DNA of 64,000 nt from a virus. The notes under the pieces were generated by a model. That model was not told the origin of the DNA. It worked only from the letters and a program-made list of their open reading frames with translations, and did not search any database. The stretch lies in the IMG/VR virus record IMGVR_UViG_3300032286_000719, positions 48,820 to 112,819 of that record, one strand, 5' to 3'. Each line of letters opens with the position of its first letter. Positions within the stretch are counted from its first letter, which is position 1. A program made the translations under genes and the position numbers. Of the stretch, positions 1 through 64,000 are shown one piece after another.

Positions 1-2849
1 ACCAAGTGTTTCTTTCTCAATATGAAAGAGAAGGAATGACTGATGAAAACAAAAAGACATTAAAGGAACTAGAGCATATATCTTCTATGGCAGGCAGAAT
101 GTTGAATGAGATTTCTGAATTACAGAGTCAATACGCTGTACACTTAGGAATGAAAGAAGGCATCACTACAGAGAAAACAAAAGAAACTATACTTAATGCT
201 GAAAGAGAGATTGATGGTTTTGCTAAGACATTCTTAGAAGGATCTAAACTTTCTGCTAAAATCATCAAGCTTGCTTCTAATTTAATTATGAATGCAAAGA
301 GTCTTGTAAACATTGAGTTTGCTAGAAAAATGAAGGAGTATGAAAAAATACTTATTCCATTAGAGAAAGAAGCTGCAGCCAGAGGTGTGAAAGCATTTGA
401 CTTGATTGGGACAATGTCTCCAACAGGATTAAATCTTATCAAGAAGTTTGATCCAGCATTCTGGACTGAAATGAAAGATGCTAGAGAGAAACGTGATAAA
501 TCTTTCTTCTTAAAGAACATGAATATCACTGAGTATGATAAACTTTCTAAAGCTGCAATTGAAAAAGGATTGGCAGATCTTGATAAAACTGTATTCTCAA
601 ATGATGCAGAGGAAGATTCATTACAACGTTCTTGGAGAAAAGCTAAACTTAGAGACTCATTAGATATACACAGTGAGAAATTTGATGGATATGATAACTA
701 CAGATTCAAACAGTTGTTCAGAGAAACAATGATTGAAGAAGGACATCTATCTAAAGAGTATGAAGACTTACGTAAAAACAAAGCTGCACATGATGTATGG
801 CAATTTTTTACTGACTTAAATGTTAAAGCTGCTAAAATGGGATACCTTGATAAACAAGGAAGTTCTTTCTTTCCATTAATAGAAGCTACAATGCTTCAGA
901 AGTTTGCACAAACAGATGACCTGTCTGCTCAAGCAAAAGAATCTTTGTGGACAGACTTTTATCAAACTAGGATAAATGAAGAACAGAATCTTTCTAAGAT
1001 AGATCCTGAGACAGGTAAGGTGAGAAAATCAATTCCTAAATACTTTACTCGAACAGATAAATCTGTAAATCAATTGTCTACAGATCTTAATAAGATTGGG
1101 GCACTGTGGGTTAAGTCTTTATTTGAATATGAGAGTTCTAAAAACTTAGAGAACACTCTACTTACATTACATGCTGTTGAGAAAGCTAAAGGAAGTCTTA
1201 TAGTTGAGAATGGTGTGGTTCAGTTTACAGATGGAGAGTTAAGTGTAAATGAATCAGAGAACAAGAACGCAGATGTATTAAGAACAATCATTGATGATGG
1301 ACTGTATAAACTAGGACAAGATCTTGGGTCATTAGGAAATGTTGGTTTTGCTACACTTGGAGAAAAACTTGGTAAGACAGAAGAAGAAAAAGAAGCAAAG
1401 GCAGTGAATGCTAAAAAGCTGTTAAGTAATGCTGACTCATTAACTAGATCTCTTGCTGTTGGTCTTAAACCTCTTATTGCTATAGCTAACTTTGTAGGAT
1501 ATAATTTCCAGGCATTTGTTAATGAAGGAACTATGTATTCATTTAAAGAATTTCAAAAGAACAACTTCAAGGTTGTTACAGGAAATAACTTCAGTGTAAT
1601 ACAAAAAGGACTTCTAGATCTTATTGTACCATTGAATGAAGATGTAACTACAGAAGAAAGAAGAAAAATAGCTAAGAAACAAGGACTTGGTAAATACTTA
1701 TCTACATGGACATTTACTGATGTGATGATGTCAACTAACTCTTTTGCTGAGAGAAGATTACAAATGGGTAATGCATTGAGCATTATTGATAACTCAATGG
1801 TGGTAGATGGTAAGATTGTGAACATAGTTCAATATCTAAAACAGCAAGATAGAAATGCTAGAAAAGGATTGTCTGAGAGTGAAAGAAAGGCTTTGGAAAA
1901 ATCATTCAAAGAGAGAGTAAAAGAACTAAAAGAATCTTCTTCATTAGATAAGGTGGCTACCATTGAAAATGATGAGGTGATTATTCCAGGAGTGAGTGAT
2001 CTTGAACTTGCTAAATTCAGAACAATGATTGTTGAGTATGGTAGAAAGCTTAATGGACAGATGAATGAAGACAATAAAGCTGGCTATAGAAGAGATACTA
2101 TATTCAGTTCATTCATGATGTTCAAGAACTGGATGCCTAAATTGGTTGCTGAGCATACATTAGGAATTGACAAGAATGCAGAACTTGATAAATGGGAGTA
2201 TGGTAGAACTAGAGCATTTGTTAAAACCTGGCAACATGTAGGGTTTAGAAACATAGCAAAAATGAGAGCCATCATAACTGGTACTGATGAAGGATTGCAA
2301 ATTCTTAATGAAATGCTTGAAGCTAAGAAGTTGGACTATTTCAAAAAGACTGGTCAAGAATTAGAGATTACAGAAGAAGAGTTTCAAGATCTTATAAGAG
2401 AACAGATAGCTAATCAAATGAAAGAACTATATTTATTATTTAGTGTAATAGGTTTAGTTATTGCAGCTAAAGCAGCTGAACCACCAGAAGATGCTACAGA
2501 TGAAGAAAAGAATAAATACAAATGGACTCTAAAACTTGTAAACAAAGTGTCTGATGAGATTACATTCTATTACAATCCTCTATCATTTGAAAGTATGACA
2601 AAAGGATCTGTAATTCCATCTCTTGGACTTTTAACTAGAGCTACACAAGTGATGTGGTATACAAGTAGAGAAATGTATGGAGAAGCAACAGATGATGAAC
2701 AGATGATTGAGAAGTCACATCCTACTAAATATTTCTTTAATATGATTCCTGTAGCTGCACAATTTCAAAATGAACTACTTCCTTATTTATATCCAGAACT
2801 AGCTAAAGAACAAGGCATAAGAGTTACTGGTGAAGCTAGATCTAGATAA
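1..2849 (+). CDS. C-terminal part of a giant virion (cargo/ejection or vRNAP-associated) protein; 5' truncated by window edge
   Basis: Open frame from the window start, >947 aa, helical and charged. It lies just upstream of the lysis genes, consistent with a crAss-type giant virion protein. No catalytic motif recognised. Confidence 0.55.
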   Translation, partial: QVFLSQYEREGMTDENKKTLKELEHISSMAGRMLNEISELQSQYAVHLGMKEGITTEKTKETILNAEREIDGFAKTFLEGSKLSAKIIKLASNLIMNAKSLVNIEFARKMKEYEKILIPLEKEAAARGVKAFDLIGTMSPTGLNLIKKFDPAFWTEMKDAREKRDKSFFLKNMNITEYDKLSKAAIEKGLADLDKTVFSNDAEEDSLQRSWRKAKLRDSLDIHSEKFDGYDNYRFKQLFRETMIEEGHLSKEYEDLRKNKAAHDVWQFFTDLNVKAAKMGYLDKQGSSFFPLIEATMLQKFAQTDDLSAQAKESLWTDFYQTRINEEQNLSKIDPETGKVRKSIPKYFTRTDKSVNQLSTDLNKIGALWVKSLFEYESSKNLENTLLTLHAVEKAKGSLIVENGVVQFTDGELSVNESENKNADVLRTIIDDGLYKLGQDLGSLGNVGFATLGEKLGKTEEEKEAKAVNAKKLLSNADSLTRSLAVGLKPLIAIANFVGYNFQAFVNEGTMYSFKEFQKNNFKVVTGNNFSVIQKGLLDLIVPLNEDVTTEERRKIAKKQGLGKYLSTWTFTDVMMSTNSFAERRLQMGNALSIIDNSMVVDGKIVNIVQYLKQQDRNARKGLSESERKALEKSFKERVKELKESSSLDKVATIENDEVIIPGVSDLELAKFRTMIVEYGRKLNGQMNEDNKAGYRRDTIFSSFMMFKNWMPKLVAEHTLGIDKNAELDKWEYGRTRAFVKTWQHVGFRNIAKMRAIITGTDEGLQILNEMLEAKKLDYFKKTGQELEITEEEFQDLIREQIANQMKELYLLFSVIGLVIAAKAAEPPEDATDEEKNKYKWTLKLVNKVSDEITFYYNPLSFESMTKGSVIPSLGLLTRATQVMWYTSREMYGEATDDEQMIEKSHPTKYFFNMIPVAAQFQNELLPYLYPELAKEQGIRVTGEARSR

Positions 2850-2905
2850 CGCTATATTATATCATTTATTTGATACACCCTCTTTCAAAATACATAATTA
2901 ATAAT

Positions 2906-2913
2906 TAAATTTG
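2906..2913 (+). promoter_or_regulatory. Bacteroidota-type -7 promoter element TAAATTTG
   Basis: Matches the TAnnTTTG consensus in an intergenic region just upstream of ORF 2919. Confidence 0.5.
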
Positions 2914-2918
2914 CTCAC

Positions 2919-3308
2919 ATGAGAACAGCTGCAATTTGCCCAACCTGTGCTACGTATGAGAATGCTAAATGCATTATATACAATGGCCCAATCCTTACTA
3001 ATATAAATGTAAATCCTTTAGAGGATCTACCAACTATATTAGCAAAGATAAATACTAACTTAGTACCAAAAACTGGTACCACTGCTCCTAGCATCCCTGC
3101 TATATATCTAGGACAAACTTATTTAAATACAACCACAAAGCTGCTATACTTTGCTAAGTCTGTAGGTACAGGAGCAACAGACTGGAATCTTGTATTAACA
3201 GCACCTACTGTCACTCCTCAATTTGCTAACAACTCTGCTGCAGTATTTGCTGGTTTAGTTCCTGGACAAATATATCGTACAGGAGATCTTCTTAAAATAG
3301 TTCATTAA
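2919..3308 (+). CDS. hypothetical virion-associated protein
   Basis: N-terminal CxxC; C-terminal 'ANNSAAVFAGLVPGQIYRTG' segment of a type seen in phage fibre/decoration proteins. Confidence 0.45.
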   Translation: MRTAAICPTCATYENAKCIIYNGPILTNINVNPLEDLPTILAKINTNLVPKTGTTAPSIPAIYLGQTYLNTTTKLLYFAKSVGTGATDWNLVLTAPTVTPQFANNSAAVFAGLVPGQIYRTGDLLKIVH

Positions 3309-3326
3309 CAATCTATTGCTCCCTAA

Positions 3327-3764
3327 ATGAAAACATTTCTTTTACAACTATTAACAGCCCTACTTTTATTCTTTGCACCAATTCAACAGTTAGTTATTGT
3401 TGTAGGTCTAGCAATCTTGTGTGACACATTCACAGGTATTTATAAATCAGTTAAATTACATGGATGGAAATCTATTCGTAGTAGAAAGTTATCAAACATA
3501 ATAAGCAAAATGGTTCTTTATGAGGTGGCAATTATTGTCCTCTATCCAATTGATAAATTTTTATTGAACGAACTATTACTAAACATTGTTTCAGTTCAAT
3601 ACTTTTCTACAAAAGTTGCATGTGTTCTTCTTATTCTTGTAGAAATAACATCAATTAAAGAAAACATAGAAGCAGCTTTAAAGATTGACATTTGGAAAAC
3701 ATTAAAAAACTTTATCAAAAGAGCAAAAGAAGTATCAAATAACTACGATGAAATCAAAAATTAA
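3327..3764 (+). CDS. holin (phage holin 4-like)
   Basis: Three hydrophobic segments, 'DTFTGIYKS', 'EITSIKENI'; upstream of the endolysin. Confidence 0.8.
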   Translation: MKTFLLQLLTALLLFFAPIQQLVIVVGLAILCDTFTGIYKSVKLHGWKSIRSRKLSNIISKMVLYEVAIIVLYPIDKFLLNELLLNIVSVQYFSTKVACVLLILVEITSIKENIEAALKIDIWKTLKNFIKRAKEVSNNYDEIKN

Positions 3765-4368
3765 CTTTACTTACATAATTATAGCTGTACTTGTTGTAAT
3801 AATCTTTTTACAAAGGTCTTGTTCTTCTGTATCAACTACTGAGGAACCAACTGTTATTACAAAGTATGACACTATATGGAAAGAAACACACGACACTATT
3901 ACGAAGGAAGTGGAGGTTGTTAAAATACAATATGTTAAACCAGAGGGTCCTGAATACACTCCAGGAGAACATATAGACACATGTAGAGCAAGATTCAATT
4001 ACTTATTGAAACAACACACTGCAAGAAGAACATATAAAGACACAATTAAACTAGACAGTCTTGGAACTATAACAGTGATTGACACTGTTTGGTTAAACAA
4101 GCTTGGTAAAAGAACCTACATTAAAGACTATAAGATACCTCTTGTTACCAAGACAGTTACAATTATTAAAGCACAACAACCAAAAAGACAGCTTTACATA
4201 GGAGGTAACTTGTTTGGTGACAGGAGAACCCTACAATCATTTACTCCTGGTCTTATATATAAAGATAGAAAGGACAGAGTGTATCAAGCTAATGTTGGTG
4301 TAAACTTTGATGGTACATTAATCTTTGGTGTTGGTACATATTGGAAAATCAACTTGAACAAAAAATAA
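3748..4368 (+). CDS. membrane-anchored lysis accessory protein, spanin candidate
   Basis: N-terminal TM helix ending in QRSC, C-terminal amphipathic beta strands; lies between holin and endolysin. Confidence 0.5.
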   Translation: MKSKINFTYIIIAVLVVIIFLQRSCSSVSTTEEPTVITKYDTIWKETHDTITKEVEVVKIQYVKPEGPEYTPGEHIDTCRARFNYLLKQHTARRTYKDTIKLDSLGTITVIDTVWLNKLGKRTYIKDYKIPLVTKTVTIIKAQQPKRQLYIGGNLFGDRRTLQSFTPGLIYKDRKDRVYQANVGVNFDGTLIFGVGTYWKINLNKK

Positions 4369-4374
4369 TAACCA

Positions 4375-4791
4375 ATGGTAACAAGTGCACAAGCTTTAAA
4401 AAAATATGGAGATCCAAACTTACAAAAAAGTTTAGTTCTTTTTGATGTACCAACTGAACTTGAAATAGGTTTAATACCTAAAAGAATATATTGCAACAAA
4501 GATCTTGTTGCACCTCTTACACAAGCATTTAAAAACTTAATTGCAACTGGTCATGTAAAAGAAATTAAAACATGGGATGGTTGTTTTAACATTAGAAAGA
4601 AAAGAGGATTAACTAGTATGTCATTACATTCTTGGGGAATTGCTGTTGATATAAATGCATTTGAAAATGGTCTTGGTAAAACTCCTAAGTTGTCATCAGG
4701 ATTTGTAAAATGTTTTACAGATGCAGGTTTTGATTGGGGAGGAACATGGACACGTAAAGATGGAATGCACTTCCAATTAAGTAAAATATAA
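4375..4791 (+). CDS. endolysin, M15 family L-Ala-D-Glu peptidase
   Basis: 'GCFNIRKKRG', 'SLHSWGIAVDIN', 'WGGTW', 'DGMHFQ' Zn-peptidase motifs. Confidence 0.9.
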   Translation: MVTSAQALKKYGDPNLQKSLVLFDVPTELEIGLIPKRIYCNKDLVAPLTQAFKNLIATGHVKEIKTWDGCFNIRKKRGLTSMSLHSWGIAVDINAFENGLGKTPKLSSGFVKCFTDAGFDWGGTWTRKDGMHFQLSKI

Positions 4792-4928
4792 TGGCAAAGA
4801 TAACCAACACAGTAGTGAAGTTAGAAAGACCAAAGGTTAATAGACCTAATGTACATGCTAAATCACAAACATCAAACTTAAAAAGCTCTAAGAATTACAA
4901 GAAACTTTATAAAGGACAAGGTAGATGA
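4791..4928 (+). CDS. 45-aa basic peptide (MAKITNTVVKLERPKVNRPNVHAKSQTSNLKSSKNYKKLYKGQGR)
   Basis: Translated by hand (below ORF-track cutoff). ATG overlaps the endolysin stop; the 'KKxYxGQG' C-terminus resembles small basic phage proteins. Confidence 0.7.
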   Translation: MAKITNTVVKLERPKVNRPNVHAKSQTSNLKSSKNYKKLYKGQGR

Positions 4929-5077
4929 TGGAATGGGAATTAGAAATAGGGTTTCATTGGCCACATGATAGACTAGCTTTAGGTTGGGAGATTATATATG
5001 CTGATGACAAATATAATTTTGATACATATATTCTATATGTTGGAATTATGACAATAACACTAGACGTATGGAAGTAA
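4925..5077 (+). CDS. 50-aa hypothetical protein (MMEWELEIGFHWPHDRLALGWE...)
   Basis: Translated by hand; overlaps both neighbours, which suggests translational coupling. Confidence 0.6.
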   Translation: MMEWELEIGFHWPHDRLALGWEIIYADDKYNFDTYILYVGIMTITLDVWK

Positions 5078-5370
5078 TATATCAAGGAGATGTAGCAACA
5101 GATGGTAGTACAAAAATACTTTGTACAACGTCATCATTGAATGTAACTAACATTGTTATAAACAATCTTAGTTCAAACTATGTTTTCAACTTAAATAGAA
5201 TTAAGAATGACTCTCCTTTAGTTACAGTTCCTATATATGAATTAAGTTTAGATGCAGGAGATTCAATAAGAGATACAAATCCTTACATCTTATATAACTC
5301 TGATTATATACAATTCATTTCAGATGTAGTAGGAACAACATATTATGTTAAAGCAACACTAGAAATATAA
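5068..5370 (+). CDS. small beta-rich virion protein
   Basis: Beta-strand pattern; coupled to the downstream fibre gene. Confidence 0.45.
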   Translation: MEVIYQGDVATDGSTKILCTTSSLNVTNIVINNLSSNYVFNLNRIKNDSPLVTVPIYELSLDAGDSIRDTNPYILYNSDYIQFISDVVGTTYYVKATLEI

Positions 5371-6785
5371 TGTATGAGTTTATAGATAAGAATGGAAAAA
5401 TCTCAGCTAACTCTGCTAATGTTATTGTAATAGATAAGAATGGATTAGTAAAGCAAGTTGGCACAGGGGGAGGAGGAGGCTCTCCAACAGGCCCTGCAGG
5501 AGGTGACTTATCTGGAACCTATCCCAATCCATCAGTTGTATGGAATAATGGAACAAGTACATATAATTTATTATACTATCCTCTTTCATCTAATCCAGCT
5601 AATTATCTTACATCAACTTCAGCAGGCTTACTTTATTATCCTTTATCAAGTAATCCTGCAGGATATGTAACTCCTACTTTTCCAGGAGCAGGAACAAATA
5701 GATATATTACTAGATGGAGTGGTACAGGAACTATTGAAAATAGTAATCTGTATGATTCAGGAGGAGGTATATATAATGTTAATCCTGTATCAGGTAATTA
5801 TTCTTTTCAAATAAATGGATTTTCTGGTTTAGGAACATCTTATGGATTACAAATAATTGCAGGTTCAAATAATAGCGATACTTCTTTTAATGTAAGAAAT
5901 TATAATGGAACTGTTCAATTATTTAAAATAAAAGGAGATGGAGAATTACAAATAGGTGTAACTCCAACAACAGGAACAACATCTGATTATATTTTATTAA
6001 GAGATAGTTCAGGTAATGTAAAACAAATAGCCTATCCTACTATTCCTAGTGGAGGTGTTATATCAGTTACAGGAACTTCTCCAATAGTTTCAAGTGGAGG
6101 AGCTACTCCTGCAATTAGTATTCCTTTAGGAACATCATCAGTTGATGGCTATTTATCTGCTACTGATAGAACAAATTTTCAAACTGCTTATTCTAATAGA
6201 ATAACATCTTTAACTACAACAGGTTCTGGTGCTGCAACATTAATATCTAATGTGTTAAATATACCTACTCCAGTTATACCAACAGTTGGTACTTGGGGAA
6301 CATTAAACTATCCAACATGGACTACAGGCACACCATTTGTTAAAATGACTGCTGTAGGCACATTTACTTTAGATACAACTACATATTTATCATCTATTAC
6401 ATCTTCAGATGTAACAACAGCATTAGGATATACACCAGTTACAAACGCAAGAACAATATCCACAACATCTCCTTTGAGTGGTGGTGGTGATTTAACTGCA
6501 GATAGAACATTTAGTATTACACAAGCTACAACATCAACTGATGGATATTTAAGTGCTACAGATTGGACTACATTTAATAGTAAACAAAATGGTTCATCAA
6601 GAAGAAATGCAAACAATTCTACAAATAATAATATAAATTATTGTGGATATGCACCAGTTGGTTCTGCAGAATCTGCAACAGTGTGGACAATAACAAGAAT
6701 AACAGTAGCTGCAAGTGGCTCAATAACAACAGGTTTAGCTACAAACGTAGCTTGGACAAGTAGAGAATCTATACCATATACATAA
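5370..6785 (+). CDS. tail fibre / fibre-like structural protein
   Basis: G/S/T-rich; 'GPAGGDLSGTYPNP', repeated 'LYYPLSSNPA' and 'DGYLSATD' fibre repeats. Confidence 0.7.
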   Translation: MYEFIDKNGKISANSANVIVIDKNGLVKQVGTGGGGGSPTGPAGGDLSGTYPNPSVVWNNGTSTYNLLYYPLSSNPANYLTSTSAGLLYYPLSSNPAGYVTPTFPGAGTNRYITRWSGTGTIENSNLYDSGGGIYNVNPVSGNYSFQINGFSGLGTSYGLQIIAGSNNSDTSFNVRNYNGTVQLFKIKGDGELQIGVTPTTGTTSDYILLRDSSGNVKQIAYPTIPSGGVISVTGTSPIVSSGGATPAISIPLGTSSVDGYLSATDRTNFQTAYSNRITSLTTTGSGAATLISNVLNIPTPVIPTVGTWGTLNYPTWTTGTPFVKMTAVGTFTLDTTTYLSSITSSDVTTALGYTPVTNARTISTTSPLSGGGDLTADRTFSITQATTSTDGYLSATDWTTFNSKQNGSSRRNANNSTNNNINYCGYAPVGSAESATVWTITRITVAASGSITTGLATNVAWTSRESIPYT

Positions 6786-6796
6786 AAAATAAAATT

Positions 6797-7087
6797 ATGC
6801 CAATTACAAGTAATAATCCAATAGAAGTAGATGGAAATGTTTATCCATACTACATGATTAATTTAGCAATATCGCCATTAGTTAAACCAACTGATATAGG
6901 TGGTAGTGTAGCTATGCGTTTAACACCTTACAGAGTTTTAGAAGATGGAAGTTCAGTAAGTTTGCCTGACAATTCAATTCCTATTACATATATGGATGTT
7001 TTTGATAGTGGAGACACAGATGCTATAAATGCAGCAGCTACAATTATGGGTGCATTGCAAACATTTATTAATGATAAAAATCTTTAA
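6797..7087 (+). CDS. fibre-associated small protein
   Basis: Located between two fibre-like genes. Confidence 0.4.
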   Translation: MPITSNNPIEVDGNVYPYYMINLAISPLVKPTDIGGSVAMRLTPYRVLEDGSSVSLPDNSIPITYMDVFDSGDTDAINAAATIMGALQTFINDKNL

Positions 7088-7089
7088 TT

Positions 7090-8364
7090 ATGGCAGTAAG
7101 ATATGCAGTAGCAAGTGGTAACTGGAGTAATACTGCTACTTGGAATGGTGGTACATTACCAACAAGTGCAGATGATGTATATGCTAATGGTTTTACTGTT
7201 ACTATAAATGGTACTTTTACTGTATTATCTATAAGAAGTACATCAAATGCGTCACCTGTTGTTTTGGTAGGAGGTCAATTTATTTATGCTAATGGGGGAG
7301 ATTTAACTTGCACTGCTGCTCAAGCTATTGTTATTGGTTCACTCACTTCAGTATTAGAGATGAATTTAGCAAGTCCTAATACTGCCACTTTTAGAGGTAG
7401 TATTTTAACGTCTAATGTTGTTACAGGTTCTACTACTATTTTATTATCATCAACTGGAACTTTTAATTTAATAGGAAATTATAGTGCAGATGGTTCCACA
7501 AGCAATTCAACTGGAGGTAAAACTATTATAGGTTCAACAGGAAATGGAACATTAAATATAGTTGGTGATTTAAATAATGCAAGTAATATTGGAGGAAGTC
7601 AAAGTAGTAACACATTAGTATTAACAGGAGGAATATTAAATTTAACAGGCAATGTAAGTAATGCTTCTATTTCATCAGGTTCAGGAAATGCATTTACAAT
7701 AAATTCAGCATCTGCTACTGCAAATATAACTGGAAATATTACAAATTCATCTCCTAAAATATCTATATCAATTAATGGAGGTAACCTTAATGTTGTTGGA
7801 AATACAACAGGAGGTAGTACTCAACCAGCAATTTTTAATCAAACAACTGCTGCAACAATTTCTGTTACTGGTATAATTACTGCAAGTACTGGAGCACCAG
7901 CTATTTATTCATCTTTTGCTCTTACATCAGCATATAGTTCAGGAACATTTGTAAAAGTCTCTGGAAACGTAGTTAATTCAACTAATAATATGGCTATTGT
8001 AGCACCAAGAGTAACAATAGACACTGCTACATCAAGTTGGTTATTTCAAATAAGCACAGGTGGTAATAGAACATTATACGCAGCAGGTGTTGCTTTAGGA
8101 AATCCTGCAACTAATAATGTAAGAAGTGGAACAGTTTATGGAGCATCAAGTGAATTAACAGGAACATTGATTGTACCATCTCCATCTAATGTATTACAGG
8201 GAGTTGGAACAGATGCTACAGTGGGAACATTATTAATGACACCAGCTGACTTTTGGAATTATTTAATATCAAGTGGTTTCACAGCAAATAGTATTGGAGA
8301 TAGATTACAAAATGCAGCAACTGTAGCTACAACTGGTGGACAAATAGCATCATATAATATATAA
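7090..8364 (+). CDS. beta-helix fibre/spike protein
   Basis: 'SGNWSNTATWNGG..PTSADDVYANGFTVTI' N-terminus and repeated 'LNxxGN' beta-helix rungs. Confidence 0.65.
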   Translation: MAVRYAVASGNWSNTATWNGGTLPTSADDVYANGFTVTINGTFTVLSIRSTSNASPVVLVGGQFIYANGGDLTCTAAQAIVIGSLTSVLEMNLASPNTATFRGSILTSNVVTGSTTILLSSTGTFNLIGNYSADGSTSNSTGGKTIIGSTGNGTLNIVGDLNNASNIGGSQSSNTLVLTGGILNLTGNVSNASISSGSGNAFTINSASATANITGNITNSSPKISISINGGNLNVVGNTTGGSTQPAIFNQTTAATISVTGIITASTGAPAIYSSFALTSAYSSGTFVKVSGNVVNSTNNMAIVAPRVTIDTATSSWLFQISTGGNRTLYAAGVALGNPATNNVRSGTVYGASSELTGTLIVPSPSNVLQGVGTDATVGTLLMTPADFWNYLISSGFTANSIGDRLQNAATVATTGGQIASYNI

Positions 8365-8451
8365 ATAAAAATAAATAAAATATATTTGTATTTGATATAG
8401 AAATTATCACTACATTTATAGCGTCATTTAATAATCTTTAAAATAAAAATC

Positions 8452-9477
8452 ATGGCAATACCATCAAGAGGAATAGGCTGGAGTACAGAAGATAACCTGT
8501 TATGGCAAATCTCTAAGCAATTAGAAAGACTAACGCAAGTTACAGGTAATAGTGTAAGTGGATCTCAAACACTTGCACAAACACTTGTTATTGGAAACAA
8601 TACAGGTGGAACTGATATACTATTAAATAATGATGATGCAATACAGTTAGAGAATAATTCTTCAATTAAAAAAGGAACTTATGACTTTGGTCAAAATGGT
8701 GGTGTTTCTCGTATATGTGGAGTCGATTATGAGGATATGTGGCAAGGTGGAATTAGACACGTTTTTGATAACAATGGATATATTAGAAATTCAACAAATG
8801 GTTTTAATACAGTTCCTAATACCAGTTTTGATGATACTTTAAGATTTAAAGTAGGTTCATTTTGGACTTTAGATGATGGTACTACTTACAAATGTATTGA
8901 CAATAGTACAGGAGCAGCTGTTTGGGAATTATATTCTTCACCACCTAAATATAAAGTGTATACAGCTTTATTAACACAGAGTGGTTCTAGTAATCCTCAA
9001 GATATTAACTCAGGAAATTTAACTGTAGGTGTAACATATTTCATCAATAATAATGTGTTAGGAGATTTTACAAATGTAGGAGCACCTAATAATGATAATG
9101 GTACATATTTTGTGGCAACAGGTACAACTCCAGCTGACTGGGGTATAAATATTAGTGGTGATACACTTACTTTTGATACAGCAACTCCAATAGTAAGAAT
9201 ATTAGAAAACACTATTGGTGATGTTTGGTTTGTATATTTAGACCTTGGGAATTACGCTTGTTATTGCTCAACGCCTTTATTTACTGTTAATAAAACAACA
9301 TTAAATAGTGAGATATTTTATAGTAACACTAACGACCAAATGTGCTCTTTAATTAGTAGCACAGGTGATTTTGACAGCCAATCTGTAGTTTTTTCATCTG
9401 TAAGAAGTTCAGGGTCAATACAATTTGAAAATAACGCATTGCAAGATACATTTTTTGAAATAAGAGTGTACAACTAA
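8452..9477 (+). CDS. virion decoration/fibre protein, shared-leader paralog 1
   Basis: N-terminal MAIPSRGIGWSTEDNLLWQISKQLERL; C-terminal 'YKVYTALLTQSG...LENTIG...EIRVYN' domain. Confidence 0.6.
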   Translation: MAIPSRGIGWSTEDNLLWQISKQLERLTQVTGNSVSGSQTLAQTLVIGNNTGGTDILLNNDDAIQLENNSSIKKGTYDFGQNGGVSRICGVDYEDMWQGGIRHVFDNNGYIRNSTNGFNTVPNTSFDDTLRFKVGSFWTLDDGTTYKCIDNSTGAAVWELYSSPPKYKVYTALLTQSGSSNPQDINSGNLTVGVTYFINNNVLGDFTNVGAPNNDNGTYFVATGTTPADWGINISGDTLTFDTATPIVRILENTIGDVWFVYLDLGNYACYCSTPLFTVNKTTLNSEIFYSNTNDQMCSLISSTGDFDSQSVVFSSVRSSGSIQFENNALQDTFFEIRVYN

Positions 9478-9495
9478 TAATATATAAAGAAAGAA

Positions 9496-10482
9496 ATGGC
9501 TATACCTAGTAGACAAATTGGTTGGAGCACACAATCTAACTTACTATGGCAGATATCTAAACAATTAGAACGTCTGACATGTGTAACTGCTGGTGGATGT
9601 GGCACAACTACTACTACAACTACTACTACTACAGGATGTTTAAATTGTGTAGAAGAACCTGTTGTTATTGGCACACAAACTTGGGACAAATGTAATTTAA
9701 ATGTAACTACTTATGCTAATGGAGATCCTATCCCAGAGGTAACAGATCCTGCTGTATGGACTAGTTTAACTACTGGAGCTTGGTGCTATTATGACAATGA
9801 CCCTCTAAATGAACCTATATATGGAAAACTCTACAACTGGTATGCATTAACAGATCCAAGAGGATTAGCTCCTGTAGGTAAAAGTATTCCAACAGATGAA
9901 GACTGGACCACTTTAACCACTTTCTTAGGAGGAGAATCAATTGCTGGAGGATCAATGAAAGAGACAGGACTATGTCATTGGGCAGATCCAAACACAGATG
10001 CTACAAACAGTAGTGGTTTTACAGCTCTTGGAGGAGGTTATAGAGACATTGATAGCACATTCTTAGAGTTTAATACCTATGGTGTATGGTGGGCTTCGAC
10101 AGAGATAAATTCAGGTGCTTATCTTCGAATTTTATTTTACAGCGATGGTAGTGTAAACAGATCAGGTAGTGATAAAAGGCATGGTTTCTCAGTTAGATGC
10201 TTAGTAGATAATACAACTACTACTACTACAACATTAAATCCTTTAATTAATACAAATTATACATTTATTAATTGTATAGCACCTTGTGGTGGTGGATGTA
10301 GAAGACCTCTTTCTTATTATGATGTTTGGATGATACAATCATGTATAGACTCTTGGCCATTGATAGGATGTGCAGTTTGGTTAGATGAAGCAGGAACAAC
10401 ACCATTTCCTTCAGGTAATTATAATAATAATGACATTAATTGTATTGAAATAACAGATGGTGTGGTAACCAATATTGTTTAA
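9496..10482 (+). CDS. shared-leader paralog 2 with Thr tracts, Fib_succ_major (FISUMP, lectin-like) domain and Cys-rich C-domain
   Basis: 'IGTQTW..NL', 'YGKLYNWYA', 'IPTDEDW', 'NSSGFTALGGGYR', 'GFSVRCL' are typical FISUMP motifs. Confidence 0.75.
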   Translation: MAIPSRQIGWSTQSNLLWQISKQLERLTCVTAGGCGTTTTTTTTTTGCLNCVEEPVVIGTQTWDKCNLNVTTYANGDPIPEVTDPAVWTSLTTGAWCYYDNDPLNEPIYGKLYNWYALTDPRGLAPVGKSIPTDEDWTTLTTFLGGESIAGGSMKETGLCHWADPNTDATNSSGFTALGGGYRDIDSTFLEFNTYGVWWASTEINSGAYLRILFYSDGSVNRSGSDKRHGFSVRCLVDNTTTTTTTLNPLINTNYTFINCIAPCGGGCRRPLSYYDVWMIQSCIDSWPLIGCAVWLDEAGTTPFPSGNYNNNDINCIEITDGVVTNIV

Positions 10483-10495
10483 AATAAAAATAAAA

Positions 10496-11371
10496 ATGAG
10501 TATAGCACCAAGACAAATAGGACAGAGTACAAGAAGTAATCTTCTTTGGCAAATATCTAAACAACTTGAAAGATTGATATGTGTTAGAGCTGGTGGATGT
10601 AATACTACAACTACATCAACAACAACCATAACACCTACCACCACCACTACTACCACTCCTGCTCCAACATCAGAATGGTATGAAGTAACTGAGTGTTATA
10701 CTACAAATGTTATTTATAGTGTTGAGTATCCTGTAGGAACATTTCAATTAAATGATGGTGTTACTTATTATCTTGGTGGTGATTGGACAATAACAAATAT
10801 ATTTTATACAGATCCAGGAGGTGCACAATTTGGTTTAAGTAACATATTTCAGATAGGATGTCCAACTACAACCACAACAACAACAACAATTACACCATGT
10901 ATTGAAGTGTCATTTTTAGCTATTACTGATTGTCCTGATTTAGGATATGCTACAGTGGAATACACAGATTGTAATGGAATATATCAAACAGGTAATGTTG
11001 TTGCTGGAAGTGGAAATTCTTTAAAAGTTTGTACATTAACTGCAGGTATAACTCCTGCATTTACATGTGGAGATGGAGAGATTACCTATGGATCAGCTTG
11101 TACTACTACAACTACTACTACAGCTGCACCTGTAGTTAATAGCACAAATAAATTTGTTAATTGTGCAGGACCATGTTTTGAATCTGAATGTGTACCACTT
11201 AATTATTTTAATGTATGGATGACACAAGCATGTATAAATTCATGGCCAACTATTGGTTGTGAAGTATGGTTGGATTCTGAAGGAACAATACCATTTCCTA
11301 GTGGAGCTTATAATAATGGTGAGGGTGGTTGTGTATATATAGAAAATGGCACAATAACTGATATTCCTTAA
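10496..11371 (+). CDS. shared-leader paralog 3 with three Thr tracts and Cys-rich domains
   Basis: Start reassigned to ATG 10496 (MSIAPRQIGQSTRSNLLWQISKQLERL) by homology to the paralogs; C-domain homologous to that of 9496..10482. Confidence 0.7.
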   Translation: MSIAPRQIGQSTRSNLLWQISKQLERLICVRAGGCNTTTTSTTTITPTTTTTTTPAPTSEWYEVTECYTTNVIYSVEYPVGTFQLNDGVTYYLGGDWTITNIFYTDPGGAQFGLSNIFQIGCPTTTTTTTTITPCIEVSFLAITDCPDLGYATVEYTDCNGIYQTGNVVAGSGNSLKVCTLTAGITPAFTCGDGEITYGSACTTTTTTTAAPVVNSTNKFVNCAGPCFESECVPLNYFNVWMTQACINSWPTIGCEVWLDSEGTIPFPSGAYNNGEGGCVYIENGTITDIP

Positions 11372-11404
11372 TATAAAAAAATAAAAATTAAAACCAACTA
11401 CATT

Positions 11405-12421
11405 ATGAAAGAATTAAAATTTATCCAAGCTTGTCCTAGTGACATTTATTACACATGGCAAGTGAATCTATGGATGGAGAGTCTTAAAGAAATAGGACAC
11501 TCTGACAAAGCAATCAATCTAATCTTTACACCTAAAGGAAGAGAGAATAGAGATAAGTGGAAACAGATAGAAGATCTATATCCAGAAGCAGAGTTTCATT
11601 ATTACGAAGATGAGGATAATCTGAATCGATTGATTGGAATATATATTCCTGTATTAAGACCATACGTTCTTTGGAAACATTTTAAGAAACATCCAGAACT
11701 AAGTGATTGTGCTATATTCTATTGTGATTCAGATATTCTTTTTATGAAAGATTTTAATGTGGATCAGTTTTTGGAAGATGATGTTAACTACTTATCAGAT
11801 ACAAACAGTTATATTAACGCTAAGTATTTTGATAGCAAGGTGCATCAAGTGTTACCAGAGAAACTGGAAGAATATAAAGGAAGAGATGTTCTTGCTGAGA
11901 TAGCAAGTGTTGTTGGAATAAGCAGAGAAATAGCTGAAGCTAATAATGATCATTCAGGAGGAGCTCAATATCTATTAAAGAATGTAGATGCTGACTTCTG
12001 GAGTAAGGTGATGAATGATTGTATTCTTATAAGAACCTATTTACAACAAGTGAATAGAGAATTCTTTAAAGATGAGAACAGTGGATTCCAAAGTTGGTGT
12101 GCAGACATGTGGGCTGTTCTTTGGAACATATGGGTTAGAGAAAAAGAAACAAGAGTGGTGCCTGAACTAGCATTTGCTTGGGCAACAGATCCTATCACAA
12201 AACTTGATACCCACACCATCTTTCATAATGCAGGCATAGTGTCTGAGACAGGAAATGGTTATCCAGCTTTCTATAAAGGTAAATATCACATGGGAACAGA
12301 TCCAACAAAAGATCCTAACCTAGATATGATTCTTGAGAACGAACAATCAAAAAAATATTGCACGTGGTTTTATGCCACTAAACTAAACGAAATCAAAAAC
12401 AAATATAACCTAGACTATTAA
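11405..12421 (+). CDS. GT-A fold glycosyltransferase resembling peptide O-glycosyltransferases (HPAT/SERGT1; GT95/GT96-like)
   Basis: 'YYTWQ', 'LRPY', DxD in 'YCDSDILF', 'GGAQY', 'WCADMWA', 'IFHNAG' occur in the same order as the motifs I recall for plant HPAT/SERGT1 (YFDWQ, NKP, DxD, WxxEMY, H). Confidence 0.6.
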   Translation: MKELKFIQACPSDIYYTWQVNLWMESLKEIGHSDKAINLIFTPKGRENRDKWKQIEDLYPEAEFHYYEDEDNLNRLIGIYIPVLRPYVLWKHFKKHPELSDCAIFYCDSDILFMKDFNVDQFLEDDVNYLSDTNSYINAKYFDSKVHQVLPEKLEEYKGRDVLAEIASVVGISREIAEANNDHSGGAQYLLKNVDADFWSKVMNDCILIRTYLQQVNREFFKDENSGFQSWCADMWAVLWNIWVREKETRVVPELAFAWATDPITKLDTHTIFHNAGIVSETGNGYPAFYKGKYHMGTDPTKDPNLDMILENEQSKKYCTWFYATKLNEIKNKYNLDY

Positions 12422-12437
12422 CCCTAAATTTTAAACA

Positions 12438-12671
12438 ATGGGAAGCATTAATTCAAGACCTTTAAAGGCTTTTGTTAGATTCGATGGATCTGGCAGAATA
12501 GTTGCAGGAAGCTTAATCCTTAGAAAAAATAAGCCCAAGGTGGGTAAGTGGAAAGAAATACAAGCATATGAGTGCTGTTTTCTTACTACCACTACAACCA
12601 CTACAGTAGCTCCTACTACTACTAGCACAACAACTGCAAGAGCTACAACAACAACTACAACAACAAGATAA
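12438..12671 (+). CDS. small protein with mucin-like Thr tail, paralog A
   Basis: 'LKAFVRFDGSGRI...ECC' followed by a tail that is almost all Thr. Confidence 0.75.
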   Translation: MGSINSRPLKAFVRFDGSGRIVAGSLILRKNKPKVGKWKEIQAYECCFLTTTTTTTVAPTTTSTTTARATTTTTTTR

Positions 12672-12673
12672 TC

Positions 12674-12916
12674 ATGGCTAGAAATAACAATAACAAGCTT
12701 AAAGCTTTTGTACGTTTTGATGGATCAGGACGTATTATACCAAGTAGTTTAATTGTACAAGCATTTAAACCTGCTGTAGGTAACTATGTAGAGATAGATG
12801 CTAAAGAGTGTTGCAACTATACAACCACTACAACATCAACAACTGCTGCCCCTACTACAACTACTACAACTACTGTAGCACCAACCACCACTAGTACGAC
12901 AACACCAGCTCCTTAA
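12674..12916 (+). CDS. small protein with mucin-like Thr tail, paralog B
   Basis: Same 'LKAFVRFDGSGRI...ECC' head plus a T/A/P tail. Confidence 0.75.
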   Translation: MARNNNNKLKAFVRFDGSGRIIPSSLIVQAFKPAVGNYVEIDAKECCNYTTTTTSTTAAPTTTTTTTVAPTTTSTTTPAP

Positions 12917-12918
12917 TT

Positions 12919-13335
12919 ATGGCAATGAAATCTATATTTCCAGATGACATGATGAAATCATCAGCATCTGAAGGCTTAACGTTAGAAAGCATAGCTGCAA
13001 AGCTTACTTACTTCCATGAGCAATTACATTTGACTCATTGGCAAACAACTAGTTATGCAGAGCATCAAGCCACAGGAGCATTGTATGATTATGTACATGA
13101 TTTCAAAGATGGATTGGTTGAAAAGATTATGGGATATACAGGTAAAAGACCTGCTCCATATAAAATAGAACCTCTTACAAACTGTACAGCTGGTGAGTGC
13201 GTTAATAATCTTTTATCTTTTGCATCAGCTTTAAAGATGTATGGTGAGAAGAATGGTTATCATGATGTATGTAATCTAGCAGATTCATTATCAGGAGAAG
13301 CAGCTAAAACTAAATACCTGTTAACATTGTCATAA
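12919..13335 (+). CDS. ferritin/Dps-like protein (DUF5856-like)
   Basis: 'QLHLTHWQT..YAEHQA.G.LYD...D...E' four-helix ferroxidase pattern; C-terminal 'KYLLTL'. Confidence 0.75.
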   Translation: MAMKSIFPDDMMKSSASEGLTLESIAAKLTYFHEQLHLTHWQTTSYAEHQATGALYDYVHDFKDGLVEKIMGYTGKRPAPYKIEPLTNCTAGECVNNLLSFASALKMYGEKNGYHDVCNLADSLSGEAAKTKYLLTLS

Positions 13336-13622
13336 TGGATATAAACAGAAAACATTTTCCTAAGGTGATGCAAGATAACGATGAAGTCTTTCTTGCACAC
13401 TTAGAAGGTGTTATCTCTTCTGTTGATGAACTATGTAGTCTTGAGATCACAAAGAATCCTGATAACTATAGATTCAGAATAGCAGCAAGTCATCCAATGT
13501 ACAACAATATGCTTATAGAAGAAATTCTTAAGTTCTGTAACATGTTCAAGATAAGAGTGGACATGAGCAAATCAATTAAAACAACAAGCGTTATTACGTT
13601 TGAAATAAACTTAAAAGAATAA
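13335..13622 (+). CDS. hypothetical protein
   Basis: Coupled ORF in the operon. Confidence 0.5.
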   Translation: MDINRKHFPKVMQDNDEVFLAHLEGVISSVDELCSLEITKNPDNYRFRIAASHPMYNNMLIEEILKFCNMFKIRVDMSKSIKTTSVITFEINLKE

Positions 13623-13624
13623 TT

Positions 13625-14197
13625 ATGCCTACATTTATTAAACCTACCCTTTGGGAAAAAAGAACTAATCCTGCACAAGGATATAAAGGAGAATTAAACC
13701 TTGATCAATTTGTAGAAAATAAAATACCTGCTCCTACGAGTCTGTATTCTGCTACTTTTTTTGATACCACATTACAAACTAATGGTGGAGCAACAACAGC
13801 TAATCAAGTTTTAATTAATTCAACACAATCTGCTAATGGATTTACATTAGGACCTAATAATAGAGTAAATGTTACTAATGCAGGAATTTATTATATAGAT
13901 CTTAGTCTTCAACTTGCATTTACAGGAGGTGCATCAAATTTTAATGTGACAGTATGGTATACAATAAATGATGCAATTGTACCTAACTCTGCTTTTACAT
14001 TTACAACATCATCTCAACAAAATGATCAAACTTTAGCAAGGATAGCAGATACAATAGCATTAACAGCTGGACAATATCTTAAGTTCTATTGGTGGGCTCC
14101 AGCAACTGGTATGCGTTTGTTACCAACTGCTGCAGGAACTAATCCAACAAGACCATTATCACCATCAGTAAACTTTTCTATATTTAATGTTGGATAA
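13625..14197 (+). CDS. C1q/TNF-like trimeric beta-domain virion protein
   Basis: 'VTNAGIYYIDLSLQL', 'VWYTIN...VPNS', 'LTAGQYL' jelly-roll pattern. Confidence 0.55.
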   Translation: MPTFIKPTLWEKRTNPAQGYKGELNLDQFVENKIPAPTSLYSATFFDTTLQTNGGATTANQVLINSTQSANGFTLGPNNRVNVTNAGIYYIDLSLQLAFTGGASNFNVTVWYTINDAIVPNSAFTFTTSSQQNDQTLARIADTIALTAGQYLKFYWWAPATGMRLLPTAAGTNPTRPLSPSVNFSIFNVG

Positions 14198-14246
14198 TTA
14201 AAAAACATTATATACTTTTACTGTTAATTTTAAAACCAATTAAACT

Positions 14247-14501
14247 ATGGCACAGTATGATCCTGCAAAAAGGTACACATGGACTCCTGAAGACAAATTC
14301 ACGTTAACAGGACAACAGTTTGGATTAATCCTAAACACAGTTAGATCTTATTTATCATCAGAAGAAGCAGCACGTTTCCAATTGATGGTTCAAACTAATC
14401 AAGTGATTGAAGAGTTAATGATCCAAGGTGTGGAAGCTGACATCATTAAAGAAGTGATAGAAGAAGCTCCTATAGAAGAAGTTTCTTCTAAAGATCTTTA
14501 A
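14247..14501 (+). CDS. hypothetical protein
   Basis: A-rich leader, ATG start, plausible composition. Confidence 0.5.
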   Translation: MAQYDPAKRYTWTPEDKFTLTGQQFGLILNTVRSYLSSEEAARFQLMVQTNQVIEELMIQGVEADIIKEVIEEAPIEEVSSKDL

Positions 14502-14558
14502 AACAACGTAGCTGCTGGGTGAAGAATAGCAGCTGTTTTCAAACAAAAGCACTTCTCT

Positions 14559-14759
14559 ATGAGAATATACGAACCAAAGAATAGAATAGATGTTATAACG
14601 CCTAAGGGAGAAGGTATTATCTGGCTTGTTACAGAATTTGGAACAGAGACAGACACCATCTATACAATTATAATAAACACTACAGGTGAGCTGTGGCAAT
14701 ACACTCACAAAGATATAATCGTTAAACCCAATATAACATTTAAACGCTATGGCAAATAA
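14559..14759 (+). CDS. hypothetical protein
   Basis: 'TPKGEG..W.V..FG.E', 'TGELW' small beta protein. Confidence 0.5.
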   Translation: MRIYEPKNRIDVITPKGEGIIWLVTEFGTETDTIYTIIINTTGELWQYTHKDIIVKPNITFKRYGK

Positions 14760-14931
14760 AACAAAAGGTGGAAGTCTATCTGGACTTAAAGCATCTAACA
14801 AAAGAGTTGGTCCTGTAGATCCTAAAGGAGCATTCACAAATGTGCAAAAGAATACATTAGCTGGTGCTACAAGTAAAGCTAAACTTGTTAAAAATAAACA
14901 ACTTGGTGCTACCAAGATGAAGAAGAAATAA
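14749..14931 (+). CDS. small basic protein
   Basis: Lys-rich, coupled to neighbours. Confidence 0.6.
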   Translation: MANKTKGGSLSGLKASNKRVGPVDPKGAFTNVQKNTLAGATSKAKLVKNKQLGATKMKKK

Positions 14932-14934
14932 GTC

Positions 14935-15345
14935 ATGAAAGCTATTAAGAAAGCAGTTAATGGTACTACTACCAAAAAAACTACTCTTGATCCTAAGAGT
15001 AGAGAGCTTATTGTTAAACAATTTAAAGAGAATCAAATAAAAAAAGATTCTACTTATGAGGCTAATACAAAAAGTAATTTAGAAAAAAGTATAAAAGATC
15101 TTGCATTAAAAGCTCAACAGAAGCAATTAGAAGAAAATAGAAAAGCTAAATTACCTAGACAGAAAAATGGTGGTTCTGTAGCAAAAGCTAAAGATGGTAA
15201 GTGGATGCAGAAAGCTGCAGCTTCTATTAAACGTAGAGGAACTGCTGGTAAATGTACACCAATCACTAAACCTGGTTGTACAGGCAAAGCTAAAGCTCTT
15301 GCAAAAACATTCAAAAAAATTGCTAAATCTAATAAGAAGAAATAA
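14935..15345 (+). CDS. Lys-rich basic protein with KKAxxG/KNG motifs
   Basis: Composition; C-terminal 'KWMQKA...ALAKTFKKIAK' module. Confidence 0.65.
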   Translation: MKAIKKAVNGTTTKKTTLDPKSRELIVKQFKENQIKKDSTYEANTKSNLEKSIKDLALKAQQKQLEENRKAKLPRQKNGGSVAKAKDGKWMQKAAASIKRRGTAGKCTPITKPGCTGKAKALAKTFKKIAKSNKKK

Positions 15346-16163
15346 TGGCTAAGATAACAAAAGTACCTAATGGTCCTCTTATTAAGAAGAAAGGCCCATT
15401 TAAAGGAAGTACATTAAAGACTGGTGGTAGGATAAAGAAAGCTATAAATGGTACAACCACTACGCAAACTACTACTCGACCAATGACTAGAAGAGATAGT
15501 CTAGTAGCAAACATAAAAGAACAAAATAGACTAAGACAAAATCTTACAGATTTTAGAAACAAAGTTGGTAGTAGAAAACTAACACCTGATGAAGTTATAG
15601 AAAAAAATAAGCTTAACACTTTATTATCAGACTTTGGTACAAAACAAAGAGTAAAATCTACAGGACTAACAGAGCAGCAACTTGCTAAAAATGATTCTAT
15701 ATATACAGAACAGCAACGTAAGAAAAAAAGTGAAGAAGATGACAGTGGTCAACTAAGAGGTATGGGTAATGATAAACCAGGATGCTCTGGATCACAAGGG
15801 GCAAGTGAGAGAAGAGTTAAAAGAGAAGCCAGAAGAAAAAATGGTGGTCCTGTAAAGAAAGCTCTATTAGGTGCAATCATGGGAATGGCTGGAGGAAAAA
15901 ATAATCCTATATATAAAAAGACTACTGCACTTCGTGGTAAATTAGGTAGTGCTGCTCTTGGAATTCCTGGTTTAAAACCAATTGTAAAAAATGGTTCTAA
16001 AATAAAAAAAGCTAAAGCTGGTGCAATGATCAAACGTGCTGATGGTTCTATGTCTAAGAGAGGACTTTGGGATAACATCAGAGCTAATAAAGGATCTGGT
16101 AAGAAGCCTACAAAACAAATGTTAGTGCAAGAGAAGAAAATCAAAGCTAAAACTAAGAAATAA
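15345..16163 (+). CDS. Lys-rich basic modular protein
   Basis: Three K(T/N)GxxxKKAxxG junctions; 'GLWDNIRA' module. Confidence 0.65.
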   Translation: MAKITKVPNGPLIKKKGPFKGSTLKTGGRIKKAINGTTTTQTTTRPMTRRDSLVANIKEQNRLRQNLTDFRNKVGSRKLTPDEVIEKNKLNTLLSDFGTKQRVKSTGLTEQQLAKNDSIYTEQQRKKKSEEDDSGQLRGMGNDKPGCSGSQGASERRVKREARRKNGGPVKKALLGAIMGMAGGKNNPIYKKTTALRGKLGSAALGIPGLKPIVKNGSKIKKAKAGAMIKRADGSMSKRGLWDNIRANKGSGKKPTKQMLVQEKKIKAKTKK

Positions 16164-16441
16164 TGGCAACACCAGCATGGCAAAGAAAAGAAGGAAAGAA
16201 TCCTTCTGGTGGACTAAATGCTAAAGGCGTGGCTTCATATAGAAAAGCTAACCCTGGAAGCAAACTTAAAACAGCTGTTACAACAAAACCTTCTAAGCTT
16301 AAAGCTGGAAGTAAGGCTGCAGGAAGACGTAAGTCATTTTGTAGTAGAATGTCAGGTATGAAAAAGAAACTCACATCTGCTAAGACAGCAAATGATCCTA
16401 ACTCAAGAATCAATAAATCTCTACGTAAGTGGAATTGTTAA
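16163..16441 (+). CDS. basic phage protein, DUF6321-like
   Basis: 'AWQRKEGKNPSGGLNAKG.ASY', 'RRKSFCSRMSG', 'DPNSRINKSLRKWNC'. Confidence 0.75.
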   Translation: MATPAWQRKEGKNPSGGLNAKGVASYRKANPGSKLKTAVTTKPSKLKAGSKAAGRRKSFCSRMSGMKKKLTSAKTANDPNSRINKSLRKWNC

Positions 16442-16461
16442 ACCCTATAATAATATAAATC

Positions 16462-17166
16462 ATGGCAACAATTAAAAAGGCAAATACTGGTAAGTTAATC
16501 AAAGGTGCAATAAATGCTGTAACTTCTTCTAAAAAAGTAACTATACCTTCAGGACTGAAAAAATCAATAAAAAAATCTCAAAGTGGTCCAATAAAGATTA
16601 CTCCATATTCTTCAGAAGCTGAAAGAATAGCTGCTGGTGGTCCAACTAATTTACAAAAATATAAAACTGTAAATAGATTTGATCCAGACTATCAAAAACC
16701 ATATAAGCCAAAGAAACAACCTAAGGTTGATAAGTATGGTTTTGATACTAGACCAGATAGAAATGGTGGTGCACATAAAGCTAAAAATGGTAAATCATTT
16801 CCTGATCTTAACAAAGATGGAAAGGTTACTAGAGCAGACATCCTTAAAGGACGTGGTGTTATAGCTAAGAATGGTAAACCTATTAAGAAAGCTTTCTTAG
16901 GAGCTCTAGCACCACTAGCTATGAAAGCTCTACCTATGTTAGGTGGAATGCTTGGTGGTAAAGGAAAAGAAGGAGGTGGAGGAGGAATAGGTGGAATGCT
17001 TGGTGGATTACTAGGAGGAAAGAATGGCAAAACTGTAAAGAAATCTAAATCTGGCTCTACTATTAAAAAAACTGGTATGCATAAAATGCCTAATGGATCA
17101 ATGATGAAAAACTCAAAGATGAAAATGGGTGGATCTATGAAAAAATGCAAATATGGCTGCAAGTAA
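16462..17166 (+). CDS. Lys/Gly-rich basic modular protein with an EF-hand-like loop
   Basis: 'FPDLNKDGKVTRADIL' DxNxDG loop; repeated KNG/KKAxxG junctions; Gly-rich hydrophobic stretch. Confidence 0.65.
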   Translation: MATIKKANTGKLIKGAINAVTSSKKVTIPSGLKKSIKKSQSGPIKITPYSSEAERIAAGGPTNLQKYKTVNRFDPDYQKPYKPKKQPKVDKYGFDTRPDRNGGAHKAKNGKSFPDLNKDGKVTRADILKGRGVIAKNGKPIKKAFLGALAPLAMKALPMLGGMLGGKGKEGGGGGIGGMLGGLLGGKNGKTVKKSKSGSTIKKTGMHKMPNGSMMKNSKMKMGGSMKKCKYGCK

Positions 17167-17332
17167 ATCAATGACAGCTGGTAAAGCTAAGAAATCTGGA
17201 GCACCAAGAATGGCTCCAAAGGTGACTATTCCTAAGAAGGACAAACCCTTCTCACAAAATAAATCTATGGATGATAAGGTGAGAAGAACGTCTGCTCAGC
17301 AACCAATGAAGAAGAAAAGTTTATCAAAATAA
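17153..17332 (+). CDS. 59-aa basic protein (MAASKSMTAGKAKKSG...)
   Basis: Translated by hand; ends right before the terminator. Confidence 0.6.
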   Translation: MAASKSMTAGKAKKSGAPRMAPKVTIPKKDKPFSQNKSMDDKVRRTSAQQPMKKKSLSK

Positions 17333-17334
17333 TA

Positions 17335-17362
17335 AAGCCTCCTTGATTGGAGGCTTTTTTTT
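17335..17362. terminator. bidirectional intrinsic terminator at the convergence of + and - blocks
   Basis: AAAGCCTCC-TTGATT-GGAGGCTTT followed by a T run. Confidence 0.85.
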
Positions 17363-17912
17363 ATTTAACTATAATAAGAAGTTTGTTGTGATGTGTCTGA
17401 TAGAATTGTTTACATGGATAGTTGAGAGCTTTAATCTCTGCTATCATCTTGTGTTCATCTAACTGTGCAGCATGTAGATCTTCTATGATGTATATACCAC
17501 CTTCTTTTAGATATGGATATAACGTTTTGAAGCTTGTAATTATGTGTTCACCATAATGTGATCCATCATCAACAATGATATCAAAGTCTCCTCCATAAGT
17601 CTTAACACATTCTTCTAGATCCTTAACACTGTTCTGATCTCCAATGAACACTTGTACATTCTCTTTCTCAAACTGTTTGGCCTCTGAATTAATATCATAC
17701 CCTATAAGTTCTATATCAGGGAAATATTCATTCCACATCTCAAGAGATGCTCCAGGAAACCTAGGATCTGCTACACCTATCTCTAACATCTTAACATGTT
17801 CTTTAGATATTTCATCTAATAATTCATGATAGAGAACAGTGTAATGATGGCCATAATCCATGGTGCCTTTGTCTGTGCCTATTCTATTTGCTATTTCTGT
17901 TAATCTGTTCAT
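17361..17912 (-). CDS. class I SAM-dependent (sugar) O-methyltransferase, MycE/TylE-like
   Basis: 'GTDK', 'HHY', 'LEIGV', 'GDQ', 'FDIIVDDGSH', 'GGIYIIEDL'. Confidence 0.8.
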   Translation of the reverse strand: MNRLTEIANRIGTDKGTMDYGHHYTVLYHELLDEISKEHVKMLEIGVADPRFPGASLEMWNEYFPDIELIGYDINSEAKQFEKENVQVFIGDQNSVKDLEECVKTYGGDFDIIVDDGSHYGEHIITSFKTLYPYLKEGGIYIIEDLHAAQLDEHKMIAEIKALNYPCKQFYQTHHNKLLIIVK

Positions 17913-18573
17913 AGTAATCGTTTTTAAAATGTGGATGGAGTTCTATTTCTCCTTTTGTATTATCTAACACTTTATCTGCATGATCTAATATCACTTGATT
18001 AGAATGTTCTCCAAGTCCTGATATATGGAATGTTCCCATTCCCCAACGATATAACATTGTGTTTTTTAGTTTAGATTCATATATTTTTCCACCTTTGTGG
18101 AATGTAATATCTGCATCTTCTCCATTACTTGTATCAGGCCATTTGATTCTATCTAAATAACCTTTAGTGTAAATGTTTCCATTGTTTATATTAGAGCTCT
18201 CTCTTTCATAAATATTATTTACAAAGAAATACATTCCTTCACTTCTATAGACATCATATCCAGGATTGGTCTGTATATCTATACTTGCATTCTTTAAAGC
18301 CCATGGAGCTAAGAGATCATCATCATCTAGTCTATAGATGTAGTCATACTTACACTGTTTGTATCCCCATTCAATCTTAGCAGCTATAGAAGGAAATCTC
18401 TCTTTATGATTGATAATCCTTACTTTAGGGTGATTATACACATAATCCACCTCAGCATTGTCATTTATGACGACCATTTCACATTCTGGTGGGAGTTCTT
18501 GTGCAAGAAATGATTGAATTGCTTCTTCTAACAAGTGATGTCTTTTATAGGTAAGAGTTAAAACTGATATCAT
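17884..18573 (-). CDS. glycosyltransferase family 2
   Basis: 'ISVLTLTYKR..LLEEAIQSFLAQ', 'VVIND', 'LDDDD', 'GED'. Confidence 0.85.
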   Translation of the reverse strand: MISVLTLTYKRHHLLEEAIQSFLAQELPPECEMVVINDNAEVDYVYNHPKVRIINHKERFPSIAAKIEWGYKQCKYDYIYRLDDDDLLAPWALKNASIDIQTNPGYDVYRSEGMYFFVNNIYERESSNINNGNIYTKGYLDRIKWPDTSNGEDADITFHKGGKIYESKLKNTMLYRWGMGTFHISGLGEHSNQVILDHADKVLDNTKGEIELHPHFKNDYYEQINRNSK

Positions 18574-19337
18574 ATTGGTTGTATTAATCCATTATTAAAA
18601 TAAGTTGGTAGTATAATCCATCCTTTGCAGTACATATCTGCCCATGATGATGGTCCTTCAGGTCCAAACCATGTCTCTGGTGCAACAACAATCTTTCCAG
18701 GTTGTCTAGATAGATAAGCTGCCCACCAACTAAACGATGAGTTAGATATAACAAAGTGATGACACATACTCATGATCCACAATTGTTCATGCACTTTCAA
18801 TCCTTCTAGATACATTGCATTAGGTATGTTCAAGTGTTCTTTACACCATGGAATATCATCACTAGCAATGATATATTGATTAGAAGGAACTAATGTTAAT
18901 GCCTTGTGTATGTATTCTGGTGAGACTGTAGGATGATAATTAGGGTAGTGGAGATAATCTCCTTTACGAACATTGATCACTGTCACCTCTGTATTAAAGA
19001 TGACAGGAATCTCTGTACGTATTTTATCTATAAATTCTTTTGGAGGAGAGAATAAAGATTTAACTGCTTCGCTATACTTCTCAAAATATCTTTCACTTTG
19101 ATAGTATCCACCATATACAGTTGCTTTATTATCTTTAACCTCATTAGGATGATCTATATATAAATCTAGTTTTCTAAATATATTATCTACAAAGTCACCC
19201 ATATGCCCCACTTGTTTGGCAGGAACAATAAGTTGTCTATTTTCATCTAAAGCTCTAGCGTAAGCATTAGCTATCATGAATAGATTATTACCTAGTCTTC
19301 CTCCCAAAGAGGGCATTATGAAATCTTTGTTTATCAT
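18570..19337 (-). CDS. glycosyltransferase family 11 (alpha-1,2-fucosyltransferase-like)
   Basis: 'GRLGNNLF', 'GYYQSERYF', 'NVRKGDY', 'SDDIPWCK', 'SNSSFSWWAAYL'. Confidence 0.9.
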   Translation of the reverse strand: MINKDFIMPSLGGRLGNNLFMIANAYARALDENRQLIVPAKQVGHMGDFVDNIFRKLDLYIDHPNEVKDNKATVYGGYYQSERYFEKYSEAVKSLFSPPKEFIDKIRTEIPVIFNTEVTVINVRKGDYLHYPNYHPTVSPEYIHKALTLVPSNQYIIASDDIPWCKEHLNIPNAMYLEGLKVHEQLWIMSMCHHFVISNSSFSWWAAYLSRQPGKIVVAPETWFGPEGPSSWADMYCKGWIILPTYFNNGLIQPI

Positions 19338-19627
19338 TACCAGATGTGAACAATATCAAATATAGAAACTAACAAAACATCTTCTGTAGCTGATAAAGGA
19401 ATTACAAAAGTTTTGTCTCTCAACGCTGATGGATCTACTAACACTTCACAACCAACAACAAGATCTGGATCTGTAATAGCTGTTCCTACACTATGAACTT
19501 TTAATCTGTTCATTTTATTAAGCAATGCTTTTTGTAAAGATTCTTTTGTATTATCATCTACAATCACTTTGCTCTCTTCTTTCTTTGGCATCTCTAAGTA
19601 GATGCGATTTCCTAATAACTTTGCCAT
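19337..19627 (-). CDS. GroES-like co-chaperonin
   Basis: 'LLGNRIYLE', 'VHSVG', 'VGCEVLV', ~96 aa. Confidence 0.6.
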   Translation of the reverse strand: MAKLLGNRIYLEMPKKEESKVIVDDNTKESLQKALLNKMNRLKVHSVGTAITDPDLVVGCEVLVDPSALRDKTFVIPLSATEDVLLVSIFDIVHIW

Positions 19628-19902
19628 TATTTTAATTCAAATAGGTTAATAAATCTTTTTGCATCCTCTGCATTCAATGTGATCTCTGATTGAACAGTCT
19701 CACGAATATTTTTGTATCCCTTCATCTTATTGGTTTTAAGATCAATGTCAGGTTGTTGTGTAACTCTCTCATTGAAATCATCTAGTATGACAATAAGGCC
19801 TGCCTCATCGTTCTCTAATGTTCTAATCACCTTGTTGATGTTTAAAGAAGCTGTGTACTCCTTCTCGCCAATAATAGCTGTGTAAAAAAATTGGTTTTTC
19901 AT
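19627..19902 (-). CDS. hypothetical protein
   Basis: Coupled ORF. Confidence 0.5.
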   Translation of the reverse strand: MKNQFFYTAIIGEKEYTASLNINKVIRTLENDEAGLIVILDDFNERVTQQPDIDLKTNKMKGYKNIRETVQSEITLNAEDAKRFINLFELK

Positions 19903-19913
19903 ATTTTAATTGT

Positions 19914-20096
19914 TTAAACGCTTACTACTAAATTCCAACATACATCTACAGCAGGAGGAAAAGTTTCTCCTTTTGTTAGAGCAATAAACTCTTTACCACT
20001 TCTGTATATACCACTCACAGGAGCTTTTTTTCCTGTAGTTCCTATAACATCTTCGCCAGTTGCTTCTAACAAAGACAATAAAATCTTTTTAATCAT
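19914..20096 (-). CDS. YjzC-like small protein
   Basis: 'TGKKAPVSGIY...KGETFPP...W'. Confidence 0.6.
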   Translation of the reverse strand: MIKKILLSLLEATGEDVIGTTGKKAPVSGIYRSGKEFIALTKGETFPPAVDVCWNLVVSV

Positions 20097-20108
20097 GTTT
20101 TTTTGTTT

Positions 20109-20756
20109 TTAATTATATTCTAAGTCTAATATTTTACCTACTAAATCACTTCTGTGATTAGCTTTAAGTTTAATCCATTCTATTCCCTCTATCTTCTTAG
20201 AGAGTTCTATAGCATAAGACAGTCCAGTGTATGATTCCTTTATGTCTTTTTGTTCGTTATCACCATTGATGATAATCTTACCTGTCTTACCAAGTCTTGT
20301 TAGAATTGCAAGCATCTCAGTTTTAGTTAGATTCTGTGCTTCTTCTACAACAAGAATATCATCTATTGTTTTACCTCTAATAAACTGTATAGGATAGGCA
20401 AGCACTCTCTTGTTTTTAACAAGCTCTTGTATCTTTAACTTATCATAACACTTCTCAAGGTTTTCCTGAAAAGCTTCTAAGTAAGGATTGAACTTATCTT
20501 CAAGATCACCTGGCAAAAACCCTAATGATCCACCCACCTCAATTGTAGCTCTTGTAATGTATATATGATTACATTGCTTCTTCATTAAGAAATCTAGAGC
20601 TGCTTGTGCACACACTAAAGACTTACCACTTCCTGCTCTACCAGTTACAATAACAATCTGATTGTCTATTATAAGCTGTTTAGCAAGCTTTTGTTCTTCG
20701 TTAAGTGTGACATTGTATTTAATCTCACTCTTTCTTTCCCTGTTAGCTTCTTTCAT
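20109..20756 (-). CDS. phoH: PhoH family ATPase
   Basis: 'GRAGSGKS', 'LGFLPGDLEDK', 'FIRGKT', 'EEAQN', 'LTRLG', 'NGD'. Confidence 0.92.
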   Translation of the reverse strand: MKEANRERKSEIKYNVTLNEEQKLAKQLIIDNQIVIVTGRAGSGKSLVCAQAALDFLMKKQCNHIYITRATIEVGGSLGFLPGDLEDKFNPYLEAFQENLEKCYDKLKIQELVKNKRVLAYPIQFIRGKTIDDILVVEEAQNLTKTEMLAILTRLGKTGKIIINGDNEQKDIKESYTGLSYAIELSKKIEGIEWIKLKANHRSDLVGKILDLEYN

Positions 20757-21195
20757 ATTTGGTCAATAAATGATTACGTCTTTTATTCACCTCTTCATAT
20801 CTATACATGTCATTTTCGACATTAGAATGCTCCTCTAGCGTCAAAAGTATAATATTTTCTTCATCTAGACAAGCATCAGGGTATTTTTCTTTAGGAAGTA
20901 TGTGATGGAAGTATGTGGACATAGGTTCTTTACCTAGATAGGCACCACTCACTTCTGAATGGTGCTTTCTCTTTTTCCATATTCCAAGAAACATTTCTCT
21001 TTGCATGATATGTTTGTTATTCTGGACATTTTTAGGCTTTTTGTTTGAAATAACAGACATTTGATGGGATTTTCCATCACTAACCTTCTTTTTAGCAGTT
21101 AGTGATGGTTTATTCCCACGTTGTAGTTGTGTTCTTGGTTTATGCTGAAAGCAATAATCGCTATCAGAATTCTTTCCACATGTCTTACACTTCAT
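20743..21195 (-). CDS. HNH-fold nuclease-like protein
   Basis: N-terminal CxxC...C..H; 'HHILPK..YP.....ENIILLT.EEH'; start taken at MKCKTC. Confidence 0.6.
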   Translation of the reverse strand: MKCKTCGKNSDSDYCFQHKPRTQLQRGNKPSLTAKKKVSDGKSHQMSVISNKKPKNVQNNKHIMQREMFLGIWKKRKHHSEVSGAYLGKEPMSTYFHHILPKEKYPDACLDEENIILLTLEEHSNVENDMYRYEEVNKRRNHLLTKYERS

Positions 21196-21394
21196 CTTTA
21201 GGTGTACAACTGCAAGAGTCTTTCCATGGAGCATTTACCTTTTTACATCTAGGACATTCCCATGCTAAATCATATCTTGGATTTACAGGACAGCTACACA
21301 TTTTTGGTGCAAATGTACTATTCCATGTGTAAGGCATTGTTTTGTATCCCTGACAATTAGGACACAGCTGAGGGTGATCAAAATTACTTATCAT
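21185..21394 (-). CDS. small Cys-rich Zn-finger protein
   Basis: CPNC, CSC, 'WECPRCKKVNAP..SCSC'. Confidence 0.55.
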   Translation of the reverse strand: MISNFDHPQLCPNCQGYKTMPYTWNSTFAPKMCSCPVNPRYDLAWECPRCKKVNAPWKDSCSCTPKDEV

Positions 21395-21867
21395 AAGTGT
21401 ATTTGTATTTTACGTGTTTCACATCCCATTTTGTGTATTCCAGCTGGTTGATTACAATAAGCACATTTCTCTGTAATGATCTTATATCCAGTATCTATAC
21501 GTTTGAAATCTTTCACTACATACTTCTTGAATCCAAAGCTGTCCATTGGCATACCTCTAGTAATGTAGGGCCCACCACTTGGATCGATCATATCAATCTC
21601 ATCTTTCAGTGTGTCAACCATCTTAACGTACTCAGGATAATCATATGTAAGAGTTTCATCATCCCATTGATGTACAGCTTTCTTAAATTCCTCTAATGGC
21701 ATTGGTGTTTCTACATCATTACAATATGCCTCATATGCTCTTGTGTAATCATTAGGCATACCAAACCTGCAATATTTAAAATCACCTTCCCACAAAATGT
21801 CGTGATTTTCATCTCTTGTAAAGGTGAACACATCACCATACCTGTTTTTATATGTTCTTGGTTCCAT
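21391..21867 (-). CDS. hypothetical protein
   Basis: 'YKNRYGD.FTF', 'MIDPSGGPYI'. Confidence 0.55.
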   Translation of the reverse strand: MEPRTYKNRYGDVFTFTRDENHDILWEGDFKYCRFGMPNDYTRAYEAYCNDVETPMPLEEFKKAVHQWDDETLTYDYPEYVKMVDTLKDEIDMIDPSGGPYITRGMPMDSFGFKKYVVKDFKRIDTGYKIITEKCAYCNQPAGIHKMGCETRKIQIHL

Positions 21868-22943
21868 TACAAATCAAATAAGTCAGTTGGTGGTGTAGGA
21901 GCAACTAATTCTTCATCCTCTACTTCTATTTCCTCAATAGGAAGATCAGCTTCGTTAATCTTAGCTATAATCTTCTCTCTTAGTTCATCATAGAATTCTG
22001 GATTGTCTACAACAAGCTGCTTGAATTCATCTAAGTCATACTTAGTTCCATCAATAGTCATTGTCTTACCATACTTTCTACCTATCTCAAATTCATTAAG
22101 AAGGCTCATCATCTCATCAAGAATATCAATACCCTTGCCATATACAATCTCAAACTCTGATTTTCTATATGGAGGAGACATTTTGTTCTTGATAGCTTTC
22201 AACTTGGTAATGTTACCATAGTTTACATCACCTTCTTTAGCCAATGTTCTAGACACTTCTATACGAACATCTGCATAGAATTTCAATGCATGACCACCCT
22301 GAGTTGTTGTAGGATTACCAAACATAACACCTATCTTCTCTCTATATTGGGATATTACGATAACACATGTGTTATGTTGTGATAGAGCACCTTTTAACTT
22401 TGGATAAGCATTACTGTTCAATAAAGCTTTTCTACCTATTGTAGAGTCTCCTACATCACCATCAAGCATCTTTTTAGGAATCAATGATGAATCTGAATCT
22501 ATGATTACAAGATCAATCTCTCCTGTGTTAATCATTTCCATAGCAATGTTGAAACCCTCTTCACCACATGATGGTTGAGCAATCAACATTTTGGTTGTGT
22601 CCACTCCTAATTTCTTGAAGTAGTTCTTATCAACAGCATGCTCACCATCGATATACAATACAGTACCTCCTAGTTTCTGACATTCTGCTGCAGCATGCCC
22701 ACAGATTGTAGACTTACCTGTACCTTCCCATCCCATAAGCTCATATAGCTTACCTTTTACAAACCCTCCTACACCAAGAGTGATGTGATCAAAACCAATA
22801 CTCCCTGTACTGATAACATCATAATCTCCTCCTGCTTTAGAGTCTAGTGCTAGAATTGAACCAACACCATACTTCTTGTTTAAACTTTCGATTGCTGCTA
22901 GACATTTGCTTTCAGCTTCTTTTTTTTCTGCTTTCTTTGCCAT
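21867..22943 (-). CDS. recA: RecA recombinase
   Basis: 'ISTGSIGFD..LGVGG', Walker A 'GWEGTGKST', 'IDGEHA', 'QYREKIGVMFGNPTTTQGGHALKFYADVRIEV'. Confidence 0.95.
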   Translation of the reverse strand: MAKKAEKKEAESKCLAAIESLNKKYGVGSILALDSKAGGDYDVISTGSIGFDHITLGVGGFVKGKLYELMGWEGTGKSTICGHAAAECQKLGGTVLYIDGEHAVDKNYFKKLGVDTTKMLIAQPSCGEEGFNIAMEMINTGEIDLVIIDSDSSLIPKKMLDGDVGDSTIGRKALLNSNAYPKLKGALSQHNTCVIVISQYREKIGVMFGNPTTTQGGHALKFYADVRIEVSRTLAKEGDVNYGNITKLKAIKNKMSPPYRKSEFEIVYGKGIDILDEMMSLLNEFEIGRKYGKTMTIDGTKYDLDEFKQLVVDNPEFYDELREKIIAKINEADLPIEEIEVEDEELVAPTPPTDLFDL

Positions 22944-23088
22944 TATTTAATTGTTTTAATTATTGTTTAAAGTTACTAATTTTTTTTGTTATTGTCAAGT
23001 TTTTTCCATCATTTACTTGACTTTTTGTGGTAAGATAGACCCCAATTTTTAGGGTTTATTTATCTATGATTGGTAATTAATTGAGGTT

Positions 23089-23120
23089 AAAAAAGCCCCA
23101 GATTTCTCTAGGGCCTTTCC
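23089..23120 (-). terminator. intrinsic terminator
   Basis: - strand AAAGGCCCTAGA-GAAA-TCTGGGGCTTTTTT. Confidence 0.7.
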
Positions 23121-23149
23121 AGCAATTAAAAAACAGAACAGAAATTAAA

Positions 23150-23317
23150 TCAATCCACCCTTAGAGTGGTATTTCCTTTTATACGTTCATTGTATGGGCA
23201 GTGCGTACACTTACCACCACAACATGGACCTCTTTCTTTAAGATATTCTTTAGTAAACACAACTCTCCCATCTTCTAAATAGTAGTCTTTTCCTTCTACA
23301 AACTGTTTATCTTCCAT
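23150..23317 (-). CDS. 55-aa Cys-rich protein, DUF5522-like
   Basis: Translated by hand: '...DYYLEDGRVVFTKEYLKERGPCCGGKCTHCPY...'. Confidence 0.7.
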   Translation of the reverse strand: MEDKQFVEGKDYYLEDGRVVFTKEYLKERGPCCGGKCTHCPYNERIKGNTTLRVD

Positions 23318-23487
23318 TATATAGAATTTTTTCTATTCATTGATGAATGGACAATGATTTCTCCTTTCTTAAATAATCTATCAACACTAGTGATGTTTAG
23401 ATTAAACATACTTGAAATTTCTAAAGATGTCAGTGTAGGATATCTTTCTTTATATTCAAATATTAGAAGTTGAGTTTTGATTGTCAT
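23317..23487 (-). CDS. 56-aa putative HTH protein
   Basis: Translated by hand: 'YPTLTSLEISSMFNLNITSVDRLF'. Confidence 0.45.
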   Translation of the reverse strand: MTIKTQLLIFEYKERYPTLTSLEISSMFNLNITSVDRLFKKGEIIVHSSMNRKNSI

Positions 23488-23728
23488 TGTTTCTAATTTG
23501 TTTTAATATTACACTCTCATCTTCATATACATATCTATACTTAGATTCTCTATATTGATCTAATATGAAAGCGTTATCATGTTTAGTAAGTCTTCTAAAG
23601 AATATTCCTTTATCATTATGTGTTTCTACAGCTAGAATGAATCTGCTGTCATCATATCCACAAACTACACCAGAATAATTAGAATGCGTTACTACTTTTT
23701 CTTTATACTGATTGAATAGGCGTTCCAT
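23456..23728 (-). CDS. hypothetical protein
   Basis: Coupled ORF. Confidence 0.5.
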   Translation of the reverse strand: MERLFNQYKEKVVTHSNYSGVVCGYDDSRFILAVETHNDKGIFFRRLTKHDNAFILDQYRESKYRYVYEDESVILKQIRNNDNQNSTSNI

Positions 23729-24041
23729 CTTTACTTAGGTTTAAGCTCTTCAATCTGTTCTCTAACTCATATTCCACCTTTAGAATAAAGTTGATCTTTT
23801 CTTCGAGCTCTTGGTTAATAATTCTACCTACAAATGGCAATATGTCTTCAAGGTTTGTATACACTCTGGCTAATCCATATTTAGTCTTTACTTGACTAAA
23901 TTCAAATCCTGGAATCTTTATAAGATCATTAAATATTTGATCTACATATATAAGTACAGAGGGCTCATTGATATCCATTCCATAATGGCCTTCTTCAATG
24001 TATTCCTTATACTTCTCGTTAAATTCTTTGCTTGTTCTCAT
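23703..24041 (-). CDS. hypothetical protein
   Basis: 'QVKTKYG.ARVY' motif of a type seen in phage proteins. Confidence 0.5.
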   Translation of the reverse strand: MRTSKEFNEKYKEYIEEGHYGMDINEPSVLIYVDQIFNDLIKIPGFEFSQVKTKYGLARVYTNLEDILPFVGRIINQELEEKINFILKVEYELENRLKSLNLSKDGTPIQSV

Positions 24042-24096
24042 TGGTTTTTAAAATTGTAGGGAGACAAATATAATTCATCTCCCTGATTAATCCTAA

Positions 24097-24516
24097 TTAT
24101 TCTTCTACTATTTCCTCACCTGTCACTTCTATTTCTTCAACAACAGGTGTTAGTTTATTCTCTAAGATTTCAAAAGCTTTTTCTATAGCAGCATGTTCTG
24201 CTTCTTTTCTAGATTTACAAACACTGTTTTGAGTATGTCCAGGAGATATTTCCCAGCTCCATTCTACAATTTTATTAGCAGACTTTTCTATGTTTATACA
24301 TATATCATTTTCATCAAATACATCAAATAGTATTCTGACGTTCACATCAATCAACTTACCCACTTTATCATCTTCTATTCCTTGCTCAAGCATAAACTGC
24401 TTGAATTCCTCAGGAACGCTCTGATCTTTAAATGATTCTAACATTGATCTCATAAACCAATCTTTAACTATATTTTTAGCTAAAGGGTATTTTTCTAAAA
24501 GTTCTAATCCAGTCAT
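24097..24516 (-). CDS. hypothetical protein
   Basis: ATG start, in operon. Confidence 0.5.
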   Translation of the reverse strand: MTGLELLEKYPLAKNIVKDWFMRSMLESFKDQSVPEEFKQFMLEQGIEDDKVGKLIDVNVRILFDVFDENDICINIEKSANKIVEWSWEISPGHTQNSVCKSRKEAEHAAIEKAFEILENKLTPVVEEIEVTGEEIVEE

Positions 24517-24699
24517 ATTATTTTGTTTTTAATTGTTTATTTAATTCTTTTGCTGCATCAGCCCACCAGTCTCTTTCGAAATCAAGTTCACTGAGTGGAT
24601 CAAGATCTTTACATGCATTATATCTAATGTCATACATTAGACTTGCTAGGCGACAGAATTCTGCAGCTTTCTCTGTCCCCACTTCTTCTATAATAACTT

Positions 24700-25278
24700 C
24701 TAACACTTCTCTGTTGCACATAGTTCTTTTATTTTATCGATTTCTAAAGTTTCTTTTGTTTCATCAAATATATCCCAGAGCTCATAATCTTCTCCAAGAG
24801 TTATCTTTAAATTCATACCAAGTCTTTCTTCCCAATACTCAATTAAATCATCAGTTCTCATAAAAACTCTAGCTTGCAAACTCATTGCTTCTTTGATATC
24901 TCCTTCTCTAACAATCTTTACTAGTCTTGGAAATTCACTTTGAAAAGATTTTGATGTCTTAGAATATTTACCTTCCTTGATAAGATTAAAATCCTTTTTA
25001 TACTTATCATTAAGTTGATACACCACTACGACATACCCATCTTCATAATCATAATCCTCGATTACAGCTTTGGTTCTTTCATATTCTTTATCTAAGAACT
25101 CTCTAAACTTATCAAGGTTTTCAGGTTTGAAGAGCACATACACAGAATTATCATATTGTATGTCTCTTTCACCATCTTTTATATAGCCATTTATGAATCC
25201 ATTTTCCTTTAAGTTTTCTTTAGGAATCTTAAGTGTAGGAACCATAAATATGCTAGTTATTGTTTTTTCTACTGTCAT
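24700..25278 (-). CDS. conserved hypothetical protein of the replication block
   Basis: 'FINGY', 'EGKYSK'; coupled to the nuclease. Confidence 0.5.
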   Translation of the reverse strand: MTVEKTITSIFMVPTLKIPKENLKENGFINGYIKDGERDIQYDNSVYVLFKPENLDKFREFLDKEYERTKAVIEDYDYEDGYVVVVYQLNDKYKKDFNLIKEGKYSKTSKSFQSEFPRLVKIVREGDIKEAMSLQARVFMRTDDLIEYWEERLGMNLKITLGEDYELWDIFDETKETLEIDKIKELCATEKC

Positions 25279-25279
25279 T

Positions 25280-26332
25280 TTATCCTTTAATGTTTACCAC
25301 GCCATTAGACAAATAGTTTTTGTGGCTTATAGTCCATGTACCAGTTGTTACACACCAAGACAATGCAGCAATAAGATCTCCCACACCAGGATAGGTTCTT
25401 CCTTTATGTACAAATCCTTCATATGCATCATTCATGTCATTTAGATCAAGAGTGTATATAAGAGGTTGATAGTAGTTTGTGCTATCACATACAATAAACT
25501 TCAGATATTCTACATTATACCCATAATAAGGACTGTCTTCATCTCTTACAAGATGTATCATTGCATGAAAATATAAGTACGCTTGGATGTACGCTCTCCT
25601 GTACAAGTAATATTCTTCATAGAAGTTTTCTACACTCCATGTACATTTAAGATCATATGGTTGTATAGTCTTTTCTTTATGATCTATCACCACTTTATCA
25701 AGCATACTCTTAAATGGATGCTCATCGATTGTATATCCTTCCACTTGCATCTGGTCTATGATTTCATATCTAGAGCTATTAGTCAAGTTTACAATTGGTG
25801 CTGTTGTAGTGTTGATTCTAAGCTGTTCTACAATCTTCTCAGCAATAGATATTTCCATTGTATTCACCACTGTCAAATTCTTGCTTCTAACAGTACGTAT
25901 TTCATTGTAATAGATCTCAGCATCACTTCCTACAAACTTACTTATTACAGCTTCATATTTGATTTTGAATCCAGAATCTTTATATGCTGCTTCTAATAAT
26001 TCATTCATAGGTGTTTTCACTATACCATCTTCATCTGTAGCATCTCTTGTATGTTTATACAATGCCTCAACAAAGTCTAGCATAAGTCCTGTTGGTGCAG
26101 AAGTACAAGATGACATATAAAACTTATCATCAAATAGATGAGGTTCCATAAGTAGGGTTTCGACTATGCGACCCATATTAGCTGATGAGCTATCTTTGTC
26201 TTCTACCTTCTCTCCAAGAATGTATTTCTTGTAATACTTCTTTCTGTCTTGAGAGAAATCTTTCAATGAACTAGAGCTGTCCATTTCCACTGCTCTGTAT
26301 TGAGCTTCTGTTTTTGCTGTTCCTTTTATCAT
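25280..26332 (-). CDS. PD-(D/E)xK exonuclease (RecE/ExoVIII-like)
   Basis: 'SSSSLK', 'KSMLDKVVIDH...YDLKCT', 'YIQAYLY'. Confidence 0.75.
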   Translation of the reverse strand: MIKGTAKTEAQYRAVEMDSSSSLKDFSQDRKKYYKKYILGEKVEDKDSSSANMGRIVETLLMEPHLFDDKFYMSSCTSAPTGLMLDFVEALYKHTRDATDEDGIVKTPMNELLEAAYKDSGFKIKYEAVISKFVGSDAEIYYNEIRTVRSKNLTVVNTMEISIAEKIVEQLRINTTTAPIVNLTNSSRYEIIDQMQVEGYTIDEHPFKSMLDKVVIDHKEKTIQPYDLKCTWSVENFYEEYYLYRRAYIQAYLYFHAMIHLVRDEDSPYYGYNVEYLKFIVCDSTNYYQPLIYTLDLNDMNDAYEGFVHKGRTYPGVGDLIAALSWCVTTGTWTISHKNYLSNGVVNIKG

Positions 26333-26536
26333 AATGTTTGTTTAAATGCTTCTATAATTTGTGGATACAAAGCTCGTATCTCCCTTGGTACTCTATTGAA
26401 AAACCATCTCACTTCTAATTCATACTGATCGCCATTTGGATCTAGTCCTTGTGGATGTATCAACCAGAAGTAATGATATTTTCCTTGATGCTCTATGTGA
26501 CCTTCATGCCACACTTCGTTAAACGAAGGCTCTTTG

Positions 26537-26887
26537 TTAATCGTTATTGCATTCTTCATCTTGTATTTGTTTTAAATCTTCATCTATTCTTCTTAAAAAT
26601 GATTCTTCACCATCATCTCCTGATATTAACCAATCCATTCTTTGTATATACACTTGAGCTATTTTAATAGCTTCAGCTGCCTTTTTAAACTGTTCAATCA
26701 CTTCTTGAGGATATTCGTAGTGATTCAAGTCTTCTGGATATTTTTCATACCAGTCATCATCATGCCATCTTTCCTCTTTTAGTTCTTGTTCAGTTTTGGG
26801 CTTACCATTTTGTTTAATAAGCCTTTCTATGTCATCTATTACATCAGTAAATCTATACTGTATGTAGTCCCAATGTCCTCCACTCAT
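26537..26887 (-). CDS. hypothetical protein
   Basis: 'MSGGHWDY...DWLISGDDGEESF' phage family pattern. Confidence 0.6.
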   Translation of the reverse strand: MSGGHWDYIQYRFTDVIDDIERLIKQNGKPKTEQELKEERWHDDDWYEKYPEDLNHYEYPQEVIEQFKKAAEAIKIAQVYIQRMDWLISGDDGEESFLRRIDEDLKQIQDEECNND

Positions 26888-27116
26888 AACTCCACTGTAT
26901 CAGGATTCCAAGGATATCCATATAATCTATAACGTGAGTCACCTGTTCCAAACCATTGGGATATGGAATCTCTCTCACTAACAAGTTGTTCAGGAGATAG
27001 CGTCATTATATCTCCTTTATGCATAATCTCCATGTTTTTACCAAGTCTTATGCATTGTTTTACTTTTTCTTCTGTTACCTCAGCATTACCATTGTAAAGC
27101 TTTTTTGATTCTACTC

Positions 27117-27506
27117 TCATTTTGTTTTAATTTTAGATTGTTTTTCTTTTAATGTTTTTTTATCGTGACATGTAGTACACAAACATTGTAGGTTGTCTTG
27201 TTCACAGAACAATCTCTCCACAAACTGTGGCAGATCGTTAGCACAATTCAGACTACCTGCAGGAATGATATGATCTACATTGATATTCTTTTCAGGATGC
27301 CATGTTTTACACTTCTTACATTGGTATTCGTACTTCTGACGTTTATTTACACCCTTGTATAATCTACGTGCATTTATTTTACATACTGATATGGGCTTCC
27401 ACCATCTACTCTTCTGTCTCAAAGCACTTCTGATGAATGACCAAAACATTGCTTCGCTCATTGTACCATCACATCTTGTCTTTGGGACCAACACTCTCTT
27501 TGCCAT
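27117..27506 (-). CDS. HNH endonuclease
   Basis: 'YQCKKC', 'VDHIIP', 'NLQCLCTTCHDKKT'; start taken at MAKRVL. Confidence 0.85.
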   Translation of the reverse strand: MAKRVLVPKTRCDGTMSEAMFWSFIRSALRQKSRWWKPISVCKINARRLYKGVNKRQKYEYQCKKCKTWHPEKNINVDHIIPAGSLNCANDLPQFVERLFCEQDNLQCLCTTCHDKKTLKEKQSKIKTK

Positions 27507-27567
27507 GTAATTATAATTAAGTTTCGTCCCAAATTTAGTAAAAATCTGGGACAAAACTATAATTAAA

Positions 27568-29109
27568 TTACTTAATCGTAACCACTCTGTCTTTTATCTT
27601 AGTTTTCATCTCACTAAGATTGGCAACAATCATGTTGATTTCTGATGCAGAAATCTGTGGTAGATTAAACTCGTACTTCTTAGCTTCAGCAGAGAATCCC
27701 TCTTTAACTTTTTCTGTTAGAGACTCTAACTCACGAATAGCATACTCTTCATCTAGTTGTAAGAAATCAAAGCTTCTGTCATTCATGATCTGGTCTGCTT
27801 CAGCAACAGTAGTTAGCATGAATGGAAGATATTCCCAACATCTACCTTTCTCTCTACCAATACCTACCACCTTCATAGGATTATGAAGAGTCATTACAGT
27901 AGTATCACCACAAAGAACATAAGGAGCTGTATATCCTGCAAAGTGTAATCCTGCTGTAGCACAATCTTGTGTAGACCAGTTACATTCTTCCATAGGCATG
28001 CTTACAACTTGTCCAACACGAATGTCAAATGTTCTGGTATAGTTGTCAGTGAATCTATTCTCTTCTCTATTAGGAAGATCTAGATATAGTTCTGTCAACC
28101 CACCTATTCTTTGACCATGTTCTACAGGAATTTCTTCTTCATAAGTATATTCTTCCACTATTCCTGTTCCATCACAGTTTTCACAGTCTTCCCAATCATC
28201 ATCTCCCATTTCTTCATCAAAGTCAGTATACCATCCACCTGCACCATTGCAATTAGGACAATCATCAGATGTAACTTTATGAACAATTACAAGAGCAGAA
28301 TCATGTACAAGTTTGTACTCACCATCTTCTAAGAATACAGTGTAGTGATCAGGATTCTTCTTCCATACAGCTTTCACCTTGTTATAAGCATTGCTCACAA
28401 AATTTACAAGCTCTGGAGAACCATGTAGTGTAACAACATTACGAAGAGCTACAAAGAATCCTTGTTTAGTAATCTTGAACTTATTCTCTGTTAAGAATCT
28501 GTATAGTTCATGTGCCACTTCAGCTCTTGGATTAAGACAACACCACATGAAGAAGTTCTTATGTGCTAGATACTCATCATCTTGCATCAATTGGTCACTA
28601 AACACTTCTTGAGAAGGTTCATTAGCCACTCTATCAACTATCTCAATGAATTTCTCCACAAGTAATTGAGGAAGACTTCTAGATGTTCCTGCTAAATAGA
28701 CAGTGTTACCTTCCACTGTAAAATCAGGAAGAACAGCAAGTATCTGAATACCCTGTTGTAATGCTTTGATTCTAGCAGTTTCAGCTTTTGCTTTCTCTAC
28801 ATCAGCCATCACTTCTGCAGAAGACATAATAGCTAAGATTTCTTCTACAGATGTAGCTTCTGCTACAGCATAGAAATCATCTTCACATGCATTAGGTTTG
28901 CTAAGAATAGCACCATCGTTTAACACTACAGTGAGAGTGTCATTTACTATCTTCATACTGAAGTATTGTCGTTGAGGTTTTGCTGTACACTTTTGGTCAA
29001 GTGGAACATCTTGTTCCATAAGACTATCTAACTTGTTTGCAATCACTCTGTCAATTGACACTTCCACTTTGCTCTTGAACCAGTCAAGACTTAAAAATTT
29101 GTTTTCCAT
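27568..29109 (-). CDS. rIIB-like protein with a Zn-finger insertion
   Basis: 'LNP', 'LYRFL...ITKQGFFVALR', 'GQVVSM', 'CATAGLH', 'NP..VV'; downstream of the rIIA-like gene. Confidence 0.75.
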   Translation of the reverse strand: MENKFLSLDWFKSKVEVSIDRVIANKLDSLMEQDVPLDQKCTAKPQRQYFSMKIVNDTLTVVLNDGAILSKPNACEDDFYAVAEATSVEEILAIMSSAEVMADVEKAKAETARIKALQQGIQILAVLPDFTVEGNTVYLAGTSRSLPQLLVEKFIEIVDRVANEPSQEVFSDQLMQDDEYLAHKNFFMWCCLNPRAEVAHELYRFLTENKFKITKQGFFVALRNVVTLHGSPELVNFVSNAYNKVKAVWKKNPDHYTVFLEDGEYKLVHDSALVIVHKVTSDDCPNCNGAGGWYTDFDEEMGDDDWEDCENCDGTGIVEEYTYEEEIPVEHGQRIGGLTELYLDLPNREENRFTDNYTRTFDIRVGQVVSMPMEECNWSTQDCATAGLHFAGYTAPYVLCGDTTVMTLHNPMKVVGIGREKGRCWEYLPFMLTTVAEADQIMNDRSFDFLQLDEEYAIRELESLTEKVKEGFSAEAKKYEFNLPQISASEINMIVANLSEMKTKIKDRVVTIK

Positions 29110-29119
29110 TTTTATTTAA

Positions 29120-31456
29120 TTAATTGTTGTTTACTAATAATTCTAATTCTTCTTCTGATAACACTTCTTCATTAAGTCTAATGTTGTAGTGTTTAAGATC
29201 CACTCTGTATCTGTAATACTTGAATAGATCAGATAGTACATTTACAAGAGGATTTTTGTCATCATAAAACCCTACACCTGCCATAAATGGATTCAAGAAA
29301 GGAAGCTTATCAAATATCTCTTGTAGCTCAATCACTTCAGGATAGATTGTCATATCAAACAACTTATTCTCTTCAGCAACAGCTAACATAGACTCTAAGA
29401 ATTCTTTAGCTGTACCACTGCCACCTGAATAACTAGGTAAGTAATAATTGTCAGATGCATACTTAGATAACATTGCTAATCTCTTTTGTAGAGGTGTAGA
29501 TGTGAATCCCACTTGATTAGATCTATCAAATGTAGCTCTATATTTATCAATCATCTTTTTGATTAGATAAGCTGTAGCCATACGTTTGAATGGTTTGTTT
29601 TTCCCTTCCATAAATTGTTCTAATGATATTAAGTTATGTATTTCTGAATCTTTTACGATGTTTAGTTCTCTCTGAGAGAATGTAACCACCTTCATCTTTT
29701 GTTTCTGTATGCAACCATAAAAAGCATCAAGCTTCATATAGTCATCATGATGTGTATACACCTTAAGATTCTTATCAGATTCTAGTTTCTCCAACTTATA
29801 TATTGCAGGAACGAATTTACAGTTTCTACCATCACTAAATTTCTGAAGTTCATCAGCTTCTTTACCATTGATTTCTCCTTTAAGCTTTTGTCTTCTAACA
29901 CCAGGTATACCAGTTCCAATTGCAGATGGTTTAATCTTTTTCTTGCTATCAACAAATTGCTGTGGCACCTCAAGAGCATCTAGATCTATGAAGTTGGCAC
30001 TGATAAGAGATATCACATGTTGATACTCTTCTATCACTTGTCTCCATTGATGTTTTGGATAAGACTTAAGACCTAATGCATGATAATACGTAGTGTTGTC
30101 AAACTTAGCAGGATGACCTAATGTCATAGGTTTAGCTGGCTTAACAAAGAAATTATTATCACTCTCTTTACATGTAGCTCTTAGATAGTCTTTCTTGATT
30201 CCAGGAATTCTATCTTGATACAAATACACTTTAGCACTTCCATTACATATACTTTCGATATTGTATCCATACACATAATGTTTCTCCATGTCATGCATTC
30301 TCTTATATCTCAAAGAGTATTTACATTTGTATGAATTATTTAAGAGAAACTGCTTATGTGCTCTATATACAGAAGGAAAATCCAAAATCTTTACTCCTTC
30401 TAGTTTAGGAATAGCTGGCTGGATAGTAGAGAACTTAACAAATGAATCAATTCTTTCCTTCTGACCATTCTCAAGAGTTAAATAATATCCATTCTTCTCA
30501 AGATAGTTGATAACAGACTTGATGTCATTACCATCTTCTATAGCTTCATTGTATTTAGTAACAAAATAATCAGCTACATCAGCAAGTTTTTGTTTAATTA
30601 TCACTTTGGCCTCTTGTGTATAACGCAATGATTCTCTGTTTGGTGTTGGATATAGTCCATCACTCAATGAAAATCTAAGAGCTACAGGAAAATCAATTCT
30701 ATCAATACCAAGCTTCTCAAAGTCTAAAGGATAATAAACATTGTCTAGACATATGTGTAATCTATCATCTGTAGACATTTCAGAAAACTGGAAGTGCTCA
30801 TGTCTACTAATGATGAACTCATTAGTGATAGATGAATCTTCTGGTACATCAAAGTATACACTCTCGAAATAACAAAGTTGTTCTTTAATCTTTTTATGGA
30901 ACTGCCATTTGTCACTGTACTTAACAGGAATAATGATTTTTACACCATTACGTTCTGTTGTTTCTTTCTCATATAAAAGATCAATAGTGTTAGTATCTTC
31001 TCCTTCATACATCATATACTTACGTTCCATTCCATCTTTTCTACATACAAAATAGAAACTAGATGAATAAGCAAGAGGAGCTTTGAAACCTAAGCCCATC
31101 ATACCAAGCTCTGTAGCACTATTACGTTTAGTAGACTTACCATACTTACTGATGATGTTCTTCACATCTTCAGCATCAAGACCAATACCAAAATCTTCTA
31201 CACAAAACTCGTAGTTGTTATAAGTAGATGCTTTGAATGATACAATGATTGGTTCATCAACACTAGCTCTTCTGTGACTGTCTAGTGCATTAGATGCACA
31301 TTCTCTAATAGCAGAACCTATATCGTCTGAATACAGGTTCTTACTTAACATTTGCATAAGGATTTGTGCACTATCTAAGTCTAGTGACATTCCAATTGAT
31401 TCCTGTGCTTGTCCATCAACTAGGACATTTGCTTCTTTCTGTTTTTCTAAAATCAT
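29120..31456 (-). CDS. rIIA-like GHKL ATPase
   Basis: 'LYSD...AIRECASNALDSH', 'EDFGIGL', 'YGKSTK', 'GMMGLGFKAPLAY'. Confidence 0.85.
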   Translation of the reverse strand: MILEKQKEANVLVDGQAQESIGMSLDLDSAQILMQMLSKNLYSDDIGSAIRECASNALDSHRRASVDEPIIVSFKASTYNNYEFCVEDFGIGLDAEDVKNIISKYGKSTKRNSATELGMMGLGFKAPLAYSSSFYFVCRKDGMERKYMMYEGEDTNTIDLLYEKETTERNGVKIIIPVKYSDKWQFHKKIKEQLCYFESVYFDVPEDSSITNEFIISRHEHFQFSEMSTDDRLHICLDNVYYPLDFEKLGIDRIDFPVALRFSLSDGLYPTPNRESLRYTQEAKVIIKQKLADVADYFVTKYNEAIEDGNDIKSVINYLEKNGYYLTLENGQKERIDSFVKFSTIQPAIPKLEGVKILDFPSVYRAHKQFLLNNSYKCKYSLRYKRMHDMEKHYVYGYNIESICNGSAKVYLYQDRIPGIKKDYLRATCKESDNNFFVKPAKPMTLGHPAKFDNTTYYHALGLKSYPKHQWRQVIEEYQHVISLISANFIDLDALEVPQQFVDSKKKIKPSAIGTGIPGVRRQKLKGEINGKEADELQKFSDGRNCKFVPAIYKLEKLESDKNLKVYTHHDDYMKLDAFYGCIQKQKMKVVTFSQRELNIVKDSEIHNLISLEQFMEGKNKPFKRMATAYLIKKMIDKYRATFDRSNQVGFTSTPLQKRLAMLSKYASDNYYLPSYSGGSGTAKEFLESMLAVAEENKLFDMTIYPEVIELQEIFDKLPFLNPFMAGVGFYDDKNPLVNVLSDLFKYYRYRVDLKHYNIRLNEEVLSEEELELLVNNN

Positions 31457-31466
31457 TTTTCTAAGT

Positions 31467-31802
31467 TTAAATTTCTGTTCCTCTTTTAACTAACCAAATT
31501 TGTCTGTAATTAAGATCTTGTGACACTCTAAGATTGTGTCCATCAGGAGATGGTATCCATGTCTTATTCATTATTGTTTGAGTTACACCATTTCTATCAA
31601 CATATGAACGACCTGCAACTACATCTTGTCTTGTTGTGCATCTAAAGTTTCCAAGCATTGGTTGTTTTGTATGCCAATTCACTTTAGTTTTACTCATTGT
31701 TGGTGGTGTTAGCACTCTTAAATACTTGAAGTATGATTGACAAGATATCATTATCTCATCACCTACTTGTAAATCTTCTGCTTTAATTAATACGTTTTCC
31801 AT
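31467..31802 (-). CDS. hypothetical protein
   Basis: 'AEDLQVGDEI' SH3-like start. Confidence 0.5.
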   Translation of the reverse strand: MENVLIKAEDLQVGDEIMISCQSYFKYLRVLTPPTMSKTKVNWHTKQPMLGNFRCTTRQDVVAGRSYVDRNGVTQTIMNKTWIPSPDGHNLRVSQDLNYRQIWLVKRGTEI

Positions 31803-31813
31803 GTTTATAATTT

Positions 31814-32533
31814 TTAAAAAGGTGCATCAATGTCTACCCATAAGACAGTGTCACCATTGGTTTCATCTAATAATCTATTTACTTTCTTAAACACACCTTC
31901 TGTGTCCCAATCTACTCCTTTGTAACTTGCAGATGCTGGATGTGACACTTCAAACACATGTGTGAATATACCTGTGTATTTTTTGTATCTAGCAGCATCT
32001 TTCCCAAGAAAGACAATTGGTACACCTAAGTGGTTTATAATTTCCTCAAACAGGTATTTGATAAATGGTTCCCATATTTCCATATGAGATCCAGCTTTAT
32101 CTTTCTCTGTTGTTAAAGCAGCATTAAGCATTAACACTCCTTGGTGAGCTAAGAAGCTTACATCTGGGTTCTCTATAATGTGTAAGTTCAATCCATCATA
32201 GAATTCCTTTTCCATAGCTCTATAGAATTGATCTAAGGAAGGTTGAACTTGTCCTGTTACAGAACATCCCATAAGTAATCCATCTGCCACTGGAGCATCA
32301 TTCTTAAATGTGTGATAAGGGCACATACCCACTAATACCACTTTAAGGTCATCTAATGGTGTCTCTAAGAAACATCTCCAAACATGCATAGATATAGGAG
32401 CAACCTTCTTGCCTCTCTTACTCTCTGCTTTTAGAAATGCATAAATCTTATCACACTCTTCACTTTCTATGAATGGCTGCAACCTTGCATGCCAACTAGG
32501 GTGAAACTTGTCTTTAAACGATTCCCATTTCAT
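31814..32533 (-). CDS. ung: uracil-DNA glycosylase family 1
   Basis: 'KVVLVGMCPY', 'ADGL', 'QGVLMLNAALT', 'SH..W', 'HPAS'; the usual GQDPY is GMCPY here. Confidence 0.85.
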   Translation of the reverse strand: MKWESFKDKFHPSWHARLQPFIESEECDKIYAFLKAESKRGKKVAPISMHVWRCFLETPLDDLKVVLVGMCPYHTFKNDAPVADGLLMGCSVTGQVQPSLDQFYRAMEKEFYDGLNLHIIENPDVSFLAHQGVLMLNAALTTEKDKAGSHMEIWEPFIKYLFEEIINHLGVPIVFLGKDAARYKKYTGIFTHVFEVSHPASASYKGVDWDTEGVFKKVNRLLDETNGDTVLWVDIDAPF

Positions 32534-32841
32534 AATAATAATGATATTTTTCTGTGAAAGAACTTAGTCAATATAGATTCTAAGTTCTCAATGCTTATGC
32601 ATTGCACTTCTACACTAAAATCTGTAGTTTCTAACCATTCAACATTTTCTTTAATCTGTTCTTCGAGTATTTCTAACTCATCATCTGTTGCTCTCATATT
32701 AATTCTTTTTAAATATTTGTACCCATATATTTAACCAAGCAATTTGTATATCAATGCTTACATAGTGCTCTGCGTGTTTAGTGTTTTTAAACAATCTAAA
32801 CATCACACCAAAATCAAACCAATCCCAAAAAAATGTTGTTC

Positions 32842-33117
32842 TCATAGTCCTTTTTCTTTTTTATAAATTTCTAATAATTCTTTTGTTGTTATCCATTTTC
32901 CTGAATCAAAATGATACCATTCATTTTTAGCTTCATGATAGCCTAATCTATTTTCTGTTTTGTTCATCCACTCTGTAAATTCTATAACATAATCATCTGC
33001 TATTTTTTCTTGTGAATCAATAACTTTATCAATGTTTTCGAATTTGATTCTTAAACATTCTGAATCATCGTGTGATTGGTTGTAAAGTCTTTCTTTAAAC
33101 TTTTCTTTTAGTGTCAT
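32842..33117 (-). CDS. small hypothetical protein of the mosaic 'LLEIYKKE' family
   Basis: Shares 'DDY.IEF.EW' and 'LLEIYKKE' with 44468..44746. Confidence 0.55.
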   Translation of the reverse strand: MTLKEKFKERLYNQSHDDSECLRIKFENIDKVIDSQEKIADDYVIEFTEWMNKTENRLGYHEAKNEWYHFDSGKWITTKELLEIYKKEKGL

Positions 33118-34115
33118 ATTAATTCTTTTTGTGTTAAATATTGTTCAATAACTTTTAATCCATGTGCTTTGGCTAGATCAGCCCAATCTTTAATTCCTTC
33201 ATCTAGATAGATTCTTGGTACATTACAATACTCAAATCCAAACTTATCAGTTATCATTTGAGAATTCTTTACACCAGTCTCATCACTATCGAAGCTCAAT
33301 ATCTGTCTGTCTGAGTTCTCTTTGATGTATTCAACATTCTCTTCAGAGAAACATCCAAGACCTTCATTTTGAACTGCACAACAACATGGAAATACTTTTT
33401 TCATCACCATGTAATCCTTCTTACTCTTATTGATAAACGCAACATCACAATCTCTTATGTCGTCTAGTCCATCCATCATAGTGATAGGTACATTATTTGG
33501 CATCCACTTATTCTTCTTGTCAGCAAATGGTCTGTAGATCTTCCAATGGCCTTCATATAGATAACCAAACCTCAACTCTGTATCTTTTAAAGGAAACTTC
33601 TTCTTGTTAAGGTATAGTGTGTCTATTGAATATACATTGTTAGCTCTCAGATCATCTATGTCCTGATAATACCCATTCCAATAAGCTAGTTCTTCGTGTG
33701 TAAACTTTCTAGGTTTAACCTGAATGAAATACTCACGCTTAGATGTGGCTGTTGGTTGTGTATAATTAGAGACAATCCTCTCATAATTTCTTGTAGAGGA
33801 TCCTGTGACAATCCCTAGATCAAAATCCTTATCAATCATCAACATTGCTTCACGCAATGATATATTGAATAGCATCATAACGAAATCAAAGCATCCACCT
33901 TTTCTACTGGAGTCTCCAAAATCACAATATCTCAATGTTCCTCCTCTATATCCTATAATGAATGATGGATTCTTTTCATTTCTAAAGGGAGAATAAGTAA
34001 CTACATTAATTTTCCAATTCTGATGTGGCATATACATCTTATAGATATCATAATCAGATATCTTTTCTAGTATGCTATCAGGTGTCAAGTTTATTCTTTT
34101 TCTTCCTCGTATCAT
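33114..34115 (-). CDS. DnaG-type primase (crAss-like)
   Basis: 'SPFRNEKNPSF', 'DFG', 'KIYRP', 'KSKKD', TOPRIM 'FDSDETG', 'KDWAD'. Confidence 0.85.
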   Translation of the reverse strand: MIRGRKRINLTPDSILEKISDYDIYKMYMPHQNWKINVVTYSPFRNEKNPSFIIGYRGGTLRYCDFGDSSRKGGCFDFVMMLFNISLREAMLMIDKDFDLGIVTGSSTRNYERIVSNYTQPTATSKREYFIQVKPRKFTHEELAYWNGYYQDIDDLRANNVYSIDTLYLNKKKFPLKDTELRFGYLYEGHWKIYRPFADKKNKWMPNNVPITMMDGLDDIRDCDVAFINKSKKDYMVMKKVFPCCCAVQNEGLGCFSEENVEYIKENSDRQILSFDSDETGVKNSQMITDKFGFEYCNVPRIYLDEGIKDWADLAKAHGLKVIEQYLTQKELI

Positions 34116-34125
34116 ATAGCTCTAA

Positions 34126-34158
34126 AATAAAAACCCCCACATTTCTGTGAGGGCTCTC
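34126..34158 (-). terminator. intrinsic terminator
   Basis: - strand GCCCTCACA-GAAA-TGTGGGGG-TTTTTATTTT. Confidence 0.7.
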
Positions 34159-34175
34159 ATTAACAATTAATTGAA

Positions 34176-35048
34176 TTAATAATCGTCACCATCATCAGAA
34201 ATATATGCATCAGAGGCAACCAAGTTATCATCTGGATTATAATCCTGAATTTCTTTGAATGTGTAATAGTCTTTACAACCATATTCACCTATAACGTTCA
34301 TAACAAACTTCTCATGAGCTTTCAAATCACGAGGTTTCTTATTCTTAAGAGTATCTTGTGTCTTTTTGTTTCCATAATCAACAAGTCTGAATTGTTTCAA
34401 AGCATATCCACCTACAAAAGCTTTGTTGTAGATACCTTGATATTCTTTAGACTCTCCATCTCTCTCTTTAACTATTACAGTGGCAAGAGCAACAACAGAT
34501 TTAGCCCATTCACCATCGATTTGGTCTTTAAGGTCTTTTACATTACCTCTCATCAACTTCTTCCATTCTATCTGAAGAACAGTGTCTGCATCACGATAAT
34601 CAAGATCAGCTAACCATACACGCATGAAGTTGTAAAGATCTTCTTCACCTGTATATGCTATTCTGAAATCTCTTCCTTTGGTAAACCATTCAGCAAGATC
34701 ATTCTCATCAGCTGCCCAAGAACACATACCAACAGAATTGATATATTGATGCTTGGTACCATCTTTGTTTTCTCTTTCTTTATCTTCTAAGAAGAATGAC
34801 ACTTTGTACTTTTCATCATTGTTCACTCTTTGTAACCAGAAATCAACACGTAGATAGTTGTTTCCATCCTTAGTCTCACCTAAATACTCAGCAGCTTTGC
34901 TGTCTTCTTTAAGATCCATTCCAAGGACATCTTTAAACTCTTCCAATGTTGGATTGATTGCAATCACATTTGCCTCAAACAAACCCACTTTCTTTGAAAA
35001 ATCTCCACCACCTGTGTTTTCTCTTTTCTTTCCTCCAATACTACTCAT
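34176..35048 (-). CDS. putative ssDNA-binding protein
   Basis: Between the Sak4-like ATPase and primase; acidic C-terminal tail 'SDDGDDY'. Confidence 0.5.
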   Translation of the reverse strand: MSSIGGKKRENTGGGDFSKKVGLFEANVIAINPTLEEFKDVLGMDLKEDSKAAEYLGETKDGNNYLRVDFWLQRVNNDEKYKVSFFLEDKERENKDGTKHQYINSVGMCSWAADENDLAEWFTKGRDFRIAYTGEEDLYNFMRVWLADLDYRDADTVLQIEWKKLMRGNVKDLKDQIDGEWAKSVVALATVIVKERDGESKEYQGIYNKAFVGGYALKQFRLVDYGNKKTQDTLKNKKPRDLKAHEKFVMNVIGEYGCKDYYTFKEIQDYNPDDNLVASDAYISDDGDDY

Positions 35049-35206
35049 AATTCTAATTTATTTATTAAACAATTTTTTAGCTTCTTCAGGGTTTTCTTCT
35101 TGCCATTTTTTTGATTTTTCTTCATCAAAACCTTCCATTAATTCTACAGCATTGTAGATTACTTTTTTTTCTTTTTGTTCTTTTTTTTCTTCCATTTTAA
35201 TTTAAT

Positions 35207-35878
35207 TTAGTTATAATAATCATTTAATGTATCTACCACCAACTGTAAGTTGTTTGGTATTTTTGTTTCTGTAAACATTCCATCAGGACTTTTAGCTGGA
35301 ATCTTTTTATAACGATTTGTTACAAATTCATAATTTACACTTCCATCTTTATTCTCTTCTACATTAGTGTATAACACCACTGTAAATAATCCTTCAAGAT
35401 TGATTTGGTTATCAATAAGTTTACCTGATGTTTTCATCTTATATCCTATAATATCTCCACCATCTTCAATAGTGTCTGGATGAGAAAAATAGAAAACAGT
35501 CAAATCATCTCTTAAATGTCTAGCAGTTTTAATCATTGCAACAGTGTCTCTAGCCATAACACTGAACTTTTCATAACCTTTTTCCATTGCTTTATCAAGC
35601 ATTGTAAAACCCATTACATAATTTGAGTCTTCAAGAATGATATTCTTAATGTGAGGAGCTTTTTCTGAGATGGTTCTTAACAAACGAGTGATCTCATTTG
35701 CATCATCTATCTCTTTGTAATTCTTGTTTTCTACATTGTAAAGTTTTTCAGATCCCTTGAATGGGAGCTCTTTCTTTGCAACGTTGATAATGTACGTTTC
35801 TTCTGGATTTAAGTGTTTAATACTGGTTGATTTACCTGTACCTGTTGCACCAACAATCCCTACTAATTTACTTGCCAT
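35207..35878 (-). CDS. AAA_24 / Sak4-like ATPase
   Basis: 'GATGTGKSTS', 'KELPFKG', 'KTSGKLID', 'EGLFTVVL', 'AKSPDGMF'. Confidence 0.8.
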   Translation of the reverse strand: MASKLVGIVGATGTGKSTSIKHLNPEETYIINVAKKELPFKGSEKLYNVENKNYKEIDDANEITRLLRTISEKAPHIKNIILEDSNYVMGFTMLDKAMEKGYEKFSVMARDTVAMIKTARHLRDDLTVFYFSHPDTIEDGGDIIGYKMKTSGKLIDNQINLEGLFTVVLYTNVEENKDGSVNYEFVTNRYKKIPAKSPDGMFTETKIPNNLQLVVDTLNDYYN

Positions 35879-35948
35879 TGTTTACTTGCTTTAATTATTA
35901 ATATTTAGTTTAATTTATACTCTATAAAGATACGAATAATTATTTTAA

Positions 35949-37031
35949 TTATAGGTATTTTATCTTGTTTTTATCAAAGAATTCTAGTGCTTTGTTCAAC
36001 CATTTTTGCTCTACAGATTCGTCAGAACTGATGATATAGATGTGAGCTTTCTTATCAGGAGTGTTATACTCCATAGCCATACATCTATTGATCTTCTGTG
36101 CTAAGTTCTCTGCATTACTATCAAAATAGTTGATAATCACCTTGTCTAGTGGTTTGTATGTCACGCCTGTATTACCAATCTTTACAACAGCTAAGTGATT
36201 ACCTTCTCCTTCAGCAAATTCTTCAAACAGTCTTTTCTCACTAGATTTACTGTGATAGGAAGGAATGCCAAGATTGTCTGCTATAGCAGTGGTACCACAG
36301 AAAACTAAGACTCTCTCATCTTTATGTGCAGCCAAAAGTCGCTTTGTAGCATTACTTTTGGCTAGGGATGATTGAATGATACGCATTCTGGCCAGACGTA
36401 AGAACATAGCATTACCACCTTCTCTGTCCATCTTATTGATAACCCATGTAAGATCATCAAACTGTTTCTTTTCAGTTTTATCTTTACTCTTATACTCTTG
36501 TAATGTCTTTGTATCTAAAGGCACTCTAATCACATTGATTTCATAATCTACAATAACTCCCTCTTCAATTGCTTTTTCAATTGGATAGGTTGCTATTACA
36601 TGAATATCTAATTCTTCTTCAAGGGTTCTTTCTGTCCAACTGGATAATGTTCCAGTTAGACCAAGAATCTGTCCATTAACATCGAACAGGTCCTTACACA
36701 CTTCTATTTGAGCCTCGCTCAGTAAGTGTATCTCATCTATGATGACAACATCAAAGCTCTGATCAGCATACTTCTTTAAAGACAAATGGGTTGTATATGT
36801 GACAATACTGTCATCAAACCCAAGTTCTTCAAAATCAGCTTGCCAAGACTCTTTAATCTTATTATCTGGATAAGCAATAAGAATGCTTTCAGGCTTAAGC
36901 TTATTCAATGCATGTATACTAGTTCTAATCTTTCCAAACCTTGGACATAGATTTAGTATTCCATACATTCCATGCTTTAGCCATACATCAGCAAACTCTT
37001 TTTGCCTGATATCACGTATACTTTGTTTCAT
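35949..37031 (-). CDS. superfamily 2 helicase
   Basis: 'PRFGKIR', 'IIDEIH', 'LGLTGT', 'QKINR'. Confidence 0.8.
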   Translation of the reverse strand: MKQSIRDIRQKEFADVWLKHGMYGILNLCPRFGKIRTSIHALNKLKPESILIAYPDNKIKESWQADFEELGFDDSIVTYTTHLSLKKYADQSFDVVIIDEIHLLSEAQIEVCKDLFDVNGQILGLTGTLSSWTERTLEEELDIHVIATYPIEKAIEEGVIVDYEINVIRVPLDTKTLQEYKSKDKTEKKQFDDLTWVINKMDREGGNAMFLRLARMRIIQSSLAKSNATKRLLAAHKDERVLVFCGTTAIADNLGIPSYHSKSSEKRLFEEFAEGEGNHLAVVKIGNTGVTYKPLDKVIINYFDSNAENLAQKINRCMAMEYNTPDKKAHIYIISSDESVEQKWLNKALEFFDKNKIKYL

Positions 37032-37129
37032 ATTGTCATTTGTTTGCTTTTTCTATTAAATAATACCATAACCAAATTACCTTGGGTCTTATGAATTCAT
37101 AAGCTGCCCATATCAATATATATTTCATT

Positions 37130-38194
37130 TTACCTAAGAAAGAAACTTTTATTTGTAATAGCTTCATAGTCTGATTCAGTAATGTCTTTTTTACGAGGCA
37201 TCTCACCAAACATTCCTATTTCTCCTAAAAATGCAAGACCTATTCTTACGTCGTCTGCACCATAGCTATTTTTTATTACTCTTAAACTTCTGAAATACTT
37301 TGCTCCAAAGGAGTCTACTAGTTTGTCTAAGTTATATCCAGAGGGATCTGCCACCTTGTATCTAATAGGATCAAACAGGCCCATAACAACATCAGCATCG
37401 TTCTGTGTTGATGAACTGTCTGCAAAATCCTCTAGTTGAGGTTCTACATCTCCATTCTTTATCCTGGTAGGATTGGATATACTTCTATTGAACTGACTAA
37501 CAACAACAGGACTATGGCCATAAAAGTCTCTAGCATATCTGAGTTCATCAGACATTTTATCTATAGCATCTTTCTTGGTTGGTTGTGTTGTGGTTGTCTT
37601 TAATAGTCCAATATGGTCAATTACATCAAGGGTGATTTCATTTGGATCATCTGGAACATATATTTTATTATACTCATCCATCTGTTCTATCTTACCTCTT
37701 TGAAGAGCATAAGCTTTCAGCTCTTTGGCTATACCTACAGGATTCTCTGGTCCATCGATTAACGTAACCACTTCACACAACTCATTCATGTAGTCTTTGT
37801 AGTGTAAATACAGGTCATGCTGATCTTTGGTCATTGTCTCTTTCCAACCCAATAGTGTACCTACAGGAATCAGTATTCCTTGGTCTATAAAGATCTTACG
37901 TGACATCCATTTAGCCATTTTATAGGCTCTACTTCTCTCCATAGATCTATACCAAACCTTCACCTTGATTCCTGAAGCCTGTCCTTCTTTAGAAAGGGCC
38001 CAATCAACAGGATTAAGAACAAATGCATCATCAATAAAGCTTGTCTTACCTGAACCAGTGTTACCACCTATCAAATAATACATTCCTTTACGAATACCTA
38101 CGTAGTTAGTAAGTCTATCAAAACCCATAGGGATTCCTTTATTCTTACCAGATAGGCCTTTGTTCACTTCTGCATCTAATATGTCAAAACTCAT
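37130..38194 (-). CDS. DnaB-like replicative helicase
   Basis: 'GGNTGSGKTS', 'SME', 'IDHIGL', 'SQFNR', 'DADVV', 'KNSYG'. Confidence 0.85.
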   Translation of the reverse strand: MSFDILDAEVNKGLSGKNKGIPMGFDRLTNYVGIRKGMYYLIGGNTGSGKTSFIDDAFVLNPVDWALSKEGQASGIKVKVWYRSMERSRAYKMAKWMSRKIFIDQGILIPVGTLLGWKETMTKDQHDLYLHYKDYMNELCEVVTLIDGPENPVGIAKELKAYALQRGKIEQMDEYNKIYVPDDPNEITLDVIDHIGLLKTTTTQPTKKDAIDKMSDELRYARDFYGHSPVVVSQFNRSISNPTRIKNGDVEPQLEDFADSSSTQNDADVVMGLFDPIRYKVADPSGYNLDKLVDSFGAKYFRSLRVIKNSYGADDVRIGLAFLGEIGMFGEMPRKKDITESDYEAITNKSFFLR

Positions 38195-38388
38195 AATAGC
38201 TCTATTTCTTGTTTAACTTCTAACCAAAATGGTTTCATCACTTGATAACAGTGTTCTAATATTTCATCAACTGCTATTAATGCATTTGCTTCTGCTAATA
38301 ATTGAGAATGACTCTCTCCTAATTCTATACTTCTATTTTTAAACTTTTCAACTAACTCTTTTGCTTTTTCTTTTGGTGTCATAGCCAT
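38191..38388 (-). CDS. small hypothetical protein
   Basis: 'MTPKEKAKELVEKF...ALIAVDEIL...W.EVKQEI'. Confidence 0.6.
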   Translation of the reverse strand: MAMTPKEKAKELVEKFKNRSIELGESHSQLLAEANALIAVDEILEHCYQVMKPFWLEVKQEIELL

Positions 38389-39011
38389 TTCTTTTTTAGT
38401 ATTAAATCATAATAATTTATTGTTTCTTTTGTACCATCACTATTATGACTTGTCCAAGTCTGTGGTGCTTCTTTTCTACATTTTGCAATTCTTTCTGCTG
38501 TAGTGCCTTTTGTTTCTCTAGTATAATACAACCAAGATTCCCAGTAATGGTCTAAGTGTGGAGCTACAAATGTTACAGCTATCTGCCATTTAAAAAATAC
38601 AAAAGAAATCATTGGACTCCATTCAAATCTATAATCATCATATTTTGTTTTCCATCCCAGTCTAACAAAATCAAATCCTATCTTTTTAGGAACAGCATAG
38701 GAATAACTTTTTTTTTCCTCGTAGAGTTCACTATAAGACTTTATAGTTCTTGCGTGATTAGGATTGAGTTCATTATATCTTTTCTCTCTTTCTATATGTT
38801 TTAAAACAGCATCATTAATTAATTTAGGTGTACCTTTCACCCATTTTCTAGGAAAGAAATAAGGCGTACCTAATGCAATCTTACCACAATAAAAATTTAA
38901 CTTCAAAGGCTTAAATGGAGAACTATATGTTCTCAAAAAGCTAAAGTCATTTATAAAGTACTTTATTCTATTTTTTAGTGTCATAATCCTTTTTCTTTTA
39001 AATGTTTCCAT
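38379..39011 (-). CDS. hypothetical protein
   Basis: Aromatic-rich ORF in the operon. Confidence 0.5.
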   Translation of the reverse strand: METFKRKRIMTLKNRIKYFINDFSFLRTYSSPFKPLKLNFYCGKIALGTPYFFPRKWVKGTPKLINDAVLKHIEREKRYNELNPNHARTIKSYSELYEEKKSYSYAVPKKIGFDFVRLGWKTKYDDYRFEWSPMISFVFFKWQIAVTFVAPHLDHYWESWLYYTRETKGTTAERIAKCRKEAPQTWTSHNSDGTKETINYYDLILKKKWL

Positions 39012-39014
39012 AAT

Positions 39015-39644
39015 CTAAATATCAGTACCTCCTTTTGGTTTTTGTTGAGATTCATTGATCTGTTCTCCTGAGTTAATTAATTCAATATAGGGCTCAAATG
39101 CTCTTTGATTCAGATAGGTGACACTATTTTGCATGAATGTCATTCTATTACTGCTAGTTTGTAGAGAAGATTCTTTCTTCTGTAAGATTTCGAAATTCAA
39201 AGCAGCTATAAGCTGTTGAGCTGTATATTCTCCTTCTATTATTATCTTATCAAACTTCAGTCTGCATTCATCTTTACCCTTTCTAATAGCTCTGGTACCT
39301 GTAAACTTCTTACCCTTGTAGTCAAAAGAATCAGTGCCTGGATATATCTTCCACCATTCTTCAAAATCTGTTGTAGCAGGTCTTCTCTTTATAATTTTAG
39401 CACTGCCTTTGATGTTTAAGAATTCAAGTAGATCTCTACCTAATGTTGTGAGCTTGTCATCATTCTCTGTTATCAACCCTTTTCTTATTAGAGCTTGATA
39501 GACAGCAGCAATTCTCATACTTCCCTCACATAGTGGAGAAACATCATATTGCTCGTCTATCAGCTTCAATAAATATAAAATGTCTAGGTTATAACTTCGT
39601 TTGATGAGCTCTTCGAATTGTTCTGGTGATACAATTAGTTTCAT
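39015..39644 (-). CDS. putative replication initiator / helicase loader with winged HTH
   Basis: 'LIRKGLI...LTTLG', 'FEEWWKIYP', 'TYLNQRAFE'; upstream of DnaB. Confidence 0.55.
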   Translation of the reverse strand: MKLIVSPEQFEELIKRSYNLDILYLLKLIDEQYDVSPLCEGSMRIAAVYQALIRKGLITENDDKLTTLGRDLLEFLNIKGSAKIIKRRPATTDFEEWWKIYPGTDSFDYKGKKFTGTRAIRKGKDECRLKFDKIIIEGEYTAQQLIAALNFEILQKKESSLQTSSNRMTFMQNSVTYLNQRAFEPYIELINSGEQINESQQKPKGGTDI

Positions 39645-40320
39645 CTGTTGTTATAGGTGTTAAAACTTGTATAATTGCAGGCAAACGCTTCTTGCGATCC
39701 TGCTCTTCCTCCCATTGATACATTGCTGCCTCAATATCTTTCTGTCTCTCCATGGCATATATCTCATCACTGGGATAATCCCAATCCTCCAATATCCAAT
39801 CCATTATTCAGATTTTTTAGTTCTTTTCTTGTAATATTTTTTCTTCTTAGGAGCTATTGCTTTTTCAGTAGAAACAGGTGTTACATCTTCTTTGATTGGA
39901 GGAATAGAAGATGGTGTAGAAAGATCAACCACTTTCCTAGGTTGAAACTTAATAACAGGAACATCTTCTTCTATTTCTTGTGCATTTTTACTAAAAATGT
40001 ACAAAGCAATCATTGTTACAACAGCGATTACTGGCAAAATAATAAATAAATAATTCATACTTGTTAGGATTTAATGCGAAGACCAAATTGTAGGTCAAAC
40101 CAACTGAATGTATCTTCAGCCTTCGCTTTGTTAAATTTAAAAATTTTCTTTAATAGAGGAATAGCATAACGCTTAAACTCCTCATGTTGTGCTGGTGTCA
40201 TGGTCCAATTGAAGTACCACATGTCATCATCTAATGTGTCCACCATTCTTTTACCAACCATATCAAGTTGATACTCGATTAAATGTCTGGTAATGTTTGC
40301 TCTGTTTACTTTTGCTTTCA

Positions 40321-42282
40321 TTAGAAAAGATTTAATTGATTAGGAATAAAAACTGTCTTGATACGTTTACCTTCAGTCTCTATCTTCGTGATGATTCTGT
40401 TGGCTTTCTCAATATAGTAATCATAATTGACATTGTCAACCTTACTACCTTTTGGTAGATAATTACAAACTTCACATACCCAATCACCAGCTTCCACTTG
40501 ACTAATAGCTGCAGCTCTGGTTTGACATTCAGGGTTTTTCACCTTAAATATCTTATCACCAGTGTTAGATACATAATACCTAATTAGCTTGTTGTAAACA
40601 GTTTTTTGTCCTGTAGCTCTATTAGTTCCTTCATAATGGAAACTTCTACTAGCTTTCTGTCTTATACAAAAATCATAGAGGTTAGTATGGGCTCGTATAG
40701 TTTCTTCAACAGGTACACCATCAACAAAATAACGCTCAAGAGCAATAGGAACAATCCTAGCTGATTTATTCTTGTGTAACTCAAAGTCAGTAAGGAAATC
40801 ACCTTTCTTTTTAATTTCTCCATTAGTCATAATTGCTAAGTAATCATTCACAGTACTAAAGATAATCTTGGAATAGTCAGTTCTTTCTAACTCATATTGA
40901 GTCATGCTACACCACCATTCATTAAGCTTATGCATCAAAGGAATCTTGTCTTTCTTAATCCTTATAGTTACACCATCTGTATTTGCAGAGATCACCTGTA
41001 TGCCATTCAATTCGTATTGTTCGATAAGCATCATTAGACTAAGCTCACCAGTTATAGTGGTGAACATAGTTAACTGCCTATCAAATATCCATGATAGCAT
41101 ATCAGATGACTTACCATACACAGAGTTAACTGCAAGTTTAAGTGCTCCAACAATTCCTTTAATCTTCTTATCGCTCTTTGCAAGGGGTTTTAGCTCCAAT
41201 CTCTTATCAAACATCTGTTTGTATCCCCTAAGGAATTCCTTTCCTAAATGAGCAGGAAAACGACCATTGTTGATAATAATAGCTGGATAGTAAGAACTAA
41301 CATCCCAATCGATTATCTCGTACTCTTCATCAGCTTCAAACACCTTAGGTGCATTCTCTGTATGAAGACCACCTTTCATAAAAGAATATACATTCCCATA
41401 GAAATGTAATTCTTCTTTGAAATCATCTTGAAGACCCAATTGAGCCTTCTTTATTCTTTTTAAGAAATCACTAAGTTCTGTTGTCTCAAATATAACATAC
41501 TTAGCAATGCAATCTTTTAAGTATATATTCTTTCTGAAAAACCCTTTTCGAGGAAGTTCCTTATACTCAATACCTTTCTCTTGGCAATAGAACTTCTTGA
41601 TTATTTCATCACCTATCTTACTGTCTGAATAGTTCAAACAAGGAATACCAAACTCAGCTTCAATGTCTTGTCTCAGCTCTATTTGATTGTTTCCTTTGTA
41701 TAAGGGATGATCAGTGTCACCCATAGTGACTTTATAAAACTCATAAGTTGCATCCACATCATTGTAACAATAGTCTATAGTGAGATCTACATCTTCTTTA
41801 GTCATGTTTGTTTTACTGTGATGTATAGGCATTTCTTCAATATTCTCTAAGTCCATTTCAAACTCTAGTCTTTTTAGAGAGACCATACGATTCTTATTAT
41901 CGTAGTGATTTATCTTGAACAGATCTATTTGTTTGAGACTTAGTTCATGTTCTCTGTATTCAGGGAATACATCATAATTAGCATCATGAATAGTATCTGC
42001 AGCCTTCTGTGCTATCTTAGCACATATTTCTAGATTAGTTAGTTCATGCCACTGATCGTAGTTTCTAAGAATCCATTCAACAACCTGACTGTCAAAGCGT
42101 AGATTATTATAACCTACCCAATAAGCATCAGAGTTGTCTTCTGTATATCTAACAAAGCTATCTAGTTGATTCTTCCACTTAGATACTTGAAAGCTCTTAC
42201 CAGCTTTACCAGGCACCATACACACTATTAAGAATAGTTCTTGCATGGTTTCTATGTCGTAACATATTACGTTTTCTTTCAT
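40321..42282 (-). CDS. family B DNA polymerase
   Basis: Exo 'YDIET', 'GYNNLRFD', 'YCYNDV'; pol 'DVSSYYP', 'KLAVNSVYGK', 'ANTDG', 'KKKG'. Confidence 0.92.
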   Translation of the reverse strand: MKENVICYDIETMQELFLIVCMVPGKAGKSFQVSKWKNQLDSFVRYTEDNSDAYWVGYNNLRFDSQVVEWILRNYDQWHELTNLEICAKIAQKAADTIHDANYDVFPEYREHELSLKQIDLFKINHYDNKNRMVSLKRLEFEMDLENIEEMPIHHSKTNMTKEDVDLTIDYCYNDVDATYEFYKVTMGDTDHPLYKGNNQIELRQDIEAEFGIPCLNYSDSKIGDEIIKKFYCQEKGIEYKELPRKGFFRKNIYLKDCIAKYVIFETTELSDFLKRIKKAQLGLQDDFKEELHFYGNVYSFMKGGLHTENAPKVFEADEEYEIIDWDVSSYYPAIIINNGRFPAHLGKEFLRGYKQMFDKRLELKPLAKSDKKIKGIVGALKLAVNSVYGKSSDMLSWIFDRQLTMFTTITGELSLMMLIEQYELNGIQVISANTDGVTIRIKKDKIPLMHKLNEWWCSMTQYELERTDYSKIIFSTVNDYLAIMTNGEIKKKGDFLTDFELHKNKSARIVPIALERYFVDGVPVEETIRAHTNLYDFCIRQKASRSFHYEGTNRATGQKTVYNKLIRYYVSNTGDKIFKVKNPECQTRAAAISQVEAGDWVCEVCNYLPKGSKVDNVNYDYYIEKANRIITKIETEGKRIKTVFIPNQLNLF

Positions 42283-42482
42283 GTTCTTGTTGTTTTTTTA
42301 TGGTCTTTCCAATCTAGCCAAAAGCCTATTGCCACTATGATATTCATTCCAAATGAAATTAAAATTTCATGCAAATCTTCATAGATATTAATAGATAGGT
42401 GGATATGTCCTACCATCCAAAAAGGAATAGCAAGATTATTCGATATCCACCTAACTAAATAATTTATAAACTTCATAGTCTA

Positions 42483-42490
42483 CAAAGATA
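42483..42490 (-). promoter_or_regulatory. -7 promoter element TATCTTTG upstream of the PolB operon
   Basis: Intergenic TAnnTTTG. Confidence 0.5.
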
Positions 42491-42519
42491 ATTAAAAATA
42501 TTATATTATTCTAACAGGT

Positions 42520-42987
42520 TTAGTTATTAAAATAGTATCTGATGTGATCAGAATAGATCACCACTTTCTTTGGTGTATCAGTGAATGAAATAATACTTGC
42601 AGGCACTTCAATACCTATTTCTGCAGGTTGTCTTTCAATGTTAGGATGTACAATCTCTTCACAGATCTCTTGTACAACAGGCACTTTACTTGTTTCAATG
42701 TCTAAATCCCATAGAGATCCTGGCATAGGTTGAAAGTCCATTGTAACAGCTTCTTGTATAATAGCTGGTCTTGGTGCTTTCTTTCTTACATAAGGTCTTT
42801 TAGTTGGACCTTCATAAGTGTTAACAATTTTTCTTGTCATCTTGGACAATCTTAAGACCTTGCTGTAAACTCCAGCTACTGGTCTATTCCATTCTTTTGC
42901 TAAATCATCAGCAATGATTGCTACAGGCTTACCTGTTCTGATTTCTTGTTTGATTTGATTAATCTGTTTTGGTGTGTAATGTTTCAT
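42520..42987 (-). CDS. putative HTH DNA-binding protein
   Basis: 'YTPKQI...IADDLAKEWNRPVAGVYSKV'. Confidence 0.45.
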   Translation of the reverse strand: MKHYTPKQINQIKQEIRTGKPVAIIADDLAKEWNRPVAGVYSKVLRLSKMTRKIVNTYEGPTKRPYVRKKAPRPAIIQEAVTMDFQPMPGSLWDLDIETSKVPVVQEICEEIVHPNIERQPAEIGIEVPASIISFTDTPKKVVIYSDHIRYYFNN

Positions 42988-43010
42988 GATTTAAAATTTA
43001 TTTAGTTTAT

Positions 43011-43460
43011 TTATTCTTCTTCTAATCCATCGTTTAGTGTTTCATCCCAGTCATCAAGTTCTTCGTCTGGTACTAGAGATAACACCACTTTATCTTCTAT
43101 AAGAGTTACTCCCTCATCTTCATCACCATCAATATCAATATATCCATCAAACTCTCGTAATAGGTAATTGATATCATCTAATGTGATGTCTCTGAGTTCA
43201 TCTGTATGCTTTCCTTCATCCCACCAACCTATTTCATCATGTGAAGCAAGTAGGTTTCCATTCTCATCAATAATAGCAAGTTCTACAGGAACTCCATGTC
43301 TGCTCATAAATGAATCAGGGTCTTCAGGTAATTCTTCAAGCTCAAAGAGCTCAATGAATGGATCTATTACACCAACAGATATTCTGTTGACGAAAAGCAT
43401 ACCTACCTCCAATTCTGGAGGCAGATAGCTCTTTACTACAATTTCAGCTGGATACCACAT
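43011..43460 (-). CDS. acidic hypothetical protein
   Basis: Very D/E-rich; C-terminal 'DWDETLNDGLEEE'. Confidence 0.5.
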   Translation of the reverse strand: MWYPAEIVVKSYLPPELEVGMLFVNRISVGVIDPFIELFELEELPEDPDSFMSRHGVPVELAIIDENGNLLASHDEIGWWDEGKHTDELRDITLDDINYLLREFDGYIDIDGDEDEGVTLIEDKVVLSLVPDEELDDWDETLNDGLEEE

Positions 43461-44063
43461 TAGAACTTCACTTTAATTGGTTGTTCAGCTATTTGATATA
43501 CAGAACGTACACTTGCAAGTCTCAACAATATATGAAGCTGTTCAGCTTCTAAATAGTCAATCTCTTTCTTAGTGCATACACCAATAATCTGTATTCCATC
43601 ACCTGTGTCTACTAATTGCATAGCCACTTGTTTCTTTAGATTATCAGCCCATTCTTCATCATCACTGAAGTATAATGTATGAACTGTTGCATGTTCTGCA
43701 GCTCGTAATTTATGATAATCATACTCATGTTTATCATTGATGTAGATCTCTTCTCTGTATAACACATCACTTGTGTTATCAATTACATCTTGAATTTGTT
43801 TACTTAATGTTGCCATGTTTGTTTATTTAATAATTAATAACCTGCTAGTTTAGATATCATGCCTTCTTGCTCTAATAGATAAGCAAGACTGCTTTCTTCT
43901 TTATTAGATAGTTTACTAATAGAGGAAATAAGACTAATTCTATCATAAGTAATGTTATCACCATACAGTGATTTTACATTTTTGCCTATTTCTAGGAGCT
44001 CTGAGACATTAAAATTGTCTATAGGATCTTCATTAAGATCCTGCCATTTACCATTTATTATTT

Positions 44064-44471
44064 TCATTGTTCTTGATTTATTTCTTGTTTAAATTTCTCT
44101 AACCATTGATTAAATGTAATTGCTTTATATGCTGAACTACTAAATTGAAAACGCATGTTTCGATAAGATGAGTACCAAGCACATTCTAAATCTTCCTCAC
44201 TATAACCTTGTTCTTGTTGAGCTAACCAATAACCATCAATAAAACATTTTTTATACATCCATTTATTTTCAGAATATGGTGGTATGTTTTCTTGAATATA
44301 ATTTTCAGCAACTTCTTCAAGTGTTTCTTGTTTTGGTTTTTCAGGTCCACAGTCACAAGTTGTAGTATGACCACAATAGCATTTTGTTTGTTCTTCCATA
44401 TCTTCTAACAATCTATATTTATTTGCTTCTGTAGATAATAAGTGTTCTGTTTCATTTTGTTTTTGTTTCAT
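44064..44471 (-). CDS. mosaic small-protein family member
   Basis: 'CYCGHTTTCDC', 'QETLEEVAE', 'YSEEDL', 'FNQWLEKFK'. Confidence 0.55.
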   Translation of the reverse strand: MKQKQNETEHLLSTEANKYRLLEDMEEQTKCYCGHTTTCDCGPEKPKQETLEEVAENYIQENIPPYSENKWMYKKCFIDGYWLAQQEQGYSEEDLECAWYSSYRNMRFQFSSSAYKAITFNQWLEKFKQEINQEQ

Positions 44472-44746
44472 AAGTTTTCTTTTTTATATATTTCTAATAG
44501 TTTTTCTACTGATATATTTTCAATTGGTTCAAATCTAATTTTTAAACACCACTCTGCAAATTCAATGGCGTAATCATCATTTAACTGCACAACAGAATCA
44601 AACCCTTTATCGTGCATTTCAATCATCTGTTGCTTTTCCATTTCTTTGGCATTATGAAATACTGCTTCGTTATACTCTATATCTTGATTTGATATTGGAT
44701 TTTCTAATAAGTTTTTATATAACCATTCTACTGCTGTTTGTTTCAT
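44468..44746 (-). CDS. mosaic small-protein family member
   Basis: 'KQTAVEWL', 'AKEMEKQQ', 'LLEIYKKE'. Confidence 0.55.
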   Translation of the reverse strand: MKQTAVEWLYKNLLENPISNQDIEYNEAVFHNAKEMEKQQMIEMHDKGFDSVVQLNDDYAIEFAEWCLKIRFEPIENISVEKLLEIYKKENL

Positions 44747-44747
44747 A

Positions 44748-45071
44748 TTATTTGTTTTTAAATTTGTTAAACCAACTAAAAAAGTTAGCTGGTCTTATTT
44801 CTCCTTGTGCTGTAACTAAACTACCTATTTCTCCATCATCTTTATGTGTAAGAGCTTTTTGTAATAGTTCAATTACTTCTTCCTCACTATAACTTCTTTC
44901 TTGTTGCCATTTAGCACCTTCAATAAAATCATTATAGTATCTATTGTTGTTGTCTTCTGCTATATACCTTTCAGCAGCATCTTTAAGTGCTTGGTTAGGA
45001 AGCTCAATAGTGTCTTCTAAACATGTACAATCTTCTAATGACTTATTACAATCTTTACATTCTTGTTTCAT
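44748..45071 (-). CDS. mosaic small-protein family member
   Basis: 'FIEGAKWQQERSYSEEEV', 'WFNKFKNK'; start taken at MKQECKDC. Confidence 0.55.
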   Translation of the reverse strand: MKQECKDCNKSLEDCTCLEDTIELPNQALKDAAERYIAEDNNNRYYNDFIEGAKWQQERSYSEEEVIELLQKALTHKDDGEIGSLVTAQGEIRPANFFSWFNKFKNK

Positions 45072-45661
45072 AATTAAAATCTGGTATATAATTAGGGTTA
45101 ACAATTAAACTAATGCTGTCTATTGATTTAAACACTGTAGAAGCTGTAAACTTCTCTAGTGCTTCCATTATATTGTCTGCATCAACAAATTTTTCTAGGT
45201 CTGTGGCTTCATCATTACGTTCTGCCCAATAACATATTAAATACTTTCTCATGATGCTACAAGTTTAGGTGTACATACATGACCATCACTCCATTTAATT
45301 GGTGGAGGTGGTGTTGTTTCTGGTGAGCGATATATTGTACCACACTCACTACATTCAAATTTATTCATGTTATATTTAATTTTTTAAAATTATCTTTTGC
45401 TTCTTCTGTTTCAAACCACATAAATTCAAGACATTTATAAACACTTAGATTTGTTTTCCAACAATCTTTAATATACTCTTCATATTGGATAAAATCTTCA
45501 TCAGTGTACTTGTAATCATCTTCTGTACGTCTGTCTTTTAGTCTTTGTAAGTAATCTTCAAATGTTTCTTTCATATTATAATGTGATTTTATAGTTAAAT
45601 TGTCAGGATAAACCTGATATATAGTATATAAATGATACTATAATGTGATTTATAAAAGAAT

Positions 45662-45684
45662 AAGGGCTCCACTACAGAGCCCTT
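45662..45684 (-). terminator. intrinsic terminator hairpin
   Basis: AAGGGCTC-N7-GAGCCCTT followed by ATTCTTTT on the - strand. Confidence 0.65.
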
Positions 45685-45696
45685 GAATTCCCCTCC

Positions 45697-45843
45697 TTAA
45701 TAACCCAACTGTTCAAGTTGGTCTATATTGGCTTCCACAATGTACACACCCTGTGCCATTGTACATACAAATGCAATACACATTGCAAATGCTAATTGTC
45801 TGAACTGATAAAACTCAGTTGGTTTCATTTCGATTGTCTTCAT
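45697..45843 (-). CDS. 48-aa small protein (MKTIEMKPTEFYQFRQLAFAMCIAFVCTMAQGVYIVEANIDQLEQLGY)
   Basis: Translated by hand; preceded by the CCTTAATAA leader motif and followed by a terminator. Confidence 0.55.
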   Translation of the reverse strand: MKTIEMKPTEFYQFRQLAFAMCIAFVCTMAQGVYIVEANIDQLEQLGY

Positions 45844-46052
45844 GTTATTTATTATTAAGGATTAAAAAATACATTATAGGTTCTTTTCATTGATCACTTT
45901 CACCTTTGGTGATTGTGAGGCAGGAATAGAATGTGTGAGCTGTAACAAAGCAAGTCTAATAATAATATTAGCTGACTCATTAAGTGCTTTAGCTTTAGCA
46001 ATTGATCTTTCACCTGATTCTAGTTTCTCATAGTTCTCAAGCATTTTTTCTG

Positions 46053-46505
46053 TTAGTTTTGTAATTGTTGACATAATCTGAAGGTTTTGATTTGAATTCG
46101 TTTTAGTTCTATTATTTCTTTTGGTACAGTTATACCTTTTAATGATTGACCATCTACTCTTAGTAAATTTTTAATATACTTGTCTGATAAATTAATAGTA
46201 TTAGATTTGCTTTTCTGTTTTTCATATAATCTAATTTTTTCAGGATTAGTGATTCTTCTTAATCTATCAGTACTATTAATTTTTTCTCTATTTTCTTTTT
46301 TGTATTTACTATTATATTCTTTACGTCTAAAATTACGTTCTTTTAGTTTTAGTTTTACTTCAGGTTTACTATTTCTCTTTACATGATAAACTCTTATGCA
46401 TTCTTTACAGTTATAAGTTCTACCATCTTTAAAAGTATTATTGAGTGTAAACTCTGTTATAGGTTTACATTCTTTACATTTTGTGCATGTTTTAGTTATT
46501 TCCAT
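46053..46505 (-). CDS. Zn-finger basic protein (HNH-endonuclease-type N-terminus, no catalytic HNH seen)
   Basis: 'KTCTKCKECKP..EF...DG....CKEC', basic helix, 'LSDKYIK..L'. Confidence 0.55.
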   Translation of the reverse strand: MEITKTCTKCKECKPITEFTLNNTFKDGRTYNCKECIRVYHVKRNSKPEVKLKLKERNFRRKEYNSKYKKENREKINSTDRLRRITNPEKIRLYEKQKSKSNTINLSDKYIKNLLRVDGQSLKGITVPKEIIELKRIQIKTFRLCQQLQN

Positions 46506-46530
46506 TCTTATTTAGTTATTAAAGATAAAT

Positions 46531-46555
46531 AAAAAAGCCTCTACAATAGAGGCTT
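46531..46555 (-). terminator. terminator immediately after the tmRNA
   Basis: AAGCCTCTA-TTG-TAGAGGCTT followed by TTTT on the - strand. Confidence 0.8.
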
Positions 46556-46876
46556 AGTGGAGGTGGTGGGATTCGAACCCACGTCCAAACTACGTTCATT
46601 AATACAATTTATACAGCTTATGGGGTCAAGCTCAGCTCAACGTTTCCACCACTCTATTTAATCTAATAGAGAAATCTTTTTAATTTAGGCTGCTACACCA
46701 ATTTCTTCTCCCAATAGAGAGAATACTGCATTCATGTTAGCTTCGATTTGTGCGTTATCTGCTTCAGACACTACACGAGAAATGTTTTTGCCATTTATTA
46801 AATTCACCTTAGTTTACAGTTATCTCTCTGGCTGATTGCATTAATTATTGGTAACCTGTCAAAACCAGTCACCCCC
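46555..46876 (-). ncRNA. ssrA: tmRNA
   Basis: 5' GGGGGTGACTGGTTTTGACAG; 3' GTGGGTTCGAATCCCACCACCTCCA(CTA). Acceptor stem GGGGGUG/CACCUCC with G3.U70 and discriminator A. Tag ORF 46792->46685 after AUAAAU ends in VAA-stop. Confidence 0.92.
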
Positions 46877-47146
46877 ATTACACTTTTTACAGAAGTGTGA
46901 AACTGTTTAGCTTCTAACAGATTATAAGTTCTGACGCTTTACACAGCTTAGCTATTTTTTGTACATTATAATGTACATTTTGCATGCTTTTTAGTGTTTT
47001 TGTATAATATAATGTATAATATAGGTAAGTTCAGTGATACGCAGCACATACATTGACTATTTAAACTGCTTTGTGGCGATTATAGTCCCCAGTGATTATA
47101 CAAATCCCTGCAAATATAGTTTACAGGGATTAATAAAACAAACAAA

Positions 47147-48523
47147 TCAATACTTAAGTTCTTGTTTACCTGCTTCAGTAGAATAAGTAAACACTTTATC
47201 TTCTTCTGTCACCTCAATCTGTTTACCACCTGTGTTAAGACACAAGTCTTTCAACTGATTACTAAATGACATCAATGATACAGCATTCACCTTGTATGGG
47301 AATTCATCTGTATTAATATCATCTTGACCATCGTTGATAACAAGAATTTCTGGTCTCTCTTCTGATAGATTTACATCAAGATTACAAAGTTTACCAGATT
47401 CTATCTCATTAGAAATGTATTCAATCATATCACCCACCTCTGTCATACCACCATTTGGATCATTAGAAAATGTTTGCCAGAAAGCAATAACATCTTCTTT
47501 ATTCTTGATATGTTGGAAGTTTAGATCTTCTGTACTGTCAACAAAATAACTAAAGAACACTTCAGCTTCTCCTTTCATGACATACTTAAACCTGTCGATT
47601 AATATAGCATTAACCCATATCTGTTTCTGATCATAGTCCATAGAACCTGAATAGTCAAGAATGATAATAATCTTTTGAATCTGTTCTTTTCTATCAACTG
47701 GGACACTCACTGTCAAGTCTTTAGTTAAGAACTTACTTCTGAAGTTTGGGTACACCTTCTGCATTAGATTCATCATATGAATCTGAGAATAGTCTCTCAT
47801 AATCATTGTAGAATACTCATCAGAATTAGCAACAATCTTCTCACTGATTTCTTTCTCCACCTTGAACTCACTACCAAACTGACCAACAAGAGATAAATGG
47901 TTCATAATCTCCATCTTTCTATTCTTGCTTAGTTCATTAAGATCTAATTGGTCATTGATATTTGGATCACTGTAAAGCTGTCTATCAAAGTCTAAGCGTT
48001 TCTTCATGTCCAATTCATCTTCATCATCATCTTCACTTTTCTCAGCATAATCTTTATCACCTTTCTTCATTTTAAGATAAATAGATATAGCTTGCTCTAA
48101 TGGTGTGAATCCAGGAATGAATTGCTCAAAGATACTATCGTATAGAGCTTTTCTTGCTTTATGTTCTTCATCTTCAGAATCTATAAACTGTTCAGCTACA
48201 AAATCACGCTCATCAATCATCTTGAAATAACACACACGTGCTAGTTCTTTGATTGTATCAACAGATGTCTGTTTAGGAGCATGCACCTTCTTTCTGATCT
48301 CTGATGTAGTTGGTGTTAGATATGTAACAGGATCTTTAACAAATAGATCATCGTTGTTATCTGTATCTCCCCATGAGAAAGAGAATGAACCCCATCCACT
48401 TTTAGACCAACCACCACCACCATACTTACTCTTCCAACCCCCTGTACTCTTTGCAGTAGTATAGGTTGGGGCATAACGACTACCATAATAGTCGTCATAC
48501 CCATCATCCCATAAGCTTCTCAT
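47147..48523 (-). CDS. VWA domain protein (MoxR partner)
   Basis: MIDAS 'ILDYSGSM', 'GGMT', 'INDGQD'; G/S/W/Y-rich N-terminus. Confidence 0.85.
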   Translation of the reverse strand: MRSLWDDGYDDYYGSRYAPTYTTAKSTGGWKSKYGGGGWSKSGWGSFSFSWGDTDNNDDLFVKDPVTYLTPTTSEIRKKVHAPKQTSVDTIKELARVCYFKMIDERDFVAEQFIDSEDEEHKARKALYDSIFEQFIPGFTPLEQAISIYLKMKKGDKDYAEKSEDDDEDELDMKKRLDFDRQLYSDPNINDQLDLNELSKNRKMEIMNHLSLVGQFGSEFKVEKEISEKIVANSDEYSTMIMRDYSQIHMMNLMQKVYPNFRSKFLTKDLTVSVPVDRKEQIQKIIIILDYSGSMDYDQKQIWVNAILIDRFKYVMKGEAEVFFSYFVDSTEDLNFQHIKNKEDVIAFWQTFSNDPNGGMTEVGDMIEYISNEIESGKLCNLDVNLSEERPEILVINDGQDDINTDEFPYKVNAVSLMSFSNQLKDLCLNTGGKQIEVTEEDKVFTYSTEAGKQELKY

Positions 48524-49845
48524 TAGATGAAAGAAGCAATAGTTAAGTTCTTAGTAAACTTGTCTACAGAAGATGTAGCTGCTTTTACAAGCTGTGCATG
48601 CACATTAGCAACATCATCACCCACTGTTAAGCCTTTGATGTCTTTCAATTGCATATTAAGACTGCTAAGAGCTTCTTTGTAAGTCTTCTCATCTTCTCTT
48701 GATCCCAATGGAAGAGTGTTCAATGTCTCAATCATATGTGTAATACCTGAAGACAATTCTCTAAACTTCATTGTAGATTCAAACTTCTTGATAGCTTCAG
48801 CAATCAATGATGGTTTCTTTGCAAACTCTGCAATGAAAGACAATGATTCTGGACCACATTGATCATACACCTGATATGCTGTTACAGCAACACGAGGACT
48901 GATAGTGATGCTGTTCTTTGCATATTCCTGTAATAGATAAGGAATAACAGGATCAACTTCTCCTACACCAAATTTACTTTCAAGCAATTTGTTATAGCTG
49001 ATTTCTGTGTAGTTATCCCATATAACATTCAATTCTAATGGGAAACGCTCCATCAATGCCTTCAATGACATATTCTTAGAGAATTCATCACGAGTTCTAT
49101 TAGTACAACAGATGATAAACTTAGTGTTGATAGGAAATATCTGTGTACCATTTCTGAATACACCAGATGATAGAATATCCTTCAATTGCTCTAGAATGAA
49201 ATCAGGAGCATCGAATAACTCTTCGAAGATTACATACTCGTGGTTCATAAAACTATTCTCTACAAGGTATTCAATCTTACCTGTTGTTTCGAACGTTGGT
49301 ATATCAAGACCACCAAACAATCTGTCTGTTGTCATACCTGTACCCATTGTTTGAATGAATGGATCAATACCCTTTGCTTTCAAGAAATCTAATGTGATTT
49401 CTGATTTACCATGTCCACCTGGACCATACAATATCACGTTCTTACATGTAGAATATCCTACGTTTAGAATGTTAACTGTTTTATCCATGAATACAAACTT
49501 GTCTCCCACTGGATTCTTCTTTACTGATTTTGTTGTTGTTGATTTCATTTTTCTTTCTTTTATTAAGGATTTTGTTACTTGCTTTAAAATTTCTTTTGTT
49601 TCTTCTTCTGATAGCTCTTCTGAGTTTAAAATGCATTGGTTGGCTCTGAATGTCCAATCACTATAATTGAAATCATATCTTCCTTCAATTAGTTTAATGA
49701 ATTCATCAGGAATGTCTTGTCCTATAAAATGATGCATATCACCATGATCATTCCAATGAATTGGACCTTCATAATCTTCATTGTGTTCTACCCAAAGACC
49801 ATCTGCTTCAAACTCTTCTTTTGTCTTAAATCTATATTTTGTCAT
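48523..49845 (-). CDS. MoxR/RavA-like AAA+ ATPase
   Basis: 'LYGPGGHGKS', 'LFGG', 'IFEE', 'CTN', 'ALMERFPL'; possible internal start at 49548. Confidence 0.85.
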   Translation of the reverse strand: MTKYRFKTKEEFEADGLWVEHNEDYEGPIHWNDHGDMHHFIGQDIPDEFIKLIEGRYDFNYSDWTFRANQCILNSEELSEEETKEILKQVTKSLIKERKMKSTTTKSVKKNPVGDKFVFMDKTVNILNVGYSTCKNVILYGPGGHGKSEITLDFLKAKGIDPFIQTMGTGMTTDRLFGGLDIPTFETTGKIEYLVENSFMNHEYVIFEELFDAPDFILEQLKDILSSGVFRNGTQIFPINTKFIICCTNRTRDEFSKNMSLKALMERFPLELNVIWDNYTEISYNKLLESKFGVGEVDPVIPYLLQEYAKNSITISPRVAVTAYQVYDQCGPESLSFIAEFAKKPSLIAEAIKKFESTMKFRELSSGITHMIETLNTLPLGSREDEKTYKEALSSLNMQLKDIKGLTVGDDVANVHAQLVKAATSSVDKFTKNLTIASFI

Positions 49846-49860
49846 AGCTTTGATATAAAA

Positions 49861-49883
49861 AGGAGAGCCATTACAGCTCTCCT
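49861..49883 (-). terminator. intrinsic terminator
   Basis: AGGAGAGC-TGTAATG-GCTCTCCT followed by TTTT. Confidence 0.7.
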
Positions 49884-49892
49884 ATTAAACAA

Positions 49893-50375
49893 TTAATCAT
49901 CATCACCATTTGGATCAATACCAAGTTTACCCATAATGAGCTTATCAAGAAACTCTTTCACTTCAGGTGGAAGAGAATTACTATCAATAGCATCATCTGG
50001 ACTGTTTCCTTCCTTCATGTTTACAAGAAACTCTCTGATGTTTGGTGGAAGATCTTCAGCATCTAATGCTATCTTTCTAATACCATCTTTAAGACCATCA
50101 AGTTTCTTCTCTAATTTCTCAGCAAATCCATCTAACTTCTGTTGTAAGAAGAATGATGCTATGATTACTAATTGAGAATAGCTAAACTCATTAAGAGATG
50201 CTTCTACTAACATACTTGGAGAAATATCATCTTTTAGATCTTTGTTTTCATCAAAGAGATGATTCTTTAGTAGATTACCAATTTGTGTTTGTAGATCATC
50301 CATATAGGATTCTTCTACACCAATAGCTTTGTTAAGCTTTTTTTGACCATGGTCAAACGTAAAAATTGAATTCAT
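49893..50375 (-). CDS. hypothetical early protein
   Basis: CCTTAATAA leader; internal repeat 'LPP.I/V.EFL'. Confidence 0.55.
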   Translation of the reverse strand: MNSIFTFDHGQKKLNKAIGVEESYMDDLQTQIGNLLKNHLFDENKDLKDDISPSMLVEASLNEFSYSQLVIIASFFLQQKLDGFAEKLEKKLDGLKDGIRKIALDAEDLPPNIREFLVNMKEGNSPDDAIDSNSLPPEVKEFLDKLIMGKLGIDPNGDDD

Positions 50376-51390
50376 TGTTATTAAGGATTTAAATTATTTA
50401 TTGTTCTATTGATGATCTAACATCAATTGTCGTTTCTTTCACAATCCCATGTCTGAAATTGTATAACACCTCAACTACTAACCTCCTAGAAACTATTCTT
50501 CTAAGAGGATTAGTTGAGCCCACTAATGTGCCTTTGTATATTCTACGTCTCATAATACATATGATAATAATGATACAACTAAGGATGCACCAAGACATAT
50601 AGATAACCAAAAGACTATTTTCTGCAGTCTTAAGTTTTCTTTTCTATGTAATTCTGTTTCCTTTTCACATAGTTCTATGTATCTATCCTTCATGGATATG
50701 ATTTCGTTAGAAAATTCTAATGCTCTTTGGTAACTTTTTGAAAGCTCTGTGAGCTTCTCAAGCGTCTCTTCGATGTGTGGTTCTTTACTCATTGTTTTTA
50801 GATTTTTCAACCAACATAGCACCAATAAGAACTGGTAAAATAACAGGACTAAGCACAAACATAAACCATGCTTCAGTTGGTATAGATTTACCATCGTAAG
50901 TCTCTAACATCATTCCTAACATTATTGTATAGGAAAGAAAGAAATAAAATAATATCATATAACTGTGTCTTTTAAATAAGTTTCTGGTAATGATGATTGT
51001 TGTTCAATCATGCCAATAAGAGTTCCTATATATAATGCTGTTGATCCAAGATCATATGATTCTGGAATACCAATCATTAAATATTTACTATCACCTGTTT
51101 CTTCAATAGAGCAAGTGATAGCTTGTCTGTTAATTTGATCAACCATTCTGTTGATTAAAGGCCAATGCATTGAGCCTACGTGATGTTTAATTGTTATCAT
51201 AAACCAATCATGTTATCAAAAGAACTCTCTAACAATTCCATTAGAGAGTTTCTTTCTTGGATTAATGAATCAATTTGGTCTTCTATGACATGTACATTTA
51301 CATCATCATAATTATTCTTAAGACCATCAAGAGAATGTATCTCTATTCTAATGGCTTGAATACGTTGTTCAATCTGTTCTATTCTCATGA

Positions 51391-51777
51391 TTATAAGTAT
51401 TTAGAATATAAACGTGTCACTCTACTAATCTCATCCATAGCAAATTTCTTTGCTTGTTCAGGTGTATAAGCATCAACCAATAGTTTGATAGCATTAGCTT
51501 GTTCTGTAACATATGCTTCATCATGTGAATCATTGTTATAGCTATGAGCTGTATCAAAGCCTATCATATAATACTCGTTCTCTTTATCCCATCGAGAGAA
51601 TGTTATCTCTTCAGGACAATCTTTAGGTTGTAAATAGTCTCCCCAATCATCGCTAACTAGTGTTTCAACTAGTATTGGATGGTCTTTAGGAATATGGACG
51701 TATCCACATCCCCAACCAGTTTTACCAAGTGTTTTAAAATCTTCAGCGTACGCTACAGTACTAATAAATGTTTCCAT
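51391..51777 (-). CDS. hypothetical protein
   Basis: 'GWGCGYVHIPKDHP', 'IGFDTAH' phage family pattern; start reassigned using the leader motif. Confidence 0.6.
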   Translation of the reverse strand: METFISTVAYAEDFKTLGKTGWGCGYVHIPKDHPILVETLVSDDWGDYLQPKDCPEEITFSRWDKENEYYMIGFDTAHSYNNDSHDEAYVTEQANAIKLLVDAYTPEQAKKFAMDEISRVTRLYSKYL

Positions 51778-51790
51778 CGTTATTAAGGGT

Positions 51791-52171
51791 TTAATTATAT
51801 TGATATGAGCAATGACCAACACCTGTTTTCACAGTTTGATCATTTATTTTTATTGTGATATTTGCTGTTACATTTACATTAGTGCCACCATAGTTGTTTG
51901 AATTGTCTGTTGAATAGCTGAAGCCTAATGCAGTGATGACATCACCTTTCTTAACTTCTATGTTCAAACATGGTGTTGCATATCTTGTCGTAACACAATT
52001 GGATGTAACAAAAACTTCAGGACTACCACCAGTGTTAGTGATGGTAGCCATTGATGTTTTTTCAACTTGTATTTCTTCATTATCTGGAGCTGTACAACTT
52101 GTATTCATTAATATAGCAGATAACATTGAAATGTATATTGCTATTACTAAATAAGTTTTAAAATGTTTCAT
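51791..52171 (-). CDS. putative lipoprotein
   Basis: MKHFK + hydrophobic stretch + lipobox-like 'NTS-C'. Confidence 0.55.
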   Translation of the reverse strand: MKHFKTYLVIAIYISMLSAILMNTSCTAPDNEEIQVEKTSMATITNTGGSPEVFVTSNCVTTRYATPCLNIEVKKGDVITALGFSYSTDNSNNYGGTNVNVTANITIKINDQTVKTGVGHCSYQYN

Positions 52172-52175
52172 TGTT

Positions 52176-52517
52176 TTATTGAGTAACATTAAAATGTATT
52201 CTCTTTGGGAACTTACCATCAAATACAAATTTGGTTACATTACATAACCATACTGGTGCAAAACCTAAATGATATATGCATCCATTAGGTGGTGTTTGTA
52301 TTATTCTTTTAAGTGTTTCAAATCCTTTAGGACATTCTTTATCTGTTGATAAGTCAACAGTGACTGTTGTACCATTGTTTGATAAATGATCTAATAGTGT
52401 ATCAGCACCACCAACCATCTGTAATTCTGCTTTTGTTCCTGTCCAATTTGGTAAATCTATGTACCAATTACCTTGTTCTTTATTAAATGTGTGTTTCATT
52501 GTTTTTGTTTCTGTCAT
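52176..52517 (-). CDS. DUF6717-like protein
   Basis: 'WYIDLP', 'LQMVGGADTLLD', 'WLCNVTKFVF..FPK.I'. Confidence 0.55.
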   Translation of the reverse strand: MTETKTMKHTFNKEQGNWYIDLPNWTGTKAELQMVGGADTLLDHLSNNGTTVTVDLSTDKECPKGFETLKRIIQTPPNGCIYHLGFAPVWLCNVTKFVFDGKFPKRIHFNVTQ

Positions 52518-53678
52518 TGTTTTTGTTTATTTCTTCTAAATATTCTTCTACGTCTTTTATATATTGTAATGCATTCGCATAAGTTTTACGAAGTATTAAA
52601 TTCACTGTAAAGGGAGCATGCTGTTTAACATGCTCTCCTTCTAGTGTAACAATATTCATAAAACCATCTTTATCGAATGATATTGATTCATATATGTGAT
52701 ATTCATCATTCATATCACATAAATAAACCATTCTAGAATCGTCCATGATCATTAGTGCTTAAATGGTCATTAACATCGTTCCCTACAATTACAGCTGGAA
52801 TCCAGCCTATAATCATTAGCAGCATTAATGTTGCACCATGCGTTAGACAATCTCTAAATGATAGGTCTGATAATAACCAGCCTATTGTTCCCATTACACA
52901 CCATGTGCTGAGAAATGTGGCTATTACAGCCAACATAAGTTTTGTTGATTTCATTTGTTTATTATTAAGGAGTTTGTTTATTATTATATAAATCATTTGT
53001 AGTTATTCGTAAATATTATGAAAACACGACTTTGAAGGTATATATGTACTACATCCTACTGTTCTAGGAGTTAAATGATTTAAAAGGGCCCAAGAAGAGC
53101 CCATTATATTTATTTCATCCAAGACATAATCTCTTCCATCTCTTGTCTTGTCATTCTTTTAATTCTACATACATAAGAAACAACATCTTTATCTCCTTCC
53201 CAACCAACATTGATTAGATAACCATAAGAATAATAATCCCAACCATCAATAGAGAATGATGCAGACTCACAAGGAAAGTCTGTATAACTATGATGATTCA
53301 TTGTATCACGATTCTTATCAAATGCATTCCAAAAGTCTTGAGATGTAATCTCTTCCATCTCTGTATTGAAATGTTCTAACTCTGCTAATGATTGAGCTAT
53401 GTTCTTACCAAGTGTTCTCTTATGAGAGTTTAACAATTGTTCTTCTAATGTTTCCATAATGCTATATATATTTGATTTATTATACGTTGTTTGTTGTTTG
53501 TCAAGTTGACCCTTTTAGTACGTGATGGTCCTCACGTTGATATCATCATTCTCCCATTAAAAACTTTTTACGAGGGAGAAAAAAACTTTTTATACCTATA
53601 TATAAGTAAAAGAATGGGAAAAGGTGGGTTTTTAACGCCCACCCGATCTGCCACCCACCATATATGAGAATGCAAGGC

Positions 53679-54026
53679 TTAAAGCCCTGCATACTCTGTT
53701 GGATTAACCATTCTCTGTGGCTTGAAGTTCTCAGCAGTAATGCTCTCGAACTTCATTTCCTTCTCTTTGAAAGCATTTGCTTTCGTCCAAGTCACATAAT
53801 TGTTCAACGACCAACCATCATCAGTAACTGTAATGTCAACTAATTTAACGTCACCATCTTTCAAGTCTTGATGAAAGTCATCATCTTCGTGAACTGCAAA
53901 GGCATTTTCGCCTGAAGCATAAATTCTGTAACTTTTTCCTGCGAAGCCTTCAGCTGCACCTTCTTTGTAGTTTCTAACAATGTTAGTCTTCTTGATTTTC
54001 AAAACGTCTTGTCCTGTAATTTCCAT
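53679..54026 (-). CDS. hypothetical protein, first gene of the - strand block
   Basis: Start reassigned to MEITGQ after an A-rich leader. Confidence 0.55.
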   Translation of the reverse strand: MEITGQDVLKIKKTNIVRNYKEGAAEGFAGKSYRIYASGENAFAVHEDDDFHQDLKDGDVKLVDITVTDDGWSLNNYVTWTKANAFKEKEMKFESITAENFKPQRMVNPTEYAGL

Positions 54027-54300
54027 AATTTTCTGTTTTTTTAAGTTAAATGGGGGAGCCACCCGACTTCCCCAAACATAGGTGGGGTTGCTGTTGGAAG
54101 TGGTCAACATCAGCACATACATGGGGGGTCTTACCATATGGAAAAAAATTTTGGAAAAAAATTTGGAGGGAACAGTTTTTTGTTCCTACCTTTGGTGGGT
54201 GGGTGGGTTTGTCTTTATCTATATAGAAAGAATAAGTTCATAATATAGCATAGGGAATAAATATTTGTCTTGTATGTATTGATTATATTTTTTTATTATA

Positions 54301-54308
54301 TATCTTTG
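54301..54308 (+). promoter_or_regulatory. -7 promoter element TATCTTTG for the packaging operon
   Basis: TAnnTTTG 21 nt upstream of ATG 54330, with TTG elements further upstream. Confidence 0.55.
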
Positions 54309-54329
54309 TCAGAGTAATAAAACTAAATT

Positions 54330-54719
54330 ATGATAGTACAGAGTCTTAAGAAGGATGTATCTACAGATTTTCAATTAGCTGAGAAGTATTATAGTGTATT
54401 GTTTACAATAAACAATCTACATCTAACAGAAAGAGAGATACAGCTCATAGCTTTTACAGCTATTAAGGGTAACATTACATATGCTAATGTAAGGGAGGAG
54501 TTCTGCAAAACCTACAACAGTACATCGCCAACAATCAACAACATTGTTTCTAAGCTTAAGAGATTTGGTATATTTATTAAGGAGAATGGTAAGGTGAAGG
54601 TGAATCCAAAAATCATCATAGATTTCCAGAAAGACTTAATGTTGAATATAAAACTAATACATGAAGAAGCCTCAATCAATGTCAATCAAGGAGTGGATCA
54701 TCAAGAAGATGGCAATTAG
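54330..54719 (+). CDS. winged-HTH protein
   Basis: 'LTEREIQL', 'TINNIVSKLKRFG.F.K....VNP'. Confidence 0.6.
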   Translation: MIVQSLKKDVSTDFQLAEKYYSVLFTINNLHLTEREIQLIAFTAIKGNITYANVREEFCKTYNSTSPTINNIVSKLKRFGIFIKENGKVKVNPKIIIDFQKDLMLNIKLIHEEASINVNQGVDHQEDGN

Positions 54720-55023
54720 CATGGTGATACCAGAGAAGATTATTGATGCTGTTGTTGTTCATCAGTTTGATTCAGCTAATGATGCTCTTAATATTAATAA
54801 GAGTGTAGAGATTTCAGGTTTTGGTAAGTTTCATTTCAACCAGAAGAAAGCTCAAGGACAATATGAGAAACTCAATAAGATAAAACAGGCATACGAAAGA
54901 ATGCTGTTGGACGAGAACATCACAGAGACAAAGAAAAACGCTGTAGAGCTTAAATTACAAATCATCACATCCAGTATTAAAACACTAAAACCAAAAATAG
55001 ATGAGTCTGGGACAAATATTTGA
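54661..55023 (+). CDS. IHF/HU-like protein
   Basis: 'SVEISGFGKF'; upstream of terminase as in crAss-like phages. Confidence 0.65.
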   Translation: MKKPQSMSIKEWIIKKMAISMVIPEKIIDAVVVHQFDSANDALNINKSVEISGFGKFHFNQKKAQGQYEKLNKIKQAYERMLLDENITETKKNAVELKLQIITSSIKTLKPKIDESGTNI

Positions 55024-55270
55024 GGGATGGAAGAATCATCTTCTTCCTGAGGAAAGAACAAAAGCTTTTATTCAACATGTAAGCAATGAAAGACTTGATA
55101 TATGTAATGAATGTGAGCATCATTCTAAAAATCACGCATCTGTAAGACCAGATGCACATTGCACAGAGTGTGGATGTACACTATCTGCTAAAACAAAATG
55201 TTTAACCTGTGAATGTCCATTGAAGAAATGGGTAGCACAAGAAATACCAAAAGAAAATGATGCTACGTAA
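55001..55270 (+). CDS. Cys-rich Zn-binding protein (DUF6171-like)
   Basis: 'RLDICNEC', 'CTECGC.L.AKT', 'CPLKKW'. Confidence 0.65.
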   Translation: MSLGQIFEGWKNHLLPEERTKAFIQHVSNERLDICNECEHHSKNHASVRPDAHCTECGCTLSAKTKCLTCECPLKKWVAQEIPKENDAT

Positions 55271-56174
55271 AATACCATTAGGACCATTCCTAGAAATCCT
55301 TACAGACCTATTTGACAATGGAGCTGATTTCATTGATATATCAGGTGATGTTAACAATGAAGGAGAATCACCAAGAGACAGTATTAAGATTACAGTGAAG
55401 CCTGAGTATTTATCCCCTGACATTAATGAGGAAGAGGAAGATGTAATAGATCTTGGAATGGATTTTCTAATAGACAATAAGACTGACACAACACCACCAT
55501 CGCCTCTCTCTGAAGATGATATTCAAGATTTAATATAAATAGCATGGGCAGACAAAACTATTATCGACAAATCCTACAGATATTGGAGAGACTACGTAAA
55601 GCTCATCCAACATATAATATAGGAAGACATATTTCTACAGCATTGGATGGATATGACGATATATGGGGTGTGACAGATAAAGAATTCCTATTTGCCTTAG
55701 AGAAATATGAACTAGAATTGAATATGGATGTAGATCACATTGATCAGGAGGAGATAGATGAGATAATAAAAGATGGCATGAATTTGGAGAGAACATTGTT
55801 CGAAGAGGAGGAAGAATAAATAAATAATAACATAATACCAACTACATAATGGAAATAATTACACCTAAAAGAGTTGTTGGAGTACATCATGATCCAACTA
55901 AATTTTTTACTATAAGAATTGTATACACAGAAGGTATGCAAGAGTTTCTTTGTCCTGATGGTGAAGATGTTTATCATTCACAACAAGAAAGAAGAAGAGA
56001 AAGATTTAGAGAACAAGAATTAGCATTTGCAAATAGACTTGCTGCTGATTCTGAAGAACAACTTAGGTATAATAATATAATAAATAGCATTCTTGATTAT
56101 AAAGATCATGATGATTATAAACGTAAAACTAGCCTTAAATATAAGGTGTTAAAGTTTTTAAAACTAACTAAATA

Positions 56175-56507
56175 ATGGCAGTAAGAAAAACTACATACAT
56201 TGATGTCGAGCTAGATTGGGCTGAGACACAATTAGCAAGCTGGAAACAATACGTTGATGCTAATCCCCTTCATGAATTGAAGGATAGAATAGAATGGAAA
56301 CCTACAGCTAAAGGAGGACTTCTTCCTATGGTGATTGCTTCTATCGAATCACAAGGGAAGTTTGTACAGGAAACAATGAAGAACTACCTTGCTCTTTTAA
56401 AAGAAGTGGATGTCATGAGAGAAAAGCAAGAAGCTAAGAAGGTGGAAACACGTGGTGGTCAAGAGCTTGGTTCTATGGCAGAAGAATTCTTAAAAGGTAG
56501 GGGATAA
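56175..56507 (+). CDS. conserved protein upstream of TerL (possible small terminase)
   Basis: Position; helical; 'RGG' near the C-terminus. Confidence 0.45.
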   Translation: MAVRKTTYIDVELDWAETQLASWKQYVDANPLHELKDRIEWKPTAKGGLLPMVIASIESQGKFVQETMKNYLALLKEVDVMREKQEAKKVETRGGQELGSMAEEFLKGRG

Positions 56508-56508
56508 A

Positions 56509-58530
56509 ATGAACTTACATGATATAGACTATAAGGATTGGTTCATCAATCAAAAACGTATTCCAGATGAAACATCTAGTGAATACAAATCATTCTTCAA
56601 TTTCCACAAGGAACTTTGTATGAATGGCTGTATGATGGATGGACAATACATCAATCCATTTCTATATTGGCATTTAAACATATGGCACACAGAGGTTGAT
56701 ACCATAGATGAATATGGACGTATCAACCAGAAATACGCTAATCCACTACTTAGAGATAACGAGTGGTTGGTAACAAATGAAATAGACAGAGCACATAAAG
56801 AAAAGAAAGGCCTAGTTATACTAGGTATTCGTCGTTTTGCTAAGTCTGTTATTGAAGCTAGTTACATAGGACAGGGTGCTACATTTGATGAGAACAGTCA
56901 GAACATTATTGCAGGACTAAATGCTCCTGATATAAAGCTGATTACAGATAAGATTGACAAGGGACTTAACTTCCTACCTAAATCCTGGAGATGGCAGAGG
57001 GTAGAGGATAACTGGAAGAACCAAGTTACCTTAGGGATTAAGACCAAGTCAGGAGAGAGAATACCCTTCTCTCAGATTCTTATACGTAACTTAGATGGTG
57101 GTAACAATGAAGAGGCTATTGCAGGTACCAAACCTAGAAGACTCATTATTGATGAGATTGGTAAGGGATCGTTCCTTAGAGGACTTCAAGCTGCTATACC
57201 AGGTTTTACAACACCATTTGGTTGGGGATGTTCACCTATTCTAACAGGTACAGGTGGAGACATGAAGATGTTCATGGATGCAAAGAGCTTAATGTTTGAT
57301 GTAGAAAACTTCAACTTCCTAGAATACAACAATGCAAAGGATGATAAAAGAGTGCATGGCCTCTTTATATCACATAAATACAGAATGGAGGCCAAAGAAG
57401 AATCTTCTCTTGGTGCATTCTTAGAAAAACCAGAAGGATCTTCTCTGTATCAGGTGAAGATGATGGTGTCAAATGAAGACAAAGCTACAGAGATTACTAA
57501 TACCAATCTAGAGAAGCTTAAGAAAGCTGGTGATAGAATGGCCTATCTGAAAGAGAAGATGTATTACCCACAAGAAGTGGATGATATATTCTTAAACGAA
57601 GATACCAATATATTTGATATTGAATCAGCTAAACGTCAGAAAGCCAGACTGTTAATGCAAGAAAGAACAGGAACACCTGTTATTCTATATGATGATGGAA
57701 ATGGTGTTAAGCATGAGTTTACAGATAAGCTTCCTATATCAAACTTCCCTCTGAAGAATAGTGATATGAAAGATGCTCCTGTAGTGATATATGAGTTTCC
57801 AATTGATACACCTCCTTATGGTTTATATGTAGCAGGAGTTGACCCTTATAGACAAGGTAAGTCTGCTTATTCTAGTTCATTAGGATCTGTATACATATAT
57901 AAACGTATGCATGCTATTGCAGGAGAGAAGTATCAAGATATGTTTGTGGCTAGTTATTGTGCTAGACCAGATAAGAAAGAAACATGGGAAGAACAAGCTC
58001 GCTACCTCATCAAGTATTACAATGCTAGAACGCTATGTGAGAATGATGAAATCAGCTTTATAGACTACATGATAGCCAAAGGAGATCAACATTATTTAGA
58101 GAAACAACCTGAATGGTTAAAAGAAATAGTTCCAAACACCACAGTGAGAAGGGATTATGGAATACATAGGTCTTCTGAGAAGATTAGAGACTTCTTACAT
58201 GGAGCTCTGAAGAAGTATACAGAAGAAGCTATACACATAGAGAAAGATGATGATGGTAACATCATATCAGAAATAAAGGGTATGTCAAAGATATTTGACC
58301 CTGTTCTATTAGAGGAAATGATCCAGTATAATGAACAAGGTAACTTTGATAGAATCATTGCTGCAGAATTAGCTGTAGCATTAGCTATGAAGCTAGATCC
58401 TATTATGGGTAAAATAGGTGGAGAGGAAGATATAAGAATCAAATCAATGTTCACAAAGAGCAAAAAGAATATGCTTTTCACAGAGAGCAGAACAATGTTT
58501 AACACACCAAAAAGTAAATTGTTTAGATAA
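56509..58530 (+). CDS. terL: terminase large subunit
   Basis: 'RRFAKS', Walker B 'LIIDEIG', 'GTGG', RNase H 'YVAGVDPY', 'GNFDR'. Confidence 0.92.
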   Translation: MNLHDIDYKDWFINQKRIPDETSSEYKSFFNFHKELCMNGCMMDGQYINPFLYWHLNIWHTEVDTIDEYGRINQKYANPLLRDNEWLVTNEIDRAHKEKKGLVILGIRRFAKSVIEASYIGQGATFDENSQNIIAGLNAPDIKLITDKIDKGLNFLPKSWRWQRVEDNWKNQVTLGIKTKSGERIPFSQILIRNLDGGNNEEAIAGTKPRRLIIDEIGKGSFLRGLQAAIPGFTTPFGWGCSPILTGTGGDMKMFMDAKSLMFDVENFNFLEYNNAKDDKRVHGLFISHKYRMEAKEESSLGAFLEKPEGSSLYQVKMMVSNEDKATEITNTNLEKLKKAGDRMAYLKEKMYYPQEVDDIFLNEDTNIFDIESAKRQKARLLMQERTGTPVILYDDGNGVKHEFTDKLPISNFPLKNSDMKDAPVVIYEFPIDTPPYGLYVAGVDPYRQGKSAYSSSLGSVYIYKRMHAIAGEKYQDMFVASYCARPDKKETWEEQARYLIKYYNARTLCENDEISFIDYMIAKGDQHYLEKQPEWLKEIVPNTTVRRDYGIHRSSEKIRDFLHGALKKYTEEAIHIEKDDDGNIISEIKGMSKIFDPVLLEEMIQYNEQGNFDRIIAAELAVALAMKLDPIMGKIGGEEDIRIKSMFTKSKKNMLFTESRTMFNTPKSKLFR

Positions 58531-58531
58531 C

Positions 58532-61117
58532 ATGGCAATAATTAGATATACAAAAGATGCTACCATCAGGTACGCATATTTAAACATCTTCCCTGATCAG
58601 TTCAAAACTGAAAAGGAAAAACAAGATGAGAGTTGGATTAAGAACACAATGGACTATTTTTCCAACAAAGCATATGCTGAGTATGTAAAGAATAGAGATA
58701 CATTTGTTAAAAACTACGATCTTATGAAAGGAATCTTACGTATGGAAGATTTCTATCAAGAACCAGAGGTGAGAAGCTTTACAGATGTTCTTACAGGAGA
58801 TCTAGAACTTCCTGCTTATGTAAAGATGTATTCTATTGTTACCACTCCTGTTAATGAGTTAGTGGGAGAAATCTCTAAACGTCCTGATACATTTAGAGTG
58901 AAAGCTTTTGATGATGACAGTCAAGCTGAAGAACTACAGTTTAAAACAGATACGTTACAAGAATATGTAATAGGTCAAGTTAAACAACAGTTTGCACAAA
59001 AAGCTGCTATGCGAGGGGAAGAGATTGATGAGGAGCAATTACAGCAAATGACTATGGAACAGGTTAAGGATCAGTTAGATAGCTATACATCTATTGCTGA
59101 GAAATGGGCTAACCACATTCTTACATGTCAGAAAGCTGAGTTTAACTTAAAAGAAAAATCAGAAGATGCATTCAGAGACATGCTAATCTCTGCTAGAGAA
59201 TTTTACCATATATATGAAGACAACTCAAAACTTGGTTTTAACATTGAAGTGGCCAACCCAAAGAACACTTGGTTTCTTACTACTCCTGATAGAAAGTGGA
59301 TATCAGATCCCACTGGTAGAGCTCAAGGAGCCTATGCTGCTGGTACAGTACAAGTTATGGAGCTTTCAGAGATCATTGAAAGCATACCAGATCTTACGAA
59401 AGAGGAGATTGACCACTTACGCTCATCGCTCCAAGACTATGGGCTAATCAATGTACGTGAATCAAACTTAGGTAATCCAGATGCTATTCCTGGACAAGAC
59501 TCTGTAATGTATGATACATTTGACCCATTAGTGTTACAGACACGTATGATCATTGAATCAGAGATGAAAGAGAATAATGATGGACTTAAAGACTTCTTAG
59601 GGCTAACAAACAATGTTAGTTCATTTGGTTATAAGTATGTTGTTGTTAGATCATATTGGATCTCTAAAAGAAAGATAGGTAAATTGATCTATATAGATGA
59701 TATGGGTAATGAGCAATCTTTACTTGTTGATGAAACTTATAAATCAGGAACTATACCTACACAACAATCATTAGAATGGGGATGGGTTAATGAATGGTAT
59801 CAAGGTACTAAGATTGGACCAGACATCTATCACATCAAACCATTCAAGTTATTAAACTACTGTCCTATTATAGGAACAACATATGAGGTGAAGAATACAG
59901 AAGCAAAAAGCTTAGTAGATCTTATGAAACCTTTCCAAGTTTTGTATAATGTATGTATGAACCAATTGTACAAGCTTCTTGAAAAAGAAATGGGTAAAGT
60001 GCAATTGATGTCATTAAGACATGTTCCTATTCCTAAAGATGGAGATGCACAAGATGCTCTTGATATATGGGAAATGGAAGCACGTAACAGAGGTGTGGTA
60101 TTTGTTGATGACAGCCCAGAGAACTTAAAAGCTCCTAGCTCATTCAACCAATATACAGCTCTTGACCTTACACGTACGCAGGAGATACAATCTAGATACC
60201 AACTTGCTCAACAAGTGAAAGCTGAATGTTGGGAACTTGTAGGTATGTCAAGACAACGTATGGGATCTGTATCTGCATCAGAAAGTGCTACAGGAACTAA
60301 TACAGCAATGCAACAGAGTTACTCTCAAACAGAACCATTATTTATTGCACATGAATATGTAATGGGACAACTATATCAAGCTATTATAGATGCTGCATTG
60401 TATGTAGAGAGTTCTAAACCTCAGTCTACGCTTTCATATATCACTTCTGAAGGAGAATCTGCATTCGTACAAGTGAATGGATCAGATCTTAAATTTCGTG
60501 ACTTAAAAGTGTTCTTAACTAATAGACCAGAAGATCAACAAATGTTTAATGAGCTTAGACAACTTTCTCAAGCTATTATTCAGAATGGTGGCACACTTTA
60601 TGATGTAGTGGAACTATATAGTTCTAAATCTCAAAGAGAACTTAAGAAAGCATTCAAAGATCTTAGAGACAGACAAGTTGCTCTGCAAGAACAACAACAA
60701 CAACTTGCTCAACAACAGCAACAAGCTCAACAAGAACAAGCTCAAGCTACATTACAACAAGCTGCTCAACTTGCTGCAGAACAACAAGCTAATGATAACT
60801 ATCAAAAAGAACTTGATAGAATATCTAAAGAGAAGATTGCTATTATACAAGCTACAGGATTTGGTAATGTAGAATCAGAAGATGTTAATGCTAATGCTGT
60901 TCCTGATGTAATGGAAGTCAGTAAGTTAAACATGGAACAAGAGAAAGTTACCAAAGATTATGGAATGGAGATGGCTGATATTCAAGCTAAGAATAAACAA
61001 GCTGCTGATAAAATGTCCATAGAAAAGGAGAAATTACAAGTAGCTAGAGAGAATATGGCAAACGATCTTGCAGTGGCAAAAGAGAATGCTAAGGGAAGAA
61101 ATAACAAAAAAAGTTAA
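58532..61117 (+). CDS. portal protein
   Basis: Follows TerL; 'SLVDLMKPFQ.LYN', 'G.SRQR.G'; Gln-rich C-terminal coiled coil. Confidence 0.85.
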   Translation: MAIIRYTKDATIRYAYLNIFPDQFKTEKEKQDESWIKNTMDYFSNKAYAEYVKNRDTFVKNYDLMKGILRMEDFYQEPEVRSFTDVLTGDLELPAYVKMYSIVTTPVNELVGEISKRPDTFRVKAFDDDSQAEELQFKTDTLQEYVIGQVKQQFAQKAAMRGEEIDEEQLQQMTMEQVKDQLDSYTSIAEKWANHILTCQKAEFNLKEKSEDAFRDMLISAREFYHIYEDNSKLGFNIEVANPKNTWFLTTPDRKWISDPTGRAQGAYAAGTVQVMELSEIIESIPDLTKEEIDHLRSSLQDYGLINVRESNLGNPDAIPGQDSVMYDTFDPLVLQTRMIIESEMKENNDGLKDFLGLTNNVSSFGYKYVVVRSYWISKRKIGKLIYIDDMGNEQSLLVDETYKSGTIPTQQSLEWGWVNEWYQGTKIGPDIYHIKPFKLLNYCPIIGTTYEVKNTEAKSLVDLMKPFQVLYNVCMNQLYKLLEKEMGKVQLMSLRHVPIPKDGDAQDALDIWEMEARNRGVVFVDDSPENLKAPSSFNQYTALDLTRTQEIQSRYQLAQQVKAECWELVGMSRQRMGSVSASESATGTNTAMQQSYSQTEPLFIAHEYVMGQLYQAIIDAALYVESSKPQSTLSYITSEGESAFVQVNGSDLKFRDLKVFLTNRPEDQQMFNELRQLSQAIIQNGGTLYDVVELYSSKSQRELKKAFKDLRDRQVALQEQQQQLAQQQQQAQQEQAQATLQQAAQLAAEQQANDNYQKELDRISKEKIAIIQATGFGNVESEDVNANAVPDVMEVSKLNMEQEKVTKDYGMEMADIQAKNKQAADKMSIEKEKLQVARENMANDLAVAKENAKGRNNKKS

Positions 61118-61261
61118 AAAAAGTTCTTCCACAGACAAGGGTAAAACATATTAATGCTATATTATCTAGAAAATTGGGTCACATTGGTCTATAACCCTTT
61201 GATAATCCAAACCCTTATTATACTTTTACATAAATAAAACCAAACATAAATACAACTACAT

Positions 61262-62515
61262 ATGGCTGATAATTTAGATAACTTTAGTATTCAAGGTACT
61301 ATGGAAATGGGAATGGGTAACCAAGAACTATTAAATGACTTGTTTTCCCCTGAAACATCAACATCAAATCCAGAAGATGTTACTCCTATTATAAAAGACG
61401 CAGATGCTCCTGAAGCTCCAGAAGTTCCAGCAGTGAAGAAGGGTAAGGATATTATTCCTCCTAAAAGCGTTGATGGTAAAACAGATGAAGAGAAAGCAGA
61501 AGGACAATCTATGATTGCTGATTTCTTAAGTGATGATGAAGATGAGGACAATGATGATACACCTGCACCAGCTAAACCTGCTGCAAAAGCTGCAGAAACT
61601 GCTGACGTTGATGATGATGACGAACCACAAGGTACACAATTCACTGCTCTTGCTAACGATCTTTATAAACTAGGTGTATTCACCAATGATGATGAAGAAG
61701 ATCTACCACCAGTATCCACTGCAGAAGAATTCTTAGAAAGATTCGAAAATGAAAAGAAAAAAGGTGCCTCTGAGATGGTGCAAAACTTCATAGGACAATT
61801 TGGAGAAGATTATCAAGAAGCGTTTGATGCCATATTTGTAAAAGGAGTTAATCCAAAAGATTACTTTGGTACTTATAATCAAGTAGTTAACTTTGCTGAG
61901 ATGAATCTCGATGATGAGAACAATCAAATAAGAATAATGAAACGAGCATTAGCAGATCAAGGATTTGAACCTGAAGATGTAGATACAGAAATTGAAAGAC
62001 TTCAAAACTATGGTGATCTTGAAAGCGTAGCTACAAAACATCATAAAGTGCTAGTTAAAAAAGAAGCAGCCAAGTTACAACAACTAGAACAGAAATCTGA
62101 AGCTGAGTTAAGACAAAAAGCTCAAATCAGAAATCAATATATAGACAACGTACAGACCATCTTGCAAGAGAAGGTTAAATCAAAAGAGTTTGATGGTATT
62201 CCTATCAATCCAAAATTAGCAGGTGAACTACAAGACTTCTTATTAGTTGACAAGTGGAAAACTCCATCAGGAGAAACACTGACAGACTTTGATCGTGCTA
62301 TCCTGGATATGAAAAGACCAGAGAACCATGCAATGAAAGTTAAGTTAGGACTTCTTATGAAGATGTTAGAGAAAGATCCAACATTATCAACTATACAAAG
62401 AACAGGCGTTACAAAGAAATCTAACGAACTGTTTGGAGAAGTTGCAAGACAAGTGACTAAATCTAAGTCAACAACTAGTGGTTCAGGAGCTAAACCTAAT
62501 TCATGGTTTTTATAA
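61262..62515 (+). CDS. scaffold-like protein between portal and MCP
   Basis: Acidic disordered N-half plus helical C-half; crAss-type gene order. Confidence 0.6.
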   Translation: MADNLDNFSIQGTMEMGMGNQELLNDLFSPETSTSNPEDVTPIIKDADAPEAPEVPAVKKGKDIIPPKSVDGKTDEEKAEGQSMIADFLSDDEDEDNDDTPAPAKPAAKAAETADVDDDDEPQGTQFTALANDLYKLGVFTNDDEEDLPPVSTAEEFLERFENEKKKGASEMVQNFIGQFGEDYQEAFDAIFVKGVNPKDYFGTYNQVVNFAEMNLDDENNQIRIMKRALADQGFEPEDVDTEIERLQNYGDLESVATKHHKVLVKKEAAKLQQLEQKSEAELRQKAQIRNQYIDNVQTILQEKVKSKEFDGIPINPKLAGELQDFLLVDKWKTPSGETLTDFDRAILDMKRPENHAMKVKLGLLMKMLEKDPTLSTIQRTGVTKKSNELFGEVARQVTKSKSTTSGSGAKPNSWFL

Positions 62516-62554
62516 CAAAAAAAATAATTAATAATTAACAAAAACGAATAACAA

Positions 62555-64000
62555 ATGGCAATTCAAACAATCCCTGGGTTAACAGGTTTTACTTATGCTC
62601 GTGTTGCGTCTATGGACAAACGTGCAGTAGGGAAACTTACAGACTCAAATCACTTAGAGAGTTTTCACTCGACAGAGCCAGCTGATTATGATAAAAAGAT
62701 AATCTCTTTATATACTCAGAGCTCATTGTACAGTAATGACTTCTTGGACATGATCAACAAAAGCACACCTTATTACATTGATAATAATAGTGATGCATGG
62801 AAATGGCAAGTAGCAGTTCCTTACAAATTCCCAAAAATTATTGACATTCCTGCTTCTACGCAAGATTTAATCGATGAAGGTAAAACAGGTATCGATGGTC
62901 AAGAATTTAACTTAGTATTAGATACTAATGAGTTTTCTAAAAATGCTATTGTATCTGTAGGTACACGTCAGTATGGTCCACGTTTCTACGTGATCAAAGA
63001 TCCACAACCATGGAACATGGGTTATTTGTACACATTTACATTAGTAACTGACAATCCAACAGTTGACTTTGTAAACCCTACATTCTTACAGTATGGTATT
63101 GAACTAGAATTAGTTGATGCTGCAATTGGTGAGTTTGATCAAGACTTATTAGGTCTTCCTAGATTAGGTGAGCAAATCACTATGTTCGAATCACTAGGTT
63201 CTGCATATGGATATGAGCACAAAATCACTGAGTGGGCTGATGACAAAATGATGAGAGATGCTTCTGGTAAGCCATTAGACATTTTGGTTTATGCTCCACA
63301 AAGACGTAACCAATTACCTTTAACTCGTAATGATGTTAAATGGGAACCATTTATTGAGTTCTGGATGCGTAAGTCAATGTTAGAATTGAAAGTTAAACGT
63401 ATGATCTGGGCTAAACCAGGTACAGTTAAAACTAATGGTTCTAAACAAGAATTGAAAAGAACATCTGCTGGTGTATACCACAGAATGAGAAATAATGGAA
63501 ACTTAGTTCAATATAACAGAGGTGAGTTTTCTGCTAACTTGATTCGTTCAGTATTTGGAGACTTGTTCTACAGAAGAGTGGATGTTAAAGACAGAAGTGT
63601 AAAAATGTATACTAATGAAGCTGGATTCGATGTATTCCAACAAGCTTTGAAAACAGATGCATTAAACTCTGGTCTTACATTCATGGCAGATTCTGGAAAC
63701 AGATACATGCAAGGAGAAGGACAACATATCACTTACAACTTTGCATTTGATGCAATGGTTACACGTGAGACTGGTAGAGTTGAATTGATCCACTTAAAAG
63801 AATTAGATTTACCACAAACTAACTTAGAGTTTGGACAAAACAAAAAAAGCACGCCAGTATTCATGGTGTTTGATGTGTCTCCAATGTCTGATGGTTCAAT
63901 GGTAAACAACATTAGAGAAGTACGTATGAAAGGTGCTCCTTCTATGACATGGGGTTATATTGATGGTACTCGTCACCACTTAGGTTTTGCTAAGTCTCAA
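62555..64000 (+). CDS. major capsid protein (3' truncated)
   Basis: Not in the ORF track because no stop occurs before the window end. MAIQTIPGLTGF...GKLTDSNHLES..., 482 open codons; position after portal and scaffold. Confidence 0.85.
   Translation, partial: MAIQTIPGLTGFTYARVASMDKRAVGKLTDSNHLESFHSTEPADYDKKIISLYTQSSLYSNDFLDMINKSTPYYIDNNSDAWKWQVAVPYKFPKIIDIPASTQDLIDEGKTGIDGQEFNLVLDTNEFSKNAIVSVGTRQYGPRFYVIKDPQPWNMGYLYTFTLVTDNPTVDFVNPTFLQYGIELELVDAAIGEFDQDLLGLPRLGEQITMFESLGSAYGYEHKITEWADDKMMRDASGKPLDILVYAPQRRNQLPLTRNDVKWEPFIEFWMRKSMLELKVKRMIWAKPGTVKTNGSKQELKRTSAGVYHRMRNNGNLVQYNRGEFSANLIRSVFGDLFYRRVDVKDRSVKMYTNEAGFDVFQQALKTDALNSGLTFMADSGNRYMQGEGQHITYNFAFDAMVTRETGRVELIHLKELDLPQTNLEFGQNKKSTPVFMVFDVSPMSDGSMVNNIREVRMKGAPSMTWGYIDGTRHHLGFAKSQ

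Follow-up and report, generated by a model that had tools for sequence, protein, structure and literature searches.

The closest described precedent for the locus analysed here is the virion glycosylation of the mycobacteriophages Che8, Corndog and Myrna (Freeman 2023, Cell Host Microbe, as cited in PMC11600133 and PMC12619734), in which, according to these citing papers, phage-encoded glycosyltransferases (GTs), acting with an O-methyltransferase, decorate the C-terminal ends of the capsid and tail-tube subunits of the phage that encodes them. Virus-encoded cytoplasmic machinery for the modification of its own capsid is likewise found in the chlorovirus PBCV-1 (A64R and its partners), but this is a eukaryotic giant virus whose glycans are N-linked and atypical, and it has no Thr-run tags. 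The plant and algal enzymes HPAT (GT95, PF23452) and SERGT1/SGT1 (GT96) put the first sugar on the hydroxyls of repetitive extended peptides, the role proposed below for ORF 11405, although they reside in Golgi membranes and modify Hyp or Ser. Glycogenin, the Skp1 alpha-galactosyltransferase (6mw8) and GlyE (5gvv) of the pneumococcal serine-rich-repeat adhesin pathway are retaining enzymes of the GT8 fold with cytoplasmic protein or glycoprotein acceptors. Mucin-type O-glycosylation by the GalNAc-transferases (GT27) provides, by analogy only, the concept of a bottle-brush built on dense Thr/Ser/Pro acceptor tracts, but it employs another enzyme family and takes place in the Golgi lumen.

The window, a stretch of 64,000 nucleotides from the circular 112.7-kb genome of a crAss-like phage, shares the GT2 and, plausibly, the Methyltransf_24/TylF class with the validated mycobacteriophage cassettes, which are made up of Methyltransf_24/TylF, GT2 and GT25 enzymes. 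The existence of these cassettes overturns the view of the initial annotation that no phage system of such kind had been described, though they involve other enzyme families and acceptor ends that are not poly-Thr: the capsid and tail proteins of Che8 and Corndog end in ...GS or ...DS. A profile of the 11405 family found nothing significant in Che8 and the first 50 kb of Corndog (best E 0.54), and pairwise BLASTP of the methyltransferase and GT2 of the window against Che8 gp108-110 and Corndog gp35-38 gave only E values of at least 0.05; on these two grounds the window enzymes are not orthologs of the mycobacteriophage proteins. The modified sites in the mycobacteriophages are in the capsid and tail tube, whereas the tracts in the window are in fibre or appendage proteins, and no Thr tract was found in the window's major capsid protein. 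Finally, the mycobacteriophage glycans have been measured, whereas our literature search found no paper reporting a glycan on any phage that carries the 11405 family.

Threonine-tract proteins encoded around ORF 11405

A six-frame scan of the window reveals ten Thr tracts, nine of which are located at 9604-12874 on both sides of ORF 11405; all of the in-frame tracts of the window fall within this interval, and the tenth, at 60691, is out of frame within the portal gene. The four tract-bearing genes that the initial annotation had placed around the GT (starting at 9496, 10496, 12438 and 12674) are all present as claimed, but the count is too low, as another eight + strand proteins with multiple Thr tracts are encoded in the remainder of the genome. 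In the genome as a whole, the pattern (ACN)5AC occurs at 50 sites, in every case on the sense strand, and the reversed-pattern control occurs once. Since the Thr codons of the tracts are a mixture of ACA, ACT and ACC, the tracts are not microsatellites. Units of exactly seven Thr make up most of the runs in this phage.

The gene at 8452..9477 (+ strand) encodes a fibre-type protein that has no Thr tract in its translation and carries an N-terminal 'LLWQISKQLERL' anchor module in common with the next two genes. The first candidate acceptor (9496..10482, + strand, 328 aa) is composed of the anchor module, a run of ten Thr (T10, 9604-9633), a Fib_succ_major domain (PF09603, E 1.6e-39), a T7 run (10213-10233) and a Cys-rich C-terminal domain, so that the two runs flank the Fib_succ_major domain. 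The second (10496..11371, + strand) has the same anchor and C-terminal domain and four T/P/A tracts, found at 10604-10672, 10862-10888 and 11102-11131. On the other side of ORF 11405 lie two small paralogous genes. The 77-aa protein at 12438..12671 (+ strand) has a conserved head of about 48 residues with an 'ECC' end, followed by the Thr-rich tail T7-VAP-TTTSTTT-ARA-T7; it is a tipless version of an anchor-stalk-tip family, and 76 of 80 related loci encode a homolog of it. The 80-aa protein at 12674..12916 (+ strand) likewise joins a conserved head, predicted to be a small three-stranded sheet (pLDDT ~78), to a tail predicted to be unstructured (TTTTTSTTAAP-T7-VAP-TTTSTTT-PAP).

Fold and family of ORF 11405

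ORF 11405 (11405..12421, + strand) is a GT-A glycosyltransferase with a DxD motif and a predicted fold resembling that of glycogenin and GT8. In its AlphaFold2 model (pLDDT 97, pTM 0.93), Asp108 and Asp110 directly follow the strand 103-107, and D108-S-D110 is invariant across 64 diverse homologs, as are His274 and Lys291. Structural comparison of the model gave 107 chains with a Z-score of at least 8, of which the highest-scoring ones are without exception GT-A enzymes, with alignments that span residues 1-338. The best solved folds are of the GT8 and GT24 types (Z ~14), including the Skp1 alpha-galactosyltransferase (Z 14.1), glycogenin (Z 14.1) and GlyE (Z 12.7); these three resemble 11405 over ~220-240 residues and likewise have a DxD motif, although with a sequence identity of only 9-11% and with ~80 extra residues. 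The GT-A domain of PBCV-1 A64R has a Z of 11.0, and the wall-polymer enzymes TarP and RmlT have a Z of ~9.5. Many of the GT8-fold relatives extend glycans and do not prime proteins, which is a counterpoint to an initiating role.

The likeness to GT8 is one of fold only, and membership in the family by sequence was rejected: PF01501 (Glyco_transf_8) had no match in the 11405 protein at E ≤ 0.1 or in the genome at E ≤ 10, where control genomes were matched. The designation as an HPAT/SERGT1-like enzyme was borne out with respect to the DxD-containing GT-A enzyme, but the HPAT/SERGT1 label is tentative, with weak and indirect signals behind it. PF23452 gave no match in the 11405 protein or in the genome, the genome search being uninformative because the controls were likewise blank, and only sub-threshold matches in three of the 64 relatives (best E 0.012); the positive signal comes only from language-model neighbours, among which 22 of 30 named clusters have PF23452. 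Among the structural matches there is no solved GT95 or GT96 structure.

By profile, 11405 is assigned to phrog_4417 (E 1e-55, with residues 4-321 aligned to positions 1-287 of the 293 in the profile), the function of which is given in PHROGs as unknown. This large family comprises 770 clusters at 50% identity, with members fused to Methyltransf_24, GT2, GT6 and DXD sugar-binding domains. In phage phiFL1A there is no recognisable GT besides the 11405-family enzyme, which fits an initiating role, and 11405 is proposed here to be an initiating peptide O-glycosyltransferase.

Linkage and covariation of the enzyme with threonine tracts

The association was followed in two independent sets of 80 viral loci each, with enzymes 65-95% identical (set A) or ~33% identical (set B, contigs of 5-299 kb) to 11405. 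ORFs with tracts of at least five Thr are present in 70 of the 80 loci in set A, in 59 of them within 300 bp of the enzyme gene, and in 69 of the 80 in set B, where 52 are adjacent; thus 86-88% of the loci have such ORFs, mostly adjoining the enzyme, and all of them (151/151 and 104/104, respectively) are on the enzyme strand. In set B, the 3 kb upstream of the enzyme contain tracts at a density of 14.7 per 10 kb, compared with 0.05-0.17 downstream. The upstream candidate acceptors in set B have no annotation and are candidate virion proteins only. Poly-Thr also adjoins the enzyme gene in the cultured phages Enterococcus phiFL1A, Lactococcus 1706, Lacticaseibacillus R9.1, Clostridium phiCTP1, Staphylococcus vB-SscS-F1, Arcanobacterium TPWB06, Lactobacillus Semele and Chryseobacterium MA9V-3, and in annotated phages the enzyme gene sits inside late structural operons. 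In the reverse direction, when 46 viral loci were chosen for having a genuine T7 ORF in frame, the enzyme was found within the short flanks fetched in only three, so Thr tracts often occur with no enzyme nearby and are perhaps simply linkers.

The two features also covary. Among 27 Enterococcus-type loci orthologous to the phiFL1A tail-tube protein, the protein has a poly-Thr tail in 12/12 loci with the enzyme and in 0/15 without it (Fisher p 5.8e-8, a statistic that ignores phylogeny), and the enzyme-plus and enzyme-minus loci are intermixed at tiers of 100%, 84% and 66% identity. The protein at the capsid position, encoded 2.4 kb away and with orthologs 75-100% identical, shows the same pattern (12/12 with the enzyme versus 0/13 without), which a single contiguous indel therefore cannot account for. 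Poly-Thr sites number 50 and 15 in whole genomes that encode the enzyme, and the enzyme-minus relatives Cellulophaga phi17:2 and Leptolyngbya Lbo-JY46 have none in their whole genomes. The presence of the GT gene thus tracks candidate acceptor tails on structural proteins, a trait expected of a virion glycosylation system of the mycobacteriophage type. With adjacency, strand and covariation in independent lineages all in agreement, the link between the 11405 family and Thr-tract genes, which the initial annotation had put forward for this genome, is strongly supported by these comparisons.

The downstream glycosyltransferase and methyltransferase genes

About 5 kb from 11405, a bidirectional intrinsic terminator (17334..17357; 9-bp stem with five GC pairs and T-runs on either side) divides the late + strand operon from a convergent - strand unit, at the end of which three further candidate sugar-modifying enzymes are encoded. 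The GT11-family, fucosyltransferase-type enzyme (18570..19337, - strand; PF01531 E 1.2e-25, 90.8 bits against a cut-off of 23.9; phrog_2644 E 2.7e-43) and the GT2-family enzyme, a candidate glycan extender (17884..18573, - strand; PF00535 E 7e-12, 46 bits against a cut-off of 23.3), are as initially annotated. The third protein (17361..17912, - strand; phrog_21658 E 1e-23) is a SAM-dependent methyltransferase, for which the earlier assignment as a sugar O-methyltransferase is plausible from sequence: against Methyltransf_24 it scores 25.1 bits, slightly short of the cut-off of 26.3, TylF and CmcI gave no match, and NCBIfam gave nothing useful. In 49 related loci, GT11 is present in three, the methyltransferase in 13 and a GT2 at this position in 39, often with ~30% identity. 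In the relatives this slot is invariably occupied by GT2 and sugar-type O-methyltransferase genes in some combination, and the counterparts of the window's methyltransferase there match RMNT_CmcI and FkbM.

Proposed mechanism and alternative explanations

Taken together, the data favour a model, to which we assign a probability of roughly 0.7, in which the phrog_4417 enzyme glycosylates the Thr runs in the proteins of the phage's own particle. Late in infection, before or during assembly, 11405, with its retaining-type GT-A fold like that of GT8, would act in the host cytoplasm and move a sugar from a nucleotide-sugar, the presumed donor, to the hydroxyls of the Thr runs. The acceptors would be the stalks between the N-terminal anchor module and the tip domain in about 12 fibre or appendage proteins, and the bare tails of the two small proteins encoded right after 11405. 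The GT2, GT11 and methyltransferase may lengthen and cap the chain as a strain-variable tailoring cassette, and the phage might benefit from stalks that are stiffer, protease-resistant or shielded.

It is improbable that the Thr tracts are instead ordinary unmodified linkers and tails, with 11405 acting on phage DNA or on a host surface polymer such as LPS, teichoic acid or capsule, which would block superinfection or keep progeny off debris. S/T-rich linkers are widespread among Bacteroidota-associated proteins, viral contigs commonly contain poly-Thr ORFs, most of which lack the enzyme within the fetched flanks, and wall-polymer enzymes are among the structural matches of 11405. Such an arrangement, however, leaves unexplained why the capsid-position and tail-tube genes gain or lose poly-Thr exactly with the enzyme, why the enzyme-minus relatives are devoid of poly-Thr sites and why the enzyme adjoins a Thr-tract gene on the same strand (in set B directly downstream of it) and in the late structural operons of annotated phages; for DNA as the target, no DNA hydroxymethylation genes were seen in a non-systematic look. 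We consider it equally doubtful that 11405 modifies virion proteins with the Thr run serving as a docking or recognition tag or a spacer, where the sugar would be added to other residues or to a host-primed glycan and the family would extend rather than start chains. The Skp1 alpha-galactosyltransferase, LgtC, GlyE and LARGE1, all extenders, are among the closest folds, and in the serine-rich-repeat pathway the GT8 enzymes act only after priming by GtfA/B. Yet glycogenin, an equally close fold, primes a protein hydroxyl, phiFL1A has no second recognisable GT, and we know of no cytoplasmic enzyme of these hosts that primes poly-Thr.

The extension and capping of the glycan, which the initial annotation had assigned to the downstream genes, is a tentative part of the model: the genes are present, but in a separate convergent unit. 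With a likelihood that falls somewhat short of even, the three genes (17361-19337) may be unrelated to 11405 and form a cassette of auxiliary or moron type, with host polysaccharides as the target of its enzymes in the course of infection. This would agree with their position behind the terminator, with the scarcity of GT11 and the methyltransferase in the relatives, with the lack of pairwise similarity to the Che8 and Corndog enzymes and with PHROGs, where the GT11 family is filed under 'moron, auxiliary metabolic gene and host takeover'. It is less easily reconciled with the fusions of 11405-family members to Methyltransf_24, GT2 and GT6 in other phages, with the enzyme classes of the validated mycobacteriophage cassettes and with the constant mix of GT2 and O-methyltransferase in the slot, which is what would be expected of a glycan-diversifying locus.

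Implications

Phage virion glycosylation as such is already known from the mycobacteriophages; what differs here is the enzyme family and the poly-Thr candidate acceptors. We give even odds to a broader reading, in which the phrog_4417 enzyme and an encoded poly-Thr tag constitute a self-contained, portable module for cytoplasmic O-glycosylation in hundreds of phage lineages, with the enzyme founding a new family of initiating peptide O-glycosyltransferases, T7 being the acceptor unit in this lineage and swappable GT2/methyltransferase cassettes diversifying the glycan. If true, the module would glycan-coat the capsids, tail tubes and fibres of phages, crAss-like ones among them, whose hosts are Bacillota, Actinomycetota and Bacteroidota.

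Covariation of the ORF 11405 enzyme with poly-threonine tails

The DxD glycosyltransferase encoded by ORF 11405 (11405-12421, + strand) is tightly linked to poly-Thr proteins in related phages. Among 80 viral loci of the window's enzyme clade (65-95% identity) and 80 loci of a clade that is ~33% identical, on contigs of 5-299 kb, an ORF with a tract of at least five threonines is found in 70/80 and 69/80, respectively, and several of the loci scored without such an ORF end just upstream of the enzyme gene. All of these tract ORFs lie on the strand of the enzyme (255/255 in both sets together), and in 59 and 52 loci, respectively, one is located within 300 bp of it. The ~33% identical clade has 14.7 tracts per 10 kb within 3 kb upstream of the enzyme compared to 0.05-0.17 downstream; the candidate acceptor proteins of this clade gave no match in PHROGs annotation. 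The co-occurrence of the enzyme with poly-Thr ORFs, suggested in the initial annotation as a check, is therefore evident when approached from the enzyme, but weak from the side of the T7 ORFs, as, in an arbitrary sample of 46 viral loci that have a genuine T7 ORF, only 3 contain the enzyme within the short flanks covered. The notion that poly-Thr tracts of phages generally depend on the 11405 family was accordingly rejected, and Thr tracts do not in general need it.

The enzyme family is present in cultured phages of Enterococcus, Lactococcus, Lactobacillus, Staphylococcus, Clostridium and Chryseobacterium, and also in crAss-like environmental phages. In phiFL1A, 1706, phiCTP1 and the Staphylococcus and Arcanobacterium phages the enzyme is encoded right after the tail-tube protein, and in Planchet and R9.1 after the capsid protein. 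Poly-Thr tails form the C-termini of both of these structural proteins in 1706, R9.1 and phiFL1A; in Planchet and SAC12B, only weaker Thr-rich repeats are seen. A literature search for glycosylation or poly-threonine in the carrier phages found nothing, nor did it reveal an experimental study of a carrier.

The covariation of enzyme and tail was followed in 27 loci with an ortholog of the phiFL1A tail-tube protein (65-100% identity), where the poly-Thr tail is found in 12/12 loci with the enzyme and 0/15 without it (Fisher p 5.8e-8, uncorrected for phylogeny). Loci with and without the enzyme are intermixed over the identity tiers, which points to several gains or losses. Since the Thr tail of the tail-tube protein adjoins the enzyme gene, a single indel removing both could produce the same pattern, and for this reason the capsid-position protein, encoded 2.4 kb away, was examined. 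The protein is orthologous in all loci (75-100% identity) and its core terminates at the same position everywhere, but beyond the core it carries poly-Thr in 12/12 loci with the enzyme and short non-Thr tails in 13/13 without it. The single-indel explanation is thus rejected, as the distant gene covaries too. On the scale of whole genomes, 50 poly-Thr sites are present in the window's genome and 15 in the Chryseobacterium phage MA9V-3, which both encode the enzyme, versus none in the relatives without it, Cellulophaga phi17:2 and Leptolyngbya Lbo-JY46. Taken from sequence comparison, the evidence for a pairing of the enzyme with poly-Thr in phages is strong.

Some peculiarities were observed in two of the cultured carriers, the Mammaliicoccus phage vB-SscS-F1 (locus L287, named as a Staphylococcus phage) and the 'Arcanobacterium' phage TPWB06 (L289). 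The major tail protein of the former is annotated as two pieces flanking a 296-aa ORF (L287 3773-5475), which suggests an intron or a homing-endonuclease insertion in the tail-tube gene. The capsid C-termini of the two phages are identical and the gene order is alike, an unexpected identity across host phyla, and one of the host assignments may be wrong. Both also have a short ORF consisting nearly entirely of Thr runs, which overlaps the end of the tail-tube gene or lies behind it (L289:5720-5926 and L287:5563-5925), and a programmed frameshift into this ORF might yield a longer Thr-rich tail-tube variant.

Thr-tract proteins of the phage genome

The phage genome is circular with a length of 112.7 kb and a 112-bp assembly overlap, and the window represents its second half. 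Its large terminase is closest to those of crAss-type phages of Cellulophaga, Flavobacterium and Bacteroides, and a giant 4564-aa protein together with several further very large proteins is likewise a crAss-like trait; no match to cultured phages was obtained with megablast for window positions 9000-20000. The late block on the + strand runs from the terminase, portal and capsid genes (from 56509, wrapping round the circle) through the fibre genes to 17332, and between it and a convergent unit on the - strand lies a strong bidirectional terminator (17334-17357).

The Thr-tract genes listed in the initial annotation were all found, with ORF translations in agreement, but the list was incomplete, as eight further + strand proteins outside 9604-12874 carry multiple Thr tracts in the rest of the genome, including a 1801-aa 'virion structural protein' (phrog_37948). 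A six-frame scan of the 64 kb revealed ten tracts, nine of which are located at 9604-12874 on both sides of ORF 11405 and the tenth out of frame within the portal gene. The whole genome has 50 poly-Thr-coding sites, every one on the sense strand, and no tract in the major capsid protein. The Thr codons within the tracts are mixed, which indicates that selection acts at the protein level. The run lengths in the genome are 20 x T7 versus 2 x T6 and 1 x T8, and T7 accounts for 164/334 Thr runs in the 80 related loci of this phage group, while the runs of the other enzyme clade show a smooth length distribution up to T31. A role of the T7 units as DNA recombination joints is ruled out, as 18 different DNA sequences account for the 20 units.

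The small Thr-tailed proteins 12438 and 12674, encoded 3′ of the enzyme gene, have a common head of ~48 residues with 12 invariant positions and a Cys-Cys pair at its end, which is predicted to form a small three-stranded sheet (pLDDT 67.5 for the modelled protein, moderate confidence). Behind the head come one to four T7-(A/V)AP units, their number differing among close relatives, and in several relatives the tail runs into a globular tip domain. Such proteins are present in 76/80 related loci and, as judged from their sequences, are a tipless version of the anchor-stalk-tip design of the larger fibre proteins. N-terminal modules recur among the Thr-tract proteins, with a 'GPFNLYS' start common to three (genome positions 9026, 10323 and 10945), and their reuse fits a combinatorial anchor-stalk-tip repertoire. 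Directly 3′ of the small Thr-tailed genes lies a DUF5856 protein (12919-13335, E 2.6e-13), kept in 68/80 related loci, and the late operon ends with five successive + strand ORFs (14749-17332) for very Lys/Gly-rich basic proteins of 59-272 aa, two of which contain short 'NGTTT' motifs; these could be internal or DNA-associated virion proteins.

Fold and family of the enzyme

ORF 11405 has no match in Pfam, NCBIfam or a PDB sequence-profile search, and it matches phrog_4417, a family with no assigned function, at E 1e-55. One search placed 2688 proteins in the family, another returned 770 clusters at 50% identity, and residues Y80, D108, D110, Y136, Q229, F257, H274 and K291 are invariant in an alignment of 64 diverse members. 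The AlphaFold2 model of 11405 is of high quality (pLDDT 97, pTM 0.93), and in a Foldseek comparison glycogenin ranked at the top. A second, independent aligner scored Skp1 alpha-galactosyltransferase, glycogenin and LgtC at Z ~14, the catalytic domain of UGGT at 13.5, GlyE from the serine-rich-repeat adhesin pathway at 12.7 and A64R, the PBCV-1 capsid-glycosylation enzyme, at 11.0. Because of these fold matches the modelled protein is assigned as a GT8-like GT-A enzyme, probably with a retaining mechanism. The initial annotation had described an HPAT/SERGT1-like GT-A enzyme, of which the GT-A fold holds but the HPAT/SERGT1 likeness is not established. With the HPAT model of Pfam there is no match to 11405 or elsewhere in the genome, likewise none in control genomes, and sub-threshold matches appear in only 3/64 relatives of 11405; the language-model neighbours of 11405 frequently bear an HPAT domain. 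The Pfam GT8 model also gave no match in the genome. Family members elsewhere are fused to Methyltransf_24, GT2, GT6 and DXD sugar-binding domains, which puts the family in a glycan-building pathway. In seven loci of the ~33% identical clade (L093, L108, L113, L115, L121, L129 and L131) the enzyme ORF is ~2 kb long, directly follows a protein with 7-13 Thr tracts, and is a predicted fusion to an additional domain.

Discussion

The phiFL1A genome has no second recognisable glycosyltransferase, and in such minimal systems the enzyme and the tag would therefore constitute the entire phage-encoded module, which favours a role of the 11405 family in initiating rather than extending the glycan. Extension and capping had initially been attributed to three - strand genes encoding a methyltransferase (17361-17912), GT2 (17884-18573) and GT11 (18570-19337). 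Pfam supports the assignments of GT2 and GT11, and 17361 encodes a SAM methyltransferase, but its sugar specificity is not established. Of 49 informative relatives, 39 have a GT2, in many cases with only ~30% identity, 13 the methyltransferase and 3 GT11. The slot is otherwise filled by different GT2 genes and by methyltransferases of the CmcI, FkbM or Methyltransf_24 type; it is a variable tailoring slot, not a fixed pathway. The cassette is also transcribed apart from the late + strand operon of 11405. The validated mycobacteriophage cassettes (Che8 gp108-110 and Corndog gp35-38) consist of Methyltransf_24/TylF, GT2 and GT25 enzymes, a make-up that renders a virion-glycan role of the window cassette plausible; pairwise comparison of its methyltransferase and GT2 with the Che8 and Corndog enzymes found no similarity and no orthology. 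On balance, participation of the cassette in virion glycosylation appears slightly favoured.

To our knowledge, phage virion glycosylation has been demonstrated for mycobacteriophages only. That system is the closest known one (Freeman 2023, as cited in PMC11600133 and PMC12619734), with phage-encoded enzymes and structural proteins with C-terminal acceptor tails in common, the tails being candidates here. The enzymes, however, differ, as the 11405 family was not found in Che8 or the searched Corndog region, and so do the acceptors, which end in GS or DS there and not in poly-Thr. Glycosylation of mycobacteriophage virions is reported to lessen the response of neutralising antibodies (Freeman 2023, cited in PMC11600133). 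If the 11405 family acts as the comparative evidence indicates, sugar-coated virions would be common, given its 770 clusters, which would bear on the contacts of phage particles with hosts, mucus and immune systems, on unassigned cryo-EM density and anomalous masses of structural proteins, and on the annotation of the large 'hypothetical' family phrog_4417.
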